Source: Candidatus Acidiferrales bacterium (lineage in GTDB: Bacteria > Acidobacteriota > Terriglobia > Acidiferrales > UBA7541). Taken from it: 64,000 bases of DNA. The DNA lies in the NCBI GenBank assembly GCA_050746725.1, contig JBOGMX010000009.1, positions 52,734-116,733 of the forward strand, written 5' to 3'. The notes below the pieces were generated by a model. The model searched no databases. It was not told the origin of the DNA and worked only from the letters and a program-made list of their open reading frames with translations. This document shows, one piece after another, positions 1 to 64,000 of the stretch; positions within the stretch are counted from its first letter, which is position 1, and each line of letters starts with the position of its first letter. The translations under genes and the position numbers were made by a program.

Positions 1-106
1 GCACGAACTGCCTTACGCCGCTCTCCCGAAAACACCTTCGAACGGTACCACCAATTCCGCGTCAGCCTGTAGGGAGCGGTTCTCCCCCTCGGCACCACCC
101 GTAGCG
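1..106 (+). repeat. Copy A of a duplicated ~110-nt segment (last codons of a PEP-CTERM-type gene plus ~90 nt of downstream flank)
   Basis: Colinear with 1129-1238. Both copies share the cores AACGG[T/C]ACC..AATTCCG and the exact 13-mer CCCTCGGCACCAC (86-98 vs 1218-1230), with the same 33-nt spacing between cores. About 70% identity by eye. Confidence 0.45.
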
Positions 107-479
107 TCTTTGTCTTACCCTAACGCTTTCCATTTCGTTTGTAGCAACAATTCGGACCGTCGGGGCCGAACCCGATGTGCAGCCCGCAATGAGTCCGGCC
201 ATTCGCAGAATGATGCCTTGCGTCGCTAGGTTCAGTCCCAACACAAGTTTCGAGCGCGGCTGGAAAAAGTGTGGAATGGGGCAGCCCCACGATGCTTTTT
301 ACAGAATGCGACTTCCCCAAGTGTGCAATTGATTTTCCAGGTTTTCATCCGGTTCCGGCGGGGCCAACTCTAAGTCGTTGTTCTTCAATCGGCCTTCTCC
401 CAATAATTTGCCGCGCAATGGTTCCACACCTGCTGCAGCGGTGGCGGGGTAATCCGTTCGCTGTGGCAAGGGGGATTTG

Positions 480-1148
480 ATGGCCCGCTCGACATCTACT
501 CTGCTGGTGCTGCTGTTCGTTGGGATTGCGCTGTGCGCTGCTCCCGTCCACGCCGACGGGCTCAATGTCGTGGACGAATACAATGTCAGCGGCCTATTGA
601 CCATTACAGGGAGTGGCGCTTGTCCGCCTGCCCCAGCCTGTGCCGAAACGTTGGGCTTTTCATTTTTAATTGGCAGCGTCTACAACCCAACCTACGATAC
701 AGACCCCTTTGAAGCCTACGTAGTTCCGAATTTAGGTACTTTCGAGTCTCTCGGGCCATTGGGCCAGTTTTCGTCGATATCCGGACCAGACTCGCTGTTT
801 CCGGCTGGGGAGTGCGGCCCTGAGGGGGATTGCGACTACATCGGAATCTTCGATCAATGGGGTGACGAGATCGACCTGCATTTAGCTGAAGGGCTGAGCG
901 ACGCTCCTATTGTGCCGGATGTTGTCGCGGCGGACCTTTTCACGTGCGGACAGAATATGGCGCAAACTTGTTTTCAGGATTTTTACCCAGTCCAGTTTGT
1001 CTTTGGCGAGGTGGAGGCGACGGTGACCCCGGTCACCACTCCAGAGCCTTCCACGCTGCTGATGCTCGGCACTGGCCTATTCGCTTTGGCACTGCTACGC
1101 TCCCGGCAAAAATGGTTCCCGATTGTAAGCACGCGAAATTGTCGCTAG
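480..1148 (+). CDS. PEP-CTERM sorting-domain secreted protein
   Basis: N-terminal signal peptide MARSTSTLLVLLFVGIALCAAPVHA. C-terminal PEP-CTERM motif TPEPSTLLMLGTGLFALALLRSRQK. ATG at 480 is preceded by GGGGGA. The track start at 477 is a TTG one codon upstream. Confidence 0.8.
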   Translation: MARSTSTLLVLLFVGIALCAAPVHADGLNVVDEYNVSGLLTITGSGACPPAPACAETLGFSFLIGSVYNPTYDTDPFEAYVVPNLGTFESLGPLGQFSSISGPDSLFPAGECGPEGDCDYIGIFDQWGDEIDLHLAEGLSDAPIVPDVVAADLFTCGQNMAQTCFQDFYPVQFVFGEVEATVTPVTTPEPSTLLMLGTGLFALALLRSRQKWFPIVSTRNCR

Positions 1149-1238
1149 GCCGCTCGCCTAAAGACTCCCTCAAACGGCACCGCTAATTCCGGCATAGGCA
1201 TTAGGGGTTGTGCCGCGCCCTCGGCACCACTTCACGCG
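1129..1238 (+). repeat. Copy B of the duplicated segment (spans the stop codon of the PEP-CTERM gene and ~90 nt downstream)
   Basis: See copy A. Homology starts in the last codons of the CDS (GCACG..) and continues past the TAG at 1146-1148. Confidence 0.45.
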
Positions 1239-1355
1239 AATCGATTCGAAATTTCCTCCACCACGAAACCAACATCGTGACGCGATTTGCGACGCGGTGA
1301 AATGGCCTTCGAGTGGGAATTGCTTCCGATGAAACTTCGCGCAAAGAGGCAACGG

Positions 1356-1880
1356 CTAGTTGGATTTGGGGGCGGGGTGGTCCTTGAAGAAGGCGTTGAC
1401 GTCGGGAAGTGCTTCTTGCGAGGCCTGGTTGGAGTTCGCTCCAGAGGGCGCTGCACTCGATGGAGGCAAAGTGGTATTGCCATCGGCGGGCTGTCCGTTG
1501 GTGACGACCCAGCCGTTGCCGCTACGCTGGAGCAAGTAGCTCATGGTCATGCCGCTGCCACCGCCGTTCTTGATGTGAAACGAGGCGCGCGCCTGAGCGT
1601 GATCGCCGTTGATGGCGATGGAATCGACGGTCATTTCCATGGCGCTCATATTGATTCCGTGGTTTCCCTGCAAGTGGTTTTCGATGGCCGCGCGAATGCC
1701 GTCCGCATCGGCGGGCGAGACTTGCGAAGAGGCGCCCGATTGCGTCGCGGAATCGGCGCTTGGCGAGTTCGACGCGGGCGCGGCGCTATTTGCGGACGAC
1801 GGCATCTTGCCGCTCTTGCTGCAGCCGGCGGCCACCAACAGAAGCGCTGAAGCAAAGAGCGCTGCGAAACGTGCGGTCAT
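1356..1880 (-). CDS. Small lipoprotein, function unknown
   Basis: Internal ATG at 1880 gives MTARFAALFASALLLVAAGCSKS (signal peptide plus lipobox). A Ser/Ala/Pro-rich linker and a compact alpha/beta-looking domain follow. The longer track ORF (to 2084) has an Arg-rich, non-protein-like N-terminus. Confidence 0.6.
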   Translation of the reverse strand: MTARFAALFASALLLVAAGCSKSGKMPSSANSAAPASNSPSADSATQSGASSQVSPADADGIRAAIENHLQGNHGINMSAMEMTVDSIAINGDHAQARASFHIKNGGGSGMTMSYLLQRSGNGWVVTNGQPADGNTTLPPSSAAPSGANSNQASQEALPDVNAFFKDHPAPKSN

Positions 1881-2155
1881 CGGAACGTCCTTTCTACGTG
1901 CAGCAAATGAACGCCGACCGAAACATGCGAGCCGGCGCGGGGCGAATCCTCGGCGGGTCCGGGCACAATCCTGGCGCGCGGACACTTGCGACAACGGATT
2001 TGCTGCTCCTTCGGAGGCCACGCCGCGTATCAGGAATTGTACGCCAAATTTTGTAAATTCGCGCGGCGAGTAGCGTGGACACAACTTCTCCGCGACGCGA
2101 TTTGTTCCCCCGAGCTATCGGAGAGAACGCGCTGCATCGCAGGCGAATCGATCGG

Positions 2156-2824
2156 CTAATTCGGTTTGGTAGGACTCTCGGTCAGCGCTTTCCACGCGAA
2201 GTAACCAGCGACTCCGCCGCCCGCGCCGCCGAGAATATAAAAGCCGATCTTACGGCGATCCTCGGCAGTCCGTATGTAACCTGGCTTGTGGCAGGAAGCG
2301 TCGGCAGCATGGTCAAAGGTGACACGAGCGGATTTGCCGGCAAGCACCGTGTGAAGTTCGCCGCCGTTATTGAAAACGAGATCGCCGCGATTTGCCGAGA
2401 CGACTAACTCCTTCGGTCCAGTGATGGTGACACTGCCGGAATAAAACTGTCCGCTGCTTTCCCGTACGACACCGGCCGGCGTATCGATTTCCAGGACCGC
2501 GGAGGATGTGGCGGAAAAACTGGTGCTGCCGTTGATGACGATCACGCGAACAGCGTTCGGTTGACCATCGAGCACCACTTCGCTGGAAGGAGAAAGCAGT
2601 ATCTGAGAGCCACTGAACTGGACGCGCAGACTGCCGTAGGTATCGGAATCGAGCACGTCGCAGGCGTAAACATCGCCGCCCGCCATCGCAGTTTGGTTAT
2701 CGACCATAGAGTTGTTGGCCTGCACCACGGAACCGAGCGCCTTGGATCGCGCCGCTGACGCAAATCCAGGCACAGACGCAGACAAGCACAGCAGTAGCAC
2801 TAGATAGAAAAAACGAGCACGCAT
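2156..2824 (-). CDS. Secreted beta-rich protein with C-terminal membrane anchor (possibly a FecR-like domain)
   Basis: Start at the ATG at 2824 gives the signal peptide MRARFFYLVLLLCLSASVPGFASA. The C-terminal hydrophobic segment is IGFYILGGAGGGVAGYFAW. The FecR-like call is only a resemblance. Confidence 0.5.
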   Translation of the reverse strand: MRARFFYLVLLLCLSASVPGFASAARSKALGSVVQANNSMVDNQTAMAGGDVYACDVLDSDTYGSLRVQFSGSQILLSPSSEVVLDGQPNAVRVIVINGSTSFSATSSAVLEIDTPAGVVRESSGQFYSGSVTITGPKELVVSANRGDLVFNNGGELHTVLAGKSARVTFDHAADASCHKPGYIRTAEDRRKIGFYILGGAGGGVAGYFAWKALTESPTKPN

Positions 2825-2960
2825 GAATTCCCTCCCCAAGCCTGCGATCACTTTGTGCTCAATGTGCGGGACGGTCAATTCCGAGGTAATGCAGGCGTGG
2901 TCAAAACAGCAACAGACGGGGGACTAAATTGCGCACGCTTGGATAGAGCCGCGGGTGAAA

Positions 2961-3590
2961 TTAAGCGCGCAGGCGCAGCGTGCCGCTGACGAACGGATTC
3001 CCGCGTTCATAGAATCGCAGCTTACGATCCACTGCACGGGAGATGCCGATCCGCTCGCTTACGCCGATGGGTCCGGCCGGCTTGATCGCGGAGCCGAGCC
3101 ATAGCAGGCTCGAACCATCGCAGAGATCGATGCCGTCGAAACGCTTATCAACGTCCATGGCTTCCGCCAAGCGGCCGGGGCCGCGCGCAATGTCCAAAAG
3201 GCGATCGACATTACGGCGGCGCTGCATCCGTCCGGCGCCGTCGAGAGGCTCAAGAGCGCGGATCAGGACCCCGGCGCCGACGCCAGGCGCTTCTGCACTC
3301 ACGTTCATCAGCCAGCAAGAGCCGTAGGTGAAATGAACGTAGGCATGGCCGTGCCGAAGGAAAAGGGAGCGATTGGCCGCAGTGAGGCCGCGAAAAGCGT
3401 GACCGGCGGGATCGCCAATGGGATACGCTTCGGTTTCGACAATGCGCCCGCTGAGGTGAGCGTTGGGAAGCTCGTGTACTAGCGATTTGCCGATCAAGCA
3501 GCGGGCGAGTTCGGCGCAATCCAGAGGCAGTTCCGAAAGTCGCAGGCGGCGGATGCGGAGCTCCATTTTTGCGGAAGACGTTTCCTTCAT
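2961..3590 (-). CDS. mpg: DNA-3-methyladenine glycosylase (Mpg/AAG family)
   Basis: Family-typical motifs GRIVETEAYPIGDPAGHAFRGLTAANRSLF and GHAYVHFTYG. An alternative start at 3566 (MELRI..) is possible. Confidence 0.85.
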   Translation of the reverse strand: MKETSSAKMELRIRRLRLSELPLDCAELARCLIGKSLVHELPNAHLSGRIVETEAYPIGDPAGHAFRGLTAANRSLFLRHGHAYVHFTYGSCWLMNVSAEAPGVGAGVLIRALEPLDGAGRMQRRRNVDRLLDIARGPGRLAEAMDVDKRFDGIDLCDGSSLLWLGSAIKPAGPIGVSERIGISRAVDRKLRFYERGNPFVSGTLRLRA

Positions 3591-3667
3591 TTAGGGCATT
3601 TAGGACAGAGAGTATTCAGCCGCCGGGCGGCCAAATTGTTTTACCATATCCGCAGGGAGATACGGAC

Positions 3668-3925
3668 ATGCCCTCTTGCCAACATCTAAGCGCGATTCAC
3701 AAAGTAAAACCAAGTTCGAAGGGCTGCGAGGAATGCCTAAAAGTGGGCGACACCTGGGTACATCTGCGAATGTGCCTGACGTGCGGCCACGTGGGCTGCT
3801 GCGACAGCTCGAAGAACAAACACGCCACAAAACACTTTCACGCCACCGAGCACCCGATCATGCGGTCCGTGGAGCCCGGCGAAGACTGGAAGTGGTGCTA
3901 CGTGGACGGAATGATGCTCGACTGA
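3668..3925 (+). CDS. UBP-type zinc-finger domain protein
   Basis: 85-aa Cys/His-rich product: CEECLKVGDTWVHLRMCLTCGHVGCCDSSKNKHATKHFHATEHP. ATG at 3668. Confidence 0.8.
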   Translation: MPSCQHLSAIHKVKPSSKGCEECLKVGDTWVHLRMCLTCGHVGCCDSSKNKHATKHFHATEHPIMRSVEPGEDWKWCYVDGMMLD

Positions 3926-4008
3926 GAAAGGTTCCGTTCCGCGTAGCGCATGCGTGTCACGGCCTGGAGTTGGTTCCGGAAACTTTGCGTCACCCAACGG
4001 AGAACGAA

Positions 4009-4935
4009 ATGAATCGCACAGGAGAAGCAACGGCATTGACCGGGGAGGAAGCATGGCCGGCGCTGCCTCTCTCCGAATGGCAAGCAACGCGGGACACGCT
4101 TCACATGTGGACGCAAGTGGTGGGCAAGGTACGGCTAGCGCTGGCGCCACACGTAAATCACTGGTGGCAGGCGACGCTCTACGTGACCGCGCGCGGACTT
4201 TCGACGTCGGCGATTCCTTGCGGAAGAGGAATCTTCGAGGTTGAGTTCGACTTCATTTCGCACGCATTGCAAATCCGTACGAGTTGGGACCAAGCGCGGA
4301 TGATGCCGCTTGCGCCAGTGACGGTGGCCGAGTTTTATAGGAACTTTATGGCTTCGCTCGAGTCACTGGGCATTTCGGTAAGGATTTGGCCCATGCCGGT
4401 CGAGGTTCCGAATCCGATCCGGTTCGACGAGGATACGGTGCACCAGTCATACGATCCGGCATACGCGCATCGCTTTTGGCAAATTTTGGCGACCGCGGAT
4501 ACAGTTTTCAAGGAGTTTCGCGGACGGTTTATCGGCAAGTCGAGTCCCGTGCATTTCTTCTGGGGCAGCTTCGATCTGGCGGTGACGCGCTTTTCGGGGC
4601 GGCGCGCGCCCGAGCGGCCGGGAGCGGATCGCGTTACGCGCGAAGCGTACTCGCACGAAGTAATCAGCGCGGGATGGTGGCCCGGCGGAGGAGATGTGAA
4701 ACAGCCCGTTTTCTATGCATACGCGGCGCCGCAACTGCCCGGATTTCGCGAGGCGCCGGTGAAGCCAGCGCATGCAGCATACAACGCGCAGCTCGGAGAA
4801 TTTGTGTTGCCGTACGATGACATGCGAACCGCCCACGATCCGCGGCTGGGGCTCCTCGACTTTCTACAGAGCACCTATGAAGCCGGGACGACGAGCGGAA
4901 ATTGGGATCGCGGGGCGCTGGAGAGACCCTTCTAG
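4009..4935 (+). CDS. DUF5996-family protein
   Basis: Start at the ATG at 4009 (MNRTGEATALTGEEAWPALPLSEWQATRDTLHMWTQVVGKVRLALAP..NHWW). Family assignment is from memory of this conserved N-terminal pattern. The upstream part of track ORF 3676-4935 overlaps the zf-UBP gene in another frame. Confidence 0.65.
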   Translation: MNRTGEATALTGEEAWPALPLSEWQATRDTLHMWTQVVGKVRLALAPHVNHWWQATLYVTARGLSTSAIPCGRGIFEVEFDFISHALQIRTSWDQARMMPLAPVTVAEFYRNFMASLESLGISVRIWPMPVEVPNPIRFDEDTVHQSYDPAYAHRFWQILATADTVFKEFRGRFIGKSSPVHFFWGSFDLAVTRFSGRRAPERPGADRVTREAYSHEVISAGWWPGGGDVKQPVFYAYAAPQLPGFREAPVKPAHAAYNAQLGEFVLPYDDMRTAHDPRLGLLDFLQSTYEAGTTSGNWDRGALERPF

Positions 4936-4956
4936 GCTGGTAGCCGGGCGAAACAA

Positions 4957-5724
4957 TTATGCTTGCCCGCCGTAGAGCGCGACCGCGCTCGAAGGCGAGG
5001 GAGCGGAAGGAACTTCCAGGCGCTTGCGAACGGCACGATGGCGCTTGGCAAAGTGCGCCTGTGCGCGGCGCCCCCACGCGCGCACGAAATAATAGTTAAT
5101 CGCAGCGCCAGCGGCCATTCCGACCACCGGGATCAGGCGACCAGCCCATTTTTCGGCGACGTCCTCGCCTACTCGCATGGCGATGCGGTCAATAATGCGC
5201 GGGACCAGTTGCTCCGCGGCCTGCTTGCCGAGAAAGTCGCGTCCCAGATCCACGCCCGCCGCAGTGGCGGCAGCGATCCAGAGCTGGATGTTGTCGGCCT
5301 CCGTTGAGTACTCAAACCCATGAAGGAGACTGAGCTTTTGCAACGTTCGGAGAGTAATTGTGGCGAGGGCGCCCATATCGGGGACGACGGTGAGAAAAGC
5401 GCCGATGCCAAATCCCGCGCCTTCGAGCGCGGCCAATTTCGAAGAGGCGGAAATGGTGCTCTCCGCAATCGGCGCGATGACTTCGGGCTCCAGATGAAGC
5501 ATCTGCGGCCAGGACTCTACCGGCAGTTTATGGGCGCGCTGAACGTGCTTGAGGTACTTGTGCTCGTCCACGCGCACCTGCGTATAGGCGCGGCGAAATC
5601 CAGCATTCGCGAATGCCGTTAGCGCGCCGAGGGACGGCCGAGGCTGTTTCCTCTCCGCCATATTTTGATTGGATGCGCTTGGGCGTCGAAAGGCGTCGCG
5701 AGTTCGGGGAAAAGGGCGATTCAC
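4957..5724 (-). CDS. EcsC-family protein
   Basis: Pattern KYLKHVQRAH..SSKLAALEGAGFGIGAF..LRTLQKLSLLHGF..AAINYYF, typical of EcsC. An alternative start at 5661 (MAERKQ) is possible. Confidence 0.7.
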   Translation of the reverse strand: MNRPFPRTRDAFRRPSASNQNMAERKQPRPSLGALTAFANAGFRRAYTQVRVDEHKYLKHVQRAHKLPVESWPQMLHLEPEVIAPIAESTISASSKLAALEGAGFGIGAFLTVVPDMGALATITLRTLQKLSLLHGFEYSTEADNIQLWIAAATAAGVDLGRDFLGKQAAEQLVPRIIDRIAMRVGEDVAEKWAGRLIPVVGMAAGAAINYYFVRAWGRRAQAHFAKRHRAVRKRLEVPSAPSPSSAVALYGGQA

Positions 5725-5798
5725 AGTATAGCGCCTGAAAATCGTTCAGGTTCGAATGCCGCGTCGCAACAAAATTGCCCGAGCGCGGGAGAGGCGCT

Positions 5799-8700
5799 TC
5801 AGCGCGTCATGTAATAGTAGATAGTGGGCGTGACAAACAGCGACAGAATCATCGCGATGAGCAGCCCGCCAATCACAGCGACGGCCAGCGGCTGCAACAT
5901 CTGCGAACCCGAGCCAATGGCGAGCGCCAGGGGTAGCATTCCGGCGACGGCGGCGATTGCAGTCATCACGATCGGGCGCAATCTCCGTCTGCCGGCTTGA
6001 AAAATCGATTCCTCGGGAGAGAAACCAGCGCCCCGGAACTTTTCATCAGCGTCCAGCAACAAGATGCCATTCTTCGCGACGATGCCAATGACCATGATCA
6101 GGCCCATGAACGATGACAGGTTGAAAGTGATGCCCGCGAAAAACAAAGCCACGAAAACGCCGGCCGTCGATAGCAGCGCGGACACCAGGATCGAAATCGG
6201 CGCGGAGAAATTGCGAAATTCAAAGAGCAGAACCAAGAAGACAAAGAGCACGGCGAGCGCCAGCACGAGAGTGAGATCACGGAAGGATTGCTGCTGTGTT
6301 TTATACAGGCCGCCGTATTCGATGCGGATCGATTCGGGGAGGTTCATTTTGGCGAGTGTTGCCTGAACATCCGAGATTGCATGGCCCATATCGAGGCCCT
6401 GTAGCCTGGCGGTAACGGAAACAAAGCGCTGCTGGTTATCTTGAAGAATCTCGGTCTGGCCGGGAATTTCGGTCATGTTCGCGATCGAACCCAGGGTAGC
6501 GATCTGGCCGGTAGGGCTGACGATGACCGTGTTCTCCATGGAAGAAAGCGAGGAGCGAACGCTTTCGGGATAACGGATGCGCACCGCATACGGACGGTCG
6601 TTCACCACCATGGGCTGTAATGTGGTGACGCCATCGAGCATCGCGGTTGTTTGATCGGCGATGTCCTGCGGGGTGAATCCGGCGTGCGACGCTTTCGCCA
6701 TGTCCACTCGAAATGAAACGGCTGGCCCGCTGGTGGTCGAGTCCACGCCGTTGTCGACATCGACGATAGGGTGGGCGCCGCCGATCTGAATATTTCCGAT
6801 CGCATCCGCCACGCGAATGGCCCATTCGTCGAGCAGTTTCGCGTCGGGATTGAACATCATAATGTCGATGGGCTGCGGCGCGCTGGTGAGGTCTCCAATC
6901 ATGTCCTGAAGCTTCTGCGTGAACTCGACGTCCACGGCAGGATCGGATCGGGCAACCTTGGCGCGAATTTCGTCCATGATCTGCCAAACATCACGGCTGC
7001 GATTGGTTTTTAGGTCGACGGAAATGTCTCCCGTGTTCGCTTCGGTAACGGCTGCAAGGCCGAGCTGAAGGCCGGTGCGGCGCGAAGTGCTGGCAACTTC
7101 GGGAATGGAGTCGACGATATTCAATATGCCCTGCACCATGCGATTGGATTCCTGAAGCGAACTGCCGGGCGGAGTAACGTAGTCGATGATAAAGCTGCCT
7201 TCGTCCATTTTCGGCAGCAAGTCGGAGCCGATCTGACGGTAGCAGAGGTACGATACACCGATCAGAAATACGGCCAGAATGGGCACCCATACCGGATGTT
7301 TCAGGCTTCGACGAAACCAATTCTCGTAAAACCGGATCACGCGGCCAAAGGCGCCCTTCATCAGGTGTTCTTCCTCAGCTTGCAGCATGTGGGCGATTTC
7401 GAGATCACGGTCTTGCCCTTTCGCGGCCGGAGGGGCTTGCTCCAAACTCGGCGAGGATGGCGGAGCCGGTAGTTCGGCGCGGGCAGCCGGAGGAGGAATG
7501 GACTGCTTGCGAAGCAAGTAGAGGCACAGAGTCGGCGTCCAGGTGAGCGCAAGAGTCAAGGAAGTGAGGAGCGCGGCGGCGATGGTTACCGCCATCGCGC
7601 GGAAAAATACTCCGGTGACGCCGGTAATGGCGACCAGCGGAACGAAAACCACGATCGGAGTGAGCGTGGAACCGACCAGGGCCGTCGAAAGCTCCTGCAA
7701 GGTGAGCGAAACGGCCTGGAATCTTCCCTCACCCGCCTCGCGGTGAAGCACGACGTTTTCCAGAACGACGATTGCATCGTCGATGATCAGCCCGACCGCG
7801 GCAGCCATGCCGCCCAAAGTCATCAAATCGAAGCTCTCGCCCAGGAGCTTCATTACGATGAAGGTGACTAGAAGACTGATTGGAATCACCATGCCGGCAA
7901 TGAAAGAAGTTCCCCAATCGCGCAGGAAGAGGACGAGAACCGCGGAAGCCAACAGAAGGCCGATGATGATCGCGTCGCGAACGCTCTTGATGGATTGGCC
8001 CACAATCCACGACTGATCGTAAAAGGTGCTCACGTGGATGCCGGGCGGAAGTCCCTTTTCGATCCGCGCCAATTCGGTTTTCACGGCCGTGGCCACTTGC
8101 ATAGTGTTGCTGCCACGCTGGCGATTGATGTTGATTAGTACGGCAGGCTTGCGGTTAGCGGTAACGATGGTGAAGTGCGGCCTGAACGATGGCGCAACCG
8201 TGGCAACGTTGCCCACATAGATCGGAGTGCCGTCCGGCGCATACTTGATGAACGTATTGGCCAACTCTCGCTGGTTGTGGGATTGGCCGGTAATCAGTCC
8301 TAAAAACAGCTGATGGTTTTGCGGAAAGAGACCGGGGGATTGAATGATGTTGGACCGGTCGACCGCGGCGAGGAGGCCTGAAACACTCACGCCGGTGAGC
8401 AGCAACTTAGCCGGATCGGGAACGATGTGGAATTCGGGTTCTTCCCCGCCCTGGATCACGATTGTTGAGACTCCCGGAAGCCCAGCGAGGCGCGGTTTGA
8501 TCTCGTATGTCGCGATTTGCCAGAGCTGCTGCTGAGAAATGGTCTTGGACGTAAGGCCGTAGCCGAGGATGGGAAAGCTGGAAAATTCGAGGCGCTGCGC
8601 GCTGACTTGCGCAGTCAGTGGAAGAGTGGTTTCCACGCGCGCCAGAGCCGCATTGACGCGCTGGAGGGTCTGAAACATGTCGACCTTCCAACTGAAGTAG

Positions 8701-9029
8701 AGATCTATTTCGGCGGAGCCGCGGCTGGTGGTCGACTGCACGTCCTGAATGCCCTGAACGCCGCTGACCGCTTCCTCGATGGGCCGCGTAATGGTGACGA
8801 GCATTTGGTCGATGGGCATCACGCCGTTGTCGACGGCGACGATGACGCGCGGGAAATCCGTGGTAGGAAAGACGGCTAGCGGAATGCTGAAGGCCAGGTA
8901 CGCGCCCACTAGCGCCAGAGTGACGATCAAAAAAATGATGGATTTGTGCTCGCGCGCGAACCAGTAATTTTGGGACTCGGGCAAGCCGTGGTTCGGTTTT
9001 CGGGTGTTGGTTGCGGTTGAATTCGCCAT
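5799..9029 (-). CDS. Efflux RND transporter permease subunit (CusA/CzcA-like)
   Basis: 1076 aa with a 12-TM RND architecture and two large periplasmic loops. Conserved GLIIDDAIVVLENV and IVAKNGILLLD motifs. The long cytoplasmic linker with ..RFYENWFRRSLKHP.. resembles heavy-metal (HME) RND pumps. Confidence 0.95.
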   Translation of the reverse strand: MANSTATNTRKPNHGLPESQNYWFAREHKSIIFLIVTLALVGAYLAFSIPLAVFPTTDFPRVIVAVDNGVMPIDQMLVTITRPIEEAVSGVQGIQDVQSTTSRGSAEIDLYFSWKVDMFQTLQRVNAALARVETTLPLTAQVSAQRLEFSSFPILGYGLTSKTISQQQLWQIATYEIKPRLAGLPGVSTIVIQGGEEPEFHIVPDPAKLLLTGVSVSGLLAAVDRSNIIQSPGLFPQNHQLFLGLITGQSHNQRELANTFIKYAPDGTPIYVGNVATVAPSFRPHFTIVTANRKPAVLININRQRGSNTMQVATAVKTELARIEKGLPPGIHVSTFYDQSWIVGQSIKSVRDAIIIGLLLASAVLVLFLRDWGTSFIAGMVIPISLLVTFIVMKLLGESFDLMTLGGMAAAVGLIIDDAIVVLENVVLHREAGEGRFQAVSLTLQELSTALVGSTLTPIVVFVPLVAITGVTGVFFRAMAVTIAAALLTSLTLALTWTPTLCLYLLRKQSIPPPAARAELPAPPSSPSLEQAPPAAKGQDRDLEIAHMLQAEEEHLMKGAFGRVIRFYENWFRRSLKHPVWVPILAVFLIGVSYLCYRQIGSDLLPKMDEGSFIIDYVTPPGSSLQESNRMVQGILNIVDSIPEVASTSRRTGLQLGLAAVTEANTGDISVDLKTNRSRDVWQIMDEIRAKVARSDPAVDVEFTQKLQDMIGDLTSAPQPIDIMMFNPDAKLLDEWAIRVADAIGNIQIGGAHPIVDVDNGVDSTTSGPAVSFRVDMAKASHAGFTPQDIADQTTAMLDGVTTLQPMVVNDRPYAVRIRYPESVRSSLSSMENTVIVSPTGQIATLGSIANMTEIPGQTEILQDNQQRFVSVTARLQGLDMGHAISDVQATLAKMNLPESIRIEYGGLYKTQQQSFRDLTLVLALAVLFVFLVLLFEFRNFSAPISILVSALLSTAGVFVALFFAGITFNLSSFMGLIMVIGIVAKNGILLLDADEKFRGAGFSPEESIFQAGRRRLRPIVMTAIAAVAGMLPLALAIGSGSQMLQPLAVAVIGGLLIAMILSLFVTPTIYYYMTR

Positions 9030-9044
9030 GGACGATTTGAAGGC

Positions 9045-10310
9045 CTAGCCGCCTCCACCGTTCGCGGCGGCGGCTTTAGAAATACGCACCTTCGTGCCGT
9101 CGGGCAGACCGTACGCGCCTTCGGTAACGATTCGCTCGCCGGGGCGCAGGCCGCTAATTATCTGCACTTCGTCGTCTTCATGAATGCCGGTCTGGATGCT
9201 GGTTTGGCGCGCGAGCCGATCCTTGCCAATAACCATCACGGAAGTGGCGCCATTGCCCGCAGTGAGCACTGCCGCAGATGGAACCACCAGCGCGTTTTTC
9301 ACGACGCGCGCGATTATATTCACGTTCACGGTGGCGCCGGGCCTGAGTTGGTCTTTAGGATTTAGGGCTTCCACCCAAACTTCGACCGTGGTGCTATTCG
9401 GATTGAGTGCGGGGCTCACGACGGTTACCTTGGCCGGAACCGTTGGCGCGCTACCCCCGAGCAAGATGGTCGCGGGATCGCCCACATGCAGCACCGAAGC
9501 CTGATCGGGCGAAATGTAGGCGCGGCCGATCACGTGCGAGAGATTCATGATCGTCATCATCGGCGCGCCGGCAGTGGCCATTTGGCCTTCGTAGAGCGGG
9601 CGATCGGTTACGACTCCGGTGATCGGACTGCGGATTAGGGAATATTGCAGTTGTGCGAGCGCCGCTTCGTACTGACCCTTTGCGGCGGCCAGCTGGCCCT
9701 TGGCGGTCTGTTCGGCGGCGCTTTGGCCAACTTTCCGCAGGCCCTGCAGATGGGCCAGGGCCATCTGATATTGGTTATTCGCCTGCGTGAAGGCGACACG
9801 CGATTCTTCCATCAAATTGCGCGAGATCGCCCCGGCTTTGTAGAGTTTTTCCCGGCTTCGATAGACCATGCGGCTGGATTGCATCGCCTGTCGCGTGGCT
9901 TGGACGTTCAAATTTGCGTTTTGAATCTGGGCGGGCAAACTCACCTGCGTGCTGGTGGCGTAGGCGGCTTGTGCCTGTTCGTAGGCACCCTTAGCCTGGT
10001 CCGCTGCCGCTTGCAGGTCGTTATTTTCCAACTTCGCGACGCGTTGACCCGCCTGCACGTGGCTGCCGCGGTTTACGTAGAACTTTTCAATCGGAGCGCT
10101 GATTTTCGGAACGATGGAGACTTCGTTTTTCGCGTAGAGCACCGCCTCGGTGGAGATAATTTGCTGAATCGTGTTCCGCTGCACGGTTGCGGCCTGCACG
10201 GTGACGACCGGCTCGGCGGGCGGTTTATTGCTCGAACAGCCGGCCCATGCAACAGTCGCACATAAGATCAACGGGCCAGCTGCGGCGCGAAACGTCCTGT
10301 GTTTATCCAC
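9045..10310 (-). CDS. Efflux RND periplasmic adaptor (membrane fusion protein, HlyD family)
   Basis: Lipoprotein signal LILCATVAWAGCSS, coiled-coil hairpin region, and barrel-sandwich / beta-barrel C-terminal part. Sits 15 nt upstream of the RND permease. Confidence 0.9.
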   Translation of the reverse strand: MDKHRTFRAAAGPLILCATVAWAGCSSNKPPAEPVVTVQAATVQRNTIQQIISTEAVLYAKNEVSIVPKISAPIEKFYVNRGSHVQAGQRVAKLENNDLQAAADQAKGAYEQAQAAYATSTQVSLPAQIQNANLNVQATRQAMQSSRMVYRSREKLYKAGAISRNLMEESRVAFTQANNQYQMALAHLQGLRKVGQSAAEQTAKGQLAAAKGQYEAALAQLQYSLIRSPITGVVTDRPLYEGQMATAGAPMMTIMNLSHVIGRAYISPDQASVLHVGDPATILLGGSAPTVPAKVTVVSPALNPNSTTVEVWVEALNPKDQLRPGATVNVNIIARVVKNALVVPSAAVLTAGNGATSVMVIGKDRLARQTSIQTGIHEDDEVQIISGLRPGERIVTEGAYGLPDGTKVRISKAAAANGGGG

Positions 10311-10312
10311 GC

Positions 10313-11710
10313 TCAGAAGCTCCCCGTGATCGTCTGCAGGGTGGCCAGCGCATCGCGATAGCGCGCCTCGCCTGTGGCGTAGCTATTGCGCGCATCCACC
10401 AAGGAGGTTTCGGCGTCAAGAACATCCAACACTACAGCCGATCCCGCTTGATACTGCATGGTGACTAGCTGCAAGTTCTGCTGCGCCAGATCGACCGAAT
10501 GACGCAAATTCCCCAGCTGGTTCCAGGCCACTTCGGACTGGTCGTAATAAGAGTGCAGCAAGCTGATGATTCTCCGGTGCGCGAATGAAAGATCGAGTTT
10601 GGCGGTTTCCCTTTGCTCCTCCGCGGCGTGAAGCTTGCTGAGCCGCGCGCCCCAGTCCCAAACGGGGATGTTCATGGAATAGGTAACAAAGTATCCCAGG
10701 TTCGGCTCCCGGACGTGCGGCGCAGTGGTATTTTCGCTTTCCAGAGCAAAATGATTTGCTTCAATACCATAATCGAAGTCAATCGAGAAGGAGGGAAAAA
10801 ACTCCGACCTCGCTGATCCGACAGCGACTTTCGATGCATTGTAGGCTGCCAACGCAGATGCGACGTCGGGATTGTGATTTTTGGCCATTGCCTCGGCTTG
10901 CTCAAAACTTGGCAGAACGGGAGGGGTGTCCAGGTCGTCGACAACATTGAAATCTTCGTTGAAGCTCGGAAAGAGCAATACGGCCAGATTTAACCGTGCT
11001 TGCGACATGGCCAATTGCGCGTCGCCGAGATTCCGCTGCGCCTGACTGACCTGCAGCTCAAAACGAATTACAGCCTGATGAGCAATCTCGCCGCCCTGCT
11101 CCAGCGCCTGGCTGATTTGCTGAAAGTGCTGCGCGTTGGTCAGGCTTTGCTGCGCGACGGCGAAGCTGCGTTCGGAGACGACGAGCGCGTAATAATCTTG
11201 GGTGATAGTGACGACGAGACTCCGCCCCGCGATCTGCGCACCGGCCTGCGCGATGGCTTTCTCGTACGCGGCGCGCCGAGGACCAGCATCGATGAAAAAG
11301 CTGCCGGGCATGTCCTGGTGAGCTGCGGCCCAAGCGCGATACACGTGCACACCGTCGTTGGTCACAAAGCGGCCAACCGGCGAGATGCCGTTGCCCTGGG
11401 TATTCAGGTACTGCGCCAAACCGCTGATGGCCGGCAGCATGGCGGCGCGGGCCTGCACTTGGTTGTATCGTGCAAGTTTTACGGCTGAGAGAGCTCTTTG
11501 AAAGTCGGGGCTGTTTTTCTGCGCGCGCGCGAGGGCGTCGGCGAGCGTCAACATCAACGGCGCGCTATTGGCCGACGGCGCTTGCGCGGCAGACTGCCCT
11601 TCCGCTGCGGGCACTGCCGTTAAAGCAGCGGTTTGCGCCAGTGCGTGCCCGGCGCAAAGGCTAATTGCAAGGAACACGCCTGCAATTAGTTTAAAAGTTC
11701 CGCCGAACAT
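10313..11710 (-). CDS. TolC-family outer membrane efflux protein
   Basis: Two TolC-like repeats with long helical segments. I start at the ATG at 11710 (MFGGTFKLIAGVFLAISLCAGHALAQ, a clean signal peptide). The track ORF extends to 11896 with an Arg-rich N-terminus. The stop is 2 nt from the MFP start. Confidence 0.85.
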   Translation of the reverse strand: MFGGTFKLIAGVFLAISLCAGHALAQTAALTAVPAAEGQSAAQAPSANSAPLMLTLADALARAQKNSPDFQRALSAVKLARYNQVQARAAMLPAISGLAQYLNTQGNGISPVGRFVTNDGVHVYRAWAAAHQDMPGSFFIDAGPRRAAYEKAIAQAGAQIAGRSLVVTITQDYYALVVSERSFAVAQQSLTNAQHFQQISQALEQGGEIAHQAVIRFELQVSQAQRNLGDAQLAMSQARLNLAVLLFPSFNEDFNVVDDLDTPPVLPSFEQAEAMAKNHNPDVASALAAYNASKVAVGSARSEFFPSFSIDFDYGIEANHFALESENTTAPHVREPNLGYFVTYSMNIPVWDWGARLSKLHAAEEQRETAKLDLSFAHRRIISLLHSYYDQSEVAWNQLGNLRHSVDLAQQNLQLVTMQYQAGSAVVLDVLDAETSLVDARNSYATGEARYRDALATLQTITGSF

Positions 11711-11994
11711 ACGACTGCGCCGCAAGGCGTGCGCGCGTTTCTTTCGCGCGGCAGTACTATAGTTCCAAATCCTTTGCTCTTCTGGCGGCATTTTATCCAT
11801 GGTCATCGATTCTCCTCCAAAGCATCGCCCGAATCGGGCGCCGCAGCGCGCGCCTGCGAGACGCGGCGATCTCTTTTCCCTTCGGAAAGCAAACACAAAT
11901 CGCGGGTCGCAAGCAGCATACAGGACCTACAATTCCAAGTACGCAGCGAAGCGAAGTGGTGTTACGCATGCAGAAGACTTCCCAAGAATGTGCT

Positions 11995-12002
11995 GAAGCT
12001 TG
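11995..12002. repeat. Left copy of the 8-bp target-site duplication GAAGCTTG
   Basis: Identical 8-mer directly abuts the outer end of each terminal inverted repeat (11995-12002 and 14629-14636). Confidence 0.75.
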
Positions 12003-12019
12003 GGTGGTGTCCTAATTTG
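12003..12019. repeat. Left terminal inverted repeat of the IS
   Basis: GGTGGTGTCCTAATTTG matches the reverse complement of 14612-14628 at 16 of 17 positions. Confidence 0.8.
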
Positions 12020-12031
12020 AAGTTCATGTCC

Positions 12032-12217
12032 CTAGTTCGAGGCATTGAGCGTGCTCCGAATCCATTCCGAAACGGTATGTTTTGCGGCCTTCGCCTTCGA
12101 CTCAATCGCCTTCATTTCGTCGGGAGTCACGCGCACACGCAAAAACAGTCCCTTAGCGTGTCCCTTCGGCAACGGTGGACGCCCTGCTTTCTTAGGCTTC
12201 GTCTGCTTGTGGCTCAC
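12032..12217 (-). CDS. Ribbon-helix-helix (CopG/MobC-like) small DNA-binding protein, IS passenger
   Basis: 61 aa. Basic N-terminal tail, then LFLRVRVTPDEMKAIESKAKAAKHTVSEWIRSTL (beta strand - helix - helix pattern). GTG start with GGAG about 11 nt upstream. Overlaps the upstream ORF by 26 nt. Confidence 0.55.
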   Translation of the reverse strand: MSHKQTKPKKAGRPPLPKGHAKGLFLRVRVTPDEMKAIESKAKAAKHTVSEWIRSTLNASN

Positions 12218-12509
12218 GGCTTCTAAACTCCTGTACGATGGCGGCTCTCACGGCCAAGAGTGGCGATGTTACTTTGTCCATATGGAGCACAGTTACATAC
12301 CGTTTCTTCCCGTCCGCGTCATGCGACCATGCGTAAATCTTCGTTGCTTTCGGATGGTCGATCAGCTCAAACACTTCTACGACGCCTTCCCAAACTGTTT
12401 TGCCTTGAAACGTTTCCTTGATTGGGACGCTCTCAAGGTGACGCGATTCGACGCCGTGCAAGCGGCGAATCGCCTCCCCTAATTCTTCGATGTATCGCTC
12501 GCCTGCCAT
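12192..12509 (-). CDS. Hypothetical 105-aa protein, IS passenger
   Basis: Globular-looking sequence (..ETFQGKTVWEGVVEVFELIDHPKATKIYAWSHDADGKKRYVTVLH..). Its ATG overlaps the upstream stop (TAATG). I recognise no domain. Confidence 0.55.
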   Translation of the reverse strand: MAGERYIEELGEAIRRLHGVESRHLESVPIKETFQGKTVWEGVVEVFELIDHPKATKIYAWSHDADGKKRYVTVLHMDKVTSPLLAVRAAIVQEFRSREPQADEA

Positions 12510-12805
12510 TAACGTTCTGTCTCATTCCCCACCAACTCTAGGCGGATGCACTTCCCGAATGGCCGATTTTGCATGTCACGAAGGAACGCTACGAAGCCAT
12601 ACAGAACCTTGGCATCCGAAGGGCCTTCAATTTGAGTGGCGGCAGCATCGCTAGCAATGGACTCCTGGCAATTCGGGCATTGCCTTACTATTTGACGATC
12701 TATCTTTTCAATCGGAACGAAGTAGGTAGCTTCGCAATGTGGACAGTGGAATCCGATGCTACGAATATCTTTAGGAGCTACCAAGATGCGATTTTCACTT
12801 GTCAT
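12509..12805 (-). CDS. Zinc-ribbon protein (CxxC..CxxC), IS passenger
   Basis: 98 aa with CPHC-x21-CPNC. Its ATG overlaps the transposase stop (ATGA). Confidence 0.55.
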   Translation of the reverse strand: MTSENRILVAPKDIRSIGFHCPHCEATYFVPIEKIDRQIVRQCPNCQESIASDAAATQIEGPSDAKVLYGFVAFLRDMQNRPFGKCIRLELVGNETER

Positions 12806-13605
12806 GCCGCGGCCTCCACCAAGTCTCTAACGCTCCAAAAATCTCTCTCGACGCCCGCTGCCATAGCCGGGGTGCAGCGCAGCGTGCCGTGGCTCTTCAC
12901 TAAATTGTAATAGGCGAAGTGAAGCGCAGCGGCGGCTTCAAAGTTTTCCAGCTTCTTGCTGAAAGCGTAGGTCAACCGGGTAAGACGGCGCATGTGCAAA
13001 CGGGTCGTGCCGTTCAATCGCTCGATGTGGCTCGTGGAAGCCATCTGCATATCAGGGCGACCCGAATAAGCTTTCTTGTTCATTCGAATAACTTCCGCGT
13101 CCATCGAATCGTTCTCAAAAACCTTCACGATCTGCGCGAAGTCCACGTTTCCGCCGAACGCGCCCTCGACCGCTGTAACGTAGGCGTTAAGGCCGTCCGT
13201 TGAAATTTGGACTCGGTTTGTCATCCGGCTTGCGACATCCGCGACAAAGGCATTCGCCGTCGCATGGTCGCGTTTGCCGACCTTGAATGAAGGAACAAGC
13301 TTCGTGTCCGAATCAATCGCAACCCACGTCCAAACATCGCCAAGGGTCGAACTATCATCAGGGCGCACATGCTTTTCCTTTTTGCCGACGAATCCCCAAA
13401 TTTCGTCTAGCTCTAGATGCTGGCAGGGCAGCTCGCGCATCTTCGCGTCTAGCAGCGATTGGCAGCCCATCCCTACACGCACGCCCAACCGCATGATGGT
13501 ATCCCGATGCACGCCAGTCTGCCGTTCAATAGAGCGGATGCTAGAGCCTTCCGCGAGCGCTCCGATGATTGCCGTTTGCTTTTCCGTGCTCAGGATGTTT
13601 GCCAT
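12802..13605 (-). CDS. IS1-family transposase (single ORF, N-terminal HTH plus DDE domain)
   Basis: Start at the ATG at 13605 with AGGAGA 7 nt upstream. N-terminal HTH EGSSIRSIERQTGVHRDTIMRL. IS1-like LELDEIWGFVGKKEK. Candidate DDE residues lie in WTWVAIDSDTKLV, ISTDGLNAY and SHIERLNGTTR. 268 aa. Confidence 0.9.
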   Translation of the reverse strand: MANILSTEKQTAIIGALAEGSSIRSIERQTGVHRDTIMRLGVRVGMGCQSLLDAKMRELPCQHLELDEIWGFVGKKEKHVRPDDSSTLGDVWTWVAIDSDTKLVPSFKVGKRDHATANAFVADVASRMTNRVQISTDGLNAYVTAVEGAFGGNVDFAQIVKVFENDSMDAEVIRMNKKAYSGRPDMQMASTSHIERLNGTTRLHMRRLTRLTYAFSKKLENFEAAAALHFAYYNLVKSHGTLRCTPAMAAGVERDFWSVRDLVEAAA

Positions 13606-13627
13606 GTGCGCGTCTCCTATGATAATA

Positions 13628-13656
13628 ACTGTACCCCGATAAATAAGAGTTGTCAA
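13628..13656 (-). promoter_or_regulatory. Putative sigma70-type promoter for the transposase operon
   Basis: On the minus strand: TTGACA, 17-nt spacer, TACAGT, then AGGAGA and the ATG. Confidence 0.4.
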
Positions 13657-13677
13657 CAAGTATTTCTGTGCTACAAT
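13650..13677 (+). promoter_or_regulatory. Putative divergent promoter for the membrane-protein passenger gene
   Basis: TTGTCA, 16-nt spacer, TACAAT. Its -35 box overlaps the transposase -35 box within the palindrome TTGTCAACAA. The -10 ends 6 nt before the ATG at 13684. Confidence 0.35.
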
Positions 13678-13683
13678 AATTAT

Positions 13684-14619
13684 ATGGAAGATCAGCCCAG
13701 CGGCGACAATGTACAAGAGAACGGCAACGAGCCATCGCCCACCGCTTCGAAATCTATAAAGGAGCCAACTGGCGACGCAACACAGCAGGTACGCGGCGAA
13801 AGTACAAACCAGCAGATAGCCAATCTTGAGGACAGGATCAGAAGTGCCGAAAAATGGATGATAGGTCTGACGGGGGCGATTGCTTTCTTCGCTCTCTGCT
13901 CCGTAATAGTCGGCTTTCTTCAGTGGTCCGTTATAAAAAGCGGCGGCAAGGATACACGTTCTTTGGCCGACGCAGCCAAGACGCAAGCGGCTCAAATGAC
14001 TAACGTGTCTGATGCCGCTGACAAAATCAAGAACGCCGCCCAAAATATGGTCGCGCAAGACCAACGGATAGCCGACAACTCCGAGGCCGCTCTGAAGGCC
14101 ACAACGAAACAGGCCAAGTCCGCCTTGGATTCCAGTATTGACTCTTCTCATCTCGACCAGCGCGCTTGGTTGGTCGTTTCTACACTGGCGATTTCTGCCG
14201 AACCATCCCAGGAAGACGGGGCCAGCGTCACCGTCTCTCTGGCCAACACCGGAAGAACACCGGCCCTGAAACTGATTAATCAGTCTAAGTTGTTTTTTCT
14301 TGATATCGACCCGGCTGGGGCCAATTTCAATCTTCCCACTAATCCCCGGAGCAGGGCGATAGTCCCTCCGGGTGTTTCTGGAGTTCAATTCACGACGGGC
14401 AAATTGAAATTCAAGAGTCTTAGCCAAGTTGGTCTGTATGAAAGCGGTGTTTATAAAGTCTATGTTCAGGCTCTGATCCGGTACAGAGACGTTTTCGGCA
14501 AATCTCATTGGACCAGCGTATGCGCTTACCACACGTACGGGGCGCGCTTGGACTATTTCCAATTTTGCGAACACGGGAACGAAGTAGACGGTGAACAAGC
14601 ACAAGAGCAGCCAAATTAG
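13684..14619 (+). CDS. Single-pass membrane protein (disordered N-terminus, TM, coiled coil, beta-rich C-terminal domain), IS passenger
   Basis: TM segment WMIGLTGAIAFFALCSVIVGFLQW. A/Q/K-rich helical region. Beta-rich end ..SVTVSLANTGRTPALKL..VYVQALIRYRDVFGKSHWTSVCAYH... The TAG stop (14617-14619) lies inside the right IR. The opposite-strand 615-aa ORF over this region looks non-protein-like. Confidence 0.55.
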   Translation: MEDQPSGDNVQENGNEPSPTASKSIKEPTGDATQQVRGESTNQQIANLEDRIRSAEKWMIGLTGAIAFFALCSVIVGFLQWSVIKSGGKDTRSLADAAKTQAAQMTNVSDAADKIKNAAQNMVAQDQRIADNSEAALKATTKQAKSALDSSIDSSHLDQRAWLVVSTLAISAEPSQEDGASVTVSLANTGRTPALKLINQSKLFFLDIDPAGANFNLPTNPRSRAIVPPGVSGVQFTTGKLKFKSLSQVGLYESGVYKVYVQALIRYRDVFGKSHWTSVCAYHTYGARLDYFQFCEHGNEVDGEQAQEQPN

Positions 14620-14628
14620 GACACTACC
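14612..14628. repeat. Right terminal inverted repeat of the IS
   Basis: CAAATTAGGACACTACC. See the left IR. Confidence 0.8.
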
Positions 14629-14636
14629 GAAGCTTG
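14629..14636. repeat. Right copy of the 8-bp target-site duplication GAAGCTTG
   Basis: See the left copy. Confidence 0.75.
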
Positions 14637-14798
14637 AAACAATTTGCAAAAGCGTGGCGGATACCGCATGATCTTTGTTTGTCTTTACGTAAGCATCATA
14701 CGGGTGCAGGCGACACTCGAAAGTGGCGGCACTGAGCCGTCATTTCGCTGAACGCTAACCGCTTCTTTATTTTCCGCGGACACATCAGGAGGAATTGA

Positions 14799-16112
14799 AT
14801 GCGCAGGCCCGCAAGTCTTACTCCGCCAAAAGGCAAGTTGGGCGTCTTGACGCCCGGCATGGGAGCCGTAAGCACGACGCTCATGGCCGGAGTCGAATTG
14901 ATTCGCAAAGGCGAATCAGTTCCGGTTGGATCGCTCACACAAATGGGAACCATCCGGCTCGGGAAGAGAACGGAAAACCGCGTTCCCGCCATCAAGGACT
15001 TCGTTCCTCTGGCCAAATTGAACGACATCGTTTTCGGCGGCTGGGATATTTTCCCTGATACCGCCTATCAATCAGCGGCGAACGCCGGAGTTCTGGATGC
15101 GAAGGACCTGTCGAAGGCCGAGAAATATCTAAAGACGATCCGGCCGATGAAGGCGGCATTCGATCAAAATTACGTGAAGAAGTTGCAGGGCACCAATGTC
15201 AAGAAGGCGAAGACGAAGTTCGACCTGGCCCAGCAGATCCGTGAAGACATCCGCGAGTTCAAGAAAAAGAACAAACTCGACCGCCTGGTGATGCTATGGT
15301 GCGGTTCAACCGAGATATTTTTGAAGGCCGAGGACGTTCATCGCGATATGGCGTCGTTTGAAAAAGCGATGAAGGAAAATCATCCGGCCATCGCGCCTTC
15401 CATGCTGTACGCCTACGCCGCCATTAGTGAAGGCGTGCCGTACGCGAATGGCGCGCCGAACCTCAGCGTCGACTTCCGCGCCCTCGAAGAATACGCAAAA
15501 TCGAAAAACGTGCCGATTGCCGGAAAAGACTTCAAGACCGGGCAGACGATGATGAAAACCGTGCTAGCGCCTGCCTTCAAGGCGCGGATGATTGGGCTAA
15601 ATGGCTGGTTTTCGACGAACATTCTGGGCAACCGCGACGGAGAAGTTCTCGAAGACCCTGGATCATTTAAAACCAAGGAAGAATCAAAACTCGGCGCGCT
15701 GGAATATATCTTGCAGCCGAAGGTGTATCCCGACCTCTACGGAAAGTTCACCCACAAGGTGCGGATCAACTACTATCCGCCGCGCCGCGACAACAAAGAA
15801 GGCTGGGATAACATCGATATTTTCGGGTGGCTCGGCTATCCGATGCAGATCAAAATCGATTTCCTGTGCCGCGATTCGATCCTGGCCGCGCCGATCGCGC
15901 TGGACCTGGTGCTGTTCCTCGACTTGGCAAAACGGGCGGGTATGCGCGGAATCCAGGAGTGGCTGAGTTTCTACTTCAAATCGCCGATGTGCGCGCCGGA
16001 GCTTTATCCGGAGCACGATCTGTTTATCCAACTGATGAAACTGAAAAATACGCTGCGCTGGATGATGGGCGAAGAATTAATCACTCACCTTGGCGCGGAG
16101 TATTACGATTAG
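14799..16112 (+). CDS. ino1: Inositol-3-phosphate synthase (myo-inositol-1-phosphate synthase)
   Basis: 437 aa. N-terminal LGVLTPGMGAVSTTLMAG Rossmann-like start, plus ANGAPN and GKDFKTGQTMMKTVLAP motifs typical of bacterial/archaeal MIPS. AGGAGG RBS. Confidence 0.88.
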   Translation: MRRPASLTPPKGKLGVLTPGMGAVSTTLMAGVELIRKGESVPVGSLTQMGTIRLGKRTENRVPAIKDFVPLAKLNDIVFGGWDIFPDTAYQSAANAGVLDAKDLSKAEKYLKTIRPMKAAFDQNYVKKLQGTNVKKAKTKFDLAQQIREDIREFKKKNKLDRLVMLWCGSTEIFLKAEDVHRDMASFEKAMKENHPAIAPSMLYAYAAISEGVPYANGAPNLSVDFRALEEYAKSKNVPIAGKDFKTGQTMMKTVLAPAFKARMIGLNGWFSTNILGNRDGEVLEDPGSFKTKEESKLGALEYILQPKVYPDLYGKFTHKVRINYYPPRRDNKEGWDNIDIFGWLGYPMQIKIDFLCRDSILAAPIALDLVLFLDLAKRAGMRGIQEWLSFYFKSPMCAPELYPEHDLFIQLMKLKNTLRWMMGEELITHLGAEYYD

Positions 16113-16260
16113 AAGAGAGCTAGGTCGAGCTTCGGATCGACGTTCGATTCGGGCATCCGTTCGATTTGCTCGCCGATAGCCGCGCTCTAACTCGGACCCG
16201 GTTCATACTCCAGCGAGGGCGCGGCGCAGACAGCGTCGCGTCCGAGTGGAAGAGTCGACC

Positions 16261-17169
16261 ATGAAAGCAGTCCGGTTCGATAAGTACGGCGGCGTTGAAG
16301 TCCTGTACGTCGCCGACGTGCCAACCCCTGAACCAGCCGCCGGCGAAGTTTTGGTCAAGGTAAAGACTGCGGCGATCAACCCCGGTGAATCGAAAATCCG
16401 CGAGGGAATGTTTAAGGACACTTGGCCGGCCACCTTTCCGTCCGGTGAAGGCAGCGACCTCGCCGGAATCGTGACGAAAGTCGGCGCGGGCGGCGCGAAC
16501 TTCAAGGCCGGTGACGAAGTACTCGGATTCACCGACAGTCGCGCTAGCCACGCCGAATATGTGGTGGTAGAAAAGCAGAACCTCGCTCCCAAATCACCGC
16601 AGGTACCGTGGGAAGTTGCCGGATCGCTGGCCGTCGCTGGAAGCACGGCCTACGCTTGCGTGCGCGCGGTGTCCCTGAAGCCGCGTGACAAGGTCGCGGT
16701 GTCCGGCGCCGCGGGCGGCGTTGGATCGATCACCATTCAGCTCGCTAAACGGACGGGCGCGGAAGTGATCGGCATCGCCAGCCCGGCGAATCGCGAGTGG
16801 CTTTCGGCACACGGAGTCCAGTCCGTAGCCTACGGCCCGGGGCTTGCCGAGCAGCTGCGCAAAGCCGGGATCAACGCGTTCATCGACACGCATGGGTTGG
16901 GCTACGTGAAACTGGCAGTGGAGCTCGGCGTGCCGCGCGACCGCATCAACACAATTATCGACTTCGCCGCGGCAAAGGAATACGGCGTAAAAGCCGAGGG
17001 CGGCCAGTCCGCGAAGAGCGCTTCGGTGCTAGCCGAACTCGCCGGACTGGTAGCGTCGGGCGGACTGGAAGTGCCGATCGCAGCCACCTTCCCGTTGACC
17101 GAGGTTCGCGCCGCGTACAAGGTCGTGGAGCAAGGCCACACCCGCGGTAAGATCGTGTTGCTGCCCTAG
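16261..17169 (+). CDS. NADP-dependent oxidoreductase, medium-chain dehydrogenase/reductase (quinone oxidoreductase-like)
   Basis: MKAVRFDKYGGVEVLYVADVPTPEPAAGEVLVKVKTAAINPGE and the Rossmann motif VSGAAGGVGSITIQLAK. Confidence 0.85.
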   Translation: MKAVRFDKYGGVEVLYVADVPTPEPAAGEVLVKVKTAAINPGESKIREGMFKDTWPATFPSGEGSDLAGIVTKVGAGGANFKAGDEVLGFTDSRASHAEYVVVEKQNLAPKSPQVPWEVAGSLAVAGSTAYACVRAVSLKPRDKVAVSGAAGGVGSITIQLAKRTGAEVIGIASPANREWLSAHGVQSVAYGPGLAEQLRKAGINAFIDTHGLGYVKLAVELGVPRDRINTIIDFAAAKEYGVKAEGGQSAKSASVLAELAGLVASGGLEVPIAATFPLTEVRAAYKVVEQGHTRGKIVLLP

Positions 17170-17206
17170 GACCGCCCTCTTTTAGCCGCAGAATTTCTGC
17201 TGATGG

Positions 17207-17842
17207 TTACTTCGCTGAGTTAGCCGCTTCGTTGGAAATTTCTTCGCTGACAGGCGTGTGCCGGTTGCGCCTGATCACATCGATGAAATACTGATGGACG
17301 GTAGGATCGTTGGTCAGCTCCGGATGAAATGTGGCAGCGAGTATCCGTCCCTGCTGCACCAGCACCGGATGCGCCGCATCTTTCGCAAGCACCTCGACAC
17401 CTTCCCCAATGGATTCGATGATTGGCGCACGGATGAAAACCATTTCTATCGGTTCCTCACGCAGCGCAGTCTTGGCTTCGTGCACGTCGCTCGCAAGTTG
17501 CCGCCCATAGCCATTGCGCAAAATCGAGATATTCAGCAGCCCGAGCGACGCCTGCGGCGGGTTATGTACCTCACGCGCCAGCAGGATCGCTCCGGCGCAG
17601 GTGCCCAAGAACGCGCCGCCGTCCGCGTGGAATTGCAGTAGCGCGTCCCACAGGCCTTCTTCGCGCATCACTTTGATGTGCGTGGTGCTTTCACCGCCGG
17701 GAAAGATGATTCCTGCGATCCCGCCTACATCCGCTGGGCGGCGAACGTACGTCCACTTTACGCCCAAGCGGTCGAGCATCTTCGCGTGCGCTTCGTAATC
17801 GCCTTGAATGGCGAGAATCCCGATTTTCATTTCATCCGTCAT
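17207..17842 (-). CDS. pdxT: Pyridoxal 5'-phosphate synthase glutaminase subunit PdxT
   Basis: KIGILAIQGDYEAH, GGESTT and the catalytic GTCAG region. Adjacent to pdxS. Confidence 0.93.
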   Translation of the reverse strand: MTDEMKIGILAIQGDYEAHAKMLDRLGVKWTYVRRPADVGGIAGIIFPGGESTTHIKVMREEGLWDALLQFHADGGAFLGTCAGAILLAREVHNPPQASLGLLNISILRNGYGRQLASDVHEAKTALREEPIEMVFIRAPIIESIGEGVEVLAKDAAHPVLVQQGRILAATFHPELTNDPTVHQYFIDVIRRNRHTPVSEEISNEAANSAK

Positions 17843-17934
17843 CGATCACCGAGCGACCTGGATCGTCGTCCCTTTCAGGGAGCTCTATCTTTCGCTGGCT
17901 GTGTTCGCTTAGCGTGACGATCCTCATCGGATCG

Positions 17935-18828
17935 TCACCAGCCGCGCGTTTGCAGCAGGTCTTTCTCTTCGAGCTGGCGAATATCCAAGCCCTTCATTGC
18001 TTCGCCGAGCTCTTCGGAAGCTTCCAGGACAATCTTCGGATCCTTGTAGTGCGTGGTGGCTTTGACAATGGCACGCGCGCGCTGCGCCGGATCGCTGGAC
18101 TTGAAGATGCCGGAACCAACGAACACCGCTTCGGCTCCGAGCTGCATCACCAGAGCGGCGTCGGCCGGCGTGGCGATTCCGCCCGCCGAGAAGTTCGGCA
18201 CCGGCAGTTTGCCGTTTTTGGCCACCCAGGTAACCAGTTCGAGCGGAGAACCGAGCTCTTTCGATGCGTGCACCAATTCCTCTTCGCCGAGCGTGGTGAG
18301 CTTCTTCATCTGCCCGACGATGGCGCGAATGTGCCGCACTGCTTCGACGATATTTCCCGAGCCGGCTTCGCCCTTGGTGCGGATCATGGCCGCGCCTTCT
18401 GCGACGCGCCGCAATGCTTCGCCCAAATTGCGAGCCCCACAAACGAACGGCACTTTGAAGCCGTGCTTCCATACGTGATGCTCTTCATCCGCTGGCGTCA
18501 GGACTTCACTCTCGTCGATATAGTCGACTTCCAGAGCCTCCAGCACCTGCGCTTCGGCGAAGTGCCCGATGCGCACTTTGGCCATCACCGGAATCGAAAC
18601 CACATCCATAATTTCGCGGATCACGCGCGGCGCAGCCATGCGCGCCACCCCGCCTTCCTTGCGAATATCGGAGGGCACGCGCTCGAGCGCCATTACCGCG
18701 CACGCCCCTGCGTCTTCGGCAATTTTGGCTTGATCGGCGTTCGTTACGTCCATGATCACGCCGCCCTTCAGCATTTCGGCCAAGCCGACCTTGACCCGCC
18801 ACAAACTATCGTTCATCGAGTTCATCAC
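17935..18828 (-). CDS. pdxS: Pyridoxal 5'-phosphate synthase lyase subunit PdxS
   Basis: Highly conserved [45 protein letters not shown]. Confidence 0.95.
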
Positions 18829-18864
18829 CTGCTCCTGTGTGGGATTAAATCCCTCTTAAACTTT

Positions 18865-19329
18865 TCACAATTCGTCTTCGGCCGGAGCCGGATTGGCGCC
18901 GCGAACGCTCGCTTGAAACCGCTCCCGTCCAATCTCAACGAAATGTCCGCGCCCGCGCGCCAAGACCACGCCGGAGATGTTTCGAATTTCGCCCTGGCGG
19001 AAACGGTCGCGTCCGTTTCGCTCCAATTCCCACCCTTCGACAATCAGATCAGCCTCGACTGGCACTGGCCTTACATATTCGATGCTCAACTTAGCCGTGA
19101 CCGCATGGTCCTTCGCAAAGCGGCTGACTTTCGCCATCACCTCGTCGAGCAGCGTGGCAATGATGCCACCGTGCACGAAGCCCGCCCCGCCCTGATATTC
19201 GCTGGGCAACCGGAACGCGCCTCGAATCCGCTTGGCTTCGTCGTCCTGCTCAAATGCGAGGTGCATACCGCGCGAGTTCCCGCCGCCGCAGACGAAGCAA
19301 AAGTTATCCGACTTGGGTTCCAGGAGCAT
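18865..19329 (-). CDS. Hotdog-fold (PaaI-like) thioesterase
   Basis: CFVCG..N..G, then GFVHGGIIATLLDEVMA, typical of PaaI/YbgC-type hotdog proteins. Confidence 0.75.
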   Translation of the reverse strand: MLLEPKSDNFCFVCGGGNSRGMHLAFEQDDEAKRIRGAFRLPSEYQGGAGFVHGGIIATLLDEVMAKVSRFAKDHAVTAKLSIEYVRPVPVEADLIVEGWELERNGRDRFRQGEIRNISGVVLARGRGHFVEIGRERFQASVRGANPAPAEDEL

Positions 19330-19337
19330 CGTCTGGA

Positions 19338-20876
19338 CTAGATCAGCGCAACCCGCGCATGATATTCCTCACGCACCCCGCGCTGCCGTTTGCCAAGCTC
19401 CTGCTTCAATAGCTCTCCTAACATCTCAATTCCCCGCGCAATGCGCTTTTCATCGACGCTCGCAAACGCCAACCGCAATGTGTTCGGCTGCGGATGCTGC
19501 GCGTAAAAATACCTTCCTGGAAGAAACATGACGCCACGCTCTCGCGCGTGAATCAGTAACTCGCCCGCGTCGAATCCCGAAGGGAGCGTGACCCACAAGG
19601 TCATGCCGCCTTCGGCACGCGTCCAAGTGACCCCATGCGGCATATTTCTTTCGAGCGCCTGGTCCATCGCTTCCAGGCGGCCGCGGTAAACGCCCTTCAT
19701 CCGAGCGATATGCCGCAGGAGATATCCCCGGCGGACAAACTCGGCCATGGAGGCTTGCGAAAGCTGATCGCTGTGCAAGTCCGTGGATTGCTTCACGAGG
19801 CGCAGCCGTTCGATGGCGCTCTCGGCGCCGATGCACCACCCGATGCGCAGGCCCGGAAAAGCGATTTTCGAAAAGCTGTCGATCTGAATCACGTTGCCCG
19901 ACGTGTCCAACGCTTTCAGAGACGGTATCAGCTTGCCGTGCAGGCGCAAGCGCGCGTAGATCGCGTCTTCGATCACCGGAACTTGATAATGAACGGCGAG
20001 ATCGAGTAACCGCCGGCGCTCGGCCAACGGCAAGGCCGTGCCGGTGGGATTGTGAAAATCCGGCGTGACGAAAATCAGTTTGATGCGGTTCTGAAGCAAC
20101 GCGGATTCGAGCGCGCCAATATCGAGGCCGGGATGCCCGGTGCGCTCTGTATCCGTTTCCACGCCAACGGGAAGCATGCGCACCCGCGCGCCCGCAAAGA
20201 TCGCAATCGCTCCGGGGTACGCCGGATTCTCCAAAGCCACCGAGTCACCCGGGCGCAGGAACGCCTTGCAAATCAAATCAATGGCCTGCTGGCAGCCGTC
20301 CGTAATCAGCAGTTGGCCCGGGCGGATCTCCAGACCTTCGGATTGTACGAGCATGGTTACCGCTTGCTTGAGTGGACCGTATCCATCGGTCGAACCGAGC
20401 TGCAGGATTTTGCGGCCCTCCCTGCGCAGCACGGCGTTCACGCACCGGCGGAACTCTTCCAGAGGAAACAGTTCGTCGGAAGGCCGCGCGGCGGTAAAAG
20501 CGATCGCGCCGGGCGGAATTTCCGGCATCACGCGGCTCAGACCTTCCACGCCGCGCTCGTCGGCAAAGAGAGACTCCCAGCGCATCGCGCCGCCATGGCC
20601 ATTGGACCGCGGCGGGGGAGAAAACTGCTTCACCGGAGGCGCGCAGATGAACGTGCCGCGACCGACGTGCCCCTGAATCAGGCCTTCCGCCTCCAATTCC
20701 GCATAGGCATTAGCGACTGTGGTGCGATGGACGCCCAGGTGACCGGCCAACTCGCGGCTCGCTGGAATCCTGTCGCCCGAGCGCAGCTCGCCCGAGAAAA
20801 CCAGAGCGCGCACCTGATCGCGCAGCTGAACGTACAGCGGAATGTGGCTTTCGGGCTGTAGGTGGACCTGCAACAT
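19338..20876 (-). CDS. MocR-family regulator (GntR wHTH fused to a PLP aminotransferase-like domain), PdxR-like by context
   Basis: N-terminal SGDRIPASRELAGHLGVHRTTVANAYAEL. Fold-type I aminotransferase domain with SFSKIAFPGLRIGW (PLP lysine). Located next to pdxST. Confidence 0.85.
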   Translation of the reverse strand: MLQVHLQPESHIPLYVQLRDQVRALVFSGELRSGDRIPASRELAGHLGVHRTTVANAYAELEAEGLIQGHVGRGTFICAPPVKQFSPPPRSNGHGGAMRWESLFADERGVEGLSRVMPEIPPGAIAFTAARPSDELFPLEEFRRCVNAVLRREGRKILQLGSTDGYGPLKQAVTMLVQSEGLEIRPGQLLITDGCQQAIDLICKAFLRPGDSVALENPAYPGAIAIFAGARVRMLPVGVETDTERTGHPGLDIGALESALLQNRIKLIFVTPDFHNPTGTALPLAERRRLLDLAVHYQVPVIEDAIYARLRLHGKLIPSLKALDTSGNVIQIDSFSKIAFPGLRIGWCIGAESAIERLRLVKQSTDLHSDQLSQASMAEFVRRGYLLRHIARMKGVYRGRLEAMDQALERNMPHGVTWTRAEGGMTLWVTLPSGFDAGELLIHARERGVMFLPGRYFYAQHPQPNTLRLAFASVDEKRIARGIEMLGELLKQELGKRQRGVREEYHARVALI

Positions 20877-21008
20877 TGTCTTGTCCTACAGTCCAATATA
20901 CCGCACAAAATTATGCCGTGAAGCGCCAAATTGTCTCTTTGACCATTAAAGCTCTCGCTGGTGCGGGGTCGGCTGGTTAAATGGCGGCGGAAAGCCAAAG
21001 CCGGAGAG

Positions 21009-21515
21009 CTATTCGCGGAAGAGTTTTGGCTGCTCGGGAATTTCGGCGGCTCGCTCGCGCGGATTCGCTTGCGGCCGGCGCGCCACGCCGACGACGCCTA
21101 GAACCTTCATTTCAATAAGCGCGGAGCGCGGGATGAACATTCGAACCACGTTACCATGGAGATCGGGCGGCGTGAGTTGCACACCGGAGCCGAGCATTGA
21201 GAGAAGATCGTTTGGCACCACGCCTTCCATTTCGTCGCCATCGCGGAATCGGAGCCGAACCCAGAGGCCGTCGAGCTTCGGGCGGCTGAGAAAGGTTTTG
21301 CGCTCCGGTTCGAATGGCCCGGTGAACTCGCGCACGAAGCACACGGCTTTCAGATTCGGCAGCGGAATGGAACGATGTTCGCCACCGGGAGTGAGCAAAT
21401 CGACGGTATCGGCAGCGTCGAGGACCGCCGGGTTTAAGTAGCCTGGTTCCGAACTGCCGTCCAGCAAAAAGACGGCTACTTTCTTGTGCGTCGAGGTTGT
21501 TTCACGGCTTTTCAC
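21009..21515 (-). CDS. Conserved hypothetical protein
   Basis: 168-aa ORF with protein-like composition and no competing frame. I recognise no domain. Confidence 0.55.
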   Translation of the reverse strand: MKSRETTSTHKKVAVFLLDGSSEPGYLNPAVLDAADTVDLLTPGGEHRSIPLPNLKAVCFVREFTGPFEPERKTFLSRPKLDGLWVRLRFRDGDEMEGVVPNDLLSMLGSGVQLTPPDLHGNVVRMFIPRSALIEMKVLGVVGVARRPQANPRERAAEIPEQPKLFRE

Positions 21516-21627
21516 GTAAGTTCCTGCCTGGAAGGTTGCTAAGCCTGCGCAGGTTATGTTATCGTGCAGACGGCTGCTGATGTCAACTTATTGGTGCTTA
21601 AAGGGTTAGCATCGGAGCGCAAGCCGA

Positions 21628-23262
21628 TTGACCACCAAGGTACAGCTGCTAAAATCGGCCTCGGTGGTAGCCCTTGTAACGGTTATCAGCCGCATTTGCG
21701 GATACTTACGCGATCAGCGGATAGCTCTCCTCCTCGGCACCTCGCCGGCTGCCGACTCATTCATTCTAGCCTTCCGAATTCCCGGATTGATACGGCGAAT
21801 GGCAGGAGAAGGCTCGCTCGGGGCGTCATTTATTCCCGTATTCACGGGCTACCTGCACAACGAATCTCGCCCGCAGGCTTGGGCGTTCGCACAAAAGGTA
21901 TTTTGGGACGTGGCGCTTGCGCTAGCAGCAATTGCGCTGCTCGGGGTGGTGTTTTCGCGGCAGGTCATCGGACTACTGACAATATTTGGCGCTCACCAGG
22001 GGCAATGGCAGCTAGCAGTTTATTTGAATCGGATTATCTTCCCCGCCGTCCTGTTCATAGGATTGGCGGCTGTGGCCGCGTCGATTCTGAACAGCTTTCA
22101 CGTGTTCGCCTTGCCGGCCGCTACGCCGATTTTCTTCAACTTGGCGCTGATCGCATGCTCGTTTGGAATTGTATACCGGCCAATCCTGCACTGGGCCCCC
22201 GCTGGGTATCGTTCTCCGGCGGTCGCTCTGGCCGTCGGAATTTTGATCGGCGGCGTGGTCCAGCTTGGGATGCAAATCCCGGCCTTGGCGCGGCGCGGAA
22301 TGAAATTGTGGCCGCGATTCTCGCTCTCCGATCCGGGCGTGCGCAAAGTGGGACGTCTGGCGGCGCCGGCGTTTTTCGGCATGGGCGTCTATCAGATCAA
22401 CATGTTTGTGGACACAGTTTTCGCCGCGTCGTCACGAATGCCACAAGGCAGCATCATGTCGCTCTACGTTGCGGATCGCGTGATGCAATTGGTTCTGGGA
22501 AGCTACGCGATCGCCATGTCCACGGCGCTCTTGCCGACGATGTCGCATCAGTGGGCCGCCGGACAATGGAGCGAGATGAAGCGCACGTTCGGCTTTTCGC
22601 TGCGTATCGTTTCCTTTATCACAGTGCCCGCCGCCGTGGGGCTGATTCTGCTGCGCCAGCCGATCATTCAGGTGCTGTTTCAGCATGGCCGCTTCACTGC
22701 GGCGTCCACGGCGCTCACCACGCGCGCGCTTTTCTATTATTCTCTGGGGCTGCCGGCGTTCGCGGGCGTGAAGCTGATTGCGCCGATGTATTACTCCACG
22801 CAGGATACGGCCACTCCCGCGCGGACTGGCTCCTATGCCTTGGGCTTGAACATCGCTCTCAACACGTTTTTCCTGTTGTTCTTTTTTCGCACGCTTTCAA
22901 ACGGCGGCCCGGCGCTGGCCAGCTCAGTCGCGGCATATTTCAATTTTGGCGCACTCTTCTTTTTGTTTCGCAAGCGCTACGGACGCCTGGGAGCGCGCGG
23001 TCTGCTGCAATCGTTCTGCAAAATAGCGGCTTGCGCCGCGGCGATGGGTTTCGCGGCGTACGGCGCGCTGCGAATTTCGCATTTCGGGCAGGCGCGCCAT
23101 GTGATCGTGCAGGCGGGACTGCTGGCCGGCACGATTTGTGCTGCAGTGGCAGTGTACTTCGCTCTGGCATGGCTGCTTCGGTGCGAAGAGCTGCGGGAAT
23201 TTTTTCTTTTGTGGCGGAGGTCCGAGCCGGCGACGGCTCCTGCGGTTGAAAACGGAGTGTAA
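21628..23262 (+). CDS. murJ: Lipid II flippase MurJ
   Basis: N-terminal LLKSASVVALVTVISRICGYLRDQ. Polytopic membrane protein of about 14 TM segments. TTG start. Confidence 0.9.
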   Translation: MTTKVQLLKSASVVALVTVISRICGYLRDQRIALLLGTSPAADSFILAFRIPGLIRRMAGEGSLGASFIPVFTGYLHNESRPQAWAFAQKVFWDVALALAAIALLGVVFSRQVIGLLTIFGAHQGQWQLAVYLNRIIFPAVLFIGLAAVAASILNSFHVFALPAATPIFFNLALIACSFGIVYRPILHWAPAGYRSPAVALAVGILIGGVVQLGMQIPALARRGMKLWPRFSLSDPGVRKVGRLAAPAFFGMGVYQINMFVDTVFAASSRMPQGSIMSLYVADRVMQLVLGSYAIAMSTALLPTMSHQWAAGQWSEMKRTFGFSLRIVSFITVPAAVGLILLRQPIIQVLFQHGRFTAASTALTTRALFYYSLGLPAFAGVKLIAPMYYSTQDTATPARTGSYALGLNIALNTFFLLFFFRTLSNGGPALASSVAAYFNFGALFFLFRKRYGRLGARGLLQSFCKIAACAAAMGFAAYGALRISHFGQARHVIVQAGLLAGTICAAVAVYFALAWLLRCEELREFFLLWRRSEPATAPAVENGV

Positions 23263-23318
23263 CTGCGCGCGACCGGCGGAATCATCCCTGACGATCTGCG
23301 CGTGAATCGAGATGCTTT

Positions 23319-24203
23319 TTGGAAACAGATATTCGCACATTCCTGAACTGCTTGCGCGTTGAGAAGGGCCTCTCCGATAACACGATTCAGGCCTACCGGC
23401 GCGACATCGCCAAATTTTGCGCGTTTGCGAAGGAGCGCGGTCTTTCGACGCGGGACGTGCAGCGCGCCGACATCATCGATTTCCTGGCATCGCTTTACAA
23501 AAGCAAGCTCGACAGCCGCTCCGTGGCGCGACACCTGGTAACCATACGCAACTTTTTCCGCTTCGCGCTCATGGAGGGGTACGTGGCGGAAGACCCCGCC
23601 GCCACAGTGGAATCGCCGAAGTTCCGCCGCAGCTTGCCTCAGTTTTTGAGCCTCGATGAAGTTGAGCGCGTGCTGCGGCAGCCGGACACATCCACTGTGG
23701 TCGGGTTGCGCGACAAAGCCATGATCGAGCTGATGTATTCGTGCGGGCTGCGTGTGTCGGAACTATGCGGCTTGCGCGTCTCCGACTTGCAGGTGGACGC
23801 GGGATATCTTCGCTGTGTGGGCAAAGGCGACAAGGAACGGATCGTTCCGGTGGGGCGACGAGCGCTCGAAACGGCGCAGGCGTATTACCGCAAGGGGCGG
23901 CCGGCGCTTTTGCGAGGCGGAAGTTCTCCCTATCTGTTTCTTAACCAGCGGAGAGGAAAGATGGACCGCATCGCGTACTGGAAGGCGCTGGCGAACTATG
24001 GGCGCAAGGCTGGACTGCGAAAGCATCTAAAGCCGCACATGCTGCGCCATAGCTTCGCCACGCACTTGCTCGACCGCGGCGCGGATCTGCGCGCGGTACA
24101 AATGATGCTGGGCCATTCGGATATTTCGACGACGCAAATCTACACGCACGTCGTCGAAGAGCGGTTGAAACAAGTCTATAAAGCACACCACCCGCGCGCC
24201 TAG
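23319..24203 (+). CDS. xerD: Site-specific tyrosine recombinase XerD
   Basis: N-terminal LSDNTIQAYRRDI. C-terminal HMLRHSFATHLLDRGADLRAVQMMLGHSDISTTQIYTHV with the catalytic Tyr. TTG start inferred. Confidence 0.85.
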   Translation: METDIRTFLNCLRVEKGLSDNTIQAYRRDIAKFCAFAKERGLSTRDVQRADIIDFLASLYKSKLDSRSVARHLVTIRNFFRFALMEGYVAEDPAATVESPKFRRSLPQFLSLDEVERVLRQPDTSTVVGLRDKAMIELMYSCGLRVSELCGLRVSDLQVDAGYLRCVGKGDKERIVPVGRRALETAQAYYRKGRPALLRGGSSPYLFLNQRRGKMDRIAYWKALANYGRKAGLRKHLKPHMLRHSFATHLLDRGADLRAVQMMLGHSDISTTQIYTHVVEERLKQVYKAHHPRA

Positions 24204-24241
24204 GTGCGCCGCGGATAGCAGGCCAGGAGGCGTAAGACCTC

Positions 24242-25780
24242 ATGCCCGATTACATGTACTTGCTGGAAAGCAGGCTTTCTCCCGAACAGCGGGCGGCGCT
24301 CGAGCGCGTACAGGAATTGGCTCGATCGCAGGAGTTGAATGTTTATCTCACCGGCGGAGCGGTCCGCGACTTAATCTCTGGGCAGCCCATTCGCGACCTG
24401 GATTTCACGATTGAAGGCAACCCGGCGCGCATGGTGCGGGAGCTCGAAAAAGGCGGCGCTCGCGTGCTCGCTGAAAACGAGAAGACGCGGCACTACGAAA
24501 TAATTTTCGCCGGCGACGCGGATGGATCCATTTCCGCGGCGCGCGACGACGTGTACGAACGCCCGGGCGCGAAAGCCGAATACCGCTTCTCCGGCATCAT
24601 GGAAGATTTGCGGCGGCGCGATTTTTCGATCAACGCGATCGCCATTTCGCTGAACGCGCAATCGCGCGGTCTCTTGCTCGATCCCACGAACGGACTAGCC
24701 GATCTCGAGCGCCAGGAAGTGCGCGCGCTTTCGATTCACGCATTTACCAATCAACCCGTACGCTTGCTCCGGATTCTTCGCTACTGCGCGCGGATGACCT
24801 TCAACATGGATTCCCGCACGCAGGAATGGTTCGATCTGGCGATGGAGCGCGGACTGCAGGAGCACCTCGATCCGGCGGACGTGGGCCAAGAAGTTCGCGC
24901 GATGGCTCGCGAGGAAAATGCCGCGCCGGCGCTGAAGCAGTGGGACGCGCGAGAATTGCTGGCTGCGATTGACCCCCAATTGCAGCGGCGGAAACCAGAT
25001 TACGAGGCGCTGAACAAGCTTTCGCGCGTACGGATGACCTTCCTGGAAGTAGGAATCCGGCCGCGTTTGCATGCGGCAACTACTCTTTACACGCTCAGGC
25101 GGCTCAAACCGCGCGAACTGACCTCCGTTCTCCGCAAAATGAATTACAGACAGTCAGAGATAGACCAGATCGTCGATCTGCCGGACGAGGCGCGGCGCGT
25201 GGTGAAGGTGCTGAAGAGCCGCAAGACGGAGACACCTCGCGACGCCTATTTTTACCTGGCTTCACTACCCTCCGAAACGATGGCCTTCATCGAAGCGGAA
25301 ATTTCGGATTCTCGCGCGATTTCCAAGATCCGAAACTATTTGCAGAAATGGCGTCCCCTGCGCCTGGCGCTTCCGGTGGTGGAACTCGACGCGCTGGGTA
25401 TTCCGCACGGACCGAAGTTCGACGAGATCCTCGAGCGGCTTTTCGAGAAACAGCTCCGCGGAAAGGCGCGCACTCCGGAGGAGCGCACGAAACTGCTTCG
25501 CGATCTGGCGGGCATCAAAGATGAACCCGCAAAAAAACCGGAGAAAAAGCGCAAGGGCAAAGAAGGGGCGGCCGACACTCCGCCGCATCCCGACGCGGAG
25601 TCTGCGGGAAAACCGGCCCGCAAGGTGGATGCGAAGCCTGCCTCCACGGGCGAAAAGACGTCGAAAGGCGTTGACGCAGGGTCGATGAGCTCCCAGAGTG
25701 CAGACGCGGTGTCCCCCCGAGCGCAAAAAGCGGCCTCGGCGAAGAAAGTGACCGCGACGAAGAAATCACGCGGAAAGTGA
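24242..25780 (+). CDS. CCA tRNA nucleotidyltransferase / poly(A) polymerase-family protein with a Lys/Ala-rich C-terminal tail
   Basis: LTGGAVRDLISGQPIRDLDFTIEG nucleotidyltransferase motif. The last ~90 aa are a low-complexity K/A/P/S-rich tail. Confidence 0.8.
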   Translation: MPDYMYLLESRLSPEQRAALERVQELARSQELNVYLTGGAVRDLISGQPIRDLDFTIEGNPARMVRELEKGGARVLAENEKTRHYEIIFAGDADGSISAARDDVYERPGAKAEYRFSGIMEDLRRRDFSINAIAISLNAQSRGLLLDPTNGLADLERQEVRALSIHAFTNQPVRLLRILRYCARMTFNMDSRTQEWFDLAMERGLQEHLDPADVGQEVRAMAREENAAPALKQWDARELLAAIDPQLQRRKPDYEALNKLSRVRMTFLEVGIRPRLHAATTLYTLRRLKPRELTSVLRKMNYRQSEIDQIVDLPDEARRVVKVLKSRKTETPRDAYFYLASLPSETMAFIEAEISDSRAISKIRNYLQKWRPLRLALPVVELDALGIPHGPKFDEILERLFEKQLRGKARTPEERTKLLRDLAGIKDEPAKKPEKKRKGKEGAADTPPHPDAESAGKPARKVDAKPASTGEKTSKGVDAGSMSSQSADAVSPRAQKAASAKKVTATKKSRGK

Positions 25781-26346
25781 GCGCTAAAATCCCAGGAAGA
25801 CCCACGCGCAGCATCAGACACCAGGAATATCGCCCGCGGGACGTGGTCTTGAATTGCCAGCGCAATCTTCGCATTCCGAAACGCGAGTTGGAGCAGTTTT
25901 TGGCCCGTGCACGGCATGCGCTACGCCTTCCAGCCGGATCGCTGAGTGTAGCGCTCGTGACCAACGCGGCAATCGCGAAATGGAATCACGCCTACCGCCA
26001 CAAAGCGGGTCCCACGGACGTGCTCTCGTTTCCAGCTGAAGCTGAGCCGGAATCCGGGCGTCGCTCAATACACAGATTTAAGCGTGGAAGGTCCGAAGAC
26101 AAAGCGGGCCGGACCCGCGATTACGCCTCTGATACTGGACGTCCGCTCTTTTACTTCGGCGATATTGCCATAGCCCCTGCGGTGGCGAGGCGCAACGCGC
26201 GCCGCTTCCGCCGGACGTTTTCCCAGGAAATGCGGATCTTGATCCTTCACGGCATGCTGCACCTGATGGGATACGATCACGAGACCGATACAGGGCAAAT
26301 GGAGCGCCGCGAACGGCGATTGCGGCGCAAACTGGGACTCGTCTAG
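25777..26346 (+). CDS. ybeY: rRNA maturation RNase YbeY
   Basis: Zinc motif HGMLHLMGYDHE. GTG start overlaps the upstream stop. The exact start is uncertain. Confidence 0.85.
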   Translation: MSAKIPGRPTRSIRHQEYRPRDVVLNCQRNLRIPKRELEQFLARARHALRLPAGSLSVALVTNAAIAKWNHAYRHKAGPTDVLSFPAEAEPESGRRSIHRFKRGRSEDKAGRTRDYASDTGRPLFYFGDIAIAPAVARRNARRFRRTFSQEMRILILHGMLHLMGYDHETDTGQMERRERRLRRKLGLV

Positions 26347-26349
26347 CCA

Positions 26350-27639
26350 ATGAGGATGCTGTTCTACACGCTCGGCATCCTGCTTCTGACGGCCGGACTC
26401 GTGGTCGTGTCGTACCTCGACCGCGTATACCGCGAGCTGGGCCGCGTCTCCGGCAATCGCGTTCATCGCAACCTCAGCAACTTCGAAGCGCAAATTGAGC
26501 CGTTGTTTAAAATGGACCGGCGGCGCGCCGCGATCGTCTTCAGCTTGCTCACGCGGCTCTGGCTCGTCATGGTGGCAGTGCTGACCGCGGGCGGAGTGGT
26601 CACGTTCATTCCATCTGTGTGGGAAGAAACGGTCGAAAGCATTCTTTTTCTCGGAGCGGAAGTGGTGGTCGCGATGCAATTCCTGCCGTCGTTACTGGTG
26701 TCGGGAACGCGCGGAAACTGGATAAAGCCGATCGCGCCGATTGTGCGGCTGCTGGTCTGGATCACGTGGCCGGTCCACGCTGGACTCGATATGGCCGCTT
26801 CCGTATTGCGGCTTTCCGAGGAAGGGCCCAGCGAGCCCGAGGACGAACAACATGGAATCGAGGCGCTCGTCGACGCCGCGACGGAAGAAGGACTGATCGA
26901 GCAGGACGACGCGAGACTGATCGAACAGGTGATCGAGTTCGGCGATAAGCGTGTGAGCGAAGTGATGACGCCGCGGCCGGACATTGTAGCGATCCCGGCA
27001 AAGGCCACACTCGAGGAACTGCGCGAGCGAATTATAGAAACGAAATATTCGCGCCTTCCGGTCTATGAGAAATCACTCGACGAAATCATCGGGATTGCCA
27101 TCGCGCGCGACATGCTGGAAATTTCCGAGAAGGACGCGGCGCGGCGGACGGTGCGCGAGCTGATGCGTCCGGCTCTGTTCGTTCCTGAAACCAAGCTCGG
27201 CTCCGAGCTACTGAAAGAGATGCAGAGCAAAAACCAGCAGATGGCGGTGGTGATCGACGAGTACGGTCTGGTGGCCGGAGTAGTAACCGTCGAGGATTTG
27301 GTTGAAGAAATCGTCGGCGAAATTGGCGAGGAGGATCGGCATCCGGCGCCGGATGCGATCCGCGAGATCGGCGGCGCGATGGTGCTGCGCGGAAGCGTCC
27401 CGTTGGATAAGCTCGCCGAGCTTTTCAACGTGCAACTCGACGTCACGGCGCAGCATGCCACAGCCACGACGGTCGCAGGGCTATTGAACGGGATTGCCGG
27501 ACACGTTCCGGGCGTCGGCGAAATTCTTGAATTCGATGGCCTGCGGTTTGAGGTACTGGAAGCGAACCAGCGCAAAGTACTGCGCGTGCGCGCCACGCAT
27601 GCAGCTGCGAGCGGTGCATCTCCGGGCGTCAAGGCGTGA
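26350..27639 (+). CDS. Hemolysin-family protein (CNNM TM domain, CBS pair, CorC_HlyC domain)
   Basis: N-terminal TM domain, a CBS pair (..VSEVMTPRPDIVAI.. and ..VIDEYGLVAGVVTVEDLVEEIVGEI..), and a C-terminal CorC/HlyC-like domain. Canonical ybeY-corC neighbourhood. Confidence 0.9.
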   Translation: MRMLFYTLGILLLTAGLVVVSYLDRVYRELGRVSGNRVHRNLSNFEAQIEPLFKMDRRRAAIVFSLLTRLWLVMVAVLTAGGVVTFIPSVWEETVESILFLGAEVVVAMQFLPSLLVSGTRGNWIKPIAPIVRLLVWITWPVHAGLDMAASVLRLSEEGPSEPEDEQHGIEALVDAATEEGLIEQDDARLIEQVIEFGDKRVSEVMTPRPDIVAIPAKATLEELRERIIETKYSRLPVYEKSLDEIIGIAIARDMLEISEKDAARRTVRELMRPALFVPETKLGSELLKEMQSKNQQMAVVIDEYGLVAGVVTVEDLVEEIVGEIGEEDRHPAPDAIREIGGAMVLRGSVPLDKLAELFNVQLDVTAQHATATTVAGLLNGIAGHVPGVGEILEFDGLRFEVLEANQRKVLRVRATHAAASGASPGVKA

Positions 27640-27810
27640 GGTTTGCTTTCCCGCGAGGATGTGTGCTACACGTAACAATCGATATTTGAACCGCCTGAGT
27701 AGCGGCCTTCCAGCCCCGTGGAGCAGCTTACCAAACCGGAGCCTTTCAGCCCAGCTAGCTCCGCGAACGCTCAACCAAAAGATCGTGTAAAGCTATAGTT
27801 CCGGCCAACG

Positions 27811-29565
27811 ATGCGTACACGCACCGACATAGGCAGCGCGACATCGCAATCGAGGTGGTTCGTGCCAGCGCGCGCGGATCTGCCGATGTTGGCGGTCATC
27901 TTGGTCGCATATTTCGTTTGCGGGCGGCTGGGGCTGAGTTTGGCGATCATCAACCCGATCGCGAGCCCGGTTTGGCCACCCACCGGGCTGGCTCTGGCTG
28001 CCTTCCTGATCTGGGGCTACCAGATGTGGCCGGCGGTATTCGCCGGTGCGTTTTTCGTGAATCTCGTTCAATTTTCCACCTCGTACCACCTTCATCCAGT
28101 GTCGGCACACGCCCTTGCCGAATCGCTGGCGATTGCGGTCGGCAACACGAGCGAAGGCTTGCTGGCGGCATTTCTGGTGGCGCGATTCGCGAATGGGCGA
28201 AGCGCGTTCGATAAATCGGAAGATGCTCTGCGATTTGCCGCGCTCGGCGGGTTGGTCAGCCCCATCGTGAGCGCAACCATGGGAACGGCCGTGCTGGCAA
28301 TAGGCGGCCTCGCGCAAGGATCAGCGGTCCGAGGCGTTTGGACCACGTGGTGGCTGGGCGACGCCACGGGCGCGCTGATCGTGGCTCCCGCCATACTCCT
28401 CTGGAGTGTGCCTTCGCGCGTGGCGTGGAAAAAGTCGCGCCTTTTCGAGGCAATCGTCCTCGTGGTTTGCCTCTTGGCCGGTTGCGAGGTGGTGATATTC
28501 GCGGGCAATCGATCCCGTCCGGAGATGCTTCCGCTTTTATTTTTGTGCTTCCCGTTCCTGTTATGGCCCGCGATTCGCTTCGGGCAGCGCGAAGCGGCAA
28601 GTTCGGTGCTGGTCCTATCGTTCCTCGCCGTATTGGGAAGTATGCCGGGGCGGCGATTAATTCCCGAAGTGTCGTTGAACGTTTCATTCCTGATGCTGCA
28701 AATTTTCATTGCATCTATGGGCGTGACGGCTCTCGTGGTGGCGGCCGCCATCAGCGAGCGGCGCAGCGCGGCCACGGCGCTCACAAACACCTTGGACATG
28801 CTTGAAGAGACCGTCAGCTATCGAACCAAGGAACTGCGCGACCTTTCCGGGCGATTGCTCCGTCTGCAGGATGAAGAACGGCGCCGGCTGGCGCGCGAAT
28901 TTCACGACAGTACGGCGCAGAAGGTGGTAGCGATCGGCATCAACGTTGCCGTCGCCCATCAGGAGGCGAGCCAGTTGAGCGACGATGCGCAGAAAGCTTT
29001 GCGAGAATGCCTTCAGCTGGTGGACGAAACCAGCCGCGAGATCCGCACGATTTCCTACGTACTGCATCCACCGCTGCTCGATGATGCGGGCTTGGCCATC
29101 GCTCTACGGTCCTTGGCCGAGGGCTTTTCAAAGCGCAGCGGAATCTCCGTGGCGACTGAAATTCCCGAAGACTGGCCGCGCGCGGGCGCCGATGGAGAAC
29201 TGGCATTGTTCCGAGTTGCGCAGGAATGCCTTGGCAACATCCAAAGGCATTCGGGCAGCCCATCGGCGCGAATGTCCCTTGCTGACTCCGATGGGATGAT
29301 CACGCTGGAAGTGGAAGACCACGGCAAGGGCATCCCGAGGGAGACGCTCGACGGCGGGGTAAATGGTGCGCTGGGAGTTGGCATCGGCGGAATGCGCGAG
29401 CGCTTGCGGCAACTTGGCGGCACACTCGAGATTCGGTCGGATAGGTCGGGCACGTTGATCCGGGCTAAGCTGCCCAAAGCTGAAAGGGAGCCGAGTGCAC
29501 GGCGAGCGCCCGACGATGGCACGACTAATGGTGTGCTTTCAGAAAAGAGTGAATTAGGCGATTAG
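27811..29565 (+). CDS. MASE1-domain sensor histidine kinase (HisKA_3 / NarX-LiaS type)
   Basis: Polytopic MASE1-like N-terminus, a coiled coil, the H-box FHDSTAQKVV, and an ATPase domain with GVGIGGMRERLRQLGGTLEI. Confidence 0.85.
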   Translation: MRTRTDIGSATSQSRWFVPARADLPMLAVILVAYFVCGRLGLSLAIINPIASPVWPPTGLALAAFLIWGYQMWPAVFAGAFFVNLVQFSTSYHLHPVSAHALAESLAIAVGNTSEGLLAAFLVARFANGRSAFDKSEDALRFAALGGLVSPIVSATMGTAVLAIGGLAQGSAVRGVWTTWWLGDATGALIVAPAILLWSVPSRVAWKKSRLFEAIVLVVCLLAGCEVVIFAGNRSRPEMLPLLFLCFPFLLWPAIRFGQREAASSVLVLSFLAVLGSMPGRRLIPEVSLNVSFLMLQIFIASMGVTALVVAAAISERRSAATALTNTLDMLEETVSYRTKELRDLSGRLLRLQDEERRRLAREFHDSTAQKVVAIGINVAVAHQEASQLSDDAQKALRECLQLVDETSREIRTISYVLHPPLLDDAGLAIALRSLAEGFSKRSGISVATEIPEDWPRAGADGELALFRVAQECLGNIQRHSGSPSARMSLADSDGMITLEVEDHGKGIPRETLDGGVNGALGVGIGGMRERLRQLGGTLEIRSDRSGTLIRAKLPKAEREPSARRAPDDGTTNGVLSEKSELGD

Positions 29566-29836
29566 ATTTCCGCGCGCCAGACTGGCGCCGATCGAATGCG
29601 TCAAGGTCACGTCCTCGCCTGCAACGTCCATCTCGAAGTCGCCAATACAGTCAGGAATGCCCTGCGCGTCGTTGAGGCCGTATTCGGCAGGGGAGCTAGA
29701 ATCCGCCCGATCCAAGCGCACGCAAAATTGACGCCTGGTTAGCTCTTCAGCCGATTCGCACCTTCCTTGATAGCCACTTCGCGCGGGGCCGGGCCGAAGC
29801 GCTGCGCGATTGGATGCGCTTAGAGCAAAACGGCAG

Positions 29837-30868
29837 TTACGCCGTGACGCTGATTTCGTGCTCTACGGCGGCGAGAACACGTTCCACCGAAAGCGCGAGC
29901 ATCGCTGGCGAGTAGGAATCCTGCCGGATGTAGTCGCCGCGAACGTAGTCAGGAAGCTGCGACGGGTCGGAGGCGGCCTGCACCACTAGCCCACGCGGAA
30001 GAGGTCCGTTGCGCGCCGGATCGGTCGAGCCGAAAAGTCCGACCACGGGCTTTCCGAGTGCTGCTGCGAGGTGTAAAGGACCAGTGTCTCCCGCGATCAC
30101 CAGCCGCGCCCGCGCGAGAAGCGCGGCCAGTTCGGGAATAGAGAACGAGAGCGCCGAGACCTTCACCGGGGTCGCGACGCGAGCGATTTCGCGCGCCATG
30201 TCTGCCTCGCTAGGAGCAATATTCACAACCGACGGCAGATTGTAGCTGCGGAAAATTGCGGCAGCCAGCGCGCCAAAACGTTCGGGAGGCCAACATTTCG
30301 ATTTCCAGCCGCCACCGGGGCTGATGACGACGTACGGACCGGCAATGCCTTCGCTTTCGAGCTTCTCGCGCACCGCATTCAGCGCCGCTAGCGGTACGCG
30401 AAGCGGAAACTGCGGCTCAGGCTGCGGCTTCGCCCCGGCCCGTGCGGCCAGGTCGACCGTCATATCGACGATATGCCTGCCAGCCGGCACCACGCGATCC
30501 GTGTAAAACAGGGCCGCGCCGGGTTCACGAGTTGCCACAGCGGCGCGACCGATACGGCGCGGAGCGCCGGAGAGCCATCCGAGGGCGGCGGAGCGATAGC
30601 GCCCCTGGAGGTCGAGAGCGCATGTGTAATGCGCGCGCCGAAGTCGCGCGATCAGGGACAACACGTCGCGCGGAGAACGATCGAGAGGAATCGCGCGATC
30701 GATGCAGGTGACTAGCTCGATCAGCGGCGACCAGCGGCGATCGACGACCCAATCGATCTGTGCGGTGGGGAATGAATCACGCAGTGCGGCCACGGCGGGA
30801 ATCGTATGCACCAAGTCGCCCAGGGAGCTGAGCCGTACGATTAAAAACCTTTGCTCGGATGAATTCAT
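29837..30868 (-). CDS. Glycosyltransferase family 9 (LPS heptosyltransferase-like)
   Basis: FLIVRLSSLGDLVHTIPAVAALRDSFP and the C-terminal GDTGPLHLAAALGKPVVGLFG motif. Confidence 0.85.
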   Translation of the reverse strand: MNSSEQRFLIVRLSSLGDLVHTIPAVAALRDSFPTAQIDWVVDRRWSPLIELVTCIDRAIPLDRSPRDVLSLIARLRRAHYTCALDLQGRYRSAALGWLSGAPRRIGRAAVATREPGAALFYTDRVVPAGRHIVDMTVDLAARAGAKPQPEPQFPLRVPLAALNAVREKLESEGIAGPYVVISPGGGWKSKCWPPERFGALAAAIFRSYNLPSVVNIAPSEADMAREIARVATPVKVSALSFSIPELAALLARARLVIAGDTGPLHLAAALGKPVVGLFGSTDPARNGPLPRGLVVQAASDPSQLPDYVRGDYIRQDSYSPAMLALSVERVLAAVEHEISVTA

Positions 30869-30964
30869 CAGAGGCGTCGCGAGCTATCCTACGAAATTTC
30901 GCGACCTGAGGCTATGGCAAGCCGCTCGCTATTCCGATGGATTATGAATCGGGGCAATGGCAAA

Positions 30965-31636
30965 TCACATCCGGACTGAATCTTGCGGTCGATCTTCGCG
31001 CGTACGGCGACCAGTACCGAACAACTGCTTCATCGACGCGGACAGCCGATGCCGGAAGATGGCGAGGCGCTGATTGCTTGTATCGTTCACCCAATTGAAT
31101 TGGATTACACGGCGCTCTCCATGGAACGGCAAGTGGCCGTGCCATGAATGATCGCAGCGCAGAAAGGCCACAAGCGTCCCGCCCGAGGGCGGAACTTCGG
31201 CGGCGAAATTTTCGATGTCGTCGCGAGAGCGCAACAGACGAAGCCGGCCCCCGGAACCATCCCACTCGGAATTGACGTACAGCAGCACGGTGATGATCTT
31301 GCTGGCGGAATCGCAATGGATGTTGCCATCGCGCGCGCCGCAGCGGCCACGCGCGGTGATCGTCGTCGGCCGATTCGAAAGGTCGATGCCAAATTTTTCC
31401 TCAAAGGCTTTGCGGAACTCGGCCGATTCCAGCGCATCAACCAGATCTCGAAATCCGGGTCCGAATTTTAACGAATCGAGAGGAAAGCTGCCAGTTTGTT
31501 CGATTTGCGGATAATCGGAATTCAGTCGCCGCAGCCCAGCCTGTTTAACGAAGCCTGGAAGAATTAGATATTCGTACGGGTCGCGCACCAGCGGCGCGTC
31601 ACGAAACGCTTCGAGATCGAGGATATCGTTAACCAT
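30965..31636 (-). CDS. 2OG-Fe(II) oxygenase-family protein
   Basis: HCD (H-x-D) at ..GNIHCDSASKIITVLLY.., GGRLRLL, and a distal His in ..CDHSWHGH... This is the double-stranded beta-helix hydroxylase pattern. Confidence 0.65.
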   Translation of the reverse strand: MVNDILDLEAFRDAPLVRDPYEYLILPGFVKQAGLRRLNSDYPQIEQTGSFPLDSLKFGPGFRDLVDALESAEFRKAFEEKFGIDLSNRPTTITARGRCGARDGNIHCDSASKIITVLLYVNSEWDGSGGRLRLLRSRDDIENFAAEVPPSGGTLVAFLRCDHSWHGHLPFHGERRVIQFNWVNDTSNQRLAIFRHRLSASMKQLFGTGRRTREDRPQDSVRM

Positions 31637-31816
31637 GCGGCCAGACTCACAACGTAGCCTGCGGATAGGTCGCTGTCAATAACGATGAGAGGGAGGATGA
31701 AGGGCGCGTAGGTGGGACGGGCTGAAACCCGGATTTACTATTTCGCAGCCGCGCTGAGCGTGTGGCGTGGTGGCGGCGCGGACGGATGGTATTCTGTTTG
31801 CTTCTTGGAGAGCGGA

Positions 31817-32707
31817 GTGAGCGAGACGGCTACCTCGGCATCGGAAACACCCGGCGCCACCGGCGTGGAAAAGCGCCGGAGCACGCGAGTGGTGCGCGCC
31901 GTGCCCATCATTGTGGTGGGCACAGATGCCCTCGGCCAGCCTTTCCGCGAATCCACCAGCACCATGATGGTGGACTGCTACGGGTGCAAGTTCCAGTCTC
32001 GCAACTATGCCCCTAAACACTCGACCGTGATGGTCGAAGTTTTCCATGCGCCCGGCTGGGACCGTCGCGTGGTCCGCGGAAAAGTGGTGTGGGTGCAGCG
32101 GCCGCGCACTCACCGCGAAAATTACCAAATCGCGATCGAGCTGGAAGTACCCGGAAACGTCTGGGGCCTGTCGCCTCCACCCGCCGATTGGTTCGTACAC
32201 CCGGACGATAAGGTTCCAGCGCCGATTGAGGTCTCCGATCCGGAGCCGATCGATGGCGCCGCCTACACTCCGGCCGAAACCGAACTCGACGTTGTGACAA
32301 AGCCCGAGCTAGCCTTGGAGAGCCTTTCCGCTCCTCGCGACCTCGGTACCAGAAGCCTAGAAGCGGACGATGAAGCTATCAGCCAGGCTGAACTTGAGCC
32401 CGAGGTGGAAGAATTCGTCTTCTCGCGCGAACACCTCGATGGACAAATCCAGGAGGCGATTGGGAAAACTCTGCGGATGATGATCGAGCGCGCCGCCGAG
32501 GCTGCCGTGCGAGACTTACTCCAGGATCTATCCGAACGGACCGTTGCCCTTGTGGAGGCAGCGCGCAGAATCTCCGAGGAGGCGGCTGAAGAAGTCGACG
32601 CAAAGCTACGAAGTGTCCTTGACGAGACGGTGAGATCTCTGCACATCGAGCTGCCAAAGCCCGGAATTTATAAGCGGCGTCGGAAAGGTTCCAGGCGGGA
32701 ATCCTGA
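31817..32707 (+). CDS. PilZ-domain protein with an acidic C-terminal extension
   Basis: KRRSTRVVRAVPIIV..G....F...T..MVDCYGCKFQS (RxxxR ... D/NxSxxG-like PilZ pattern). Start uncertain: GTG at 31817 follows GGAGAGCGGA, and the track ORF begins at 31712. Confidence 0.6.
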   Translation: MSETATSASETPGATGVEKRRSTRVVRAVPIIVVGTDALGQPFRESTSTMMVDCYGCKFQSRNYAPKHSTVMVEVFHAPGWDRRVVRGKVVWVQRPRTHRENYQIAIELEVPGNVWGLSPPPADWFVHPDDKVPAPIEVSDPEPIDGAAYTPAETELDVVTKPELALESLSAPRDLGTRSLEADDEAISQAELEPEVEEFVFSREHLDGQIQEAIGKTLRMMIERAAEAAVRDLLQDLSERTVALVEAARRISEEAAEEVDAKLRSVLDETVRSLHIELPKPGIYKRRRKGSRRES

Positions 32708-32909
32708 CACCCTGCCGCGCAGCGTCGTACAGCGAACAATCGAGTCGCCCGCACTACCGATTCATGGCCCGGGGAAAAATTGTGTCAGTGGAGGCAGCAC
32801 ATTCCACACCAGCAGCATCTGAGGCCTTTGACCCACGATGGGGCCTATGCTATAGCTAGAGTTGGGCCCGGTTCAGACACTTTTCTGAGGAGCACTTAAA
32901 ATTTCAGGC

Positions 32910-33605
32910 TTGGCGCTTCTTCTGTTTGCCAGCCCGGTCACTCTGCTGGAGCAGACTACCGGCGTTGCGCGAGTTATCTTGGGCATCTTGCTATTCCTTT
33001 CCATTTTTTCCTGGGCGTTGATCCTCCAAAAATTCTCTCAGCTCACCGGCCTAGATCAAAAGACGGCGCGCTTTTTGCAGATGTTCCGATCCGGCCGCGG
33101 ACTTGCCGATCCGAACACGCTGCGGGCCGGCGCGGGCACTACACCGCTTGTGGCCGTGTATGCCGCCGGCTACCGGGAGTTCGAGGCCCAGCTCGGCACC
33201 GCTCACGCGCACTCGTCGACGGCGACAGCCACGAAACTGCGAAACGCGAGCGCCGTCGGAGTGGAAATGCAGGTAGCGGCAGGCGAAGAGGTTCGACGCC
33301 TTGAAAAAGGCATGTCGACTCTCGCGACCATTGCTTCCGTTTCCCCGTTTATCGGGCTTTTCGGCACGGTTTGGGGCGTAATGGACGCCTTTGTGGGGCT
33401 CGGTGAAGCCGGAACGGCGAGCCTGCGAGCAGTCGCACCCGGAATCGCGGAAGCTTTGATCACTACCGCTGCGGGCCTATTCGCGGCGATACCCGCCCTG
33501 ATCGCTTACAACCATTACCTTCACGGCATCCGTAACCTGGCGACGCGGATGACCGATTTCGCCTCTGAGTTCGTGGCGAAGATCGAGACGCTGTACACGT
33601 CCTAG
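32910..33605 (+). CDS. tolQ: Tol-Pal system protein TolQ (MotA/TolQ/ExbB proton channel)
   Basis: Three TM segments and the conserved LATIASVSPFIGLFGTVWGVM and APGIAEALITTAAGL motifs. First gene of the tolQRAB-pal-ybgF array. Confidence 0.85.
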   Translation: MALLLFASPVTLLEQTTGVARVILGILLFLSIFSWALILQKFSQLTGLDQKTARFLQMFRSGRGLADPNTLRAGAGTTPLVAVYAAGYREFEAQLGTAHAHSSTATATKLRNASAVGVEMQVAAGEEVRRLEKGMSTLATIASVSPFIGLFGTVWGVMDAFVGLGEAGTASLRAVAPGIAEALITTAAGLFAAIPALIAYNHYLHGIRNLATRMTDFASEFVAKIETLYTS

Positions 33606-33614
33606 GGACCTCCC

Positions 33615-34025
33615 ATGCCGCAAATTCAACGCGAGACCGGCACCTCACTATCTGAAATCAACATGGTGCCCTTCATCGACGTGGTGCTGGTGCTGCTGAT
33701 TATCTTCATGATCACCGCGCCGGTGCTGCAATCGGGCATCGATGTCGACGTGCCGAAGACCAAGACCGTGAAGGAATTGACGCAAGTTCGCATGGTCGTG
33801 ACGATCGATCGCGGGCAGCGTGTCTATCTGGACGACAAGCCGGTGAATATCCACGAGCTTGGCAAGCAGATCCTGGCGAAATCACACGACGCTAAAAATC
33901 AGTCTGTGTACGTCCGCTGCGACCAGACCGTGCCTTTCGGAAGTTGGGCCACGGTCGTGGACGCGCTGCGGCAGGCCGGGATTCAAAACATTAGCGTCGT
34001 CACTCAGCCGCTGAACGGGCGATGA
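33615..34025 (+). CDS. tolR: Tol-Pal system protein TolR (ExbD family)
   Basis: EINMVPFIDVVLVLLIIFMITAP with the conserved Asp in the TM segment. Confidence 0.85.
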   Translation: MPQIQRETGTSLSEINMVPFIDVVLVLLIIFMITAPVLQSGIDVDVPKTKTVKELTQVRMVVTIDRGQRVYLDDKPVNIHELGKQILAKSHDAKNQSVYVRCDQTVPFGSWATVVDALRQAGIQNISVVTQPLNGR

Positions 34026-34026
34026 C

Positions 34027-34869
34027 ATGGCTTCCGTGGCAGCAGTTCGGCCGGACGACACGCTCAAACGATTTGTAACGTACTCGATTTTTTTGCATTG
34101 CGCATTGGGAGTGCTGGTGGTCTTTTCGGCATATTTTTCGCGGCCGGGAGAAAATTGGGGCGGGCCTGGAGGGGCGGTGTCGGTAGGATTAGTCGGAAGC
34201 GTTCCGGCCATTCCGCTGCCGCGACCTGAAGTTCAGAGCCCGAACCGCGTGGTGGACAACACCAAGGGGCTCTTCAAAGCCAAACCGACCCCGCTACCAA
34301 AGCCCACGCCGGACGCCGTCCCGATTCCTAAGTTTCGGAATAACAAGCCGCCGAAATACGTCCCGCGACCGAAGGAATTACAGAGCCTAACGCCACCTGA
34401 ACCCAAGTACGTAACGCGTCCCTCCAAGATTCTTGAGAACAAGATTCCACCTCCGCCAAACGCGGTTCCCTACGGTGCGGGCGGCGCGCCGCAAGTGCCC
34501 ACTACGTCGTTTGCCATGGGAAATACCGGCTCCACGGCTGCGGGAATGAGCTTTGGCGGCGCGCAAAGCGGCAATTTCGGCGCTCGCTTCCCGTGGTACG
34601 TGCAAGCAGTGCAGCGGCGAATCAGCAGTAATTGGCTGCAATCGACGGTCGATCCCAGCGTGGCGTACGCGCCGCGCGTAATCGTAACATTCACAATTTT
34701 GCGCAACGGGACCATCACCAACATTCAGATCCAGCGGTCGAGCAACATCGGCTCGGTTGATACCTCGGCCGTTCGAGCAATTCAGTCCTCCAGTCCCGTG
34801 CAACAGTTGCCACCGGGATATTCCGGCTCGGAGGTAAACGTGCAGTTTTGGTTCGATTTTCATCGATGA
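34027..34869 (+). CDS. TolA-like / TonB C-terminal domain energy-transducer protein
   Basis: N-terminal TM, a Pro/Lys-rich spacer (KPTPLPKPTPDAVPIPK..), and a TonB_C-like end (YVQAVQRRISSNW..VTFTILRNGTITNIQIQRSS). The position between tolR and tolB suggests the TolA role. Confidence 0.7.
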   Translation: MASVAAVRPDDTLKRFVTYSIFLHCALGVLVVFSAYFSRPGENWGGPGGAVSVGLVGSVPAIPLPRPEVQSPNRVVDNTKGLFKAKPTPLPKPTPDAVPIPKFRNNKPPKYVPRPKELQSLTPPEPKYVTRPSKILENKIPPPPNAVPYGAGGAPQVPTTSFAMGNTGSTAAGMSFGGAQSGNFGARFPWYVQAVQRRISSNWLQSTVDPSVAYAPRVIVTFTILRNGTITNIQIQRSSNIGSVDTSAVRAIQSSSPVQQLPPGYSGSEVNVQFWFDFHR

Positions 34870-34910
34870 TTCACCAGCCGTACTCACAAAGATTGCGAAG
34901 GCTTCCATAC

Positions 34911-36260
34911 ATGACACGAAGAATAGCGGTATTCGCGGTGATTGCAGTTGCAGCGGCGGGGATGGTACTCGGCACGGCTCGTTGTGCGTTCGCGCAGGAT
35001 TGGTTTTCGACGGGGACCGGACTCGGCGTTTCGAAAGTGCGCTTGGCAGTCCCGGAAACGCCGGCGCGGACGCCTACGGCTCAGCCGTTCGCCAAGACTT
35101 TTCACGACGTTCTGTGGGCGGACCTGAACTACTCCGGAATCGTCGCTATGGTGAGCGAGAGCTTTTATCCGCTCTCAATACCGAGTCAGCCGAGCGAGCT
35201 GAATGCGCAGCAGTGGTCTGCCGCGCCAGCCAACTCCTACATGGTCGCCTATGGCAATCTGACTATGACAGGCGCAAATCTCTCGTTCGCAGGGTACCTC
35301 TCGGACGTGCACACCCAAACCGCCACAACCGCGCTCCAAAAAATCTACCAGCAACCCGCGACTGACGAAGGTGCGAGGGAATTGGCGCATCAGTTCGCCG
35401 ACGATATCGTTTCGCTTTTGAGCGGTGGCCAACCCGGAATCGCCCAAACCAAAATCGCTTACGTGAGCGCACATAACGGCGACAAAGAAATCTGGGAGAT
35501 GGATTACGATGGCGCAAATCAACATCAGCTCACGCACCTGCGCTCAATTTCGCTCACCCCGCGCTGGTCTCCGGACGGCTCGCGAATCGCGTTTACTTGC
35601 TACGTTCCATATCGCGGCGCGCCATCGGCGCAGATTTGCTTATATTCCACGGTTTCCAACCGAATGATCGCGTTTCCGCATTATCCAGGCACGAACAGTT
35701 CTCCGGCATGGTCGCCGAACGGAACGCAGCTCGCGTTCATGTCCAGCCGCAGGGGCGGGACGCAAATCTACGTCTCCAATGCGGATGGCACGCACATGCA
35801 GCAAATCACGTACGCGGCGGGGGTGAACACGTCTCCTGTCTTTAATCCGAAGACTGGGCAACAAATTGTTTTCGTCAGCGATCGGGCCGGCGATCCCGCG
35901 CTGTACCTGGCGAATTCAGACGGCTCCAATGTCCAGAAGATCGATCTTCCGGACATGGGGTACGTCGTCGACCCGGCGTGGTCACCAAATGGACAATTGC
36001 TCGCATTTAGTTGGCGCAGACCGACCGGAAACTACGATATTTACGTCATGGACATCGTGAGCCACCAACTGGTGGAGCTGACCAAGGACGAAGGACGCAA
36101 CGAACGCCCCAGCTGGGCGCCGGACGGAAGACACATTGCGTTTGAATCAACTCGCACCGGAAGGAACGAGGTCTGGACGATGCTGGCCGATGGCAGCCAG
36201 CCCCGGGAATTGACGTTTCGAGGCGAGAACGAATCGCCCAATTGGTCGCCCAACCATTAG
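34911..36260 (+). CDS. tolB: Tol-Pal system beta-propeller protein TolB
   Basis: Signal peptide MTRRIAVFAVIAVAAAGMVLGTARCAFA. Repeated WSPDGSRIAF / WSPNGTQLAF / WSPNGQLLAF / WAPDGRHIAF blades. Confidence 0.9.
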   Translation: MTRRIAVFAVIAVAAAGMVLGTARCAFAQDWFSTGTGLGVSKVRLAVPETPARTPTAQPFAKTFHDVLWADLNYSGIVAMVSESFYPLSIPSQPSELNAQQWSAAPANSYMVAYGNLTMTGANLSFAGYLSDVHTQTATTALQKIYQQPATDEGARELAHQFADDIVSLLSGGQPGIAQTKIAYVSAHNGDKEIWEMDYDGANQHQLTHLRSISLTPRWSPDGSRIAFTCYVPYRGAPSAQICLYSTVSNRMIAFPHYPGTNSSPAWSPNGTQLAFMSSRRGGTQIYVSNADGTHMQQITYAAGVNTSPVFNPKTGQQIVFVSDRAGDPALYLANSDGSNVQKIDLPDMGYVVDPAWSPNGQLLAFSWRRPTGNYDIYVMDIVSHQLVELTKDEGRNERPSWAPDGRHIAFESTRTGRNEVWTMLADGSQPRELTFRGENESPNWSPNH

Positions 36261-36267
36261 CGGCGGC

Positions 36268-36304
36268 AGCGCTTTTCGCGCGGCGTGGCGCGCGAAAAAG
36301 CGCT
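36268..36304 (+). other. 15-bp stem-loop between tolB and pal
   Basis: AGCGCTTTTCGCGCG - GCGTGG - CGCGCGAAAAAGCGCT with one bulged A. Only a short U stretch follows, so it is not a canonical terminator. Confidence 0.4.
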
Positions 36305-36453
36305 TTCGGATTCCTCGCGTGTAGTAGGGGAGGAAGCAGTTGTGCGGTGTGTTTCGAAGTGTTAGGCGAATCTGGGTAGGATTCGATTACTTGAAAATTT
36401 AATCTCGGGCACTTCCGTTAAGCCCTCGCGGAAGTCCGAAGGAGAGAACTACA

Positions 36454-37215
36454 ATGCAGCCCCGTACTTTTTCGAAGTGTGTACTCGTGTTCAGCTTGCT
36501 TGCATTAGCCGCGGCCGTTGGCGGTTGCAAAAAACAGGTCGCGGCGACGACACCCGCGCCCGCGCCTGCTCCACCATCGCCACCGACGGTGACTCTCAAC
36601 GCCACCCCAACCACCATTCAATCCGGACAGACCTCCACGCTCTCGTGGTCTTCCACCAATGCCACGGATCTGGACATCGAGCCGGGCGTCGGAAAAGTTG
36701 CACCCCAGGGTTCGACGCCAGTCACTCCGGGCACTTCCACCACGTATACGATTACGGCCACGGGTTCGGGCGGCAGCGCCACGGCCAGCGCGCGCGTGGA
36801 TATCTCCACGCCTGCTGCTGCGGCAGCTCCGGCGGCAGCACAGCCTAATCTGAGCGAGCTTTTCGCGCAAAATATCAAGGACGCGTTCTTCAATTTCGAC
36901 AAATCTGAACTACGGCAAGACGCGCGCAACGCATTGACCAAGGACGCGGAGTTCCTGCGCTCCTACCCGCAGGCGCGAATTTCCGTCGAGGGTCACTGCG
37001 ACGAGCGCGGATCCACCGAGTACAACCTCGGCCTCGGGCAACGCAGGGCCGAAGCCGCGAAGAACTTCCTCATCTCGCTGGGGATTTCGGCGGACCGCAT
37101 GACCACGGTCAGCTGGGGCAAAGAACGTCCCTTCTGCACCGAGCACACGGAGGAGTGCTGGGCGAAAAATCGCCGCGCCCACATCGTCCTTGTCCAATCC
37201 GGTTCGGGCGAGTAG
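36454..37215 (+). CDS. pal: Peptidoglycan-associated lipoprotein Pal (OmpA family)
   Basis: Lipobox LALAAAVGGCKK. An Ig-like insert. The OmpA-like domain reads FNFDKSELRQDAR..EGHCDERGSTEYNLGLGQRRAEAAKNFL. Confidence 0.9.
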   Translation: MQPRTFSKCVLVFSLLALAAAVGGCKKQVAATTPAPAPAPPSPPTVTLNATPTTIQSGQTSTLSWSSTNATDLDIEPGVGKVAPQGSTPVTPGTSTTYTITATGSGGSATASARVDISTPAAAAAPAAAQPNLSELFAQNIKDAFFNFDKSELRQDARNALTKDAEFLRSYPQARISVEGHCDERGSTEYNLGLGQRRAEAAKNFLISLGISADRMTTVSWGKERPFCTEHTEECWAKNRRAHIVLVQSGSGE

Positions 37216-37229
37216 TTGAATCATCTCGT

Positions 37230-37266
37230 CGGCGGTGGGCCAGGCCCGCCGCCGGCTCTTTTTTTT
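37230..37266 (+). terminator. Rho-independent terminator after pal
   Basis: GC-rich hairpin CGGCGGTGGGCC A GGCCCGCCGCCG followed by CTCTTTTTTTT. Confidence 0.7.
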
Positions 37267-37377
37267 AGGCGCGCGGCTTTTGAAACGGATAGCCGTGCGA
37301 GAATAGACGCGGAAGATGCGCCGGGCGGCTTGTCCGCGAAGGCTAAGCCCAGTCACATCTGAGTAAGGAGGCACCCA

Positions 37378-38349
37378 TTGCGTATACGATGGATCGCGCT
37401 CGCGATTGCAGCCATGCTTTGCGGAGCGCTCGGCGGAGCGATTCTCGCTCCACAGCCGGCCGAGGCGGTTTCGCGAGAAATCATTGAGCTGCAACAGCAG
37501 GTTTCGCAGTTAATTCAGGGCCAGCAGGATTTAACCACCGCTCTGGCATCCGACACCGCGACGCTCCGCACGCTGGTGCAACAATCGCTCGATTCCTCCA
37601 GCCAGCTGCACAACCAGATGGGACAGCTTCAGAAGACAGTTCAGGACATGCAGGCGAATACGGGCTCGTCCGTCAGCTCGATGACCCAGCAGACGCAGGG
37701 AATTTCGGACAACGTGCAAGATCTCCAGGCGCGCTTCGCCAAGCTGTCACAACAATTGAACGAGCTCCAAAGCACGCTGCAGAGCATCGACGCAAAGGTT
37801 TCCGGCAGCGGCATGCCGGCTGGCGCGGCACCCGGCTCAACGACTCCGGGCAACCCCGCTCCCGCCAGTGCACCAGGTGCCACAACTCCCGATGCACCCG
37901 CGCCGCAGGGCGCTGCGGCAACTCCGGCCGGTCCCGCAGCCATGGCCCCAATTTCCGCGGACACGCTGTACCAGAACGCACTGCGCGATTACACCAGCGG
38001 AAATTACGCTCTCTCGCGGCAGGAGTTCTCCGACTACATCAAGAACTTTCCGCAAAACGACTTGGCGTCGAACGCCCAATTTTATCTCGGAGAGATCGCC
38101 TACTCGCAGGGCGATTACAAAGCCGCCATCGCTGCGTACGAAACCGTGCTGCAGAATTACCCGCAGAGCTTTAAGCTGGGCGCTTCCCTGCTAAAAAAGG
38201 GAATGTCCGAGCTGGAATTGGGACTCCGAACCAGCGCAAGACGCGACCTTCGCGAGGTCGTTCGACGGTTTCCCGGCTCGGATGAAGCGCATCGCGCCGA
38301 AGCGAAACTCCGTGAACTCAGCGTGGCTACTCCTCATACGCGGCGCTAA
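37378..38349 (+). CDS. ybgF: Tol-Pal system protein YbgF/CpoB (coiled coil plus TPR)
   Basis: Signal peptide, an N-terminal coiled coil (QQQVSQLIQGQQDL..), and a C-terminal TPR region (YQNALRDYTSGNYALSRQEF..AQFYLGEIAYSQGDYKAAIAAYETVLQNYPQS). TTG start after TAAGGAGG. Confidence 0.8.
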   Translation: MRIRWIALAIAAMLCGALGGAILAPQPAEAVSREIIELQQQVSQLIQGQQDLTTALASDTATLRTLVQQSLDSSSQLHNQMGQLQKTVQDMQANTGSSVSSMTQQTQGISDNVQDLQARFAKLSQQLNELQSTLQSIDAKVSGSGMPAGAAPGSTTPGNPAPASAPGATTPDAPAPQGAAATPAGPAAMAPISADTLYQNALRDYTSGNYALSRQEFSDYIKNFPQNDLASNAQFYLGEIAYSQGDYKAAIAAYETVLQNYPQSFKLGASLLKKGMSELELGLRTSARRDLREVVRRFPGSDEAHRAEAKLRELSVATPHTRR

Positions 38350-38551
38350 GACCAATCGGCGTGCGCGCCTTCGCGATTTCAGCGATCGTTCGCGCCGGGT
38401 CGTGCTGGCGCTGGCGCTGCTTTGGCTACGCACTTGGCCAGAAACCTGAAGTTCTGCAACGCCGTTTCTCGCCGGGGCATCCCCTGGGAACACACGAATT
38501 TGCGCAAGCTTCGGTTTTTACTCCGTGGCGTTTTCCGCTATACTCCTGCGC

Positions 38552-39004
38552 ATGTCAGTCAACAAGGCGATTCTAGTTGGGCGTTTGGGGCGCGATCCTG
38601 AGACGCGCTATACCTCGGGCGGCCAGGCGGTTGCGAATTTCACGCTGGCTACCGACGAAACATTCAAGGACCGTTCCGGCGAGCGCCAAAAGCGCACCGA
38701 GTGGCACCGCATCGTGCTCTGGGGCAAACTCGCCGAGATCGCGCAGCAATATCTGAAAAAAGGCATGCTCGTTTACGTCGAGGGCCGCATTCAGACGCGC
38801 CAGTGGGAAGATAAGCGCGATGGGCAAAAGCGCCAAACCACCGAGATCGTCGGCACGGTAATGCGAATGCTCACATCCCGGAGTGAAGGAGCTGGAATGG
38901 CTCCCAGCCCCAGCCGCCCCGCCGACGCGGACGTGGAAGGAATGATTCCGTCCGACGAACCCGCTGCAGGGCCCGAGATCTCGGACGAGGATATTCCCTT
39001 CTAA
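38552..39004 (+). CDS. ssb: Single-stranded DNA-binding protein
   Basis: [34 protein letters not shown].. OB fold and the acidic C-terminal tip DEDIPF. Confidence 0.95.
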
Positions 39005-39103
39005 CTCGGCTGTCGGTTGATTCTGGCCGGTGAGATCCTCGTCCGACCAAATTATTTTCGAAGAACTGGTTCGAGACTCGCGCGGCGCTCTTGGGCTCGC
39101 GCT

Positions 39104-39961
39104 TTAGTGTGTAGCGCCGTTGCCGTTCGCCTGCGGATTCTCGACGCCCTGCACCAGATCATCCTCCAGCGATGGAAGCGTCGGCAACACTTCGGCCGCC
39201 ACCGACCGATTTTGGATGAGAACGTCCTTCTTGGTGCGGCCGTCGCGGAATTCGATGGCTCGCTTGGCGTACTGAGCGATATCGGTCTCGTGCGTGACGA
39301 TTACGACCGTCAGTCCGTGCTCGGTATTCAGCCGTTGAAAAATATCCATGATCTCGACGCTCGTGCGGCTGTCCAGGTTGCCCGTCGGCTCGTCCGCCAG
39401 GAGCAACGATGGGTTGTTCACCAGCGCGCGCGCTATCGCCACGCGCTGCTGCTGCCCCCCCGATAGCTGCGACGGATAATGGCCGGTCCGTTGCGCTAGG
39501 CCAACCCGGTTGAGGGCCTCCAAGCCGCGTCGCTCGCGCTCCGCCGGTGGAACGCCAGCATAGATAGTGGGCAGTTCGACGTTTTCGAGCGCGGACGTTC
39601 TCGATAGAAGATTGAACTGCTGAAAGACGAACCCGATCTTCTGGCTCCGGATTTTAGCTAGCTCCTGCCTTGTAAGGCCGGAGACATCCTTGCCATCGAG
39701 AAAGTATTGGCCTCGCGTGGGTTTATCGAGGCAGCCGATGATATTCATGAGCGTCGATTTGCCCGAGCCCGAAGCGCCCATGATGGCCACGAATTCTCCG
39801 CGATAAACATCCAGTGAGATTCCTCGCAAAGCATGCACCTGGATTTCGCCCAGATCGTACGTCTTGTGTATGCCCTCCAGATGTATCGTTGGGGTGCCAT
39901 TTTCGGTGGAGGAGGAATTTTGTTTCGTGGAGGCTTGTGCTGTGGGTGAATTTTCGTTCAT
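39104..39961 (-). CDS. ABC transporter ATP-binding protein (MacB/LolD-like ATPase), no adjacent permease
   Basis: Walker [10 protein letters not shown], signature [15 protein letters not shown], Walker [13 protein letters not shown]. It also has N- and C-terminal extensions. Confidence 0.9.
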
Positions 39962-40044
39962 GAGAGTTGGCCGGATAGTTCCCTTCGATCGGGCACGCGC
40001 CGCCCGCTAAGTTTCACGCGCGGAAAAAGAATCGCCTCCACGCG

Positions 40045-40473
40045 CTAGTGTCCGGAAGAGGCTGCGGCGGCTGCAGCGGCTTGCGCTCTCCGCAGTTGAT
40101 CCACGCGTTTCATGTACGCGTCAAATTTCGGTATCTGCGAAGGCGTCAAGATTGCGCGAATGCGAGCCCGCCCCTCCTGCCGAATGGCTTCCTTTTGCGT
40201 ATCGAGAGGCGCGTACAGAGCCTTCCACCTCGCCATCGTATCGTCCATGATCGCCGAAAGCTGCTTTCGCTGGTCGGGCGTAATCCGCACCTGCTGGCAA
40301 AAATTATCAATCAATTGGTCCCGGGTTTGGTGTCCAGTCGACGTCGCCATCATCTGCTCGCCCGAAACGTGTTTGTTCCACAGGTGATTGCCGATGCCGC
40401 CGAACACGACGCCCAGCACAAAAACAGCAATGAACAAAATAGCTGCCTCGCGGCGCGCTTTAGTGGTTTCCAT
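40045..40473 (-). CDS. Spy/CpxP-like periplasmic protein (LTxxQ-type motifs) with an N-terminal anchor
   Basis: TM segment AAILFIAVFVLGVVFGGIG, then helical repeats containing ITPDQRKQL and LTPSQIPKF. Confidence 0.65.
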   Translation of the reverse strand: METTKARREAAILFIAVFVLGVVFGGIGNHLWNKHVSGEQMMATSTGHQTRDQLIDNFCQQVRITPDQRKQLSAIMDDTMARWKALYAPLDTQKEAIRQEGRARIRAILTPSQIPKFDAYMKRVDQLRRAQAAAAAAASSGH

Positions 40474-40975
40474 GACCGGTTTCCGCTACCATTATCAGTA
40501 CTTCATCTCGATCCGCCGGCGGCTGCGCCGGGTCGGAAGCAAACAGAAAATCTGTCGCCTGTATAGGACGTACCGCTACTTGATTCGGTTGCGGATGACG
40601 AGCGCTTCCTGCGTCATACGCCACCAGCGCGATCAGCGCCAGCGCGGCGGTGGCCGCAAAGCGCCAACCCAATGTCACCAGAGACTGCCAGAAACCAGCT
40701 CGGTCGGCGGACATTTCCGATTCCGCTGCCCGAACCCTGGCCATCACCATCCGCGAAAAACCGGGGTTAGGACTCGTCTGCTCCGGCGCGGCCGCGCGAA
40801 ATACCCGCGCGCTCGCCCGAGCCATCTCGAAGGCTTCGCGGCATACCGCGCAATCTTTCATGTGCTCTTCGGCGCGCTTCGCGTCTATCTGGTTCAAACC
40901 CAAGTCGACGTAGTCCTCCAGCAGCGCCTCGAATTGCGAACATGCCGTGCTCGGCAATGCCATGTCAGCGGTCAT
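40460..40975 (-). CDS. Anti-sigma factor (zf-HC2 type)
   Basis: N-terminal ..C..FEALLEDY.D..L......EEHMKDCAVCREAFE (H-x3-C-x2-C) and a central TM segment. Sits immediately downstream of the ECF sigma gene. Confidence 0.75.
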   Translation of the reverse strand: MTADMALPSTACSQFEALLEDYVDLGLNQIDAKRAEEHMKDCAVCREAFEMARASARVFRAAAPEQTSPNPGFSRMVMARVRAAESEMSADRAGFWQSLVTLGWRFAATAALALIALVAYDAGSARHPQPNQVAVRPIQATDFLFASDPAQPPADRDEVLIMVAETGHGNH

Positions 40976-40978
40976 GCT

Positions 40979-41662
40979 TCACTCCTTCCTCCGCACAGCG
41001 GAAGCGGACCCTGCTTTGTGAGACGAATCCAGGCGGCGGCGATACATCTCCATAATTTTGCCCCGCGCCCGGAACAACCGTACTTTCACCGTGTTCACGT
41101 TCAACTTTAAAATCTCCGCGAGTTCCTGCACCGAAAAACCCGACATTTCCTTCAGGACCAGCAATTCCCGATCTTGCTCCGGCAGCATCTCGAGCATGCG
41201 CTCCAGCATTTCTCGCGCTTCAGCGCGTTCGTCCGGCCCCTCGGGCGGATGCGTCAACGACACGATACCGTCCAGCCGCGAAACCTGCTCTTCCGAAAGA
41301 TCGGCCTCGTAAACCAGGGGCCGCACTTTTTTCTTCCGCAAATAGTCCCAGCATTCGTTTACCGCAATTTTGTAAAGCCAGGTCGAAAACGCCGCGCGCT
41401 GATCGAATTTCTTGATCCCCAGGTAGGCTTTCAAAAACACCTGCTGGGCCACGTCCTCCACGTCTTCCGGGCGCCTCAGGATCCCTCCCACCAGCGCGAA
41501 TACCCGCTGCTGGTGTCGGCGCACCAGTTCCTCAAACGCGCTCTGGACGCCGCTCTGGCACTCGCGAACAAGTGCCCGGTCGTCCTCCTGCTTCCCCACT
41601 CTGTTCAGCGGCAGGGTTATCGCCGGAGCGCTGGATACCATGTCTTTAATGACGTGTGCCAT
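40979..41662 (-). CDS. ECF (sigma-70 family) RNA polymerase sigma factor
   Basis: Region 2 (FEELVRRHQQRVFALV..DVAQQVFLKAY..FSTWLYKIAVNECWDYLRKK) and region 4 (ELAEILKLNVNTVKVRLFRARGKI). Confidence 0.9.
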   Translation of the reverse strand: MAHVIKDMVSSAPAITLPLNRVGKQEDDRALVRECQSGVQSAFEELVRRHQQRVFALVGGILRRPEDVEDVAQQVFLKAYLGIKKFDQRAAFSTWLYKIAVNECWDYLRKKKVRPLVYEADLSEEQVSRLDGIVSLTHPPEGPDERAEAREMLERMLEMLPEQDRELLVLKEMSGFSVQELAEILKLNVNTVKVRLFRARGKIMEMYRRRLDSSHKAGSASAVRRKE

Positions 41663-41746
41663 CGCAATTAGGTTACTGCCGGCGCGCCCCCCGTTGTATA
41701 CAATTTGTTCTTGCAGGCATCACTAGCGCCATGTAACAATACCCCC

Positions 41747-42118
41747 ATGATAATCGGAGAGCGTATTCGCTTGCTACGCGAAACAAAAAAACTTTCTCAG
41801 GGCGACATCGAAAAGCGCACCGGCCTGCTACGCTGCTACATATCGCGCGTTGAGAACGGCCACACCGTTCCGGCGATCGAGACGCTGGAGAAGCTGGCCC
41901 GCGCCATGGAAGTGCCGCTCTACCAACTATTCTACGACGGCGAGGAGCCGCCTGAGCTACCGAATCTTCCGAAAAGGAAGAGTGCCGATGATATCGCCTG
42001 GGGCAGCACCGGCAAAGAAGCCCGCTTCTTGGGCCGCTTCCGCCGCTTGCTCGGGCGCATCGAAGAGGGCGACCGCCGACTGCTGCTGTATATGGCTCAG
42101 AAGATGGCCAACCGCTAG
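41747..42118 (+). CDS. XRE-family helix-turn-helix transcriptional regulator
   Basis: IGERIRLLRETKKLSQGDIEKRTGLLRCYISRVENGHTVPAIETLEKLARAMEV. Confidence 0.8.
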   Translation: MIIGERIRLLRETKKLSQGDIEKRTGLLRCYISRVENGHTVPAIETLEKLARAMEVPLYQLFYDGEEPPELPNLPKRKSADDIAWGSTGKEARFLGRFRRLLGRIEEGDRRLLLYMAQKMANR

Positions 42119-42221
42119 CAGCTTTCATCGCCGGCCCCAAATAGCCAATTTATAGCGAATCCGGCACCGTAGGTATGGCTGCCCCACGGCGTTGTTCTTT
42201 ATTCATTTATCCGCCCTGCGG

Positions 42222-43844
42222 CTATTCCCACTCAATCGTGCTCGGCGGTTTCGAACTGATGTCGTAGACGACCCGATTAACCCCAGGCACTTCGTTCACG
42301 ATCCGCGTCGAGATTCGTTCCAGCACGTCCATCGGCAGCCGGTACCAATCGGCCGTCATTGCGTCGAGGGACTCCACCACCCTCACGGCAATGGTATCAC
42401 CATACGTTCGCCCATCCCCCATCACTCCGACGCTTTGCACGGGCAGCAGCACCGCAAACGCCTGCCACACCTTGTCATAAATCCCGGCGCGGCGAATTTC
42501 CTCCACCACCACTGCGTCCGCGATACGCAATGTCTCCAGCCGATCTCGGCTTACATCTCCAAGCACCCGTACAGCTAAGCCCGGACCCGGAAACGGATGC
42601 TTAACCAAAATTTCGTCCGGCAAGCCCAGTTCCCTGCCGATGCCCCGGACTTCATCCTTAAAAAGGTCGCGCAGCGGTTCGATCAGACTGAACGGCATAT
42701 TCGCTGGCAATCCGCCCACGTTGTGGTGCGACTTGATCACCGCGGAAGGCCCCTTCACGGAGATCGATTCAATCACGTCGGGATAGAGAGTGCCTTGCAC
42801 CAGAAATTTCACCGACAGCCCACCGGACGCGGAGTCCGCCAGCTTTCTTGCCTCCTCCGCGAACACGTAAACGAACTCGTTCCCGATAATCTTCCGCTTT
42901 TGCTCCGGATCGGTGACGCCTTTCAATTTGCTCAAAAAGCGCTCGGACGCGTCGATGCCAATCACCTGCAACCCGAGCCGGACGCGGAGCAGTTCGAGGG
43001 TATCCGCGAACTCGTTCCCTCGCAGCAGGCCGGTATCGACAAACACGTTCGTCAGCCGGCCGCCAATGGCCTGGCTCACCAGCGCCGCAGCTACAGCCGA
43101 ATCCACGCCTCCGCTCAGTGCGCAGATCGCCCGCGTACCTTCCGCCTGCCTGCGAATGGCGTCGATGGATCCGGCGATAAAACCCAAGCGGTTCCAATTT
43201 CGCTTCGCGCCGCAAATCGCGAAGACGAAGTTGCGCAGAATCTCCGTCCCGCGATCGGTGTGCTGCACCTCCGGATGAAATTCCACGCCGTAAATCTTTT
43301 TTGCTGGATTCTCAACGGCGGCGACGGCATTGTCCGTACGCCCGGTAACGTGAAACCCCTCCGGCAGTCCGGCCACATGGTCGCCGTGGCTATTCCAGAT
43401 CCTCAGCGTTCCCGGCAAGCCCGTAAAGAGCGGCGACGAACCTTCGACTTCGAGTTGCGCGCGCCCGTATTCGCGCCGGTCGGCGCGCTCCACGCGGCCG
43501 CCCAGCTTCTGGGTTAGCCACTGCATGCCGTAACAAATGCCGAGCACCGGAATGCCAAGCTCCAGCACGTGCGGATCGCAGACTGGCGCGTCTTTTTCGT
43601 ACACGGAACTGGGGCCACCCGAAAGCACGAGTCCAACCGGCGCGTACTTTCTCACTTCTTCGATCGAAGCCGTGCACGGCAGCACCGCCGAGAACACCTC
43701 CTGCTCGCGAATCCGCCGCGCAATCAGTTGCGTATATTGCCCTCCGAAATCCAGTACGACAATGCCGCCGCGCGTCCCCGCTGAACTTTCGGACGTCTTC
43801 TGCAAAGCCGCTCCGCCTTCAGTCATGGTTTTGCGCTCACCCAC
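42222..43844 (-). CDS. guaA: GMP synthase (glutamine-hydrolysing)
   Basis: GATase domain ([26 protein letters not shown]), ATP-PPase SGGVDS, and the conserved C-terminal end PPSTIEWE. Confidence 0.95.
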
Positions 43845-43950
43845 TTAGCGCCGCTCCATCGATTGGAAAAACTCAAATCGGACGTACATCTATCCAGAGA
43901 ATATCACGAACCGGGGCGATCTTCGGGCGGCCAAAGGCAATGCCGCAGCG

Positions 43951-46443
43951 CTATCTCAAGACGATATTCACCAGCTTATTGGGTACCACCACAATCTTCA
44001 CCAGATGCCCGCTGGCGATCAGAGGGGCGATCCGAGGGTCGGTGGTCGCCCGTTCGCGCAATTGTTCCTGATCGAGTCCTTCATCCACCATCACCTTGCC
44101 GCGTACCCGTCCGTTGATCTGAATCACGATCTCCACCTGCTCCTCGCGTGCCAGGTCTGTGCGGTACGCCGGCCATTTTTGGCGGAAAATGCCCTCGGAA
44201 TGGCCCAGCATTTCCCACAATTCTTCGGCAATGTGCGGCGCCATCGGCGAAAGCATCAGCAGGAGTCCCTCCAGGATGCTCTTGAGGGCAGCCGGTGCCA
44301 CGTCTTGTTCCAGCGGCTCTTGCGCCACCAGGTGGTTCACCAGTTCCATGGTCAGCGCGATTGAGGTATTGAAATGCCAGCGCGTCTCGAAATCCTCGGT
44401 CACGCGCTTGAGCGTCTGATGCAGTCTGCGAACCAGCAGCTTTTCCTTGGCGGTCGAACCTGCATCCTCTGCACCCGCCGAAGATATGCCTTTCAATCGC
44501 GGCCCATGCCTGTCCACCAACCGGAATACACGACTCAGGAACCGCGCCGCTCCTTCGATTCCCTGCTCGCTCCACTCCAGATCTTTTTCTGGCGGCGCCG
44601 CAAACAACGTGTACATCCGCCCGGTATCGCAGCCGTATTTCTCGGCCATTTCGATCGCGCCCACCACATTGCCGCGTGATTTCGACATGGCCACGCCGCC
44701 CTTTTGCACCATCCCCTGCGTGAAAAGCCGCGCAATCGGCTCGTCGTGATTGACGAGATTCAGGTCCTGCATGACCTTGCAGAAAAACCGCGAATACAGT
44801 AGGTGCAAAATGGCGTGTGTGATTCCACCCACGTACTGGTCGATTTGAAACCAATACGCGACTTTCGATCTATCAAATGGTGCGCTGCTGTTATGCGGGT
44901 CCGTGTATCGATAGAAATACCAGGACGAATCGACAAACGTGTCCATCGTATCCGTCTCGCGCCGCGCTGGACCACCGCATTTCGGGCATGTGGTGTTGAG
45001 CCATTCCGGAACGCCGGCTAGAGGCGATTGCCCCTGACCGGTTAACGCAACATTGTCCGGGAGCTTCACCGGTAGCTGACCATCGGGAATCGGCACGATA
45101 CCATCGCGATCGCAATACACCACTGGTATCGGAGTCCCCCAGTAGCGCTGCCGCGAAATACCCCAATCTTTCAGGCGATAGGTGGTCTCTCCGTTTCCGA
45201 ATCTTTTCGACGCCGCGTCCGAGGTCATTTTCTCGATCGCCTGCTCGGACGTAAGGCCCACGTACGGCCCAGAGTCAACCAGTCGCCCGTATTCGGTAAA
45301 CGCCTCGCGCATGCGGTCAGCGCGCAGAGCTTCGCCGGAAACCGGCTGCACCACAACTTTTACTGGTAGATGGTACCTTTCCGCGAATTCAAAATCCCGC
45401 TGGTCGTGCGCCGGAACGCACATCACCGCGCCCGTCCCATACTCCGCCAGGACAAAATTTCCCACCCAGACAGGTGCATTCTCGCCCGAAAACGGGTTCA
45501 CCGCAAACTTGCCGGTGAAGAAGCCCTCTTTTTCAGCGGTCGCAATATCCGCGGCTTTGGTGCTCTGCTGCAGCATCGACTTGATCTGCGCATCGATGGC
45601 CGCGCGGCCATGAACGCCTTCCAGCAGTTCGTTCAGTTTGGGGTGTCCAGGGGCAATCACCACCGCCGAGACGCCATAAATGGTGTCGACGCGCGTGGTG
45701 AAAACTTCGAGATCCAAATCCATTCCGTCGACAGGAAACTTCACTAGCGTGCCGCGCGATTTGCCGATCCAGTTCTGCTGCATCAGCAGAACGCGCTCCG
45801 GCCAGCCGCTACGCAGATGTTCCATGCTGGCGAGAAGTTCGTCCGAATATTGCGTAATTCGCAGAAACCACTGTTCGAGTTCCTTCACTTCCACTCGCGT
45901 GGTTTCGTGCCGCCAGCAAAAGCCGTCGATCACCTGCTCATTCGCCAACACGGTCGCGCAGTCCGGGCACCAGTTCACCTTGCTCTTTTTGCGAAACGCG
46001 ATGCCCTTTTCCAGCATGCGCAGGAACAACCACTGATTCCAGCGATAGTACTCCGGCTCGCACGTCGAGATCTCGCGGTCCCAATCGTAGCTAAATCCGA
46101 AGCGCCGCAGGACGCGACGAAACTCGTGGATATTCGCGTTGGTCCATTCGCGCGGGTGAATGCCCGCCTTGATGGCCGCATTTTCGGCCGGCAGCCCGAA
46201 TGCGTCCCAACCCATGGGATGCAGGACGTTGTAGCCGCACATGCGCTTGTACCGCGCCACCGCGTCCCCGATGGTGTAGTTGCGCATGTGGCCCATGTGC
46301 AGCGTGCCGGAGGGATACGGCAGCATTTCCAGGACGTAATATTTCTTGCGCTCAGAGTCGCCGTCGATGGCGCGGAATACGCCGTGTTCTTCCCAAACCT
46401 TCTGCCATTTTAGTTCGATCTTCTGCGGGTCGTAATCCGCCAC
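43951..46443 (-). CDS. leuS: Leucine--tRNA ligase
   Basis: HIGH-type motif PSGTLHMGHMRNY and KMSKS-type motif VAMSKSRGN. I start at the GTG at 46443 (MADYDPQKIELKWQKVWEE), with GGAGAG 4 nt upstream of the GTG. The track extension to 46635 is Arg-rich and would overlap nfo. Confidence 0.93.
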   Translation of the reverse strand: MADYDPQKIELKWQKVWEEHGVFRAIDGDSERKKYYVLEMLPYPSGTLHMGHMRNYTIGDAVARYKRMCGYNVLHPMGWDAFGLPAENAAIKAGIHPREWTNANIHEFRRVLRRFGFSYDWDREISTCEPEYYRWNQWLFLRMLEKGIAFRKKSKVNWCPDCATVLANEQVIDGFCWRHETTRVEVKELEQWFLRITQYSDELLASMEHLRSGWPERVLLMQQNWIGKSRGTLVKFPVDGMDLDLEVFTTRVDTIYGVSAVVIAPGHPKLNELLEGVHGRAAIDAQIKSMLQQSTKAADIATAEKEGFFTGKFAVNPFSGENAPVWVGNFVLAEYGTGAVMCVPAHDQRDFEFAERYHLPVKVVVQPVSGEALRADRMREAFTEYGRLVDSGPYVGLTSEQAIEKMTSDAASKRFGNGETTYRLKDWGISRQRYWGTPIPVVYCDRDGIVPIPDGQLPVKLPDNVALTGQGQSPLAGVPEWLNTTCPKCGGPARRETDTMDTFVDSSWYFYRYTDPHNSSAPFDRSKVAYWFQIDQYVGGITHAILHLLYSRFFCKVMQDLNLVNHDEPIARLFTQGMVQKGGVAMSKSRGNVVGAIEMAEKYGCDTGRMYTLFAAPPEKDLEWSEQGIEGAARFLSRVFRLVDRHGPRLKGISSAGAEDAGSTAKEKLLVRRLHQTLKRVTEDFETRWHFNTSIALTMELVNHLVAQEPLEQDVAPAALKSILEGLLLMLSPMAPHIAEELWEMLGHSEGIFRQKWPAYRTDLAREEQVEIVIQINGRVRGKVMVDEGLDQEQLRERATTDPRIAPLIASGHLVKIVVVPNKLVNIVLR

Positions 46444-46489
46444 TAGTCTCTCCGCTTCCGGTTTCTCGACGAAATGTTCTGGCGAAGCC

Positions 46490-47539
46490 TTAAGCAGGCA
46501 CTGACAGCCGCTTTGCCACCGCGCGCCGCGCGACTTTCTCGGGCTTTTCCGCTCTCGTCGCCTTCTTGGTTTTTGCGGTCGTAGGAATTGGTCTGCCCGC
46601 CAACCTCCAAAGAGCCGCCACGTTTCTGCGATCATCTCCGGGCTTGTCGATTGGCGTCTCCAGGATGAACGCTCGTCCTCTCAGCAGCGGATGCCGCAAG
46701 ATCCGCGCGAAAGCTTCCGCGCCGATTTTCCCCTTGCCGATATGCTCGTGCCGATCCACGCGAGAGCCAAGCGCCGCCTTCGAATCATTCACATGGATCA
46801 CCGAAACGCACCCCAGCCCGACCGTTCGTTCGATATCGCGCAGCGCCGATTCCAACCCATCAGCCGTCTGAATATCCCAGCCCGCCGCAAACGTATGCGC
46901 TGTGTCAACGCAAACGCCGAGCGCCAGACCGGTGCATAGGTCAAGAATCGCTTTCAGTTCCTCGAATTTCGATCCGATCGAACTTCCCTGTCCGGCCGTA
47001 TTTTCCAGCAAAATCTTCAGTTCGCCAAGCTTCAGTCCGCGTGCGGCCTGCTTCAGACCCTGCGCGATTGCGGCGACGCCCGCCTCCACGGCGCCATCGC
47101 AAAAGCTGCCCGGATGCGCCACCAGATAATCCGCGCCCAAATCAATCGCGCGAACCAGTTCCTGATGGAACGCCTGCACGGACCGCGCCCGGAGCACCGG
47201 ATTGGGCGACGCAAGATTGATCAGATAATTACCGTGAATGACCACCGGCCCGAGCTGTAGCTCGCGCCGGCGGACGCGAAATCGAGCCGCATCCGCGGGA
47301 GCGATTCGGCCGATGCCTCGCGTCCACATTCTCGGACTGGCCGAAAAAATCTGCAGCGCGTTGGCGCCCAGCTCGCTCGCGATTTCGAGTGACCGGACGA
47401 TGTCTCCCGCGATGGACGTGTGAATGCCAATCCGTAGGCTGCCGTCTTTCCACGCCGGAATTTCAGGTGGCGCGACAGGTTCTTGATGGTACTCGTCGGC
47501 AGCGTCGTATTCGAAAACCCTGTCCTGGTCTTTTGGCAT
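46490..47539 (-). CDS. nfo: Deoxyribonuclease IV (endonuclease IV, Nfo) with N-terminal extension and basic C-terminal tail
   Basis: TIM-barrel AP endonuclease pattern: LRIGIHTSIAG.., ALQIF, VIHGNYLINLAS, YLVAHPGS, LLENTAG, VCVDTAHTFAAG, HVNDSK, HEHIGKGKIG. Start at the ATG at 47539. The longer track ORF runs through the tRNA-Cys gene on the other strand. Confidence 0.85.
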   Translation of the reverse strand: MPKDQDRVFEYDAADEYHQEPVAPPEIPAWKDGSLRIGIHTSIAGDIVRSLEIASELGANALQIFSASPRMWTRGIGRIAPADAARFRVRRRELQLGPVVIHGNYLINLASPNPVLRARSVQAFHQELVRAIDLGADYLVAHPGSFCDGAVEAGVAAIAQGLKQAARGLKLGELKILLENTAGQGSSIGSKFEELKAILDLCTGLALGVCVDTAHTFAAGWDIQTADGLESALRDIERTVGLGCVSVIHVNDSKAALGSRVDRHEHIGKGKIGAEAFARILRHPLLRGRAFILETPIDKPGDDRRNVAALWRLAGRPIPTTAKTKKATRAEKPEKVARRAVAKRLSVPA

Positions 47540-47743
47540 TCCCTTGGTGTGCTTGGAAAGCAGTTGGTTGCGGTCGGGGACTCGCTCGCCGTCCGCGCAA
47601 ATCCCCCGCGTATTGAATTTTATAGTAAATGGCGCCAACGCGCAAACCATGCCGCGCGCATCGCATGCGCGTCCGCGAATCGCCTCAAAATCCTGGCGCG
47701 GACCACCCGGTCGAGTGCTATGATAGCCAATTGTTGGACGTGA

Positions 47744-47817
47744 GGCGCGGTCGCCAAGTGGTAAGGCAAAGGTCTGCAAAACCTTTAACGGCGGTTCGAT
47801 TCCGCCCCGCGCCTCCA
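47744..47817 (+). tRNA. tRNA-Cys (anticodon GCA)
   Basis: 74 nt. Acceptor stem GGCGCGG/CCGCGCC. Anticodon arm AAGGT-CTGCAAA-ACCTT. T arm GGCGG-TTCGATT-CCGCC. Discriminator U73 and an A13-A22 mismatch, both characteristic of tRNA-Cys. Encoded CCA. Confidence 0.92.
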
Positions 47818-48048
47818 GATTTCGAGCCTGTGTTCGACCTTCTCTACGCTCCAGCAATACGAGCCACCCCGTCCGCGAAGCCCGTCCAAAATGCCCGCCG
47901 AACGTAGTACCGCGTCGACATTCCGCGGCTCTCTGCACGTCCATCATAATCTGCAAACGCGCTGCGGTCGCGAGCCACGCGAATGCGCCCTCTCGCCTCT
48001 TTGGCTGGGCAGGCGGATACCGGACGTGTTTGCACCGGGCACATTGGC

Positions 48049-49170
48049 ATGAAAATCCGGTGGAACTATCGGCTCATCGCCCTGCTCATCATCCTCGGAG
48101 TATTGGGTATACGCGAGGTGGCCATGGAGCTGCGTCCTTCGTTCCTGCGCCCAGGCATGCACTTGATGGCCTACGTCAGCAACACCGCAGACGGAACTCT
48201 GACGGCCATCGACCTTGTGAAATTGCTGCCGGTCGCCACGATAAAGGTCGGCCCCGAGCCTACCGGTATCCGCGCCGATCCTTCGCGGAAGGAAATCTGG
48301 GGACTCAGCGCTGCGGGCGGTTTCGCTTGGGTGCTCGACGTTACCACCAACAGAGTCGTCGCGCACATTCCCGTCGGCGCGGCTCCCTATGCTCTGGATT
48401 TCTCGCCGAATCACTCCCGCGCCTACGTTGCTGCCTCCGGCTCGAACGCAGTGGTCGAAATCAACTGCGTCACTCGCCAGGTCGTCGCGCGCGGTCGCGC
48501 CGGCCGCCGCCCATGGATCGCGCGTTTATCGCCGAACGGCAAAGTCCTCGTGGTTTCAAATCGCGCGGACAGCACCGTCTCGCTCCTGGACCCGGTGACC
48601 CTCGCGTCGCGCGGGGTCATCCGCGTGGCTCCCGATCCAGAACAAATCGCCATCTTGCCCGATAGCTCGAAGGCATTCGTCACATCGGGAACTACGGACC
48701 AAATTTCCGTCGTGGATTTGAAGAGGAAAGTGCTGCTCTCGAACATTCAGATCGGCGGCACTCCGAATGCTTTGATCCTCAAGCCCGATGGCGGCGAACT
48801 CTACATTCCGTCCACGACCGCCCACGGCCTGCTGGTACTCGATACACAGACAAACGAAGTAGGCGACTTTATGCTCCTCGGTAGCTCGCCAGTATACGGC
48901 ACGCTCACCCCGGATGGCTCGGTCCTCTATGTCTCCGACCCCGGCACGGGCCACGTCATTCCCGTCGCCATCAACAACCGGCAAGCCGCTCATCCGATTT
49001 CCGTTGGACAAGGCCCGCACGTTTGCGAACTCACTCCCGGCGGCGACATGCTCCTCGTGGTTGATTCGGTTTCAGACGATCTTGCCGTTATCCGCGCGGA
49101 AACATCCAGCCTGATCACGCTGATCCCAACCGGCTCCCACCCGCGCGACCTCGCCATCGAAGCATTCTGA
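48049..49170 (+). CDS. YncE-like / YVTN-family beta-propeller repeat protein
   Basis: N-terminal anchor MKIRWNYRLIALLIILGVLG. About seven ~40-aa repeats with G..P.g....pdg.k.yV.....d.vsviD patterns. Confidence 0.8.
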   Translation: MKIRWNYRLIALLIILGVLGIREVAMELRPSFLRPGMHLMAYVSNTADGTLTAIDLVKLLPVATIKVGPEPTGIRADPSRKEIWGLSAAGGFAWVLDVTTNRVVAHIPVGAAPYALDFSPNHSRAYVAASGSNAVVEINCVTRQVVARGRAGRRPWIARLSPNGKVLVVSNRADSTVSLLDPVTLASRGVIRVAPDPEQIAILPDSSKAFVTSGTTDQISVVDLKRKVLLSNIQIGGTPNALILKPDGGELYIPSTTAHGLLVLDTQTNEVGDFMLLGSSPVYGTLTPDGSVLYVSDPGTGHVIPVAINNRQAAHPISVGQGPHVCELTPGGDMLLVVDSVSDDLAVIRAETSSLITLIPTGSHPRDLAIEAF

Positions 49171-49245
49171 AGTGCGCCAGTTTGCAGCGCATCTTTCTGC
49201 CCGGCCCGCCTACCGCGCGTCCCCGAGCGCCCCATCCGCGCGACC

Positions 49246-52200
49246 CTACTCCACCGTAAATGTAAGCGATGCCGTCCGGCTCGTCGAACTCCCGCCGCTA
49301 GCCGCCGTGGCTGTCACGGTCACGCTGTATATTCCCGGCGGCGTCCCTGGACTCGACGGTGACGGATCGGCGTTGCCTCCCGATCCGCACGCGGCGATGC
49401 CGATGGAGAACGCGAGCACCAGCGCCGCCATCTGAATTAAACAAAACGCTCTTCGGCTGGCATTGTCCGCGAAGACTCCGCCGACTCCAACCACGAGCAA
49501 CAGGCATATCGCCCATGCGCAAACCGCTGCCGCAACCTTACCCCCTCGAAGCGGCGGCCTTCCCAGCGGAAATAGCGGCAATATTGAAGTCGCCGCGTAG
49601 GTTGGCACGGTCACGGTAAAATCCGCCACGGCACCGGGTGTGGCCTGTACCGATTCAGGACTCGTAGAGCACGTTCCGAGATCTGCTCCCGCTTCCGCCA
49701 CGCACGACAACTCGACCGTCCCCGTAAATCCGCCAGACGAAGCGATCTCCAAGTTAAACGACGCAGCCTCTCCCGCCTCTACTGGCGCCGTCACAGGTTG
49801 CCCATTTGCCGCCGCAAGGCAGAAGTCCGCCGCTGCGCCCGTCAACGGAATGAGCTGCGGGCTTCCGGGCGCGTTGTCCTCTAACTGGATTGTCGCGCTT
49901 CGATTCGGGTCGTCGCCGCATGTCGCCGCCTCCTGCGGCTGAAATGCCACCTGCACCGTACAAGAATTCCCCGGCGAAACCGAACTGCCGGGGCCGCTGC
50001 ACGTGTTCCCCGTGATACTGAAGTCAGTTTTGTTGGAGCCGCTAACGCCGATCTGAGCAAGCGCCAGCGCTCCAGCGTAAGGCCCGCTGCTGCTGTTCGT
50101 AATCGTGATCGGCTGTGGCGCACCCTCGGTTCCCACAAGTTGACTCGCGAAATTCACCTCCGCCGTAAACGAAATCGCCGCTTGCGTTGCTATCCCGGAG
50201 AGCGCCACTGACGCCGGTGTCCCTCCCGGCACATCCAGCGTCGCCGATCTCGGCCCCGTCGGAACGTCTGTGGCAGGATCGAACGAAATTGAAACTTGGC
50301 AATGTCCTCCGGCGCTGAGAACAGGCGAGCATGCGTTTTGTTCGGAAAAATCGGACGCGCTCGAACCTTTTACCAAAATCCCACTGACACTCGCGGCCGA
50401 TGAACCCGTGTTAGTGATCGTAATTGTTTGCGCCGCGCTCGTGCTTCCTTCGCCCTGAGCCGCGAATATCAAACTCGATGGCGACACCTGCAGCACAGCC
50501 GGATTATTGGCCGCGCCCGTCAGCGTAACGATTTGCGAATTGCCGGCGGCATTATCGGAAAAACTCAACGTCGCGCTTTTCGATGTTCCAGCCGATTGCG
50601 GAGCAAATTGGATCGCTACGATGCACCCGGCACTTACTGCAACCGTTCCTCCGCCCACGGGACACGTGGTGACTCCGCTATCGATCGTGAAATCCGCGGA
50701 ATTTGCGCCCTGAATCGTGATGCTGTTCACGCTCAGAGACGCGCTTCCTTCATTCGTCAAAACCACTGACTGCGGACTTCCAGTCGTGCCAACCGGCACG
50801 GTGCCAAACGCAATTGAGAGAGGCTGGACCTGCGCCACGGGCGCCGGGGGAACTCCCTTACCCGTCAGCGCAATGATCTGTTCCGCGCCTGATTGCGAAT
50901 CCGAATTGTCCCAAATTTGGATTTGGTCCTGAAGCGGTCCGGAAATAGTCGGAGCAAAAAAAACATCCAGCGTGCAACTGCTGCCCCCAGCGATACTCGC
51001 TCCGGCAAGCGTGCCGAATTCGCAGGTCCCGCCCTGCAACCCGAAAGCAGCCGTCGAGGGGCCGCTTTCGCTCGTTAGAGTCAGCGACCCCGTTCCTGAA
51101 TTTGTGATCGTAATGGTTTGAACGCTCTTCTGCGGCGCGTTTATCGGCTGGCTGCCAAAATCCAGGTTCGGCGGCGCAATCAGAGCGTGCGGCGCCTCGC
51201 CCGTTCCCGTTACCTCCAGAAGTTGCGGACTTCCCGGTGCGTTGTCCCACACCGAGACGTAAGCCGTCTCCGGGCCGCCGAGCGAAGGCGTGAACGTCAG
51301 CTCCAAAGAACACTGGGCGCCCGGTCCCGGCGATATCGCTGCGCCGACGCAATCCCCGATCTGCGGTGAAAAGTCGGAGGCGTTCGGTCCCACAATTTGG
51401 ATGGCCGAGATGGTGAGCGTCTGCTCTCCCCCATTCAGAACCGCAATCGGCGCGCCCACTACCTGGCTGCCGATGCTCGTTGGAGGCAATATCTCTCGTC
51501 CAAGATTGAAGTACACGCTCGGACCTGGCGCCGTGCTCTCGGAAATGGCCACCAGAAAGGCGTCGCTACTAGGCGAAGCGGCCTGGCAACTAACACAACT
51601 CTGTTGAAAGCCATTTGCCGTGCCCGCCGTCGTGACGGCCGTCGGGAAATCAGCTCCGGTCGTTTCACCCGTCACATACACCTGCCCGCCGACTACCGCT
51701 ACTCCGGTCGCCGCGGCGCTAGCTGTTTCGCTCGGCTGAGAAGTGCCGCCGAGCGGTGTGGAAAAGATGAGCGAGGCCGCGCCCGAGGCCGTCGGGTCGA
51801 ACATCGCCAGGAACGCATCGGAACCGCCGTTGAATGGCTGCAGGTTGTCGTGCCAGGAAAAATTCGGCGAGTCCGTTTGACCAGCAACGTAAACGGCGCT
51901 TGGACCCTCGACTGCAGTCGACAATCCGGAATCTGTAAGACTTCCGCCGAGATATGTCGAGTAGCTCAGCGAAGTCTCTGCGGAAACCGGGTCTTGCCCG
52001 ATCACCGCAAGGAATGCGTTTGCTGATCCGCTCTCCGCAGGATCGGCAAGCAGACTGCTCTGGTATGGCGCGCTCGCTCCGTTCACCGGGAAATCGGGTG
52101 ACTGCGTTTCTCCCGTCACGTACGCTTTTGGCGCGATGCTGGAATCGAGAGCGATGCTAGTAATCTCGTCCATGCCGCTGCCCCCGATCAGCGTTCCATA

Positions 52201-54036
52201 GATCAGGTCGCTCGCTCCTTGGCCCATGGGCGCGATTTTCATCACGAAACCATCGGACGAGCCTCCGCCGTATTGGCTCTGAAACGCATTGTGTATTGGA
52301 AATCCGCTTGAGGCGTTTGACGCCGATCCCGCCACGTACGCGTTTCCGCTGGAGTCCACGGCGACTCCGCCAACTCCCACTTGCCCAACCGAATTCGTCC
52401 CCAGGTAAGTGCAGTACTTCACCGTCGGCGGAGTGGCGGGTTGCGATGGCGGCGCGAACACTGCCAGGAACCCGTCGCTCGTATCTCCATCCCAATCGGG
52501 TTGAAACGCTCCCACCGTAACCGGTAAATCCGGCGACGATGGATCGACCGCGCTCGTTTCGACATCCGACGCGATATAGACGTCCCCCGCCTGATCCAGC
52601 GCGATTCCGCCGGGACCCTCGCCTGATTCCCGTCCGCTTCCGCCAAAGTAAGCCGAAAAATTAAGCTGGTTTCCTGCGGCGTTGATCTCGCTGACCACCA
52701 CGTCGTTGCCGTCGCCGCTGGTCAATCCACTGGTCGGCTGGCTCAATCCGGTCACCGGAAAATCCGTCGACGTTGTCGTCCCTGTGATCGCGACGTCTCC
52801 CGTGCCATCCACGGCGATCAGTCCGCCCGACTGCGTTCCACTTCCTCCCAAAAACGTCAAGTACACTAGCGAATTTGCGCCCGTGACCGTCGGATCGATT
52901 TTGGCGACGTAAAACGCGGAAGCACCAACCACAGGTCCCACCCCGGTGGCCGTCGTCTCGGGAAAAGTGGATGATGCTGTGGTCGCTCCCGCTACGTAGA
53001 CGTTCCCACTCGCGTCGACCGCCACGTTCCCCGCTGTTTCACTCCCCGCGCCGCCCAGAAACGTGGCGTAGGCCACCGATATCGATGGATCGACCACCAA
53101 AGTCGCGCGCGGGTCGTGCGGCCCTAAGTCCAGCCCCACCGATCCGTCCGCTTCCATCACATATTTGCCGCGAACGGCCTTCCGAGTTCCCCCCGCTAGC
53201 TCGTCGTAAATGTTTGGTCGCGCCATTCGTAGCTTGCGATCGCCGGCGAATAAAATCAGCTCGCCTCCAGAAATTTCCGCGCCGGTGGTGCCGGAAAATC
53301 GCAGCCGCAACCGGGACGCGTCGCTCCCGACCGGCAGCCGCAAATCGTATTCGACTCCGTTTTGATTGCCGTAGACCACCACGCCAATTCGTCCCGCCGA
53401 ATCCGAAGTGGCGACAGCTCGTTCGAAATGCGGCACGTCGGTGTGCCACGCGCGCGGATCGCGTCCAATAAAATAATTGCTGACAGTCCTCAGCTCCCCC
53501 TCGCCACGCCACGCAAACCCCGCATCATCGTTCGCAGCCTCGCGGCGTTCGATTTTCCGCGCTCGCCCGCGCGCCGCCGAATCGCGCTCGGCTCCGGCCC
53601 AGCCAACCCGAAGCTGCACCACGTCAATGCGTGCGCGCGAGCGCCGCGGAGACCGATCCGCCATCTCCACGTCCATTCCGTCGCGCGTGAGCAAAAGCGT
53701 CATGCCCGCGCCGCGCCCAACAAATTCCACGCGCGGATCGAAATGCCCTCCGAACTGGCCGATGTTCGGTTCGAAGGTCATCGGAATCGATCGCGGCGCT
53801 ACGCACTTTTCACCGTGCATGCAGCGATTTTCAGTCGAACTCGGAAGCGTCAGATTCGCGCGCGCGAGCATCCCGTCTGCATTCGCTGCCATTTTGGAAA
53901 TCCCGTGAATGCCGGGGCTGCGGAGCGCAAAAGAAGGAAATGCGCGCGCTGTTTTGCGCGCGATGTGAAACGCGGAAAGAACCATCGTGATTCCGGCCAG
54001 CGCCAGAATACACAACGATACAAATCGTCTGATCAT
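49246..54036 (-). CDS. Giant (1596 aa) surface protein: N-terminal anchor, SBBP beta-propeller repeats, about 7 choice-of-anchor-D (ASH/HYDIN-like) Ig domains, C-terminal hydrophobic region
   Basis: ATG at 54036 with GGAGGAGGG upstream. N-terminal PMTFEPNIGQ..FVGRGAGMTLLLT module. SBBP-like repeats (GG.G.E.G..VAVD.SGNVYVAG.T.S..FP). Repeated ~105-aa units with L.F....G..S..Q..T.TN.G...L....I...G....DF......C......L..G..C...V.F.P. Confidence 0.85.
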   Translation of the reverse strand: MIRRFVSLCILALAGITMVLSAFHIARKTARAFPSFALRSPGIHGISKMAANADGMLARANLTLPSSTENRCMHGEKCVAPRSIPMTFEPNIGQFGGHFDPRVEFVGRGAGMTLLLTRDGMDVEMADRSPRRSRARIDVVQLRVGWAGAERDSAARGRARKIERREAANDDAGFAWRGEGELRTVSNYFIGRDPRAWHTDVPHFERAVATSDSAGRIGVVVYGNQNGVEYDLRLPVGSDASRLRLRFSGTTGAEISGGELILFAGDRKLRMARPNIYDELAGGTRKAVRGKYVMEADGSVGLDLGPHDPRATLVVDPSISVAYATFLGGAGSETAGNVAVDASGNVYVAGATTASSTFPETTATGVGPVVGASAFYVAKIDPTVTGANSLVYLTFLGGSGTQSGGLIAVDGTGDVAITGTTTSTDFPVTGLSQPTSGLTSGDGNDVVVSEINAAGNQLNFSAYFGGSGRESGEGPGGIALDQAGDVYIASDVETSAVDPSSPDLPVTVGAFQPDWDGDTSDGFLAVFAPPSQPATPPTVKYCTYLGTNSVGQVGVGGVAVDSSGNAYVAGSASNASSGFPIHNAFQSQYGGGSSDGFVMKIAPMGQGASDLIYGTLIGGSGMDEITSIALDSSIAPKAYVTGETQSPDFPVNGASAPYQSSLLADPAESGSANAFLAVIGQDPVSAETSLSYSTYLGGSLTDSGLSTAVEGPSAVYVAGQTDSPNFSWHDNLQPFNGGSDAFLAMFDPTASGAASLIFSTPLGGTSQPSETASAAATGVAVVGGQVYVTGETTGADFPTAVTTAGTANGFQQSCVSCQAASPSSDAFLVAISESTAPGPSVYFNLGREILPPTSIGSQVVGAPIAVLNGGEQTLTISAIQIVGPNASDFSPQIGDCVGAAISPGPGAQCSLELTFTPSLGGPETAYVSVWDNAPGSPQLLEVTGTGEAPHALIAPPNLDFGSQPINAPQKSVQTITITNSGTGSLTLTSESGPSTAAFGLQGGTCEFGTLAGASIAGGSSCTLDVFFAPTISGPLQDQIQIWDNSDSQSGAEQIIALTGKGVPPAPVAQVQPLSIAFGTVPVGTTGSPQSVVLTNEGSASLSVNSITIQGANSADFTIDSGVTTCPVGGGTVAVSAGCIVAIQFAPQSAGTSKSATLSFSDNAAGNSQIVTLTGAANNPAVLQVSPSSLIFAAQGEGSTSAAQTITITNTGSSAASVSGILVKGSSASDFSEQNACSPVLSAGGHCQVSISFDPATDVPTGPRSATLDVPGGTPASVALSGIATQAAISFTAEVNFASQLVGTEGAPQPITITNSSSGPYAGALALAQIGVSGSNKTDFSITGNTCSGPGSSVSPGNSCTVQVAFQPQEAATCGDDPNRSATIQLEDNAPGSPQLIPLTGAAADFCLAAANGQPVTAPVEAGEAASFNLEIASSGGFTGTVELSCVAEAGADLGTCSTSPESVQATPGAVADFTVTVPTYAATSILPLFPLGRPPLRGGKVAAAVCAWAICLLLVVGVGGVFADNASRRAFCLIQMAALVLAFSIGIAACGSGGNADPSPSSPGTPPGIYSVTVTATAASGGSSTSRTASLTFTVE

Positions 54037-54407
54037 TTAGGCCCTCCTCCAGACGCGAAGTTTGTCTTCGAATCCAGGTTGGGCGGCTCTCGTACTGCGA
54101 GCCGACTGCCGTTAGTAGTTTTTTGCTGTGAACCCGCCGCCGTTACCGGAGGCGCGGCGAATATCTCGCTCCCTGCCGCAAATGTCAAGGTGACATTCGT
54201 CCCTGGCGCTGCGCTGCCGTCAGGGCTGAATCCCATCGAGCGGCGCGACCAGGATTTTGCTTTCGAGCCACGCCACGGTCCTGGCCGTGTCTTCCCGCCC
54301 TCACGCCCATAGTCAGAAACTCGGCGGCTCTAAGGGATGGTGTGAAGCTTCACGCAGCCCTTCTGAATGGCCTCTGACTCGCAATGGGAGTTTTTGTTGG
54401 GGGGAGT

Positions 54408-54448
54408 GCTTGCGGGCGGCGCGTGTGGGGAGATTCCCGCCCGCAAGC
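54408..54448 (-). other. Perfect 12-bp GC-rich stem-loop 21 nt downstream of the 54469 gene's stop
   Basis: GCTTGCGGGCGG - 17-nt loop - CCGCCCGCAAGC. No U tract follows on the minus strand, so it is not a canonical intrinsic terminator. Confidence 0.45.
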
Positions 54449-54468
54449 ATGTACTGCAAGGCGTAAAT

Positions 54469-55374
54469 TCAGTTCTGAGGCGGAGGCGGCGGCGTTGGCG
54501 GCGCGCCCAATCTTCTCCGCCGACGGATCGTCTGGAAATTTCCTTTCTCAACCGTGTAGTCCGGCGGCACCTGGAACAGCGACGGGTCAGGCTCGCCCAT
54601 CTGGATGTTCGTCAACTGCCGCACGCTGTCTCCGCGCATCGGGTCCGTCGTCTTGGTGAGGACGTACATTTGCAGCTCCGGCGAATACCACCGTTCCGTG
54701 GTAATCACGATCGGCTTCTCGTTGCCGATCTGCCCGGCTGGAATCGTGTGTGTATAACGCATTCCCTGCACTTGCACTCCATTGATCGTCTGCGTGCCGA
54801 GCGACGTGGTGGTCACGTTGCCCGCGTCCGCGGCGGGCGCAAGATTCCTGTCAATCCGGATGTGCCTCCTGCCGCGGAACGCCCGCACCTCATGCGCAAT
54901 CTTGCGGTCCGGCTCCAGAATGTACTGCATCTTGGAAACGGCGTCGTTGATGAAGATCACGTGCGGCGCGCCCTGATTGGAAGTCGCCCACGCTCCGATT
55001 GCCGGCAGAGTCATGTCCCGCCGAACGCTCCCTTCGCTGTCGCGCGCAATCGTGCCGGTGGTCGTTCGGTCGATTCGGTTGCCGTCCGCCAGCACCTCCG
55101 TCCTCTGCGTGCTGATCGTCGCTGTGAACGGAGCGCCCGCAACCGTCTTGCCCCCTAGACCCGCCTCAAATCCGACAAAATCCATCGCGTCACCGGTACC
55201 CATCGGACCGGGCCCCGCGCGGAAATACGTTACGTTCCGGCCCGGTGGCGGATTTGGCGGCGCCTGCGAGGTGGACTGCCCCGCGGCCTGCGCCTTAACT
55301 GCGCCTCCCAGGCTTGCCAGCCCCGCGAGCAGAACCGCAGCGCCAACCGCTCTCGCTATTTTTCCGATCCTCAT
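54469..55374 (-). CDS. Secreted hypothetical protein with Arg/Pro-rich C-terminus
   Basis: Start at the ATG at 55374 gives the signal peptide MRIGKIARAVGAAVLLAGLASLGGAVKAQA. Ends RRRRRLGAPPTPPPPPQN. Downstream of the ECF sigma / anti-sigma pair. Confidence 0.65.
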   Translation of the reverse strand: MRIGKIARAVGAAVLLAGLASLGGAVKAQAAGQSTSQAPPNPPPGRNVTYFRAGPGPMGTGDAMDFVGFEAGLGGKTVAGAPFTATISTQRTEVLADGNRIDRTTTGTIARDSEGSVRRDMTLPAIGAWATSNQGAPHVIFINDAVSKMQYILEPDRKIAHEVRAFRGRRHIRIDRNLAPAADAGNVTTTSLGTQTINGVQVQGMRYTHTIPAGQIGNEKPIVITTERWYSPELQMYVLTKTTDPMRGDSVRQLTNIQMGEPDPSLFQVPPDYTVEKGNFQTIRRRRRLGAPPTPPPPPQN

Positions 55375-55417
55375 CGGGCGCCTCCCGGCACGCTTCCCAA
55401 ATCCTCGCTCCTGTCTC

Positions 55418-56179
55418 TTATTGTGTTTGCCCGCTCGCCTCGTCCTGCGACACCAGACGAATCGCCTGCGGCGTCCCGTCCGCACTCACAATCAAATCCG
55501 CCTTCACTGTACCGTCGCCCTCCATCGCCTCCACCGGCAATCCAAACGACGCAAGATCCGCGCGCGGCATCACCACCCGCACCACTGCGCCGTCGTCAAG
55601 CAACGCGGGATCTCCCGCATCCGGCAGAGGAATAAATGCGGACGCATCCTCACTCGCAACCTGCGTCGAATCATCGGAGGCCGAACCTTCGGGCGCCAAT
55701 TTGCCGCCGCGCGCTTCCGCCACGCGCGCGATGCCTCGATGCGCCACCTGCTGCGTTTTCGGGCTGCGAGCGTCCGTTCGGGATTGCACCGGAACAGTCT
55801 GAAGCGCCATCGTCATCTTCGACGAACCATTCGTCCGCTCCGTCCGTTGGTACAGCCAGAATCCCAGCGAAAGCAGCACCATGGCCGCAATTCCGGCCAC
55901 CGCCGCAAAACGGCGCACGTTCTCGCGCGCGGCTCTTGCCTTCCGTTCGCGGAAAGCATCCAGCAAACGAGCCTCAGCGCGCCCGGAAGGCCGCGCATCG
56001 CCATCCTTCGCAATCAGCCGCCGCAACTCGGCATCAAGCAACTCGGTTTCCGTCAGCAACTGTCCGCAATCGCCGCAAACCTCCGCGTGCGCAAACGCCC
56101 TTTCCCGAACCTCCGCGGGCAGCACCCCCGGACGGTCCAGATCGGCCAGCAATTCTCGAAATTGAGAGCAATCCATCAT
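55418..56179 (-). CDS. Anti-sigma factor (zf-HC2 type)
   Basis: MMDCSQFRELLADL.....ERAFAHAEVCGDCGQLL (H-x3-C-x2-C) and the central TM segment FAAVAGIAAMVLLSLGFWLY. Confidence 0.75.
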   Translation of the reverse strand: MMDCSQFRELLADLDRPGVLPAEVRERAFAHAEVCGDCGQLLTETELLDAELRRLIAKDGDARPSGRAEARLLDAFRERKARAARENVRRFAAVAGIAAMVLLSLGFWLYQRTERTNGSSKMTMALQTVPVQSRTDARSPKTQQVAHRGIARVAEARGGKLAPEGSASDDSTQVASEDASAFIPLPDAGDPALLDDGAVVRVVMPRADLASFGLPVEAMEGDGTVKADLIVSADGTPQAIRLVSQDEASGQTQ

Positions 56180-56207
56180 CGGATCATCTCCTCGCTCGAC
56201 CGGCAGA

Positions 56208-56807
56208 TCACTCGCCCACCGCCGGAGCGCGGTTCATACGCCGCTCGTCACGAAACTTTTCAGCCAGCAGCGCCCGTGCGCGATGCAACCGCGAGCGCAC
56301 CGTGCCCACGGGGCAAGCAAGCGCTGCAGCCGCTTCGTCGTAGCTCATCTCCTGCAAATCGCAGAGCACCAGCGCCTCACGGTAGTTTTCCGGCAGAGTG
56401 GCGATGGCACGACGCAAGCGCGCCGTGGCTTCATCGTCGTATCGGTCATCGGCGTGGTGGCCATTGCCGTTCACCGCTGTCTTCGCGCGCATGTCGTCGG
56501 GGTCATCCGCGAAAGGTACGAACCGGTGTTCCTGTTCCCACCGCTTCCGCAGATGGTTCCGCGCGATGCCGAACATAAACCCGCCCAGGCTGCCGCGCGC
56601 CGGATCAAATCTTCCAGCGTCCCGAATCAGCGCCATGAATACCTCTTGCGTTACATCCTCGGCCATCGCCGCGTTCCCGCTCATGTGCAACGCGAAACGG
56701 TAAAGCGCCGGATGCTTCCGCCGGTACAGCAGCAGGAAAGCTTCCTCGTCGCCCGCGATCATTTGGCCCAGCAGGCCCTCGTCTGTCTGTTCGCCCGACC
56801 GTTTCAT
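56208..56807 (-). CDS. ECF (sigma-70 family) RNA polymerase sigma factor
   Basis: Region 2 (EEAFLLLYRRKHPALYRFAL..DVTQEVFMALIRD..LGGFMFGIARNHLRKR) and region 4 (SYDEAAAALACPVGTVRSRLHRARALL). Confidence 0.9.
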   Translation of the reverse strand: MKRSGEQTDEGLLGQMIAGDEEAFLLLYRRKHPALYRFALHMSGNAAMAEDVTQEVFMALIRDAGRFDPARGSLGGFMFGIARNHLRKRWEQEHRFVPFADDPDDMRAKTAVNGNGHHADDRYDDEATARLRRAIATLPENYREALVLCDLQEMSYDEAAAALACPVGTVRSRLHRARALLAEKFRDERRMNRAPAVGE

Positions 56808-56979
56808 GTCATAGCTTTGGACGGCCTGCCCTGCCCTTCGTTACTTCTTCCGGCCCAGCCATCTCGGAGTTCCCAAATTCTCATTTGCGCCGCGCAGAGC
56901 CAACTCGCATAGCTAGCCGCAGTCCGCCCTGCCCTTTATAGCCCCTGATGCCGCATTTTCACTCGCTTCTTGACGCTCG

Positions 56980-57009
56980 ACCGCTGCGGGGCGTAAAATC
57001 CCTAGTGTG
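56980..57009 (+). promoter_or_regulatory. Putative sigma70-type promoter driving the leader RNA / sulfite reductase operon
   Basis: TTGACG (56980-56985), 18-nt spacer, TAAAAT (57004-57009). Confidence 0.4.
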
Positions 57010-57016
57010 GATCACG

Positions 57017-57171
57017 TTTTCCCTGCCGGGGTACGCTTCACCTGCTGTTGTACAGGCGCAGCCGGCGGCGGGTCTGCGATCCGACTAGTTTGAAGGCGAC
57101 CAATCGGATTCATCAACCCGCTGGCCAGCAGGACATCTGGCACGCGGGTTTTTTGCTTTTTAGGCTGTTTT
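57017..57171 (+). ncRNA. Candidate structured ~150-nt leader RNA (riboswitch/attenuator) or independent sRNA, class unknown
   Basis: Lies between the putative promoter and an intrinsic terminator. Nested helices are visible: GGATC..GATCC enclosing CCC-GCCGG..CCGGC-GGG, which encloses CCTG-CTGTTGTA-CAGG. Ends 30 nt before the sir start codon. Confidence 0.35.
57125..57171 (+). terminator. Rho-independent terminator / attenuator in the 5' leader of the sulfite reductase gene
   Basis: AACCCGCTGGCCAG - CAGGACAT - CTGGCACGCGGGTT (one bulge per arm) followed by TTTTTTGCTTTTT. Confidence 0.65.
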
Positions 57172-57200
57172 GGGCTCGCAATAAATAATGGGAGAAGCTA

Positions 57201-58928
57201 GTGAGTAACGATGTCAGCGTCAACCCGAGTATCACCCCCGTCAAGGAGACCTCGGCCCAGCGTACCGAACGCCTGAAGCAGGCCAAGAACCCCTGGCAAG
57301 CTTTGGAAGAAATTCGCGAATTTGCTCGAACCGGCCGTGATTCCATTCCTCCTGAATGGAGCCTTTACTTCCGCTGGTGGGGCATCTACACGCAAGGCGA
57401 CGGGCGAGGCGCTATTGGCGGTGTCGGTGGCGAAGGCAAATCCTCTCCCTACTTCATGTTGCGTGTTGCATTGCCGAATGGCCTCCTCACCTCAAACCAG
57501 GTTCGCGCCATCGCCGATATCTCCAGCCGCTACGGTCGCGGCGTTGCGGACATCACCGTCCGCCAGAATATCCAGCTTCATTGGATGACTATCGAGGAGA
57601 TACCTGAAATTCTTGAGACGCTCGCGGCCGCCGGACTTAACACCAAAGGCGCGTGCGGCGATACCGTGCGCAATATGACCGGCTGCCCGCTCGCGGGAGT
57701 CGCCGCCGATGAAATTTACGACGCTTCTCCCCTTTTGCTCGAAACCGCTTCCGTCGTTCGCGGCCAGACCGAATTCTACGATCTGCCGCGCAAATTCAAG
57801 ATCTGCATCACCGGCTGCCCGGTCTGGTGCTCTTATCCGGAAATCAACGACATCGCTCTCACCGCCATCCATCGCCACCAGAATGGCAAGCGCGACGTCG
57901 GCTTTTCCGTGCGCGTTGCCGGCGGCCTCGCAACCGAGCCTTTCCTGGCCGAGCGCCTCAACGCCTTCGTCCGTCCCGAACAAGTGGTTCCTGTGGTGCG
58001 TTCCATCGTCGGGATATTCCGGGATACGGATATCCTCCGCGAACATCGCAAGCGCGCCCGCATGAAATATCTATTTCTGAAGTTCGGCTGGACGCCGGAT
58101 AAATTCCTCCAGGAAGTGAATCACCGGCTGGGTTTCGAACTCGATCCCGCCGCCGAAGAGCATCCTCCCGCGGACGTCTTCCGCGACCATGTTGGCGTCT
58201 ACGCGCAGAAGCAGCCCGGTCTGTGCTACGTCGGCGCGTCCGTTCTTCGGGGACGCATCACACCCGATCAAATGCGATTGGCCGCCGATCTCGCCGAGCG
58301 CTTCGGCAGTGGCGAAATCCGCGTCACGAATATGCAGAATCTGCTGCTCGTCAACATTCCGAAAGACCACGCCGAAACCGTGGCGCGCGAACTCGAATCC
58401 GGCGGACTCCCTGTCGCCGCTTCGCCATTCCGCCGTGGCGCCATTTCCTGCACCGGCACGGAATTCTGCAAGCTGGCCATCACGGAAACCAAAAGCTACA
58501 CCCGCTGGCTCATCGACGAACTCGAGGAGCGCGTCCCGCAGTTCGATCAGCAGCTCAAGCTCAACGTCACTGGCTGCACCAATTCTTGCGGCCAGCACTG
58601 GATTGCCGATATTGGGCTGGAAGGCAAGAAGCTGAAGTCCCCTAAAGGCATGGTTGACGCGTATTACTTTTCGCTTGGGGGCTCCGTCGGCGAATTTCAG
58701 CGCCTGTCCCGTCCAGTTGGCTATCGTTGCTTCGCCACCGAAGTGCCGGATGCCATCGCGCGGCTGCTCACCACTTATGTCGACTCCCGCGAGCCCGGCG
58801 AAAACCTGCGCGCCTATTTCGCGCGCTTCACGGACGAGCAACTCCGCACCCAACTCGCCGGAGCCTCCACCACCGCTGTCGTTCGCGATCGCGCTCCCGG
58901 CCCAGTCCCGGAAGCGGTGTCCGAGTGA
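57201..58928 (+). CDS. Ferredoxin-dependent nitrite/sulfite reductase (siroheme / 4Fe-4S hemoprotein)
   Basis: Two nitrite/sulfite reductase ferredoxin-like half domains. Cluster/siroheme Cys motifs CTGTEFCKLA and TGCTNSCGQH. GTG start after GGGAGAA. Confidence 0.9.
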   Translation: MSNDVSVNPSITPVKETSAQRTERLKQAKNPWQALEEIREFARTGRDSIPPEWSLYFRWWGIYTQGDGRGAIGGVGGEGKSSPYFMLRVALPNGLLTSNQVRAIADISSRYGRGVADITVRQNIQLHWMTIEEIPEILETLAAAGLNTKGACGDTVRNMTGCPLAGVAADEIYDASPLLLETASVVRGQTEFYDLPRKFKICITGCPVWCSYPEINDIALTAIHRHQNGKRDVGFSVRVAGGLATEPFLAERLNAFVRPEQVVPVVRSIVGIFRDTDILREHRKRARMKYLFLKFGWTPDKFLQEVNHRLGFELDPAAEEHPPADVFRDHVGVYAQKQPGLCYVGASVLRGRITPDQMRLAADLAERFGSGEIRVTNMQNLLLVNIPKDHAETVARELESGGLPVAASPFRRGAISCTGTEFCKLAITETKSYTRWLIDELEERVPQFDQQLKLNVTGCTNSCGQHWIADIGLEGKKLKSPKGMVDAYYFSLGGSVGEFQRLSRPVGYRCFATEVPDAIARLLTTYVDSREPGENLRAYFARFTDEQLRTQLAGASTTAVVRDRAPGPVPEAVSE

Positions 58929-58944
58929 ACGCTAGGCCAGCGCG

Positions 58945-59736
58945 ATGATCGAACACGGCAAAGTCTATCTCGTCGGCGCAGGCCCAGGCGATCCCGATCT
59001 CCTCACCGTAAAAGCGCACAAGCTGCTCGCGCGTGCGGACGTGATTTTGCACGACGATCTCGTGCCCGCGGCGATTCTTGCCCTGGCTGGCCCGCGGGCC
59101 GAAGTCGTAAACGTCGGCAAACGCTGCGGAGCCAAAGGCGCCACGCAATCGGAGATTAACGTCCGCATGATCGCTGCGGCGCGTGCCGGGCTTTCCGTCG
59201 CTCGCCTGAAAGGCGGCGATCCTGCGATTTTCGGCCGCCTCGCGGAAGAAATTGACGCACTCGAAGCCGCGAACATCCCCTGGGAAATAATTCCCGGCAT
59301 TACCGCCGGTCTCGCTGCGGCCGCAGCTCTTGGCGCGTCGCTCACGGATCGCCGCAAGGCCGCTCGCGTCGTCATCGTTACCAATCACCGCGCCGCCGGT
59401 AGCGAAGCGCCCGCGCAACGCGATTGGCAAGCGCTCGCGCGCGACGACGCCACGCTCGTCATCTACATGCCCGGCCACGATTTCGAAAATCTGCACGATC
59501 AGCTTCTCGCCGCCGGCTTGCCGCCGGAGATCCCCGCGGCTGTGGTTTCGCGCGCCGCTTCGCCGGGCCAGTCCGTCGAATGCGCTCCTCTCGGCGAACT
59601 CAATTCTCTGCCCCGCGCCCCTGCGCCATCGATTCTTCTGGTCGGCTGGTCGCTCGACGCCGCCGTCCGCCGCGCTCTCGCTGCCAGCTCCGCCTCGCTC
59701 CTCGCCGAAGCCGAACTGATCCTTTCCTCACGCTAA
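58945..59736 (+). CDS. cobA: Uroporphyrinogen-III C-methyltransferase (SUMT)
   Basis: VYLVGAGPGDPDLLTVKA, VARLKGGDPAIFGR and PWEIIPGITAG motifs. Adjacent to a siroheme-dependent reductase. Confidence 0.9.
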   Translation: MIEHGKVYLVGAGPGDPDLLTVKAHKLLARADVILHDDLVPAAILALAGPRAEVVNVGKRCGAKGATQSEINVRMIAAARAGLSVARLKGGDPAIFGRLAEEIDALEAANIPWEIIPGITAGLAAAAALGASLTDRRKAARVVIVTNHRAAGSEAPAQRDWQALARDDATLVIYMPGHDFENLHDQLLAAGLPPEIPAAVVSRAASPGQSVECAPLGELNSLPRAPAPSILLVGWSLDAAVRRALAASSASLLAEAELILSSR

Positions 59737-59887
59737 CCCCGCCCACCTAGCGGCTGGCATGCCGAACCCGACGCTGTCAGTCCGGAACGGCGGTGAGGCG
59801 TCTGCTTTTGACTTGCTCGTTCCGAGCACCGCACTCATCCAGTTTTCCGCCGGATGGTCGGGAGTTGCTTCGTTACAATCTTAGGGT

Positions 59888-61765
59888 TCATCGCGCCCGC
59901 AGCTCCGCGTTTGCGAATTGCCGCCGGTACAGATCCGCGTAGAGCCCACCGCGTTCGAGCAGCGTCGCGTGCGTCCCACGGTCCACGATTTTGCCGTCCT
60001 GCACCACCAGGATTTGATCGGCCTCGAGGATCGTCGAGAGGCGATGCGCGATCACCAGCGAAGTGCGCCCGCGAAGCGCCTCCTGGAAAGCCCTCTGAAT
60101 CGCCGCTTCCGACTCGGAATCCAAATGCGCCGTCGCCTCGTCGAGGATTACGATGTCCGGAGCCTTCAGCAACAGGCGCGCAATGGCCAAGCGCTGTTTT
60201 TCGCCGCCCGAGAACCGGTATCCCCGCTCGCCCACCAGCGTGTCGAGCCCTTTCGGCAACGATTCGATAAGCGGAAGAATCTGCGCGGCGTGCAACACTT
60301 CCTTCAGCTCATCCTCTGACGCATCGGGTTTCGCATACAGCAGGTTTGCGCGGATGGTATCGTGAAACAGGTGAGCCTCCTGCGTGACCGTGCCGATCCG
60401 CTTTTGAAGGCTCTCTAGCGTCGCGTCGCGCACGTCGATCCCATCCACCGCCACCGCCCCGTCTTGCACGTCGTATAGCCGCGGCACCAGTTGTGTGATG
60501 GTTGTCTTACCCGCGCCAGACGGTCCCACCAGCGCCACCAGTTCGCCCGGTTCCGCAACGAAGCTGATGTCGTGCAGCACCGTTTTTTCCGGCAACCGCT
60601 CAGGAACCGCGACAGACTCAAGTGACGCGAGCGAAACCTCCGCCGCCGTCGGATAGTGGAACGAAACATGGTCGAAGGCGATCCTCGCCGGGCCCCTTGG
60701 GATCGCCACCGCATTCGGCTTCTCCTGAATCATGGGCGCCAGATCGAGCACCTCAAATACTCGATCAAAGGAAACCAGCGCAGTCATCACGCTCACCTGA
60801 ATATTCGAAAGCCCCGCCAGCGGACCATACACGCGCGCGAGCAAGGCTACCAACGCCACCACAGTTCCAACGTCCAGCGTGTGCTGCGCGGCCAGGACCC
60901 CGCCCCAGCCGTAGGCGAGGGCGCTAGCGAAATAGGCCATCAGCATCAGCGCCATGAAAAATAGGCGGCCATAGACCGCTTGCGTCACGCTGATATCCGA
61001 AACCCGCGCGGCCTTCGCGGTGAAATCACGGTTTTCGTCTTCCGCCCGGCCGAAAAGCTTGGCCAAATGCGCTCCGGCTACGTTGAAGCGCTCCACCATT
61101 AGGTTGTTCATCGCTGAGCGCAGATCGAAGCTCTCGCGCGTGATTTTCTGCAGCTTTCGTCCCCACCAGCGCGCCGGAAAAAGAAACAGCGGAATCAACA
61201 CCATCGCCACAATGGTGATCCGCCACGAAAGCACGAACATCGCGCCGAATACGAGCGCTACCGTGATGAGGTTGCCTACCACGTTCGACAGAATGTCCGT
61301 GAACGCGGTCCTCGCCCCGCTCACATCCGTGTTCAACCGGCTCACCAGCGCGCCCGTTTGCGTGCGCGTGAAGAACGCCAGCGGCATTTTTTGAACGTGC
61401 GCGAAGAGCTTGCTGCGCAAGGAAAGTACGATTCGCGAGCCGACTTTCGCCGCCAGATACGATTGCGCCAGCCCAAGCGTTGCGTCGAGAGCGCCGAGAA
61501 TCCCCGCCAGCACAGCCAGCTTGATAATTAGCGGTATGTTGTCCTTCAAAATTCCGTTGTTGATAATGTCGCGGTAAATCAGAGGATTGGCGATCGCCGC
61601 GAACGCATCCACAATCACGACGAGCAGGAAAATCGCCAGCAAACGGGCGTAAGGCCGGGAAAACTTCAGCATGCGCTTCGCGGTTCCCGGCGTGACGGTC
61701 TTCTTCAAGACCGAATCGTCCTGCCGCAGCGACCGCATGGCCCCAAGTAATCTAGCGGATCCCAT
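59888..61765 (-). CDS. ABC exporter, fused permease/ATPase (MsbA-like type I exporter)
   Basis: Six-TM N-terminal domain. Walker A GPSGAGKTT, signature FSGGEKQRLAIARLLL, Walker B IVILDEATAHLD. The exact start is uncertain. Confidence 0.9.
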   Translation of the reverse strand: MGSARLLGAMRSLRQDDSVLKKTVTPGTAKRMLKFSRPYARLLAIFLLVVIVDAFAAIANPLIYRDIINNGILKDNIPLIIKLAVLAGILGALDATLGLAQSYLAAKVGSRIVLSLRSKLFAHVQKMPLAFFTRTQTGALVSRLNTDVSGARTAFTDILSNVVGNLITVALVFGAMFVLSWRITIVAMVLIPLFLFPARWWGRKLQKITRESFDLRSAMNNLMVERFNVAGAHLAKLFGRAEDENRDFTAKAARVSDISVTQAVYGRLFFMALMLMAYFASALAYGWGGVLAAQHTLDVGTVVALVALLARVYGPLAGLSNIQVSVMTALVSFDRVFEVLDLAPMIQEKPNAVAIPRGPARIAFDHVSFHYPTAAEVSLASLESVAVPERLPEKTVLHDISFVAEPGELVALVGPSGAGKTTITQLVPRLYDVQDGAVAVDGIDVRDATLESLQKRIGTVTQEAHLFHDTIRANLLYAKPDASEDELKEVLHAAQILPLIESLPKGLDTLVGERGYRFSGGEKQRLAIARLLLKAPDIVILDEATAHLDSESEAAIQRAFQEALRGRTSLVIAHRLSTILEADQILVVQDGKIVDRGTHATLLERGGLYADLYRRQFANAELRAR

Positions 61766-62222
61766 CTCAGCTCCGTATGGGCGCGCATTTTACCACCGTG
61801 CCGCGTCCGCGTCTTTTCCTCAAGCTTCACAAAGCGAGCGGCGAATCACTTCGATCACCTCACCTCTGCTAGTTCTAGCCCGCCAGTACAAGTGCACGCA
61901 CCTGTACTTCTTTCCTGCTCCACCTGAAAACCGTTGATGCTAGCGTGAATCGGTTATGAACGAGATGCCACAATCCGCAAAGGGAGCGCCACTTGCGCCC
62001 GGTCCCTGTCCGCTTGCGACGAACCACGACGGAGCCGCCGCCGTCTTCCGCGATGGAATGGCAGATCGCTACACTGTCCGGGTAAAATCGTCCGTAAATC
62101 ATTCAAAACAAAGCGCCGCACCTTCGCCAAATCGCTACACTCTCGAAGTCACTTCCGAAACCCATTTTGTCCCCGCGCATCACCAACCCAAAATTCGTGT
62201 TAGATTCAGGCAAGATCCGCCA

Positions 62223-63524
62223 ATGGAAAAAACGCAAGCGACCCATGCCTGGGGAATCTTGGACCGCCACCGAGCGGCCCTCGATTGGATCGACATCGTT
62301 TGGCTGCTGTTCATAGTCGGTCTGGCGCTACTTAAACCCATCCACGAAATTCACAAGCAACTCTTGCTCCTCGCGTTGGGCATCTTTCAATTCCTAGAAG
62401 GTTCTCTCATCGCCCGCTATCCACGCACGGGGCGCTACTGGGCGGTCGCCATCAAAATCGTTCTCGCCACAGTGCTGCTCGACCACACCGGAGAAATCGG
62501 GATCAACAGCACGTATTGGCCGATTTATTACGTCCCGATTGTGACTGCCGCGATTTATTTTGGCCCTCTCGGCACGCTGCTATGGACGGCCGTCGCTTCC
62601 GCGGCGTACTGCTCCTATTTGATTCCGGCGCTAAAGCTCTACGAGTTGACGGCGGACGCCGAGACGACGCTTGCGATTCGCATTCTGTTTTTCTTCCTGG
62701 CGGCGATGCTCGTCAATCGGTTTGTGGTTGAAAACCGCCGCCAAGTTAAACGCTATCAGGAGCTTTCCGCGACTCTGGAGGAAACCAACAAGCAATTGCG
62801 CCGCGTGGAAGCCGAAGCGCGCCGTTCGGAGCGCCTCGCCGCTCTTGGCCAGATGTCCGCCGGGCTGGCCCACGAAATCCGCAATCCGCTCGGTGTGATT
62901 AAAGGTTCGGCGGAAATTCTGGCGCAGAAATTGACGGGCGCGCAGCCGCTTGCCGGGGAACTTGCAGGATACATCTCATCCGAAGTGGATCGCCTGAACG
63001 CGCTCGTCGCGCGCTTTCTCGATTTTGCCCGGCCGGTGCAGCTCGAAATGCGACCGCATCGAGTTTCCGAAATTGTTGACCGCGCCATCGAATCCGTCGA
63101 ACATCAGTTTCCACACGCCGGCGTGCGCGTCGAGCGCGAGGACGCTGCCGCGTTGCCCGACGTCTTCGTTGACGAGCAGCTTTGCGAGCGCGTGTTCGTA
63201 AACCTGATCCAAAATGCCTTCCAGGCCATGGAAGCTGGCGGCCCGGCAGGCGAACGCGTGATGAAAATTACCGGCCATCTCGAAAATTCGAATGGACGGA
63301 AAGGTGTTGCCGTTACAATTGAGGATTCAGGCCCGGGCGTGACGCCGGAATTGCGCGAGCAAATCTTCAATCCGTTCTTTACATCGAAAAAAGATGGCGT
63401 CGGGCTTGGCTTGGCCATCGTGTCCAAAATTCTTGACGAGCATGGCGGCTCGATTCGCCTGCAAAATTCGTCCCGCGGCGCGCGATTCCGCGTTTTTCTT
63501 CCTAGCGAGGCGCAACGTACATGA
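62223..63524 (+). CDS. Membrane sensor histidine kinase (NtrB/AtoS-like, HisKA plus HATPase_c)
   Basis: Start at the ATG at 62223 (MEKTQ..), then about 5 TM segments. H-box LGQMSAGLAHEIRNPL, N-box FVNLIQNAFQA, G-boxes EDSGPGV and GVGLGLAIV. The track ORF starts at 61956, but that N-terminus looks non-coding. Confidence 0.8.
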   Translation: MEKTQATHAWGILDRHRAALDWIDIVWLLFIVGLALLKPIHEIHKQLLLLALGIFQFLEGSLIARYPRTGRYWAVAIKIVLATVLLDHTGEIGINSTYWPIYYVPIVTAAIYFGPLGTLLWTAVASAAYCSYLIPALKLYELTADAETTLAIRILFFFLAAMLVNRFVVENRRQVKRYQELSATLEETNKQLRRVEAEARRSERLAALGQMSAGLAHEIRNPLGVIKGSAEILAQKLTGAQPLAGELAGYISSEVDRLNALVARFLDFARPVQLEMRPHRVSEIVDRAIESVEHQFPHAGVRVEREDAAALPDVFVDEQLCERVFVNLIQNAFQAMEAGGPAGERVMKITGHLENSNGRKGVAVTIEDSGPGVTPELREQIFNPFFTSKKDGVGLGLAIVSKILDEHGGSIRLQNSSRGARFRVFLPSEAQRT

Positions 63525-64000
63525 CGGCTGCGAAACCATCCATCCTCGTGATCGAAGACGAGCCGAAGCTCCGTCGCCTTCTGGAACTGCAGCTCGCCGA
63601 CGAAGGTTTTCGCGCGCGAACTGCCGAGAGCGCCGAAGCGGGCTTAAAGCTCGCAAATGGAGAGCCGTTCGATCTGGTCGTTACCGATTTCAAGCTGCCG
63701 GGCATGACCGGCTTGGAATTTCTTCATGCGCTCAAGCGAGTCAACGCCGATCTTCCCGTGGTAATCATGACGGCATACGGGACCGTCGAATCCGCCGTGG
63801 AAGCGATGAAGGCTGGCGCTTCCGATTACGTGCTCAAGCCATTTTCTCTCGCCGAACTCGTGCTGGTGATCCGCAAAGAAATGGCCTCCCACGAACTGCG
63901 CGAAGAAAATCGCACCCTGCGCGAAGCGCTCGGCAAGCGCTATGAATATAAGAACGTCATCGCTCACAGCGGCAAGATGCAGGCCGTCCTCGCGCTGGTG
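63521..64000 (+). CDS. Sigma-54-dependent response regulator (NtrC family), 5' partial at the window edge
   Basis: Not in the ORF track because it runs off the window end. Its ATG overlaps the kinase stop (ATGA). The receiver domain reads ILVIEDEPKLRRLL..DLVVTDFKLPGMTGLEFL..VVIMTAYGTVESAVEAMKAGASDYVLKPF, then the start of the AAA+ domain (VIAHSGKMQAVLALV). Confidence 0.85.
   Translation, partial: MTAAKPSILVIEDEPKLRRLLELQLADEGFRARTAESAEAGLKLANGEPFDLVVTDFKLPGMTGLEFLHALKRVNADLPVVIMTAYGTVESAVEAMKAGASDYVLKPFSLAELVLVIRKEMASHELREENRTLREALGKRYEYKNVIAHSGKMQAVLALV

What the first reader, a model, noticed from the sequence alone, without database searches (positions are those of the whole stretch)
11995..14636. 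Intact IS1-family element with perfect 8-bp target duplication, inserted between the RND efflux operon and ino1
What the sequence shows:
- The left end GGTGGTGTCCTAATTTG (12003-12019) matches the reverse complement of 14612-14628 (GGTAGTGTCCTAATTTG) at 16 of 17 positions.
- Both ends abut an identical 8-mer, GAAGCTTG (11995-12002 and 14629-14636).
- The ends fit the GGnnnTG termini and 8-9 bp duplications I remember for the IS1 family (ISfinder family summary, from memory).
- The transposase has the IS1-type HTH plus DDE layout.

The element is 2,626 bp, far longer than the roughly 0.8-1.2 kb of a minimal IS1, because it carries four extra ORFs. Its interior, especially 13600-14620, is visibly less GC-rich than the flanks. 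The intact target duplication argues for a recent, still mobile insertion. The outward-reading passenger gene ends inside the right IR, 179 nt upstream of the ino1 start codon, and I see no obvious strong terminator in between. Read-through into ino1 is therefore possible.
Basis: partly seen in the sequence, partly recalled or inferred. Interest (0 to 1): 0.75.

Follow-up and report, generated by a model that had tools for sequence, protein, structure and literature searches.

The report
IS1-type mobile element with fixed helper genes
This is a real, intact jumping gene of the IS1 family sitting between an efflux-pump operon and the inositol-phosphate synthase gene. Its "extra" genes are not random cargo but a gene set that recurs in thousands of related elements in soil bacteria, and their function is still unknown.

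Summary
Window 12003-14628 is a 2,626-bp element. Its 17-bp terminal inverted repeats match at 16 of 17 positions, and it is flanked by a perfect 8-bp direct repeat, GAAGCTTG.

Related elements at other sites show these are the true ends. Forty-six non-redundant complete relatives carry the same repeats (GGTRGTGTCCTAATTTG), and 41 of them have a perfect 8-bp target duplication.

The 267-aa transposase is IS1-type. It passes the Pfam PF03400 gathering score, and its D67/D137/E194 align with the E. coli InsB catalytic motifs. It is a single ORF with no InsA, no frameshift and no zinc finger.

The main correction concerns the four extra ORFs, which are not arbitrary passengers:
- The 105-aa protein and the 61-aa ribbon-helix-helix protein follow the transposase in every relative with enough sequence. 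They are under strong purifying selection (dN/dS 0.10 and 0.18).
- The divergent 311-aa membrane-anchored protein belongs to a hyper-diverse family that fills the same slot in 42 of 50 complete elements.
- The 98-aa zinc-ribbon ORF is a recurrent optional insert.

No nucleotide-level empty site could be found. Read-through into ino1 remains untested, and a conserved promoter-like block upstream of ino1 is intact. The insertion itself is ordinary. The conserved multi-gene architecture is moderately interesting.

The parts
11995..12002 (.). Left copy of the 8-bp target-site duplication, GAAGCTTG
   Evidence: Read directly from the sequence. Perfect 8-bp duplications flank 41 of 46 complete relatives at other sites.
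12003..12019 (+). Terminal inverted repeat at the RHH-gene end, GGTGGTGTCCTAATTTG
   Evidence: The same 17-mer ends the elements in L007, L008 and L097-L176.
12032..12217 (-). 61-aa ribbon-helix-helix protein, the last gene of the transposase operon. It stops 12 nt before the inverted repeat.
   Evidence: Pfam NikA-like PF21983 scores 38 bits against a cut-off of 27. A homolog is present after p105 in all relatives with enough sequence. dN/dS is 0.18 against L007.
12192..12509 (-). 105-aa conserved protein of unknown fold family ('p105'). It overlaps the RHH gene by 26 nt.
   Evidence: It has 2,245 homologs, none with a Pfam domain. The AF2 model has pLDDT 88 with an alpha-beta4-alpha layout. 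Foldseek against the PDB finds nothing below E 0.2. It always lies between the transposase gene and the RHH gene. dN/dS is 0.095.
12509..12805 (-). 98-aa zinc-ribbon ORF (CxxC...CxxC) in the variable slot between the transposase gene and p105
   Evidence: Weak zinc-ribbon hits in Pfam and NCBIfam. The same family fills this slot in 12 of the 24 elements that have something there. The slot is empty in 26 of 50 elements.
12802..13605 (-). 267-aa single-ORF IS1-family DDE transposase with an N-terminal HTH
   Evidence: PF03400 scores 31.7 bits and NF033558 gives E 1.6e-18. D67, D137 and E194 align with InsB. More than 8,000 homologs exist, many named 'IS1 family transposase' by their sources. dN/dS is 0.066.
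13606..13683 (.). AT-rich 78-bp spacer with back-to-back sigma-70-like promoters. TTGACA-17-TACAGT faces the transposase gene and TTGTCA-16-TACAAT faces the 311-aa gene. Their -35 boxes overlap.
   Evidence: Consensus scan. The block is conserved across the clade, with TTGAC[AG]-N16-18-TAYANT in 66 of 73 distinct upstream regions. Function is inferred.
13684..14619 (+). 311-aa divergent gene. The protein has a disordered N-terminus, one membrane helix, a long helical stalk and a C-terminal beta-sandwich. Its stop codon lies inside the inverted repeat.
   Evidence: AF2 model. Foldseek gives only generic Ig-like matches. A family member occupies the same slot in 42 of 50 complete elements. A profile search finds 15,443 representative clusters at E<=1e-10. 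It is only 23% identical to the L007 counterpart although the transposases are 91% identical.
14612..14628 (-). Terminal inverted repeat at the 311-aa-gene end, GGTAGTGTCCTAATTTG on the - strand
14629..14636 (.). Right copy of the 8-bp target-site duplication, GAAGCTTG
14646..14674 (+). Flanking context, not part of the element: promoter-like block TTGCAA-N17-CATGAT upstream of ino1. It starts 17 nt beyond the element's end and is left intact by the insertion.
   Evidence: The block is conserved upstream of ino1 in most of the aligned Acidobacteriota relatives (L022 lacks it). Promoter function is inferred.

Best explanation
Window 12003-14628 is an intact copy of a transposable element whose transposase belongs to the IS1 family. 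It inserted into the 358-bp divergent intergenic region between the RND efflux operon (- strand) and ino1 (+ strand), duplicating the 8-bp target GAAGCTTG.

It is a typical member of a large, mostly soil- and peat-Acidobacteriota clade with a fixed layout:
- inverted repeat;
- a divergently transcribed gene for a membrane-anchored protein with a coiled-coil stalk and a variable head;
- a compact bidirectional promoter;
- a single-ORF transposase;
- an optional small ORF (here a zinc ribbon);
- a 105-aa protein;
- a 61-aa ribbon-helix-helix protein;
- inverted repeat.

Shown:
- the ends, the 8-bp duplication and the IS1-type DDE transposase;
- strict linkage of p105 and the RHH protein to the transposase, and purifying selection on both;
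- cassette-like replacement of the membrane-protein gene and of the middle slot.

Inferred:
- The transposase binds the 17-bp repeats through its N-terminal HTH and makes 8-bp staggered target cuts.
- The RHH protein, probably together with p105, is an element-encoded DNA-binding regulator or cofactor of transposition. It would fill the role that InsA plays in classical IS1, which this clade lacks.
- The variable membrane protein is cargo that gives the host or the element a selectable phenotype.
- Transcription may leave the element at both ends.
For: Ends and duplication:
- establish the repeats and the 8-mer in the window.
- L007 (transposase 91% identical) has the same repeats at a different site with duplication AAAGATTC.
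- Of 46 non-redundant complete elements, 38 show a perfect 8-bp duplication by simple pairing. Three more do when the outer repeat is used, and two have one mismatch.

IS1 affiliation.

Accessory-gene linkage:
- p105 and RHH homologs follow the transposase gene in L007, L008, L009-L016 and in every one of the 80 metagenome loci that has enough downstream sequence.
- The reverse look-up of p105 homologs in Verrucomicrobiae and Sulfuricaulis MAGs lands in the same gene array.

Selection: dN/dS is 0.066 for the transposase, 0.095 for p105 and 0.18 for RHH.

Variable slots.

Promoter block.

Composition: the clade averages 51.7% GC and is below its flanks in 34 of 37 loci. The window copy is 52.6%.

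RHH protein: it passes the Pfam gathering score for NikA-like, a family of DNA-binding accessory proteins of relaxases.
Against: - No empty site or second copy was found for this particular insertion. The exact transposase occurs only at this same site in three assemblies of one study.
- The nearest syntenic relative (L017) lacks the whole RND operon as well as the element, so it does not provide an empty site.
- The NCBIfam IS1 score of 67.4 is below that model's cut-off of 100.
- The transposase lacks the InsA/InsB frameshift and the zinc finger of classical IS1.
- Nothing here shows what p105, the RHH protein or the 311-aa protein do. p105 has no structural or sequence relative in the PDB.
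- The inverted symmetry around the promoter can be explained by two back-to-back promoters without any operator.
- ISfinder could not be queried, so the clade may already be catalogued there.
Confidence: 0.8

Rival explanations
1. The p105/RHH pair is a type II toxin-antitoxin-like addiction module that stabilises the element or its carrier replicon. On this view it is not part of the transposition machinery. p105 would be the toxin and the RHH protein the antitoxin and autorepressor.
For: - The two genes are small and overlap by 26 nt, with the RHH gene second. This order is known from higBA, brnTA and hicAB (established knowledge).
- The RHH protein gives weak hits to RelB-antitoxin (E 0.002), DUF6290 (E 0.0014) and a HicB-like PHROG.
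- The pair is strictly co-inherited.
Against: - p105 matches no known toxin family or fold. Pfam, NCBIfam, PADLOC and PHROGs give nothing, and Foldseek and PDB sequence searches give nothing.
- Both p105 look-ups outside Acidobacteriota fell inside the same transposase array, not in free-standing pairs.
- The best RHH family hit is NikA-like, a relaxase accessory protein.
- The RHH protein has no obvious toxin-binding extension beyond a basic N-terminal tail (read from the sequence).
Confidence: 0.25
2. The element is better classed with IS6/IS26-type elements than with IS1. That would imply obligate cointegrate formation and IS26-like behaviour.
For: - The 8-bp duplication, the GG termini and the single-ORF HTH-DDE transposase are all IS6-like (established knowledge; PMC7986276).
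- Pfam DDE_Tnp_IS240 scores 25.2 bits and NCBIfam IS6 gives E 1.2e-5.
Against: - The IS240 score is below its gathering cut-off of 27, whereas IS1 PF03400 is above its own.
- NCBIfam IS1 scores 67 bits against 25 for IS6.
- Direct BLASTP to E. coli InsB aligns all three catalytic motifs, including the IERxN...R...FSK signature.
- Source annotations name relatives as IS1 family.
Confidence: 0.05
3. The four extra ORFs are incidental passenger genes picked up by this copy, and the element is otherwise an ordinary IS1.
For: - The zinc-ribbon ORF is absent from about three quarters of relatives.
- The 311-aa gene is only 23% identical between elements whose transposases are 91% identical.
Against: - p105 and the RHH protein are present in every relative examined and are under strong purifying selection.
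- The 311-aa family occupies the same slot and orientation in 42 of 50 complete elements.
- The smallest complete elements (about 2.17 kb) still carry the membrane-protein gene, the transposase gene, p105 and the RHH gene.
Confidence: 0.05

Closest known systems
IS1 of Escherichia coli (IS1A; InsA, InsB, InsAB')
   Same: - The DDE catalytic core is homologous: 26% identity, E 7e-8, with the D, D and E motifs aligned.
- The termini fit GGnnnTG and the duplication is 8-9 bp (family summary from memory).
- An HTH precedes the catalytic domain.
   Different: - The transposase is a single 267-aa ORF with no InsA, no -1 frameshift and no N-terminal zinc finger.
- There are 57 residues between the second D and the E, against 26 in InsB.
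- The element is 2.2-4.7 kb rather than 0.77 kb.
- It has three to four extra genes and a bidirectional internal promoter.
Single-ORF IS1-family elements, including the ISfinder 'single ORF' and ISMhu11 subgroups (from memory) and the IS1-family transposases on alphaproteobacterial plasmids
   Same: - They have a single-ORF IS1-type transposase.
- The plasmid relatives are 43-45% identical over the full length and are annotated as IS1 family.
- ISfinder lists IS1-family members up to about 4.6 kb (from memory; not checked).
   Different: - The plasmid relatives examined have no p105 or RHH genes downstream.
- Whether any ISfinder entry has this gene set could not be tested. A full-text search for 'ISMhu11' found nothing.
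Transporter IS (tIS), meaning an IS that carries passenger genes within its inverted repeats
   Same: Non-transposase genes lie between the inverted repeats and move with the element. The definition is quoted in PMC9330008 and PMC7986276.
   Different: Typical tIS cargo is idiosyncratic to one element. Here two of the extra genes are universal in the clade and a third belongs to one family in most members. They therefore behave like core genes.
Multi-gene IS families such as IS66 (tnpA-tnpB-tnpC) and IS21 (istA-istB)
   Same: Small conserved accessory ORFs are co-transcribed with the transposase and retained across the family (established knowledge).
   Different: There is no sequence relationship. 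The accessory proteins here are an RHH protein and a 105-aa alpha-beta4-alpha protein with no known relatives.
NikA/MobC-type ribbon-helix-helix relaxosome accessory proteins
   Same: The 61-aa protein passes the Pfam NikA-like cut-off. These are small RHH proteins that bind DNA next to the site where a DNA-processing enzyme acts.
   Different: The partner enzyme is a DDE transposase, not a relaxase. The match covers only the roughly 30-residue RHH core. DNA binding was not tested.

Membership tests
IS1 family | DDE transposase homologous to IS1 InsB (Pfam PF03400) | tested here: met
   PF03400 scores 31.7 bits against a gathering cut-off of 24.1. BLASTP against InsB gives E 7e-8, with D67, D137 and E194 aligned to the InsB motifs EMDEQWG, MTDG and IERHN. 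The InsB sequence was verified as 100% identical to annotated IS1A.
IS1 family | Reaches the curated NCBIfam IS1 equivalog cut-off (NF033558) | tested here: inconclusive
   The score is 67.4 bits, E 1.6e-18, below the cut-off of 100. It is still far above the next families, IS6 at 25 bits and IS1595 at 20 bits. NCBI and JGI nevertheless name 73-84% identical relatives 'IS1 family transposase'.
IS1 family | Terminal inverted repeats beginning GGnnnTG | tested here: met
   The ends read GGTGGTG and GGTAGTG, and the same is true across 46 relatives. The criterion itself is recalled from ISfinder and was not checked.
IS1 family | Target-site duplication of 8-9 bp | tested here: met
   The window copy has an 8-bp duplication. 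Relatives have a perfect 8-bp duplication in 41 of 46 cases.
IS1 family (classical IS1 group only) | Two ORFs, insA and insB, fused by a -1 programmed frameshift, with a zinc finger in InsA | tested here: not met
   There is one uninterrupted 267-aa ORF, and the N-terminal 60 residues contain no CxxC motif. This excludes the classical IS1 group. It does not exclude the family, which has single-ORF subgroups (from memory).
IS1 family | Placement by ISfinder curation or BLAST | not testable with these tools
IS6/IS26 family | Transposase matches DDE_Tnp_IS240 or NCBIfam IS6 above the cut-off | tested here: not met
   PF13610 scores 25.2 bits, below its cut-off of 27. NF033587 scores 25.1 bits, below its cut-off of 125.
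Transporter IS (tIS) | Non-transposase genes located between the inverted repeats and mobilised with them | tested here: met
   Four ORFs lie inside the inverted repeats. The same layout, bounded by repeats and duplications, occurs at many sites.
Type II toxin-antitoxin module (p105 + RHH) | The toxin belongs to a recognised toxin family or fold | tested here: not met
   Pfam, NCBIfam, PADLOC and PHROGs give no hit. The best Foldseek hit against the PDB is E 0.22. The PDB profile search gives nothing below E 0.25.
Type II toxin-antitoxin module (p105 + RHH) | The pair occurs as an autonomous two-gene cassette outside the element | tested here: inconclusive
   Only two independent look-ups were made, and both fell inside the transposase-p105-RHH array. 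Toxicity cannot be tested here.

The most novel reading that the evidence does not exclude
This clade would be an IS1 lineage that has replaced InsA-type control with an obligatory two-protein module: a new alpha-beta4-alpha protein plus an RHH protein. That module would act as a transposition cofactor or regulator. The clade would also serve as a shuttle that swaps cassettes encoding membrane-anchored proteins with a coiled-coil stalk and an Ig-like head. Those proteins come from a family with more than 15,000 clusters at 50% identity. The IS would then be a vehicle for diversifying a cell-envelope protein, for example one involved in exclusion or phage defence.
Probability: 0.3. Interest if true: 0.7.

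Novelty: new variant of a known kind. Interest (0 to 1): 0.45.

Why it matters
The insertion itself matters little for this genome. It sits in a divergent promoter region and could alter expression of an RND efflux operon and of ino1.

The wider point is that insertion sequences are usually thought of as a transposase plus its ends. Here an abundant IS1 lineage keeps two extra small proteins under selection about as strong as that on the transposase. It has more than 8,000 transposase homologs and is found in soil and peat metagenomes and in several phyla. It also always carries a variable membrane-protein gene driven from a shared bidirectional promoter.

If the small proteins are transposition factors, they define a new control scheme for IS1-type transposition. 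If the membrane proteins are exchanged cassettes, the element is a natural vehicle for envelope-protein diversification in Acidobacteriota, a phylum with few genetic tools.

Tried and rejected
- **Empty site.** The exact ino1 and OEP proteins occur only on contigs that already carry the element. Eighty ino1 relatives from species genomes contain no OEP gene next to ino1. In the only upstream-syntenic relative (L017), the EcsC gene abuts ino1, so the whole RND operon is missing as well. Intergenic DNA is too diverged for a junction test.
- **Second copy in the window.** None was found by BLASTN or TBLASTN.
- **Fold assignment for p105.** The model is confident, but no PDB neighbour turned up.
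- **Fold assignment for the 311-aa protein.** Only generic beta-sandwich hits were found. The top hit, archaeal Fusexin1, has a TM-score of 0.23 and an rmsd near 20 A, so I do not treat it as meaningful.
- **Defence-system and phage libraries.** PADLOC gave nothing and PHROGs gave only weak zinc-ribbon, spanin-like and HicB-like hits.
- **Rfam scan of the region.** No hits.
- **Literature.** A search for 'ISMhu11' returned no paper. 'IS1 family' with Acidobacteria returned only IS6 reviews.
- **Operator hypothesis.** An inverted repeat brackets the transposase promoter, with at least 9 of 10 matches in 33 of 73 loci against 1.8 expected. It is equally explained by two back-to-back promoters with TACAGT -10 boxes, so I do not claim an operator.
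- **24-nt inverted repeat.** The longer repeat suggested by the repeat finder was rejected as an effect of the palindromic AAGCTT in the target.

Full report
**1. The observation**

The sequence is as described. GGTGGTGTCCTAATTTG (12003-12019) is matched by GGTAGTGTCCTAATTTG on the minus strand at 14612-14628, at 16 of 17 positions. GAAGCTTG abuts both ends. With up to three mismatches the 17-mer occurs only at these two places in the 64-kb window. Shuffles give 0.08 expected, and no shuffle reaches two.

The repeat finder therefore reports a 24-nt inverted repeat at 92%. Within this copy alone one cannot say whether the 8-mer is a duplication or part of the repeat.

The other details also hold:
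- The element is 2,626 bp and is the only copy in the window.
- Its GC is 52.6% against 59.4% for the window, the lowest 2.6-kb stretch present.
- The 311-aa ORF ends at the TAG at 14617-14619, inside the repeat and 179 nt before the ino1 ATG.

**2. True ends, from relatives**

The exact transposase is on record only at this same site, in one MAG (GCA_973744465.1) and two Logan assemblies. Homologs, however, are very numerous. The search returned more than 8,000, many named 'IS1 family transposase' and mostly from Candidatus Acidoferrales/Acidiferrales and from soil and peat metagenomes.

- L007 (transposase 91% identical) has the same two 17-mers at a different locus, flanked by AAAGATTC on both sides.
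- Elements with the 81% transposase have the same end at two different flanks.
- Eighty further metagenome loci (transposases 61-77% identical) gave 46 non-redundant elements with both ends.
  - Thirty-eight have a perfect 8-bp duplication by simple pairing.
  - Three more do when the outer of two nearby repeat copies is used (L144, L149, L167).
  - Two have one mismatch.
  - The rest have none, as does L008.
- The duplicated 8-mers show no consensus.

So the repeats start at GG, the duplication is 8 bp, and GAAGCTTG is a target duplication that happens to be palindromic. Element lengths range from 2,166 to 4,730 bp.

**3. The transposase**

The 267-aa product of 12802-13605(-) was compared with several family models:

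| Model | Score | Cut-off | E-value |
|---|---|---|---|
| Pfam DDE_Tnp_IS1 | 31.7 bits | 24.1 | 2.2e-7 |
| Pfam IS6-type DDE_Tnp_IS240 | 25.2 bits | 27 | 1.9e-5 |
| NCBIfam IS1 | 67 bits | 100 | 1.6e-18 |
| NCBIfam IS6 | 25 bits | 125 | 1.2e-5 |

I checked my recalled E. coli InsB sequence against plasmid records, where it is 100% identical to annotated IS1A. BLASTP of the window protein against InsB gives 26% identity and E 7e-8. ELDEIWG aligns with EMDEQWG, STDG with MTDG, and IERLN...R...FSK with IERHN...R...FSK. This places the catalytic residues at D67, D137 and E194.

Unlike classical IS1 there is one ORF, no frameshift and no N-terminal zinc finger, and the spacing between the second D and the E is longer. 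Relatives at 43-45% identity on alphaproteobacterial plasmids are also annotated as IS1 family.

**4. The 'extra ORFs' are clade components**

TBLASTN with the window proteins shows that p105 and RHH61 homologs lie immediately downstream of the transposase gene in L007, L008 (uncalled there) and L009-L016. The same holds in all 80 metagenome loci that have enough downstream sequence. The array always ends about 19 bp before the inverted repeat.

Reverse look-ups of p105 homologs assigned to a Verrucomicrobiae MAG and a Sulfuricaulis MAG land in the same array: divergent gene, transposase, optional ORF, p105, RHH. The 45% plasmid relatives lack these genes, so the pair defines this clade.

Divergence between the window copy and L007:

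| Gene | dN/dS | aa identity |
|---|---|---|
| transposase | 0.066 | 91% |
| p105 | 0.095 | 83% |
| RHH | 0.18 | 67% |
| zinc-ribbon ORF | 0.63 (saturated) | 29% |
| 311-aa protein | 0.35 (saturated) | 23% |

The zinc-ribbon ORF and the 311-aa protein are far too diverged for elements whose transposases are 91% identical. This means cassette replacement rather than in-place divergence.

The 311-aa protein nevertheless belongs to a family that fills the same slot and orientation in 42 of 50 complete elements (iterated HMM). The other eight carry different proteins, most with a similar membrane-helix plus coiled-coil layout.

A profile of its database homologs found the following among 1.84 billion 50%-identity representatives:
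- 39,457 at E<=1e-3;
- 15,443 at E<=1e-10;
- 1,216 at E<=1e-30.

The weakest tier may include coiled-coil noise.

The middle slot is occupied in 24 of 50 elements. Twelve of those carry the zinc-ribbon family of the window's 98-aa ORF, and at least two other ORF families recur there.

**5. What the accessory proteins look like**

- **p105.** It has 2,245 homologs, none with a Pfam domain. The AF2 model is confident (pLDDT 88) with a helix, four strands and a helix. No Foldseek neighbour in the PDB scores below E 0.2, and there is no sequence match to PDB chains. Several histidines are invariant or nearly so.
- **RHH61.** It passes the NikA-like cut-off (38 bits against 27) and gives weak hits to MobA, TraJ, RelB-antitoxin and DUF6290.
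- **The 311-aa protein.** It has a disordered acidic N-terminus, one hydrophobic helix, about 70 residues of long helix and a C-terminal beta-sandwich with pLDDT above 90. The alignment shows one nearly invariant cysteine and a second that is common, in an FC...C..N pattern. Foldseek gives only generic Ig-like domains.

PADLOC gives nothing for any of them.

**6. Expression signals**

The 78-bp spacer at 13606-13683 holds TTGACA-17-TACAGT toward the transposase gene. It also holds TTGTCA-16-(TG)TACAAT toward the 311-aa gene. The two -35 boxes overlap on opposite strands.

This block is conserved across the clade, in 66 of 73 distinct upstream regions. Its inverted symmetry is far above shuffles, with at least 9 of 10 matches in 33 loci against 1.8 expected. 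The symmetry is what two back-to-back promoters would give, so I do not claim an operator.

The -10 box of the 311-aa gene ends 6 nt before its ATG, which suggests a leaderless or near-leaderless mRNA (inference).

**7. Context and consequences**

The element sits in what was a 358-bp divergent intergenic region. One end is 196 bp from the called OEP start at 11806 and the other is 162 bp from the ino1 ATG.

Relatives share a promoter-like block upstream of ino1, TTGCAA-N17-CATGAT at window 14646-14674. It begins 17 nt beyond the element's end and is intact.

The scan finds no terminator-like site on the + strand between the 311-aa stop and ino1, so read-through is possible but unproven. The transposase operon likewise reads out toward the RND operon. 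Only a weak terminator-like hairpin lies in between, at 11912-11900 on the - strand.

**8. Empty site**

No empty site was obtained. In the closest upstream-syntenic genome (L017, ino1 86% identical), the EcsC-family gene that lies beyond the RND operon in the window sits directly upstream of ino1. Both the RND operon and the element are therefore absent there. Intergenic DNA is too diverged for a junction test.

**9. Verdict**

This is an intact IS1-family element with true inverted repeats and an 8-bp duplication. Its low GC is the clade's own signature (51.7 +/- 1.4%, below the flanks in 34 of 37 loci).

The added value is that it exemplifies an abundant multi-gene IS1 lineage that I could not find described. 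In ISfinder terms it is a 'transporter IS' whose cargo behaves as core. I could not consult ISfinder.

The roles of p105, the RHH protein and the membrane protein are inferred, not shown. My weights for the p105/RHH pair are:
- about 45% regulator or cofactor of transposition;
- about 25-30% toxin-antitoxin-like maintenance;
- the remainder for something else.

Noticed in passing
window ~5700-11900 versus L017:5878-7001: In the closest upstream-syntenic relative (Acidobacteria MAG palsa_146), the EcsC-family gene lies directly upstream of ino1. The whole three-gene RND efflux operon (OEP, MFP, pump) is absent there as well as the element. The RND operon may itself be a lineage-specific gain or loss.
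   Followed up: partly
window 14646-14674; L017-L030 upstream of ino1: A conserved block GAAnnnATTTGCAAA-N-GATnCnGCATSAT (TTGCAA-N17-CATGAT-like) lies about 125-150 nt upstream of ino1 in most Acidobacteriota relatives aligned. It is probably the ino1 promoter or a regulator site.
   Followed up: partly
L149:4435-7183: Two copies of the transposase-p105-RHH array lie tail to tail (one at 4435-5733 on +, one at 7183-6149 on -). Extra inverted-repeat copies lie between them, which suggests adjacent or nested insertions of related elements.
   Followed up: no
L008:4137-6302: This 2,166-bp relative (transposase 84% identical) has both inverted repeats but no target duplication (CTGCGCCCCG on one side, AAGGAGTCTC on the other). 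That pattern is what recombination between two copies or an adjacent deletion would leave.
   Followed up: no
L154:1466-1507; L144:5852-5940; L114/L118 right ends: Several loci carry a second, degenerate copy of the terminal repeat within about 25-110 bp of a true end. These may be remnants of earlier insertions or a preference for inserting next to existing ends.
   Followed up: no
L133, L141, L147, L167 middle slot; L117, L138 middle slot: Besides the zinc-ribbon family, at least two other ORF families recur between the transposase gene and p105. One has the motif DWVSARxxCS...LEQWQFRRMALE. The other is a coiled-coil protein of about 122 aa.
   Followed up: no
window 13606-13683 and 14617-14619: Gene callers disagree on the start of the divergent gene, giving 337 aa from the GTG at 13606 or 311 aa from the ATG at 13684. 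Homolog N-termini (M-[EDN]-D...) and the conserved promoter favour 13684. Many family members end in ...N-stop using the AAT-TAG inside the conserved inverted repeat.
   Followed up: partly
L179/L180 (Verrucomicrobiae MAG), L182-L184 (Sulfuricaulis MAGs): The same element architecture appears in MAGs assigned to other phyla. That implies inter-phylum transfer, unless these contigs were mis-binned.
   Followed up: no
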